A DNA stretch of 20,000 bases from an uncultured virus (IMG/VR IMGVR_UViG_3300037541_000797) (IMGVR_UViG_3300037541_000797), one strand, 5' to 3'. Numbered from the stretch's first letter, positions 1 through 20,000 are shown. Made by a program: numbers and translations. Notes: generated by a model from the sequence alone, not told the origin.

Positions 1-107
1 TGCTCAGCCCCGCCGCCATGCTCCGCAATGACAACTGACCCACAAGCACAAGGCGCAGTTATCAGGGTGCTAGTTGCCCTGGGGATCTGCGGCGCAATAT
101 TAATCTT

Positions 108-848
108 GTGGCACTAATCATGGACTCACGTTTTCGCGTTGACTTAATCGCCGCCACCCCCCAACCCCAGCAGGTCTGTTGGGCGGCGATGCACCAAGAC
201 TACAGCGAGGGCTACGTTTTTGACGACCGCGCCAACTGGCCTGAGGAAAGCCGCGCTGGCGAGATCTGCGTCAAGCGCCTATTGGCCGGCGAGAGGGGCC
301 ACTACGGCCCCCTGGAACACGGCCAGATCGTACTCAACGTGGGATGGTTTCCCCATTCCGCGATGCAGCAGGCCCGTACCCACCGGGTAGGAGTTAGCTT
401 CGATTGTCAAAGTCTACGTTATACGGGGGAGCGTATCTGCAAAGCCGCCACAGGCGAGGTGGACCTTGAAGATGTGTTTTACATTAGGCCGTCGGGGACT
501 TACAGAGACCCAAACTCCGGCAAGGCTTATGAATACACAGCCCAAAAGCGCAACCTTGATGTTAAGCGCTGCCACGAAGCCGCCATTCACTACCGCTACA
601 GTGTCGGACTTGGCGAACCGCTTGAGCAGGCCAGGGGGTTGATTCCATTCGACGTGCGCCAACACTTCGTGGTGAGCTTCAGCCTGCGGGCCTTCCTGCA
701 CTTCCTCGACCTGCGGGCGAAGCTCGACGCCCAGGACGAAATTCGCCAGCTTTGCGATTTGATGTGGCCCCACCTGCAGAGCTGGGCACCGGAGATCGCC
801 GCCTGGTATGAGGCGATCAGGCTGCGCAAAGCGAGGCTGGCGCCGTGA
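108..848 (+). CDS. thyX: FAD-dependent thymidylate synthase ThyX (cyanobacterial type)
   Basis: Contains GHYGPLEH, the ThyX motif QQARTHRVGVSFDCQSLRY, EQARGLIP and HFLDLRAKLDAQDEIR. The C-terminal KARLAP is typical of cyanobacterial/cyanophage ThyX. The start may be ATG 120. Confidence 0.95.
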   Translation: MALIMDSRFRVDLIAATPQPQQVCWAAMHQDYSEGYVFDDRANWPEESRAGEICVKRLLAGERGHYGPLEHGQIVLNVGWFPHSAMQQARTHRVGVSFDCQSLRYTGERICKAATGEVDLEDVFYIRPSGTYRDPNSGKAYEYTAQKRNLDVKRCHEAAIHYRYSVGLGEPLEQARGLIPFDVRQHFVVSFSLRAFLHFLDLRAKLDAQDEIRQLCDLMWPHLQSWAPEIAAWYEAIRLRKARLAP

Positions 849-1429
849 AAGAGCGGCCAATTCTCTATTCGGCGCCAATGGTCCGCGCTATTTTAAACAA
901 CAGCAAGACACAAACGCGGCGCGTTGTTAAATTTCGGCACGACGACGGCTTCCCCGCCAACCCTTACGGCATACCTGGCGACCGTTTATGGGTGCGGGAA
1001 ACTTGGCGTGTCAGCAGCGCACACAACGATTTGCGACCATCTCGAATTCCCAGGGGCACGACTGTTGAATATTTGGCCGACGGGCCAGGGATGCTTGAGG
1101 GCAAAACTCGCCCTTCCATCTTCATGCCCCGATGGGCTTCTCGAATCACGCTGCAGATCACTGACGTGAGGGTGATGCGGCTGCAGGAAATCAGCTCTGC
1201 CGACGCCAGGGCAGAAGGGATCGCCGAGCTGCTGCTGCAGGCTGGCCAGGCTGGCGCCTGGTGGTCCGCTGGTCCCACGCCGGCGCTGCACGGCCGCAGC
1301 CCTATTGCCGCATTCCAGCGGCTGTGGGAATCCATTCATGGTGATGGTTCCTGGCTCGACAACCCCACGGTTAGGGCCATTTCATTTCAGTTAATCCACT
1401 CAGTTAATCCACTCGCAATCTTAACATGA
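845..1429 (+). CDS. ASCH/PUA-like phage protein
   Basis: MKERPILYSAPMVRAIL..KTQTRRVVK, PYG.PGDRLWVRETW, PSIFMPRWASRITLQI..VRV.RLQEIS..DA.AEG and W..NP.V..I.F match the widespread phage ASCH-like family. GTGA overlap with the thyX stop. Confidence 0.85.
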   Translation: MKERPILYSAPMVRAILNNSKTQTRRVVKFRHDDGFPANPYGIPGDRLWVRETWRVSSAHNDLRPSRIPRGTTVEYLADGPGMLEGKTRPSIFMPRWASRITLQITDVRVMRLQEISSADARAEGIAELLLQAGQAGAWWSAGPTPALHGRSPIAAFQRLWESIHGDGSWLDNPTVRAISFQLIHSVNPLAILT

Positions 1430-1516
1430 CTAAACAAGACGAGGGGCATCGATGATGATTACTACACCCACCTGGACACTTCTGCCGCATCTTAACCTTC
1501 CCGCCACGGAGCAGCC

Positions 1517-2002
1517 ATGATCAGCCGCATCACGCAGGCCATCGCCCGCCTCTTGACTCCGTGGCGCACCATCCGCCAGCTCGAAAGCGAGGTGGCGCGG
1601 CTAGAGGAAATCATTGCCAATCCCTACCTGGCCGGGATGGAAATAGGCCGGGAAACAGGCATTGAAGTCGGATGCCGAGGGAGCGGCCCACAGCTGCTGG
1701 CCGGAATGTTTGCCGGATTGCTGGAGAAGGACGGGGCCAACGTTCCCAACTACCTGGAGCTGGAGTTTTTCACTCAGCACCAGGGCCGAATCCTGGTGCG
1801 TGTTCAGCGGCTTTACGGCGAAACACCGCATGCGCTGCGGGTGAAGGCTGAGAAAAGGGTAGCCGCGTGGAAGGCTAATGCCCAGGCATTATTTGATGCT
1901 ATTAACGATCGGAACCCCTATCCGCTCTTTTGGCCCGAAGCGGCAGCCGCAATGCGGGCCTACCGAGTTTTGCAAACGTTGGATGCAGATGCGCAGCTAT
2001 GA
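1517..2002 (+). CDS. hypothetical phage protein
   Basis: 161-aa ORF in the same operon. Its stop overlaps the next ATG (ATGA at 1999-2002). Confidence 0.7.
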   Translation: MISRITQAIARLLTPWRTIRQLESEVARLEEIIANPYLAGMEIGRETGIEVGCRGSGPQLLAGMFAGLLEKDGANVPNYLELEFFTQHQGRILVRVQRLYGETPHALRVKAEKRVAAWKANAQALFDAINDRNPYPLFWPEAAAAMRAYRVLQTLDADAQL

Positions 2003-2118
2003 GCGCCGCTCACGTCATCCAGCCGGTGCCGGTGATCGAGCGGCTGCCGGGGCCGGAGGATTGCGATATTGCCAAGGGGCAAACGTTCTGCGGATTCTGC
2101 CCCGCGCATCATGCCTAA
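1999..2118 (+). pseudogene. probably truncated phage gene (IQPVPVIERLPGPEDCD N-terminus)
   Basis: Translationally coupled start. PV.ERLP.PEDCD resembles the start of a common cyanophage protein domain, but the ORF ends after 39 aa where the promoter-cassette region begins. Confidence 0.45.
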
Positions 2119-2139
2119 CGATGCGCTACACGGGGAATG

Positions 2140-2242
2140 GTGACGGATTGTTAACTGTCCTGGTAATGGGGCGGCAGGCCTAACGCTACGCGCTACTATT
2201 GGTTCATCGGAGGGGAGGCCCTCCACCACCAACGAGCCAGCA
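2140..2242 (+). promoter_or_regulatory. cassette promoter/leader copy A
   Basis: Upstream box GTGACGGATTGTTAACTG at 2140, -10 TACTAT at 2194-2199, hairpin GGAGGG-GAGG-CCCTCC at 2209-2224, then ACCACCAAC leader and ATG 2243. 33 bp identical to copy B (2178-2210 = 2874-2906). Confidence 0.8.
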
Positions 2243-2386
2243 ATGACCACTATTCAACAGCTTGCCGCCGACCTCTTCGCTCAAGGCATGGGCCGCGACG
2301 AAATGATCTGCTTCATCTACGGCTGCAGCACCTACGCCACCCTGGCCGACATCTACGAAGCGGTTGACGTTGCCATTGCCGCCTGA
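2243..2386 (+). CDS. small acidic protein (47 aa), candidate early/anti-defence gene
   Basis: Read manually: MTTIQQLAADLFAQGMGRDEMICFIYGCSTYATLADIYEAVDVAIAA*. ATG lies directly after the conserved leader. Not in the ORF track. Confidence 0.75.
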   Translation: MTTIQQLAADLFAQGMGRDEMICFIYGCSTYATLADIYEAVDVAIAA

Positions 2387-2441
2387 CCTCCACAGCCTGC
2401 CGGGGGCTTATCCCGGCGAGTAATCCATTGCACTGAAAGCC

Positions 2442-2621
2442 ATGCAAACTTTCAAGATTGAAACACTTACCGCCGACGGATGGAGCGACGATGCCAGCCT
2501 GCTGGGATTCAGTGCCAGCCAAGACGACAACCGCTGGCCATCGCAAGCCGCAGCGCTAGCCGCCTGCGTTGAATTATGCGCGGTACTGGACCCAACCCGC
2601 TTGCGCGTGGTGCAGCTCTAA
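2442..2621 (+). CDS. small acidic protein (59 aa), candidate early/anti-defence gene
   Basis: Read manually: MQTFKIETLTADGWSDDASLLGFSASQDDNRWPSQAAALAACVELCAVLDPTRLRVVQL*. Preceded by a hairpin (GCCGGG..CCCGGC, ~2399-2417) and TGCACTGAA, also found before ATG 2945. TAATG-coupled to the next gene. Confidence 0.75.
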   Translation: MQTFKIETLTADGWSDDASLLGFSASQDDNRWPSQAAALAACVELCAVLDPTRLRVVQL

Positions 2622-2839
2622 TGCCTGATCCCACCAACGCCGACCGCCAGCGCCGCTGGTACGCCCGCCAGAAAGCCGGTACCACCTGGCAGCCGCTTAC
2701 CTGCCAGGCGTGCGGCGCCAACAGCAAAGGCGTCCATGGCGCGTTGTGTTCCCGCTGCTGGGAGAGGCTGACCACAGAGGGCAAAGCGGCTAGGGCGTTG
2801 CGTGTCAGGTTGAGCAGGGCCAGGCGGCGTAGCGTGTGA
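2621..2839 (+). CDS. basic CxxC-CxxC zinc-finger protein, paralog 1 (candidate regulator)
   Basis: MPDPTNADRQRRW...CQACG...CSRCW..LTTEGKAARA.RV. Clear paralog of 14088-14345. TAATG coupling defines the start. Confidence 0.8.
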   Translation: MPDPTNADRQRRWYARQKAGTTWQPLTCQACGANSKGVHGALCSRCWERLTTEGKAARALRVRLSRARRRSV

Positions 2840-2944
2840 CGATATGTGAACTGGCCGCCCTGCCCCCTGCCATGCCTAACGCTACGCGCTACTATTGGTT
2901 CATCGGGGGAAACCCCACACGGCGGCCCAGAGGCTGCACTGAAC
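2836..2944 (+). promoter_or_regulatory. cassette promoter/leader copy B
   Basis: Upstream box GTGACGATATGTGAACTG at 2836, CTGCCA (2867-2872)-N17-TACTAT (2890-2895), hairpin GGGG-GAAA-CCCC at 2905-2916. Confidence 0.8.
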
Positions 2945-3250
2945 ATGGGGGCCACCACTAAGCTGGTGTTTGCTGATGAAGTCGGAAGCCGGGTCGCTGG
3001 TTTCACCGTTCGCAGCGCTGGCACGGTCGAACTGTGCAGCACTGTTGAGCAGCTGCAGGAAATCGGCGCCACAGCATGGGCCACCAGCGTGGAACTGCTG
3101 ATCTGGCTGAGCCGGGCCCCTGAGTTCTGGGCAGATCACGCCACCAGCGCCACCTTCAACGTATGGGATTGGCAGGCCGATCAGGCGCGAGAGGTGACGG
3201 TCCCTCGCAAGGGATGCGAAACACCGTTTGACCGCTGGCAGCTGGTCTGA
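2945..3250 (+). CDS. hypothetical protein (101 aa) under cassette promoter B
   Basis: ATG 2945 follows the promoter/leader and is in frame with track ORF 2846-3250. A terminator follows. Confidence 0.7.
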   Translation: MGATTKLVFADEVGSRVAGFTVRSAGTVELCSTVEQLQEIGATAWATSVELLIWLSRAPEFWADHATSATFNVWDWQADQAREVTVPRKGCETPFDRWQLV

Positions 3251-3258
3251 ACCCTACC

Positions 3259-3282
3259 GCCCCGGCTACCACCGGGGCTTTT
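3259..3282 (+). terminator. Rho-independent terminator
   Basis: GCCCCGG-CTACCA-CCGGGGC followed by TTTT, 8 nt after the stop at 3250. Confidence 0.7.
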
Positions 3283-3674
3283 CATGGCCTGACCAGATTG
3301 CGACGATATGTGAACTGGCCGCCCTCCAGCGCCAGGGTTCTTTCTGGATCCTGGACGACATGGAGACCGCCACTGTTATTGCCCGCCACCCACTCCAGCA
3401 ACCGCTGCTCCCTGAAGGCTGTCCAGCCAATCCGTGGCCGCCACCATTGCAAAACCTCCTGGCTCCCCTTGCTTCCGTTGCAGGCCAGGCAGGCCGGTAC
3501 GCAGTTTTCACGAACTGTGGGGCCGCCCTGGCTGCGGGGGATCACGTGATCGAGTGATTGAGCGGTGGCGCCGCAGTAGGCGCATTGCCCGCCCCAAGCT
3601 TCGCGAATGCTGCCATGCCAGCGGCGCCTTGTGACCAGCTCCGTCTCAACGATCTGGGCCTGCATGCGCTGCAA
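3282..3674 (-). CDS. HNH endonuclease (McrA/HNH_5 type)
   Basis: CAYCG...[12 protein letters not shown]...[16 protein letters not shown] is the canonical HNH signature with two CxxC pairs. The start may be ATG 3665. Confidence 0.92.
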
Positions 3675-3912
3675 TCGTCTGCGCCAGGCTAAACCGGCTG
3701 GGCAGCCTTGGCCAGACTGGCGCAGCCGATTGCAGCGGCATGGGAGAACAGATCAGGGCCATCGCCGACGAAGCGGCCGGCGCCAGCCCCCCGCCACCCT
3801 GCTGGTGGGGCGGGGTATGTGATTGGCATGTATCCCACGAAGGTAGTTCTCATTGGCGGTGCCCTCGCCGCTGGCGTTGCATGCAGAACCGCAGCAGACA
3901 GCAGCTAAACAG

Positions 3913-3979
3913 GCGCTTGGCAGCGCTGCAAAGCCTGCAAACCTCGGAGATGCGCTTGGCAGCGCTGCAGAGCATGCAA
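3913..3979. repeat. 39-bp-period direct repeat
   Basis: GCGCTTGGCAGCGCTGCA at 3913-3930 and 3952-3969, with similarity extending to AGC(C/A)TGCAA. Confidence 0.8.
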
Positions 3980-4088
3980 GGGCCACTACCAAACCAAGGA
4001 GCGGAACAACCAACCTCTTGAGTGTCCCAAGTGCGGGACACTCAGCAGATCCATTTAGGATTTAGCATGGTGCTAGCAGGCCTGGGCA

Positions 4089-5204
4089 ATGGGACCAACT
4101 CTTCACTTAGGCGACTGCCTGGATGTGATGCGCTCCATGCCCGACGCCAGTGTGGATGCGGTGGTGACGGATCCGCCCTACGGCCTGTCCTTCATGGGCA
4201 AGAAGTGGGATTACGACGTGCCCAGCGTGGAGATCTGGGCCGAGTGCCTGCGAGTGTTGAAGCCTGGCGGGCATCTGCTGGCCTTTGCAGGCACCCGAAC
4301 TCAACACCGGATGGCGGTGCGGATTGAGGACGCAGGCTTTGAGATCCGGGACATGATCGCCTGGGTTTATGGGTCTGGGTTTCCGAAGTCGCTGGACGTG
4401 AGCAAGGCGATCGATAAGGCGGCAGGGGTGGAACGGGAGGTGGTTGGGAGCAAGCTGGGCCAGGCCGGCTACTCCATGGCGGACAACGGCCGGACCAACG
4501 CTGTCTATGGCGGTTTCCACGACCCCGCCGCAGAGTGCGCCATCACCGCCCCCGCCACCCCCGAAGCCCAGCAGTGGGCCGGCTGGGGCACCGCTCTAAA
4601 ACCCGCCCTAGAGCCGATCACCATGGCCCGAAAGCCGCTGACCGGCACCGTGGCCGCGAACGTGCTGGAGCACGGCACGGGTGGGTTGAATGTGGATGGG
4701 TGCAGGGTGGGCGATGACGATGGAGCGCGCAACCGACCACCGGCAAAGCCGTCATCCAGTGCCTACGCTCAAGACCCCTGGACGCTCAACCCTGAAAACC
4801 GAAAGCCGTTCGACGCCGCCGGTCTGGGCCGCTGGCCCGCCAACCTGATCCACGACGGCAGCGACGAGGTGGTGGGGTTGTTTCCGCAGCGGACTGGTGA
4901 GTACGCCCCTGACACCGGCAGCGCCGCCCGCTTCTTCTACACCGCTAAGGCCAGTCGCGCAGATCGCGGCACCGGCAACACCCACCCCACCGTCAAGCCG
5001 CTGGCCCTGATGGCCTACCTCTGCCGGCTTGTCACCCCGCCGGTTGGCGTCGTTCTTGACCCGTTCATGGGCAGCGGCACCACAATCGTGGCAGCGCTGA
5101 CAGAAGGCTTCCAAGTCATCGGCATTGAGCGCGACCCCGGCTACCACGCCATCGCGATGGACCGCCTCAACGGGGCGCAGATTGGCCTGGCGCTTGCCGC
5201 CTGA
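4089..5204 (+). CDS. DNA methyltransferase, N4-cytosine/N6-adenine, beta class (orphan phage MTase)
   Basis: GDCLDVMRSMPDASVDAVVTDPPYG (catalytic motif IV) near the N-terminus. HPTVKPLALM and VLDPFMGSGTT (SAM-binding motif I) near the C-terminus. Confidence 0.95.
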   Translation: MGPTLHLGDCLDVMRSMPDASVDAVVTDPPYGLSFMGKKWDYDVPSVEIWAECLRVLKPGGHLLAFAGTRTQHRMAVRIEDAGFEIRDMIAWVYGSGFPKSLDVSKAIDKAAGVEREVVGSKLGQAGYSMADNGRTNAVYGGFHDPAAECAITAPATPEAQQWAGWGTALKPALEPITMARKPLTGTVAANVLEHGTGGLNVDGCRVGDDDGARNRPPAKPSSSAYAQDPWTLNPENRKPFDAAGLGRWPANLIHDGSDEVVGLFPQRTGEYAPDTGSAARFFYTAKASRADRGTGNTHPTVKPLALMAYLCRLVTPPVGVVLDPFMGSGTTIVAALTEGFQVIGIERDPGYHAIAMDRLNGAQIGLALAA

Positions 5205-5230
5205 CCAGCCGCGGCCATTCAGCCATCAGT

Positions 5231-6760
5231 TCAGAGCTCGGCCACCTCGCGCACGATCGCGTCGTAGGCGGCTTGGGCTGCTGGATCCAGCCAGCCGCGC
5301 CTGGGGCACCACACCGGATCGCCTGTGGGCCAGGGGCTGGCGGCCAGGTTCAGCGGATCCTCACCCCCCAGCCCCTGGCGGGGCACGGATTGGGGCAACT
5401 GTTTGCGCTCCATCAGCGGGTAATCGCGAGGGCTGAGGCGCTCATCACCCGCACCACCCACCGGCCGCAATTTGGCACCCTTGCCATTGGCCCGGAAGAA
5501 ATGGCCCAGGGTGCTCTTGCTATGGCGCTTGGCCTGGGCCTCCCACCGCTCGGCTGGTTTATCCGCCAGGTCGTTTTCAATTGCCAGCGATTCCAGGCTC
5601 ACCGGTGTTTCCTGGCAGCGGCAGTTGGGATGAATCGGGCTCTTTACTGAGCCGATGTAGTAAATGCAGCCAGAGCGGGGGGCGCAGAACTCACAGGTGC
5701 GCTCATCCAAGGTGGCCAGGTATTGCACAAAACCCACCCGCAATTTGCGCCAACAGCGCTCCTGGGCTTCCCCGGAGGCCATCAGGGTTTCGGTGCGGGC
5801 GATGGTTTCCGCCCGATTTTGAAACGCCTCGTTGATCGTCGGGATCCGTTCTTTCAGATTTTTTGCCAGGGTTTTGGAGTCCGGCCCCTGGGCCATTTGG
5901 CGGGCGGTCTCAAACGACACGCTCTCCCCCCACTCGCCCCACCATTTGGCGTAATAGTGTTTCGCCGCGGCCACGTGTTGATCGGTCGCTGCATCCCGCT
6001 CCCGGCGGTAGTTTTCTGATAGGCCTTTGAAATCCCGCTCGGCGGCCACCACCGCCCCGGAGAGATCAAAGAGGCGCGTCAGCCGCTGGCCCCCCTGATA
6101 CTGGCGATCGGGGCCGATGCCAGGGCCTCCGCTCGCCTGGGGCCCTGTGGGTCCGGTGCCCGGAGCTGGGGCGGTGGGCCGCCCGCCGGGGGGGCTGATG
6201 CCACCACCAATCAGAGGCCCCGCTGAAGATCGGGGGGCAGTGCCGGGCAGCGCTGGCGATGCTGGCGCCGCCGGCGCTGCCTCCTGGCCTGGCAGTTGGC
6301 GAATGGTGCCATCGGGATCGAGCTGGGCCATGGCCGGGGCCAGATCTGCCTGAATCAGCTGCAGTCCGTAATTGGTGCCCAGGTCCTGGGCCCGATCGAA
6401 CAGCTGGCGCAGCTCCCCGTTCAATCGCTCCAGCCGCTCGGGGCTGAGCGGCACGGCATTGAGCACCACCATCAAATCTTGAATCAGCTGGGGCTGCAGC
6501 AGCAGCCCTGCCTGGTTTTTTTGCAACGGCTCAATAGGAACCGGCCCTTCTGGTGTGCTGCCCAGAAAGGCGCCGGGGCTGTTGGCGGGGTTGTAGTCGG
6601 GCTGATCGGCAGCCTTCTCCAGCAGCTCAAACACCCGCGCCACGGTATCCCTCAGCGCTGCCTCAAAAATGCGGCCGATGCGCTGGATTGCTGGGTCTTC
6701 CAGGCCCCGCAAAGCCTCGCTGAGCTGTTCGGCCAGCTGTTCGCGGCGATCAATTCCCAT
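5231..6760 (-). CDS. phage head morphogenesis / minor capsid protein (SPP1 gp7 / Mu gpF family)
   Basis: RAETIARTET...DERTCEFCAPRSG...PIHPNCRC motif. Lies directly downstream of and overlaps the portal gene. Confidence 0.9.
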   Translation of the reverse strand: MGIDRREQLAEQLSEALRGLEDPAIQRIGRIFEAALRDTVARVFELLEKAADQPDYNPANSPGAFLGSTPEGPVPIEPLQKNQAGLLLQPQLIQDLMVVLNAVPLSPERLERLNGELRQLFDRAQDLGTNYGLQLIQADLAPAMAQLDPDGTIRQLPGQEAAPAAPASPALPGTAPRSSAGPLIGGGISPPGGRPTAPAPGTGPTGPQASGGPGIGPDRQYQGGQRLTRLFDLSGAVVAAERDFKGLSENYRRERDAATDQHVAAAKHYYAKWWGEWGESVSFETARQMAQGPDSKTLAKNLKERIPTINEAFQNRAETIARTETLMASGEAQERCWRKLRVGFVQYLATLDERTCEFCAPRSGCIYYIGSVKSPIHPNCRCQETPVSLESLAIENDLADKPAERWEAQAKRHSKSTLGHFFRANGKGAKLRPVGGAGDERLSPRDYPLMERKQLPQSVPRQGLGGEDPLNLAASPWPTGDPVWCPRRGWLDPAAQAAYDAIVREVAEL

Positions 6761-8795
6761 AGCTATCGCACCTCACACCCATGGCGATCAAAGCGAGTCC
6801 ATCCAGCCGCCTCACCCGGGCGCTGGCCCCTGCCGCGGTGATCACCAGCTCGGCATCGTTCACACCCACCACAGCGCACCACTGCCCGCCAGCTCCCAGC
6901 ACCTCCCACAGCCCCTCGCTGTCAAAACCCACCGCTGCATTCAGCCCCGCAATCGGCTGGCCATAGGGGCCCACCAGGGCGGCGGAGCCATCGGCCCGCA
7001 CCTCCAACGGCACGCCCGCCACCACCCGCCGGCCGGTGATTCGAGCCCCATCGGCCCGCACGCCGGACGGCCGGCCGCGGCCTCGCGATCGTGCAGGGCC
7101 AGGCTTGGCAATCCGCTGGGCGATGGCCGCAGCCAGGGCCTGGCCGTCATCCGGGATGGGCTCTTCCTCCGGTGCGGAGGTGTCTTTTTGCTGCTGCGCA
7201 ACCTCTTCATCGCAAGCCGAGCAACAGCCATCTTCTCGGGGGTCGCTGGCGCTTGCCAGGCCATCACCCCTGGCCGCGGCGGCTTGCTCCTCTGGCGTGA
7301 GCTCAGCGGTGCCTGCCGCCGCTGGTGCTGCTGGTGTTGTGGGTTCAGCCGGGGTATCGCCGCTGGCGGGGTCGCCGCCGGCTGGATCTGCTGATTCAAG
7401 ATCACCACCGAAATCGGGTCCGGTGCCCTCATCGGGCTGGGGGATGGAGCCATCTGGCTCCCGATTAAGCAGGGTGGTCTCCAGGGAGAATTTAGCGGCG
7501 CTGAATCGGGCCAAGGCCACCTCCACGGGCGTAAGCACCTGCTCCCGGATGTAGGCGGTGTCTGTGGTTGCCTGCTTGGAGCGCAAATCGGCCTCCTCTG
7601 AATCGGAGAGCACAAAGGTGGGGTAAAAATCGATTTTCCAGTCTTCCGGCAGCTCCATGGGGGCGGACCCGCGGGAACAGGCCGCCAGCAACTCGTAAAA
7701 CTGGCGCAGGGGGCGGTCCAGGTGATCCTGCTGCTGCTGGGCCGTCTCCATTGCAAAAGCGGCATCTTCTGATCGGCCATCAGCACCCAGTCCGGAGGGG
7801 GAAGCACCCCAGAGCTTGGTGTGGGGGATGCGGCTGGCCCCCTGCACCTCCGTTTCCAATTTGCCGATCACCGTATCGATGCCCCCCAGGGATCGGGTGA
7901 TCCAGGAAACGTCCTCGCCGTCGGCATCGATGGCAATGCCTCCGAGCACAGACCGGCATTTGCCGATTAGGTCCAGCCGGGCCTGAATTGCCGCCTCCTT
8001 TCCATTGGCCACCATCTGGCCTAAACCCTTTATTTTTTGCACAAAAAGGCTGAAATCGTCGAGGATGGCCGATCCGCTTTTCTGGCCGGTTTCATATCGT
8101 TTAAAAACCTCCCAGAGGCTCTGCAGCACAGACACGCCCCACCAGTTGTTCTGGCCTTTAAGCCCGTGGGGCAGGGGGTCGCCGTCAAAGCGCAGCAAAC
8201 GGGAACTATGAATTGGCACCCCCATTTCCTTTTCATCCATTCCCGCTCGCTTCAAATCGTCGTCTTGATATACAACAAATTGATAACGCTCCGGAGCGCC
8301 CACGCCAGACCAACCAGGGGCAGGCCAAATGCGCCAGCGATCCATTGCGTACAGGCCCCGAATCGAGCGCAGCCGTTTGGGATCCACGGGCTCGTTGATT
8401 GGTAGCCCGTCGTCGAGAATTAACACAATCACCGCCCCGCCATGGTGGCGTGCCATGCGCAGGGCCTCGCGCACATGGTCTCGAATGCCCAGGGCTTCGC
8501 CTGCAGATACCAGTTTGTCGAGGCGCTTTTTTTGGGCCTCGTTCACCTCGCCTCCCACTGTGATGCCCCAGCCGGCTCTCGTGGCTTCACTGGCAACCAG
8601 GTCCACCACCCGGCGGCAAAGCCAACTGCTCACGTAGAGGTTGTTCAGCTCTTCCTCCTGCAACAAGCTGACTGGAGCTATGGCCGTGTAGCTGGAGCGG
8701 TCACGGCTGGTGCCCATGCGCGTCAGCGCATTGATAAGCACGCCATCGTTGCGCTCCTCTGGCAGCGGCAATTGATCGGACATGGGGGATGGCAC
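6750..8795 (-). CDS. phage portal protein, DUF1073/HI1409 family, with long C-terminal extension
   Basis: LY..SWLCRRVVD..A.EATR.GW, AR.HGGAVIV, IHSSRLLRFDG, WWGVSVLQ, IPHTKLWG.SPSGL motifs. Located between terL and the gp7-like gene. The start may be ATG 8783. Confidence 0.9.
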   Translation of the reverse strand: MPSPMSDQLPLPEERNDGVLINALTRMGTSRDRSSYTAIAPVSLLQEEELNNLYVSSWLCRRVVDLVASEATRAGWGITVGGEVNEAQKKRLDKLVSAGEALGIRDHVREALRMARHHGGAVIVLILDDGLPINEPVDPKRLRSIRGLYAMDRWRIWPAPGWSGVGAPERYQFVVYQDDDLKRAGMDEKEMGVPIHSSRLLRFDGDPLPHGLKGQNNWWGVSVLQSLWEVFKRYETGQKSGSAILDDFSLFVQKIKGLGQMVANGKEAAIQARLDLIGKCRSVLGGIAIDADGEDVSWITRSLGGIDTVIGKLETEVQGASRIPHTKLWGASPSGLGADGRSEDAAFAMETAQQQQDHLDRPLRQFYELLAACSRGSAPMELPEDWKIDFYPTFVLSDSEEADLRSKQATTDTAYIREQVLTPVEVALARFSAAKFSLETTLLNREPDGSIPQPDEGTGPDFGGDLESADPAGGDPASGDTPAEPTTPAAPAAAGTAELTPEEQAAAARGDGLASASDPREDGCCSACDEEVAQQQKDTSAPEEEPIPDDGQALAAAIAQRIAKPGPARSRGRGRPSGVRADGARITGRRVVAGVPLEVRADGSAALVGPYGQPIAGLNAAVGFDSEGLWEVLGAGGQWCAVVGVNDAELVITAAGASARVRRLDGLALIAMGVRCDSYGN

Positions 8796-8904
8796 CTGGG
8801 CCAGGCTAGGCAGCGGCCAGATAAAAACACCTCAGCCACTGCTTCATCCTGCAACCGGGATGGTGCGTCGGTACATTTAGAAGGCGATGCATTGCCAATC
8901 GGCC

Positions 8905-9852
8905 ATGGCTCAACGGCGGCTGCCCACCGTGGTGGACTCGATCCTGAACAGCCTGGAGCATTATCCAGTGCCAACGGCTACAGAACAGATTGAGTACGGA
9001 CGCGCCGTTCGCGCCTGGCAGGACTGGTCCGGAGGCCCGGATGCAGCGCCTCCCCGCGTGAGGCGATTTGGGCTCAGAGGCCGGGAACGTCTGGTGACCG
9101 GCAACCTGCGACTGGTAGTCAACGTGGCCAAAAAATACCAATCACGAGGGATACCACTGGAGGACCTTATCCAGGAGGGCTCGCTGGGCCTGACCACGGC
9201 AGCCGAAAAATACGACCCCGGCAGAGGCTACATGTTTTCCACCTATTCGTATTGGTGGGTAAAGCAGCGGATCGTGCATTATGTAATTGATAAGGCCAGC
9301 CTGATTCGGGTGCCAGGCAGCACGAATGACGACCTGTTCAAGGTCCGGCGACAGCTGGACGGATGTTCCGGGCAGCGCAGCGATAGAGAGCTGTTGGTGG
9401 CGGCCGGGCTCAGGGATCTGCCTGACACCATGGTGCGGATCCGCGATGCAATGCGGGCCAGGGCATGCGGTAGTACTTCGGTACTGCTGCCCAGTGGTGG
9501 CGGCTGCATTGAGGATTTGCAGGCCAGCCCAACAGGTGGGAAGGACGATCAATACGAGGCGCTGGAACGGGCCGAGCGACAGGCACTGGTGTGCAAATTG
9601 CTGGCGGAGCTGCCAGATAACGAACGCCAGGTATGGGAGCTGCGAGTGGTGGAGGAGGTGCCCCGAGTCGAGGTGGCCCAGATCCTGAATATTTCGGTGA
9701 GCGCGGTGGGAGAACTCAAGCGCCGCGCCATAGCTCACCTGCAGGCATTGGTAGCCCAGCAGGATGCCGGCTTGCAGGTGGGCTATGGCGCGGCGCTGGC
9801 TCCAGTGCCGGCAGCCTGCCAGCAATTGCAGCTCTCATTGCTGCCTGGCTAG
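8905..9852 (+). CDS. sigma-70 family RNA polymerase sigma factor (phage-encoded, cyanobacterial-like)
   Basis: Region 2 ERLVTGNLRLVVNVAKKY..RG..LEDLIQEGSLGL..AAEKYDPGRGYMFSTYSYWWVKQRI, region 3 LIRVP, and region 4 HTH LPDNERQV.EL...RVEVAQILNISVSAV. Start taken at MAQRR; ATG 8887 is an alternative. Confidence 0.92.
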   Translation: MAQRRLPTVVDSILNSLEHYPVPTATEQIEYGRAVRAWQDWSGGPDAAPPRVRRFGLRGRERLVTGNLRLVVNVAKKYQSRGIPLEDLIQEGSLGLTTAAEKYDPGRGYMFSTYSYWWVKQRIVHYVIDKASLIRVPGSTNDDLFKVRRQLDGCSGQRSDRELLVAAGLRDLPDTMVRIRDAMRARACGSTSVLLPSGGGCIEDLQASPTGGKDDQYEALERAERQALVCKLLAELPDNERQVWELRVVEEVPRVEVAQILNISVSAVGELKRRAIAHLQALVAQQDAGLQVGYGAALAPVPAACQQLQLSLLPG

Positions 9853-10231
9853 CGGCTTGGCTAGCCAGGCCCGATTCACGTGCCGGACCTGGCTCCGGTA
9901 TCGAGCCCTGCGGCGGCCAGAGCCGGCGGCCAGAGCCAGGGCCCGATTTCGCAGCGACAGCCGGGCAGGTCGATGCCAGCTCCAAAAGCAGCTGGCGCAA
10001 TACAAAATCCACAACACCATGATTGCCGCAGTGACCTGCACCTGACTTGCGCATTGGCAGGGCCAGGCTAGGGAACCCGGTAGCCCCTGGCCAGAAATCG
10101 AACGGCTGACCGTGGTTTATTGGCCAACAAAGCCATCCAAAACCCTGAGCAGCCCCCATTGGCGTCCACCACCAAGAACGGCCAGGCCAAACATTGCGTT
10201 TCGTAAATGAATTTGACCCCACGCCTCGGGG

Positions 10232-10295
10232 TTGCGTTACGGGCGTGTTACCATTTATTCACCGGGGCTGAGGAGCCCCACCACCAACAAAAGAA
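10232..10295 (+). promoter_or_regulatory. cassette promoter/leader copy C
   Basis: CGTTACGGGCGTGT-TACCAT (10249-10254)-TTATTCACC-GGGGCT-GAGG-AGCCCC-ACCACCAAC..ATG 10296. Highly similar to the reverse complement of copies D/E. Confidence 0.8.
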
Positions 10296-10835
10296 ATGAC
10301 CAGTTCCCTCGCCACAAGTTTCCTCGCCACAATTGAAGCCGCTGCGGTCTCTGTCGAGACAGCGGCCAGGGCTTCTGCCCCTCACCTGCAAACGGTTGCC
10401 CGCGCCGATTGGGGCCAGCACCTGAAGGCCGCGGCCGAGCGCACCCTGCCGGTGATCGCCGCCATCTGGCTGGCCGTCGAGCTCGCCGGTGCCCTCGTGC
10501 TGGGCACATGGCAGGCAGGCCGCGCCACCCGCCTGGCGGTGGAGGCCGTCAACAACTGGATGGCCGCCATCGCCGGGGATCTGGCCGATCCCACCCGGCA
10601 CCAGCAGGATGCTGATGTGCCAAGGGCTGAGCAGCCAGCCGAACAGCCAGCCGAACAGCAGCCAACCGCACCAGTGGCGCCCACAGCCCCAGCAGCCCCC
10701 CATCTGCCGGTGTTGGCCCCTGCCCCCCGCCGCCGTGTCTCACTGGCCGGCTGGCTCCAGGCCGATGGCTGGGATGACGACGCCGTGGCCGACCTGGTGC
10801 GCCGCCGCCCGTACCCCCAGGGCATGGCGGCCTGA
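10296..10835 (+). CDS. hypothetical protein with a predicted hydrophobic helix, under cassette promoter C
   Basis: 179-aa ORF starting right after the conserved leader. Hydrophobic stretch LPVIAAIWLAVELAGALVLG and a QPAE/Pro-rich linker. Confidence 0.75.
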   Translation: MTSSLATSFLATIEAAAVSVETAARASAPHLQTVARADWGQHLKAAAERTLPVIAAIWLAVELAGALVLGTWQAGRATRLAVEAVNNWMAAIAGDLADPTRHQQDADVPRAEQPAEQPAEQQPTAPVAPTAPAAPHLPVLAPAPRRRVSLAGWLQADGWDDDAVADLVRRRPYPQGMAA

Positions 10836-10842
10836 TCCCGAA

Positions 10843-10865
10843 GGGGCCCCTGATTCAGGGGCCCC
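10843..10865. other. perfect inverted repeat/hairpin before an AC-rich leader
   Basis: GGGGCCCCTGA-T-TCAGGGGCCCC followed by AACACCACAGATCA-ATG (10880). Confidence 0.7.
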
Positions 10866-10879
10866 AACACCACAGATCA

Positions 10880-11195
10880 ATGGCTTCAGCTGTGCCCCTC
10901 CGCATGATTGACACCTTCAGCGGCATTGGAGGCTTCAGCCTCGCCGCTCGCTGGCTGGATAGTTCTGGCCTTTTGGCGACATCTGGATCGCATGACGCCA
11001 GCGGCCTGGGAAGCGGCCGGGGAAGCGGCCTGGGAAGCGGCCGGGGCAGCGGCCGGGGCTTCCCTTGAGATTCAAGGCGCCGTTTTTATGCGTGCAAACA
11101 ATCAGCCGTTTTATTTTTTGCCGCTATTTGGGTTTTCAGATCCAGAGGCTGTCATCGCCGCTACCGTGAATCCCACAACAGCTAAATCATTGTAA
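10880..11195 (+). pseudogene. C5-cytosine methyltransferase N-terminal remnant joined out of frame to the 3' end of an Ala/Trp-repeat gene
   Basis: MASAVPLRMIDTFSGIGGFSLAARWL is Dcm motif I (FxGxGG), with no PC motif afterwards. From ~10960 another frame reads IVLAFWRHLDRMTPAAWEAAGEAAWEAAG...FYFLPLFGF. Confidence 0.7.
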
Positions 11196-12645
11196 TCCAG
11201 CTGTTCATTAGCGGCCGTATCCTGGCGCCGGCATGCCCGGCCATGGCCAGGGCCATTACCGCGTCATCGTGGTGACCTGGGGCGGCTTTGCGGTCGCCCG
11301 TTTCTGTTTGGCGAAAATTGCGCATCTGCTGGCCCACGTAGCTGTTGGGGGGAATCGTGAGCTCGCCCTGCTCTAGCAGCAGCACCAGCCGATCGCTCAT
11401 CATGATTTTGCTGGGGCCGGATGTGTAAACCTCTTCCAGTTCGGTGCCTGGCCGCAGCAGACACAGAGCCTCCCCAACTGCTGCCCCAACCCCGTTTTTT
11501 TCCACCACCACCAGAGTGGGCTGATATTCATCAATTAGCCTGGCGCAGCGCTGCAGTCCGTAATCCCGGCTGCAGCCGGCTTCGTTGAACCCGGCCACCA
11601 CCCGCCAGGGGCTCTCGGATACATCAAGCACCAGACCGCAGAAGGCATCGTTGCCGCCGCCGTTTGGATCAATGCCGAGCACATAGTTATGGCCCCAGGT
11701 AGGTGCATCCCAGCCCCCTGCAGCCTCCGCCAGCTCGATCAGATCGTGAGCGTATATTTCGTAGTCAGATGCGGTGAAGTCGAGTTCGTATTCACTGCGA
11801 TATTTTTGCTCAGTTAATTGGCGGGCTCGCTTTGTTTTTGCTGCAAAATCTGGATCCTGACTATATACTGGGTGCTGGGAATAATGAATGCAAACTTTGG
11901 CGTATTGATTGTCGGGAGAGATGCGCAGCCTAGGGATGCCATTAACCCCCATGGGCGTGGGATCCACCACCACCTCACCGTGGTCTTCGTGCCAATGGTC
12001 TGAGAAGGTGCCGCTGCGGCCATTTGGCGTGGTAATCCATAGATGGCGGGCCATGTCGCCCAGCATCGACGTGGATGGCAATGCGCCCTGCTCAATGCCG
12101 GACAATTTGGTGATAAAGGCCGCTTCGTCAAACAGGATTGAGGCGGCAGACGGGATTCCCCTGGCGGCTCGCTCGGTGGGCGGCAAAAAATGCAACGCGC
12201 CAAAGCCGGCAAAGACGAGCTTCCTGGCTGATTCCTTGGCAAACTTCGGGCACCGATCGCGAAGTGAAGCCGCCTGCCCCTTGATGCGGCCCGCCAGCTC
12301 GCTGGCGTCATCGCCGGTCTTGCTGAACACCACCCCAGTCCAGGCCGGCCGGCGGCAGGCTTGACACAACTTGTAGCTGATCACTGTCTCGGAGATCCCT
12401 GTCTGCCGGCTCTTCAAAACGTAAACATTTTGCACCTTGCGATGTATTTTTATCAGCTCCCGCTGAGCAGCAAACGGTATAAAAGGGATGTACTTGCCGC
12501 CAGAGGCAATCTGGGTTTGCGCCGCAAAATCTGGCCACTTCCCAGGCAGCGAATCCCATGGGTTGGCCTTGGCCGGGCCACCAATCAGCGGATCCGGTGA
12601 ATACCAATCAACGATACTGGGCGGTCGGACAATTAGCGATACCAT
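11182..12645 (-). CDS. terL: terminase large subunit
   Basis: Walker A VLKSRQTGISE, Walker B ILFDEAAF, coupling motif ITTPNG, RNase H-like nuclease LGIDPNGGG.D and HDDAVMALAMA. Confidence 0.93.
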   Translation of the reverse strand: MVSLIVRPPSIVDWYSPDPLIGGPAKANPWDSLPGKWPDFAAQTQIASGGKYIPFIPFAAQRELIKIHRKVQNVYVLKSRQTGISETVISYKLCQACRRPAWTGVVFSKTGDDASELAGRIKGQAASLRDRCPKFAKESARKLVFAGFGALHFLPPTERAARGIPSAASILFDEAAFITKLSGIEQGALPSTSMLGDMARHLWITTPNGRSGTFSDHWHEDHGEVVVDPTPMGVNGIPRLRISPDNQYAKVCIHYSQHPVYSQDPDFAAKTKRARQLTEQKYRSEYELDFTASDYEIYAHDLIELAEAAGGWDAPTWGHNYVLGIDPNGGGNDAFCGLVLDVSESPWRVVAGFNEAGCSRDYGLQRCARLIDEYQPTLVVVEKNGVGAAVGEALCLLRPGTELEEVYTSGPSKIMMSDRLVLLLEQGELTIPPNSYVGQQMRNFRQTETGDRKAAPGHHDDAVMALAMAGHAGARIRPLMNSWITMI

Positions 12646-12647
12646 CG

Positions 12648-13100
12648 CTAATCAAAATCCTCATCCGGGTCGATAACAGCTGCCTCTCGGCTCTGCTGGT
12701 TGGCCGCAACAGCGTCATCCGGGGCCCGCTCCACAAACAGGTTTGCCTGCGCCACACAGGCTTGAATCATGGCGCTGGGATTATTCGCCGCCCTGGCAAC
12801 TTTATAGCTATTTTCCAAGCGGTAATACACAATCAGCGCTATGCGCCGCTTGTCGATGCAGGTAAGCGCTTCTTCAAGGGATTCATACATCTCCTTGATA
12901 TATTTACTAGCAGTGCGGCGCGGCATTGCCCACTTCTTTTCGCAATGATTACGCAATTCCAGCGGGCTGTAGCCATTTCTGCAGAGTGTCTGCAGCTCCC
13001 GTATTCTGAATATTTTTTCTAACTTTGTTGGCTGGTTTTTTTTGCCTGATTTCTTTGAGCCGTCACCCCCCGCAGGTTTTGGCGCAGGGAGTCTGCTCAC
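12648..13100 (-). CDS. putative terminase small subunit
   Basis: 150-aa helical protein with a basic N-terminus and acidic tail, ending 2 nt before the terL start. Assignment is positional. Confidence 0.65.
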   Translation of the reverse strand: MSRLPAPKPAGGDGSKKSGKKNQPTKLEKIFRIRELQTLCRNGYSPLELRNHCEKKWAMPRRTASKYIKEMYESLEEALTCIDKRRIALIVYYRLENSYKVARAANNPSAMIQACVAQANLFVERAPDDAVAANQQSREAAVIDPDEDFD

Positions 13101-13153
13101 GAATCAATGGCGATTCACCAGGGTAGGCAACACGGCATCAATGCGCCAATGCG

Positions 13154-13363
13154 TCACGGCTGCATGGGGCGGCTACCGGTGATGTTCAGCTGGTGGCTGG
13201 TGGTGGGGACTTGGCTTTTTGGGCCCTGGCGGTGCTGGCCAGGGCGCTTATTTAGCTGGCGCATGATCCTCACCTCACTGGCCACGTTGGCCCAGTCGAT
13301 CGCGGGGGGTGCGGCCTGGCCCTGGGCTTCCGCTGGTGTGCCGTTGCTGCCAGCTGTGGGCAT
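13154..13363 (-). CDS. hypothetical protein (69 aa)
   Basis: ATG 11 nt after the upstream stop, in the same leftward operon. Confidence 0.5.
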   Translation of the reverse strand: MPTAGSNGTPAEAQGQAAPPAIDWANVASEVRIMRQLNKRPGQHRQGPKSQVPTTSHQLNITGSRPMQP

Positions 13364-13374
13364 GGTTTTAGCCG

Positions 13375-14028
13375 CTATGCCCCAGTTTGCGGCTTGTCAG
13401 AGGCTGTTGCCTTGGCCTTGGCCTTCACTCCACCGGCAGCTTGCGCGATTACTGCGTGGATCCCCCTGAGATAGATCTCGTCAGCGGAACCCCCCTCGCT
13501 GTTGCAGGCCGTATAGAAAACTGCCTGCAGTTCGCGGTCAAGACCTGTGATGTGGCCGCATCTAGCCGGCAGCGCTGGCTGCCGGCTAGACGCGGCCACG
13601 GCGGCTTGCAGGTCAGCCACCTGGTCGGCGCGTTCGGCATCGGCGTCGGCGTCGGCGGCCCAGTTGGCGGCCCAGTTGGCGGCGTCAACGGCGGCGGCGG
13701 CCAGGTTGGCGGCACAGTTGGCCCAGGTGGCGGCATAGTTGGCCCAGGTGGTGGCGTCGGCGTCGTCGGCGGCGGCGGCGGCGGCGTTGGCGTCGGCGTT
13801 GGCGGCTGACAGCTCAGCCGTCACATCCTCCCCCGCGAGGCGCCGCTGCAGCAGTCCCCGCACGATGGCAGGGTGCGGGCTGTTGGAGCGCTTCTCCAGA
13901 CGCTGGAGCAGTGGAACCAGAAATAGATCTCGACACCGATCCCAGTCGATTGCCGCACCATCCGGCGCCATGATAACTGGAGCGTTCAGGTCACGTTCTA
14001 ACTTTGTGAACCAGACGGGTTTAGTCAT
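13375..14028 (-). CDS. Ala-rich repeat phage protein, probably chimeric
   Basis: AANWAA/ATWANYA/ADAD repeats ending in AERADQVADL, followed by a distinct C-terminal segment (ACNSEGGSADEIYLRGIHAVIA). Confidence 0.75.
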   Translation of the reverse strand: MTKPVWFTKLERDLNAPVIMAPDGAAIDWDRCRDLFLVPLLQRLEKRSNSPHPAIVRGLLQRRLAGEDVTAELSAANADANAAAAAADDADATTWANYAATWANCAANLAAAAVDAANWAANWAADADADAERADQVADLQAAVAASSRQPALPARCGHITGLDRELQAVFYTACNSEGGSADEIYLRGIHAVIAQAAGGVKAKAKATASDKPQTGA

Positions 14029-14087
14029 TGTAAAAACAAAAAGTGAGGGTTAACAATCTGGTAATCTGGCAATGATTACAAATAGGG

Positions 14088-14345
14088 TCAGCGGCGGATG
14101 CAGGGGTTCTGAGTGGCATCGGCCTTGGCCTTGGCCTTGGCCTTGGCCTTGGCGACTCTGGCGGCTCGCTCCGCCCGGCCTTCTGTGGTTTGGCTTTGCC
14201 AACAAAGGCGGCAGAAAGGGCCTTTGGCGCCGGTGTGCCGCTTCCCGCAGCTCTGGCAGGTGGGCCGATCCCGCAACGGCCCCAGCCCCTTCTGACGATC
14301 GCGCCACCGCTGCATCCTGGCCGCGGCCGTGGGGTCAGTGGTCAC
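14088..14345 (-). CDS. basic CxxC-CxxC zinc-finger protein, paralog 2 (candidate Aca-like regulator)
   Basis: DPTAAARMQRWRDRQKG...CQSCG...CRLCW..QTTEGRAERAARV plus an (AK)n tail from a (GCCTTG)n repeat. Starts 18 nt downstream of the AcrIII-1 homolog. Confidence 0.8.
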   Translation of the reverse strand: MTTDPTAAARMQRWRDRQKGLGPLRDRPTCQSCGKRHTGAKGPFCRLCWQSQTTEGRAERAARVAKAKAKAKAKADATQNPCIRR

Positions 14346-14363
14346 CAGTAACCGAGAAAAAAA

Positions 14364-14765
14364 TTAAAAGCCAGGATGACAGCGGACGGCCATTATGTAA
14401 TCCGCCATATATCGATGGTGTGCGTCTAGTGCGGCGCCTAACGTGCCGTGGTAAGTCATTACCAGCCACTCGTACCCCATCTTTTCAATCTCTTCCAGGT
14501 CGAGAACAACGCCTTCTGGCGCACGCCCCTTAAGCTTGAAGCAAAACAGTTTATCGCCTGGCCGTGGGGCGATGGGTACTCGGTTTACGGGGATCCCGAT
14601 ATTTAGCACCTCGCTCATAATTGTGGCTGTACTTTCATGGCCTACGGCCGAGACCCAGTTCTGGGTAAGGTTTACTTTGACCGCCGAGGCGGTGGTCGTT
14701 TGGATTTCCCAAATCCCGTCTCCTCCATTAGGGACAACGGTGGTGGAAAGGAGGTAGTTGGTCAT
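14364..14765 (-). CDS. acrIII-1: DUF1874 / AcrIII-1 family viral ring nuclease (anti-type III CRISPR, cA4-degrading)
   Basis: 133 aa from ATG 14765: SAVGHESTATIMSEVL...VNRVPI....GDKL..FKLKGRAPEGVVLDLEEIEK. H43, R62, R81 and E84 match, with a constant offset of 4, the H47/R66/R85/E88 residues I recall for SIRV1 gp29. Confidence 0.88.
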   Translation of the reverse strand: MTNYLLSTTVVPNGGDGIWEIQTTTASAVKVNLTQNWVSAVGHESTATIMSEVLNIGIPVNRVPIAPRPGDKLFCFKLKGRAPEGVVLDLEEIEKMGYEWLVMTYHGTLGAALDAHHRYMADYIMAVRCHPGF

Positions 14766-14878
14766 GGCTGGCAGTTGGGTGGTGGGGCCCCTCGGCCCCG
14801 GTGAACAAATAGTAGCACGCCCGTAACGGTCTGACAAGGGCAAAGGGGCGCCGCGGCCACCGCCCCCCACCGCCTCCG
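14766..14878 (-). promoter_or_regulatory. cassette promoter/leader copy D (drives acrIII-1)
   Basis: Minus strand: TTGTCA (14832-14837)-N17 with extended TG-TACTAT (14809-14814), hairpin GGGGCC-GAGG-GGCCCC (14784-14799), then ACCACC..CCAGCC-ATG. Confidence 0.85.
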
Positions 14879-14921
14879 ATGGCGTGGGTGGGTGACGACA
14901 AAGAAGAGTGCGCGGATGCCG

Positions 14922-15104
14922 TCAGGCTTCAACAACGCTCAGAGTGCCGCCGCAGCAGATGTCAGCGCGAGCCTTAAGGGCCTTGGCATCAGGGAGGCTG
15001 ACACCTTCTGGAAGGTTGAATGTGAAACACGGCAAATTGGTGTCTGAGTTCCAGCGGATCCAGGTAGGTGTGGGACCGGCGACGGAGACGACGTAAGAGT
15101 TCAT
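14922..15104 (-). CDS. small protein (60 aa) under cassette promoter E, candidate anti-defence gene
   Basis: MNSYVVSVAGPTPTWIRWNSDTNLPCFTFNLPEGVSLPDAKALKARADICCGGTLSVVEA*. ATG is at the same position in the repeat as the acrIII-1 start. Confidence 0.78.
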   Translation of the reverse strand: MNSYVVSVAGPTPTWIRWNSDTNLPCFTFNLPEGVSLPDAKALKARADICCGGTLSVVEA

Positions 15105-15212
15105 GGCTGGTGTTGGTGGTGGGGCCCCTCGGCCCCGGTGAACAAATAGTAGCACGCCCGTAACGATCTGGCAAGGGCGGGGTCGCCGCGGCCACCGCCC
15201 CCACCGCCTCCG
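15105..15212 (-). promoter_or_regulatory. cassette promoter/leader copy E
   Basis: TTGCCA (15169-15174)-N17-TACTAT (15146-15151), hairpin at 15121-15136. 51 bp identical to copy D (15115-15165 = 14778-14828) within a ~115-bp direct repeat. Confidence 0.85.
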
Positions 15213-15223
15213 CTGGCTGCGGC

Positions 15224-15964
15224 CTATGCCCTGGGCTGCCGGCGCTGGCGCTGGCGTTCTCCACGGTCGAGGTAGGCCTCGATCACCAGTGCCAGCCGGC
15301 CGGTCAGCTCCGCCGGCTCGGGCAGGGCGGCGGCAAGCTGCACCAGCAGGGAGCCAAACCGATCGAACTCCGCCTGGGTTGCGAACTGCAGCTTGATCTC
15401 AAGCCCTGAATTGGGCTTGCTGGGGGGGGGCGGCGGCTCCGTCTCATCCTCATCCACCTGGTCACCGGCCACCAGCGCGGCAAATTCCTCCTCGGAAAAC
15501 CAGGGGGAGACGTCCAGCTGGGCATCCTCCTCCACCAGCTGGGCAAGCATCGCCCCGTCAAATTCAGATGTGTCGCTGGTGCGGTTGTCGGCCAGGGCCA
15601 GGCTGGTTTTTTCGGTTTCACTCAGATCGAACCGTTGGACGGCAATCAGGGTGTTCCCATCGCTGGGGATGAACAAAACCCTGTCTATGCCTGCATTTAT
15701 GGCCGCTTCCGCCGTGCCGTTGCCGGCCACCACCCGGCCGTTTTCATCCACCACGATCGAGCGGGCAGCGCCAAACTCCTCCATCGAGCGGGCCAACATG
15801 TCGCGAGAACGGGGCGTGCGCCGGCGGGCATTTTTTCGATCTGGTATCAGCTTGCTGATCGGCAGTAAAGCCGCCCTGGGGCTGGAGTCTGGGCCGCCCT
15901 GGGCGGGGGCTGTGGGCACGATTTCCGCCGTCAATGCGGCGGAAGATGGGCGCTTGGGAGGCAT
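15224..15964 (-). CDS. ParB/Srx N-terminal domain protein
   Basis: PISKLIPDRKNAR...SMEEFG..RSIVVDENGRVVAGNGT.EAA...LALADNRTSD, typical of phage ParB-N proteins found near terminase genes. Confidence 0.88.
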   Translation of the reverse strand: MPPKRPSSAALTAEIVPTAPAQGGPDSSPRAALLPISKLIPDRKNARRRTPRSRDMLARSMEEFGAARSIVVDENGRVVAGNGTAEAAINAGIDRVLFIPSDGNTLIAVQRFDLSETEKTSLALADNRTSDTSEFDGAMLAQLVEEDAQLDVSPWFSEEEFAALVAGDQVDEDETEPPPPPSKPNSGLEIKLQFATQAEFDRFGSLLVQLAAALPEPAELTGRLALVIEAYLDRGERQRQRRQPRA

Positions 15965-15971
15965 TTGGGGT

Positions 15972-16019
15972 TGGGTCGAAAACGCACCTCAAGATTGCTT
16001 GACTGCCGTTTTCGACCCA
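15972..16019. other. putative attP site of the serine integrase
   Basis: Perfect 13-bp outer arms TGGGTCGAAAACG/CGTTTTCGACCCA and inner arms TCAAG/CTTGA, all symmetric about a central TT (15995-15996). Spans 48 bp and ends 7 bp before the integrase ATG. Confidence 0.8.
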
Positions 16020-16026
16020 GGCACCA

Positions 16027-17382
16027 ATGGACCGTGTAGGCCGGCTAATCGTTGGGTATGTGCGCGTTAGCACCGGCAAGGAGGCGCAAGACACCTCCGT
16101 AGAGGGGCAGCAATGGGACATGCAGCAGGCTGGCTGCGATCGCGTGATCGTGGAACGCGGGAGCGCTTACTCAGGCCAGCGGCGGCCGGGGTGGGAAGAA
16201 TTAAGGGCCCTGGTGGCCAAGGGGCTGGTGGCCAAGGTACTGGTGGTAGACCTGTCGCGATTGGCACGAGACGGATCTGATCAGGATTTTCTAGAGGAAT
16301 GCCATTGCGCCGGCTGCACGGTCGCTGATCTGCAGGGGATGGTGCTGGAGAACCAAACGGTGAGTGGGCTCGCTCTTACCGGGGTGATGAGCGTGATGAA
16401 TCGCGTGACCTCCCGCATGATCAGCATCAAGGTGCGCGATGGCATCCGGCGGCGGCGGGAGGCAGGTTATGCAGGCAGGGGGCCTGTGCCGTTTGGCTAT
16501 GCCCACGTTGACGGGCAGGTTGTGCCATCACCTGTTACCTGGACTGCAGCCAGGCAGTTGGTTGAATTGATCATTCAGCACGAATGCAATATCTACGCAA
16601 CACTGAAGGCCCTGCCTGCTGATTTCCCGAGGCAATACTCATCTCACGGTTTAACCGGTTGGCTGCACAATCCGATTTTGCGCGGCGGACTGGGCCGGGG
16701 GGCCCCCAGCGGCACGCAGGACTACACAGAAATTGAATGGGGTCGCACCACTCCGCTGATCTCACCGGCTGAATGGACGCTGATCAAACGCCAACTGGAA
16801 ACCCGCAGCCAGGGCCCAATGCAACGAGCCGCCAGCGTTAGGCATTTATTTAGCGGCCTGATTCGTTGCGAGGGGTGCGGTAAAAATTTGCAATGGCATC
16901 AAAAACCAAATGTTCACGGCCCCGGCGTGGCGCGATATGCCTGCAAACGCCCCGGTTGCTGTTACGTGGGGAAGGGGGTTCGAGAAGACACGCTGCGATC
17001 GGCAGTAATTGATGTGTTGGTGCGCCGTGCTGCGCGGCGCATGGCCCGGTTGGCGCTTGAGGGAGCCGAACCACCAGAAGTGGGTTGCCCTGAGCTGCTG
17101 ACTTACCGCGAGCAGTTGGCGCAATTGGAGCAGCTGCAGGACCAGGGGGTGACGGGGCTAGGAACCTCAATCGTTCGTCTCCGAGATCAAATCATCACGA
17201 TGCAGGCGTTGCCAGCGGAAGCCTGGCCTGGCCTTTACGAAAACCTGTTCCGCTCCCCAGACGCGCTAAGCCACGCCACTGATGAACTGCTGCGCCCAGT
17301 GTTTTTGCATTTTGTATCAGAGATTTTGTACCAAGGCGGCCCCAATTCGTTCAAGATCAAATTGCGATCGCGGCTTAGCTAG
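16027..17382 (+). CDS. large serine recombinase (phage integrase; XisF-like)
   Basis: GYVRVST catalytic serine motif, RPGW..L, DLSRLAR, recombinase domain PFGY, zinc ribbon LFSGLIRCEGCG...YACKRPGC and a coiled coil. Confidence 0.95.
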   Translation: MDRVGRLIVGYVRVSTGKEAQDTSVEGQQWDMQQAGCDRVIVERGSAYSGQRRPGWEELRALVAKGLVAKVLVVDLSRLARDGSDQDFLEECHCAGCTVADLQGMVLENQTVSGLALTGVMSVMNRVTSRMISIKVRDGIRRRREAGYAGRGPVPFGYAHVDGQVVPSPVTWTAARQLVELIIQHECNIYATLKALPADFPRQYSSHGLTGWLHNPILRGGLGRGAPSGTQDYTEIEWGRTTPLISPAEWTLIKRQLETRSQGPMQRAASVRHLFSGLIRCEGCGKNLQWHQKPNVHGPGVARYACKRPGCCYVGKGVREDTLRSAVIDVLVRRAARRMARLALEGAEPPEVGCPELLTYREQLAQLEQLQDQGVTGLGTSIVRLRDQIITMQALPAEAWPGLYENLFRSPDALSHATDELLRPVFLHFVSEILYQGGPNSFKIKLRSRLS

Positions 17383-17496
17383 CGCTAACTCGGCTTGCTG
17401 TTGCCTGGCCAACTCTTGCTCAGCAATTAAATACAACGCCCGTTGCACGGTGATGGGTCGAGGCGCGTCTCTAAATTCAGGTCGTTTGTATGGCAT
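17317..17496 (-). CDS. small protein (59 aa) convergent with and overlapping the integrase 3' end
   Basis: Read manually: MPYKRPEFRDAPRPITVQRALYLIAEQELARQQQAELALAKPRSQFDLERIGAALVQNL*. TAATG-coupled to the upstream ORF. Confidence 0.6.
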   Translation of the reverse strand: MPYKRPEFRDAPRPITVQRALYLIAEQELARQQQAELALAKPRSQFDLERIGAALVQNL

Positions 17497-17771
17497 TATG
17501 CAAGCTTCCGCAAATAGAGATTTGCCTGTCTGCGGCGCTTAAGAATTAGCTGCCAGGTTTCCTCCACCAGGGGCAGGGTTTCACCTGGCGGGGCCGGCTG
17601 CAGCCGGTGAGTGTTCAGCCATTGGTAGGGCATGGTGCGCTGGGCGTGGGCCCAGTTCGTCACAGGCACCACCGCAAACTCTCCCTTGGTGGTGATCACG
17701 CCCCAGCCGTAGCGAGGCAAGGCCAACGCAGCAATGGTGGCTGCCATGCCGGGGGATGGAGGCCAGTTCAT
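17496..17771 (-). CDS. hypothetical protein (91 aa)
   Basis: ATGA-coupled to the upstream ORF and TAATG-coupled to the downstream ORF. Confidence 0.7.
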   Translation of the reverse strand: MNWPPSPGMAATIAALALPRYGWGVITTKGEFAVVPVTNWAHAQRTMPYQWLNTHRLQPAPPGETLPLVEETWQLILKRRRQANLYLRKLA

Positions 17772-18055
17772 GGCTGAGCCTTGGGTGATGCATCAGACGG
17801 GCGGCCGGCTTCTCGAATTTGCACCTTGCTACGACCTTTGGCTGCTTTGGGCAGCCAGTGAATGTCTTCGTCAAAGATTTCCCGCTCGGTCACCAGCGAA
17901 TACCAGCGGTAACCGCAGCTCACACATTCGTTGCGCCGCACGCAGCGGGTTCGCTGCGTCTGCTGTCCGGTTGATGGCAGCGTCACGGTTTCTCGCCCCA
18001 CTACACGGTTTGTGGCCAGCACCCGGCGGGTGCCGCCGCACTCAGGGCAGTCCAT
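17768..18055 (-). CDS. NrdR-like zinc-ribbon protein (no ATP cone)
   Basis: From ATG 18055 (preceded by GGAGA): MDCPECGGTRRVLATNR...RRNECVSCGYRWYS, resembling the NrdR N-terminal CPxC..RRRECxxCxxRF. Confidence 0.7.
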   Translation of the reverse strand: MDCPECGGTRRVLATNRVVGRETVTLPSTGQQTQRTRCVRRNECVSCGYRWYSLVTEREIFDEDIHWLPKAAKGRSKVQIREAGRPSDASPKAQP

Positions 18056-18266
18056 TCTCCATATCAATTGGCTGGCAATGGGAGACAGGCCAGCAATCAA
18101 AGAACGGCTTGCCGCCGGGCCCTTGGCGCTGGATTTGGTAATAGGGCATTTGCCGTTTTTTGGCATCCACCCAAACCAAGCTGCCGATGATCTGGCCCTG
18201 AGCGCCGGCTTGACTGGCCTTGCCCCAGGGGCGGCGCACGATGGTGCCAATAGGCAAGCCCTTCAT
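18042..18266 (-). CDS. hypothetical protein (74 aa)
   Basis: MKGLPIGTIVRRPW...; ATGA overlap with the stop at 18263. Confidence 0.6.
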   Translation of the reverse strand: MKGLPIGTIVRRPWGKASQAGAQGQIIGSLVWVDAKKRQMPYYQIQRQGPGGKPFFDCWPVSHCQPIDMENGLP

Positions 18267-18583
18267 GCCGCTGCACCCAGCTCTGCGGCCAATTCTTGGC
18301 GCAGCATTGCATCCCACTCATCGGCATGGCTTTCAATCCAGTCGCGAGCTGAATTGCGATGGGGGATCTCTGGCAAGCCATGGGCAGCACGCCAGGCCCT
18401 GGCCTCTACGGCCGAGCCGGATGGCTCATCAAATGCTTCCAATGGCCACCGGCCTTTGAGCACCCCAAGGGCCAACAGCCGGCCGGCGGATGCCTGGGTT
18501 GCCACCGCCCGGGTAAGCCCGGCGGCCTGATCGGCAGCCCGGCCACGGGATGTGAGTTCGTGCAGCTCCTGAATCATGTTCAT
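18263..18583 (-). CDS. hypothetical protein (106 aa)
   Basis: ATGA overlaps at both ends in a tightly coupled leftward operon. Confidence 0.7.
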   Translation of the reverse strand: MNMIQELHELTSRGRAADQAAGLTRAVATQASAGRLLALGVLKGRWPLEAFDEPSGSAVEARAWRAAHGLPEIPHRNSARDWIESHADEWDAMLRQELAAELGAAA

Positions 18584-19098
18584 GCGGCGGCAAGTTCTTG
18601 ATGGGCAGGTAAACGGGGGTTCGTGACACCGGTGGCCGCGGCCAGCCGTTCGAGGCGTTCAATGCGCTGAGCCCGGCTGGGCTGCGGCGTTGGCCGGTCC
18701 GGCGCTGGGGGCAGGGCCGGCTGACGCTGCTCGAACGGCACCCAGAGAGGGTGAAAACTGTCTGGGTTGGCCAGCCGTTGAGGCAAATCGAAGCGCAGCC
18801 CCTTGGCCGGCTCCGGGGTTTTGACGACCACACCTTTGGTGTCTGGGTCGCGACCAGTGCTGCAGGGGTAGAGGTAGCGCAACAGAGCCAGGTGGGGGGC
18901 CATGGCCGCGGCCGGCTCTGGATCCAGCAGCAGCTGCTGGCTGGCAAAAACCAACAGCTCGGGCGTGAGCTCCTGCCGAGCACAGGGCGGCAGTGTCAAG
19001 TATGCAAACTGCAGATCCTCTGGCTCCAGCCGCTTGGCAAAGCGGTGCAGTGTTTGGAGGCCCAACAGCACGTTGGCTAGATCGTCATGGGTGATCAT
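18580..19098 (-). CDS. hypothetical protein, positional analog of lambda P / helicase loader
   Basis: Start MITHDDLANVLLGL (ATG 19098) preceded by GGAGG and overlapping the initiator stop. Function inferred from position only. Confidence 0.6.
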   Translation of the reverse strand: MITHDDLANVLLGLQTLHRFAKRLEPEDLQFAYLTLPPCARQELTPELLVFASQQLLLDPEPAAAMAPHLALLRYLYPCSTGRDPDTKGVVVKTPEPAKGLRFDLPQRLANPDSFHPLWVPFEQRQPALPPAPDRPTPQPSRAQRIERLERLAAATGVTNPRLPAHQELAAA

Positions 19099-20000
19099 CG
19101 GGGCCTCCATCCTCGGGTTTGAACAGGTTGTTGAGCCGAGCCATGGTTTGCTGGCGGCGGCTGGGTTGACCGGGGTTCGGTCTGCGCGAATCATACATCC
19201 TGTTTTCGGGATGAAGGCCCCCACCGGGAAAATCGGCTCGGGGGTTGGTGGCCAGCTGGTGAGCCGCGGCCAGGCGCTCGATTGCCTCAGCTCTGCCGGC
19301 GTGGTCAAGGGATTGCCAACCGGCCATCTCGCCCTTGTGCAGGTAGGCCCGCAGCACGCCCCGATCTGCGGCGGCGGCGATGGCCGCCAAGTTGCCGGCG
19401 CCCAATTTGGTGCAATTGGCCCTGGGGTGTTTTTCGCAGCGCAGCTGCCACCAGGCCGTGAGCACCTCCAGCTCAGCTGGCTCCAGCGGCGGAGCATCGG
19501 GGGGCAGCGGCACCGGCCCGGCTGGCTTGCGGCCTTTGCGGGTCGGCTTGGCGGCTGCAGGGGGGCTGCAGGGGGCTGCCGGCTCCATGTGCCCGGCGAT
19601 GGGTCCGGCGGCCTCCTGGGGCCCCGCCAGGGGGCTGCTCAGCGCCATTGGGGCAGCAATGGGCGCCAATGGGTTTGGGCATGGCGCTGCAAGCGCCTGG
19701 GGCTCGATGGCCGCAGCCGGCGGTTCCAGGGGCTGGGCGATGGCCGTTGGCTGCATTGCGGCGGGCTCTGGCGCTGCTGGCGGCTTTGGGGCTGTTGGCG
19801 CTGGCTTCGGATCGGGTCCAACCGTTGCCAACGGCTCCGCCGGATCAATGGGGGTAAGGGGGTCTTTCTCTTGGATTTCTTCTTTTCTTGTTAAAGCTTC
19901 TTGTTTGTGTGCCAAATCTGGCACTACCCCAGTGCCAGATTTGGCACTACCCCCAGTGCCAGATTTGGCACAACCCCCAGTGCCCGAATTTGCACAACCC
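19085..20000 (-). CDS. phage replication initiator (lambda O-like), 5' end outside the window
   Basis: The frame stays open to the window edge (..GCANSGTGGCAKSGTGGSAKSGTGVVPDLAHKQE..). Contains iterons, a purine-rich tract, a Pro/Ala linker and a C-terminal domain with W..LR..K...GWQSL. Confidence 0.75.
   Translation of the reverse strand, partial: GCANSGTGGCAKSGTGGSAKSGTGVVPDLAHKQEALTRKEEIQEKDPLTPIDPAEPLATVGPDPKPAPTAPKPPAAPEPAAMQPTAIAQPLEPPAAAIEPQALAAPCPNPLAPIAAPMALSSPLAGPQEAAGPIAGHMEPAAPCSPPAAAKPTRKGRKPAGPVPLPPDAPPLEPAELEVLTAWWQLRCEKHPRANCTKLGAGNLAAIAAAADRGVLRAYLHKGEMAGWQSLDHAGRAEAIERLAAAHQLATNPRADFPGGGLHPENRMYDSRRPNPGQPSRRQQTMARLNNLFKPEDGGPDDHP
19862..19995. repeat. replication origin: palindromic iterons plus A-rich (minus strand) unwinding tract
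   Basis: 16-bp quasi-palindrome GTGCCAGATTTGGCAC at 19932 and 19956, inverted at 19909 and degenerate at 19980 (23-24 bp period). Adjacent T/C-rich tract at 19862-19906. Confidence 0.85.

Follow-up and report, generated by a model that had tools for sequence, protein, structure and literature searches.

Why should a phage carry two small genes, one of them a homolog of AcrIII-1, a ring nuclease found in viruses, each behind its own copy of the same promoter-like repeat, and why does a zinc-finger gene close the run? The question is raised by positions 14088-15218 of a 20,000-nucleotide stretch from an uncultured virus (IMGVR_UViG_3300037541_000797), referred to here as the window. A preliminary description had taken the locus for a tandem array of promoter-repeat cassettes. 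Our own reading, to which we give slightly better than an even chance, is that of an acr-aca-like, cargo-swapping accessory-gene operon of a temperate freshwater Synechococcaceae phage.

On the minus strand, two direct repeats (about 14762-14884 and 15101-15218) align over 115 nt at 90.8% (BLAST). Their longest exact match is 51 bp, starting at 14778 and 15115 with an offset of 337, and the alignment thus confirms the two ~115-bp repeats, the 51 bp of identity and the 337-bp distance first described. Each repeat, here termed a header, contains TTG(C/T)CA-N17-TACTAT (15174-15146; 14837-14809), a hairpin with a 6-bp stem and the ATG of a small gene, again as originally proposed. In header copy 1 (15101-15218) a -35 box, TTGCCA (15174-15169), is followed by a CGT-T-ACG palindrome (15165-15159), a -10 box, TACTAT (15151-15146), a putative 5'-UTR hairpin (15136-15121), a C/A-rich leader and, at 15104, the ATG of a 60-aa cargo protein (14922-15104, minus strand). 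Header copy 2 (14762-14884) has TTGTCA at 14837-14832, the palindrome at 14828-14822, the -10 box at 14814-14809, the hairpin at 14799-14784 and, at 14765, the ATG of the DUF1874/AcrIII-1 homolog (133 aa; 14364-14765, minus strand). The zinc-finger gene, ZnF-1 (14088-14345), starts 18 nt after the acrIII-1 stop on the same strand. In the window as a whole, sites with a promoter-like consensus are not above chance (6, versus 4.3 +/- 2.0 in shuffles).

Contigs of runs X5, X6 and X8, none of them marked as the source, cover the tandem, and one X6 contig spans 14799-15165; thus the tandem does not stem from faulty assembly of a single sample. Neither a 337-bp circle joint nor a deletion joint was found in the contigs of four runs, contigs being prone to drop rare variants. 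In run X10, ParB with its header and the ZnF are at a depth of about 20 and the two cargo genes are little covered; no contig bridges the slot, and one joins the ZnF to 793 nt of different upstream sequence.

A search with the ParB-like gene that borders the locus upstream (15224-15964, minus strand) gave four loci: the window phage itself (L002, 99.95% over 10,380 nt) and three relatives, L003, L004 and L005, with ParB identities of 98, 82 and 81%. All three relatives show ParB, one header, unrelated small genes and then the ZnF, which is 95, 80 and 80% identical, respectively. The cargo in the slot consists of genes for 92, 130 and 113 aa in L003, of a gene for 81 aa in L004 and of another for 81 aa in L005; neither AcrIII-1 nor the 60-aa gene occurs in any of the three. 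This comparison of gene content had been set beforehand, and each of the three non-identical relatives carries other small genes in the slot. Because all three keep ParB, one header and the ZnF around different cargo, the locus is, judged on gene order, a variable slot with fixed ParB, header and ZnF, and the tandem is private to the window phage. The term "tandem array" is therefore apt in that two copies are real, but there are just two, and the relatives have one copy there. Similarly, repeated headers and variable small genes are real, but the "cassettes" belong to a dispersed header family, and one of its members stands before a gene kept in four of four close phages.

Header copy 2 agrees in its upstream part with the header next to ParB in L003, and has its leader and first codons in common with L004. 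Cargo has probably been exchanged through recombination events within the header and the first codons; the tandem may have arisen when one header-cargo unit inserted beside another. A second variable slot lies after ZnF-1, where an Ala-rich ORF of 217 aa (13375-14028, minus strand) is missing in all three close relatives. The stretch between a 179-aa gene and TerL (10880-11195, plus strand) is another: in the window a cytosine methyltransferase-like gene is reduced to its first codons, followed by low-complexity sequence, and the counterpart in L005 is a 327-aa ORF that shares the methyltransferase-like start. In the variable slot adjoining TerL, L005 also has a phage ORF with a RyR domain (5455-6162, minus strand; PF02026, E 1.6e-11).

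The window encodes ThyX, an HNH protein, a methyltransferase, minor head and portal proteins, a sigma factor, TerL, the ParB-like protein and a large serine recombinase (16027-17382, plus strand). From this gene content the source looks like a temperate tailed phage of non-T4 type, temperate because a serine recombinase is encoded. The sole match to the ZnF family in the genome collection was a contig of a Synechococcaceae MAG, itself with three headers, and related contigs come from lake and freshwater metagenomes. By sequence the relatives fall in the Synechococcaceae, and the host of the window phage itself can be placed, presumptively, at family level. With the recombinase present and the relatives so placed, the label "temperate cyanophage" of the preliminary description is supported. 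Two further features may be mentioned: an imperfect inverted repeat (15962-16029) between the divergent ParB-like and recombinase genes, possibly an operator or attachment site, and, in the last stretch of the window (19909-19998), direct repeats of 24 nt, three to four in number, that lie upstream of a replication-initiator-like ORF and are iteron-like.

By profile there are five header copies in the window, and the family extends over dozens of related freshwater phage contigs. Three of the five are additional to those described earlier: copy 3 (10191-10294, plus strand), copy 4 (2137-2244, plus strand) and copy 5 (~2835-2912, plus strand; about 2835-2944 if taken up to the ORF that it heads). 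Copy 3 shares the CGTTACGG core and heads a conserved hydrophobic ORF of 179 aa (10296-10835, plus strand), which is convergent with TerL, has no assigned function and is header-preceded in four of four close phages; an ORF resembling it lies, by eye, between acrIII-1 and the ZnF in L207. In genome-wide checks, made on virus records G003 and G004, a pattern search found four and three headers, respectively. The exact header pattern had no match in metagenome contigs. The family motif was matched 33 times in 233,876 bp of the window and its relatives, versus 0-1 times in five Markov resamples.

Profile matches to the header numbered 188 (redundant loci included), and were reduced to 68 unique and 53 non-redundant copies. 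The order conserved among these is an upstream box resembling a direct repeat (39/53, about 45-60 nt before the -10 end), then CGT-W-ACG, then TACNRT, then a GC hairpin. The exact CGT-W-ACG motif, part of which was forced by the anchoring pattern, is found in 41 of the 53 copies, in the spacer between the -35 and -10 positions; its leading CG (0.92 and 0.98) and the hairpin were unforced. All three CGT-W-ACG 7-mers of the window are inside headers.

The hairpin folds at -10.7 kcal/mol, compared with -5.7 in shuffles, has a GNRA loop in 24/53 copies, shows two-sided compensatory changes in three of four consensus pairs (36-copy alignment) and ends a median of 19 nt before the next ATG. The preliminary description had compared the repeats with the promoter/stem-loop (PeSL) units of T4-type phages, in which the stem-loop acts as a terminator or attenuator. 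A terminator of that type looks improbable here: a T-tract follows the stem in 0/53 copies in the sense direction (9/53 in antisense), and the hairpin lies after the -10 box. It would thus be a 5'-UTR hairpin rather than a terminator. Asymmetry of G-U pairs (19/315 sense pairs, 51/365 antisense) did not separate the strands. A second repeat, the intergenic "linker" hairpin (31 unique copies), is found between cargo genes, 9-19 nt after a stop-like triplet; for this linker the role of a terminator was rejected, with a T-tract in 1/31. At the gathering score, Rfam covariance models gave no match in the window for header or linker hairpins, and across four sources just one tRNA (L092). An integron was also rejected, there being no integron integrase in the window and, by eye, no hairpin of attC-like size.

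Which polymerase reads the header, and when, bears directly on the proposed function. A -35 box of the TTGYCA/TTGCAA type is present in just 9/53 headers, far fewer than have the upstream box, and the phage encodes a sigma-70-family factor (8887-9852, plus strand) as a candidate rival reader. Furthermore, operon and terminase genes run in one direction: the operon leads into a probable terS and terL, and no site resembling a terminator comes before 12848, which makes a strong early promoter awkward and speaks against the acr-aca-like reading. The header might then be a promoter of the middle or late class that the phage sigma factor reads, or one that needs activation by the ZnF or by a host response regulator; AcrIII-1 would either be made too late for the protection of incoming DNA or act only at induction. 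HLR1 activating sites 50-100 nt upstream of start sites, reported in the available text of PMC11633204, would suit the activator variant, but by eye the upstream box is a poor match to the HLR1 consensus, its second half being off, and was rejected as an HLR1/RpaB site. Header copies 1 and 2, moreover, have no upstream box, and their -35 is near consensus, with a 17-nt spacer and a TG-extended -10. A middle or late promoter is, in our view, rather improbable.

The fixed end of the slot, ZnF-1, consists of a basic helix, a C-x2-C...C-x2-C-W arrangement and a second basic helix, with 21 K+R and 6 D+E. Within its family, which comprises 120 clusters at 50% identity, an Arg of the first helix and the Cys pairs are invariant. 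The predicted model (pLDDT 82) has a helix, a Cys knuckle and further helices. Pfam gave weak zinc-ribbon matches only, with no HTH or RHH domain; the best match in a fold search (Z 3.7) covered helices only, matches in the Atlas were to unnamed viral clusters only, and a homodimer prediction (score 0.00) gave no answer. The protein presumably binds DNA.

The linkage of ZnF and header was seen from both sides. A ZnF lies downstream on the same strand in 22/28 header-found contigs, 14 of these 22 being absent from the ZnF search, and the six contigs without a ZnF all end within 595 bp downstream, so that the count for untruncated contigs is 22/22. The ZnF search gave 28 loci, or 26 after two from the window phage itself were dropped; a header is upstream of the ZnF in 23/26, and in 13/26 the next header overlaps the ZnF stop, as at 2836-2851 in the window, counts to be read with the header patterns having been derived from ZnF-bearing loci and many contigs being near-identical strains. 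The distances among ZnFs and among headers are correlated (Mantel rho 0.41, p 0.007, n 15), as linkage alone would also produce. Among 401 host-family genomes, 11 have more distant ZnF matches, with a header in two, a variant repeat in one and neither in eight. What had been noted as a zinc-finger gene following the cassettes is indeed a C4 zinc-finger-like ORF, but it appears as a conserved anchor and not as a follower or a further cassette.

A second, fuller array lies at 2137-3557 (plus strand). Here header copy 4 (upstream box 2140-2155, CCTAACG core, hairpin 2209-2224) is followed by cargo ORFs of 47 and 59 aa (2243-2621) with a linker hairpin between them (2399-2417), and then by a paralog, ZnF-2 (2621-2839), which is 43% identical to ZnF-1 and has its stop codon inside the upstream box (2836-2851) of header copy 5. 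This header (CCTAACG core, hairpin 2905-2916) heads an ORF of 101 aa (2945-3250), and a lone upstream box is found at the end of the array (3300-3315). The headers of this array thus have CCTAACG in place of CGTTACG and are paired with a different ZnF paralog; the same is seen in L036 and L042. No match to ZnF-2 was found among 50,697 annotated phage records.

Dispersed headers of the same genome differ at 1.0 of 20 nt (11 pairs), those of two phage clades at 3.8 (30 pairs). Such homogenisation within genomes might result from a homing-like process, in which the ZnF targets the headers, an HNH nuclease cuts at or near them and gene conversion replaces the cargo. Among 18 longer ZnF proteins scanned, one is fused to an HTH and one to an HNH domain; the latter (P0069, one of the 120 clusters) shares 46% identity over 63 aa with the HNH protein of the window (3282-3674, minus strand). 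But the fusion is single, the window HNH gene is on the opposite strand, and among the loci fetched by then this HNH was near arrays just in the window phage, L036 and L043. We consider homing very improbable.

As for the cargo, the assignment of the 133-aa gene to DUF1874/AcrIII-1 proved sound. The protein matches PF08960 (E 1.3e-22, 80.2 bits, cut-off 26) and, in the PDB, 2j6b (E 4.4e-17) as well as 2x4i, 2j85 and 6scf. Structure 2x4i is, we presume, SIRV1 gp29, and in its alignment the reference residues His47, Ser49, Thr50, Arg66, Ile69 and Arg85 correspond to H43, S45, T46, R62, I65 and R81; the reference residues N8, S11 and N13 are outside this alignment. The available part of 10.1101/778746 lists His47 as catalytic and S49, T50, R66, I69 and R85 as contacts of cA4. 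H43, S45, T46, R62 and R81 are invariant in 12/12 members of the subfamily. The homolog thus resembles the AcrIII-1/DUF1874/Crn2 reference (SIRV1 gp29, as presented in the same part of 10.1101/778746) in its PF08960 score and in keeping the catalytic His and the cA4-contacting Ser, Thr and Arg. It differs in belonging to a 133-aa subfamily with about 30 extra C-terminal residues and in having Lys at the position of Gln81; position 7 is Ser, where 7/12 subfamily members have Asn. Judged on these residues, the protein looks intact.

AcrIII-1 genes occur three times in arrays with headers or linkers and a ZnF, namely in the window, in L098/L099 (53% identity) and in L207 (45%), with the ZnF downstream of acrIII-1 also in L099 and L207; the three fall into separate sublineages of a 43-row tree. 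Linkers alone flank AcrIII-1 in L217 and, by eye, in L225. A ZnF is near other AcrIII-1 relatives in 1/79 metagenome loci (short, median 2.2 kb) and 0/13 other viral loci. In L096 the AcrIII-1 homolog is preceded by a ZnF-like ORF and an upstream-box-like sequence, and an ArdC-type zincin domain (PF18818; 244-768, plus strand) is encoded 2 kb upstream. Another AcrIII-1 sublineage (L214-L216, at about 2900-3000, L097 and L100-L102) is found in phages of 49% GC, with shuffled neighbours and behind a different repeated promoter-like leader. No report of AcrIII-1 in a cyanophage was found in the literature searched, subscription papers excepted.

Would there be a target for such a protein in the host family? 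Cas10-like matches were found in 15/401 host-family genomes, one of them over the cut-off. The four type III loci that were fetched from the family are all III-B, with Csx1-type CARF-HEPN effectors in three and SAVED in one. Csx1 effectors use cA4. DUF1874 itself is encoded in 6/401 of these genomes, four of which are Cas10-positive; L208-L211 are such DUF1874 (Crn2-like) genes from Cas10-positive genomes, and L208 and L209 are about 40% identical to the phage protein. On these searches, the host family does contain a type III target, though not a common one.

The 60-aa protein, initially described as a small protein of unknown nature, represents a real family with no assignable function. There are 13 other clusters at the 90% level (59-82% identity), and homologs in the three other viral loci all lie within header/ZnF arrays, after a header in L093 and after a linker in L092 and L094; distant members occur in three more, making the protein a recurring cargo. 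It was modelled with confidence (pLDDT 90) as a beta-beta-beta-alpha-beta fold, and has no Pfam, PHROG or NCBIfam family. Foldseek found nothing at E<=0.001 in PDB or BFVD, with a best value of 0.79 in the ESM Atlas. Fold matches by VIA (best Z 3.7), among which ClpS, pilins and a 70-residue chain of type I-C CRISPR were tied below Z 4, were rejected as noise. From its gene position alone, the protein is a candidate anti-defence protein.

Heuristic ORF calling on the arrays produced 253 ORFs, grouped into 141 clusters, spurious frames included. First ORFs behind headers comprise 79 unique sequences in 53 clusters, with a median of 84 aa. For family scans 89 cargo ORFs were picked by hand, the ZnF, likely spurious frames and long downstream genes being left out; just one, the AcrIII-1 of the window, belongs to a known anti-defence family, one is a GIY-YIG protein and the others are unnamed or unmatched. 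NCBIfam applied to 98 ORFs gave a lone GIY-YIG-like match and missed AcrIII-1 itself, and is thus uninformative for anti-defence.

The single known anti-defence gene in 89 speaks for a generic PeSL-like early or accessory region, whose host-read promoters double as recombination seams and whose cargo is a mixture of host-takeover and adaptive genes, with AcrIII-1 as a passenger and the ZnF merely linked. The header before the conserved 179-aa gene and the distant ZnF homologs, mostly without header, point in the same direction, and copy homogenisation can be explained by gene conversion. However, plain shuffling needs neither a conserved palindrome in the spacer nor a ZnF that ends the run in every untruncated contig, and AcrIII-1 recurs in three divergent arrays. 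We hold a generic region of this kind to be unlikely, though well worth keeping in mind.

The acr-aca-like reading can now be stated more fully. By sequence, a conserved header heads small variable genes, the run ends in a conserved ZnF and relatives swap the genes between; in the window, the slot holds an intact-looking AcrIII-1 and a 60-aa gene, each behind its own header. Host RNA polymerase would fire the header on infection or induction, and the hairpin would form the 5' end of the mRNA, as a stabiliser or protein-binding site. AcrIII-1 would degrade cA4 and thereby blunt host type III-B CRISPR. Cargo might be exchanged by homologous recombination between conserved flanks, the header with first codons on one side and a linker or the ZnF on the other. 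Least certain, and in our estimate somewhat short of an even chance, is the step in which the ZnF would bind the CGT-W-ACG palindrome and control its own and the dispersed headers. We count in favour of the acr-aca-like reading the variation of the slot, the linkage of the ZnF, the palindrome, the hairpin, the homogeneity of headers, the three AcrIII-1 arrays and the III-B loci. Against it we count the scarcity of known anti-defence cargo, the occurrence of AcrIII-1 mostly outside arrays, the mostly headerless distant ZnFs, the few genomes with Cas10-like matches and the case of SIRV2 gp37, which, according to the available part of 10.1101/2023.01.10.523387, does not act as an Acr where it is natively expressed, in a middle/late context.

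Since the layout, with a promoter palindrome, a 5'-UTR hairpin, intergenic hairpins and the regulator last, parallels that of acr-aca operons, the ZnF, the fixed element of the slot, can be regarded as a candidate zinc-finger Aca. It is outside the described Aca families, which has no bearing on an Aca-like function. A bolder version, in which it is the first zinc-finger Aca, reads CGT-W-ACG and perhaps the 5'-UTR or linker hairpins and times a genome-wide regulon of shuffled anti-defence cassettes in temperate freshwater picocyanobacterial phages, is conceivable but seems to us doubtful. No report combining Aca, zinc finger and cyanophage was found in the literature searched, again with subscription papers excepted. 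The 2026 Aca study (PMC13551039) asks, in its available text, whether zinc-finger domains can regulate acr operons, and for that question the window locus supplies an actual protein to work with, together with a 7-bp site and a reporter. If the bolder version is true, the header would be a bait for >50 candidate anti-defence families, including the 60-aa protein. In any case, the header leads to a set of small orphan genes that could be screened for anti-defence functions, few of which are known in the host group. The accessible parts of 10.1101/2023.01.10.523387 and PMC11065993 describe an acr gene directly behind a promoter as needed, and mostly missing, for viral ring nucleases as real Acrs; AcrIII-1 directly behind a promoter-like header is that configuration.

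Among known systems, the closest parallels are with acr-aca operons and the multi-operon regulons of Aca1, Aca2 and Aca14, as presented in the same text of PMC13551039. Shared features are an acr gene first and a small putative DNA-binding gene last, a promoter palindrome, intergenic hairpins, the same motif before operons without a regulator, a 5'-UTR hairpin whose end is about 20 nt from the start codon, as in the Aca1 RNA motif, and a helicase gene after the regulator, found here in two loci (L041, L049). In contrast, the candidate regulator is here a basic-helix C4 zinc finger and not an HTH or RHH protein, the palindrome, a putative operator, is just 7 bp, and most cargo is unrecognised. 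The PeSL cassettes of the T4-type phages RB49 and phi1, as far as PMC2839356 was available, likewise consist of repeats of about 100 bp with a sigma-70-like promoter and a GC hairpin before orphan genes, with gain, loss and replacement of genes at the repeats and with two-copy and one-copy forms in relatives. They differ in number, with about 50 copies there and few dispersed ones here (four in G003 by pattern, two variant ones in the window). Furthermore, the hairpin here comes after the -10 box and has no U-tract, a conserved palindrome and a linked ZnF are present, no mini-circle was seen in contigs, and the phage is not a T4-type lytic myovirus, its serine recombinase, ParB, portal, minor head protein and TerL being those of a temperate phage outside the T4 type.

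The CUP-controlled regulon of IncN plasmids with ArdK and the Reg576 establishment genes, in the portions of PMC5371602 and PMC6294495 at hand, are similar in that conserved repeats holding promoter and operator stand upstream of several operons, in their establishment and anti-restriction genes and in recombination between repeats. They are plasmid-borne and not phage-borne, the repeat here is shorter, the regulator has a different fold and regulation is putative. In archaeal viral anti-defence genes with Aca8, which share an early regulatory sequence, as given in the available part of PMC11065993, small genes, an Acr among them, are marked by a promoter motif that is virus-specific and repeated and can serve as bait for further anti-defence genes. 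The promoter here is bacterial, and acrIII-1, rarely found with the motif there (0.13), is here directly behind it. Repeated promoter cassettes and AcrIII-1 are thus already known kinds; new is the combination of both in a temperate picocyanobacterial phage family, together with a zinc-finger gene that is tightly linked and stands where an aca gene would.
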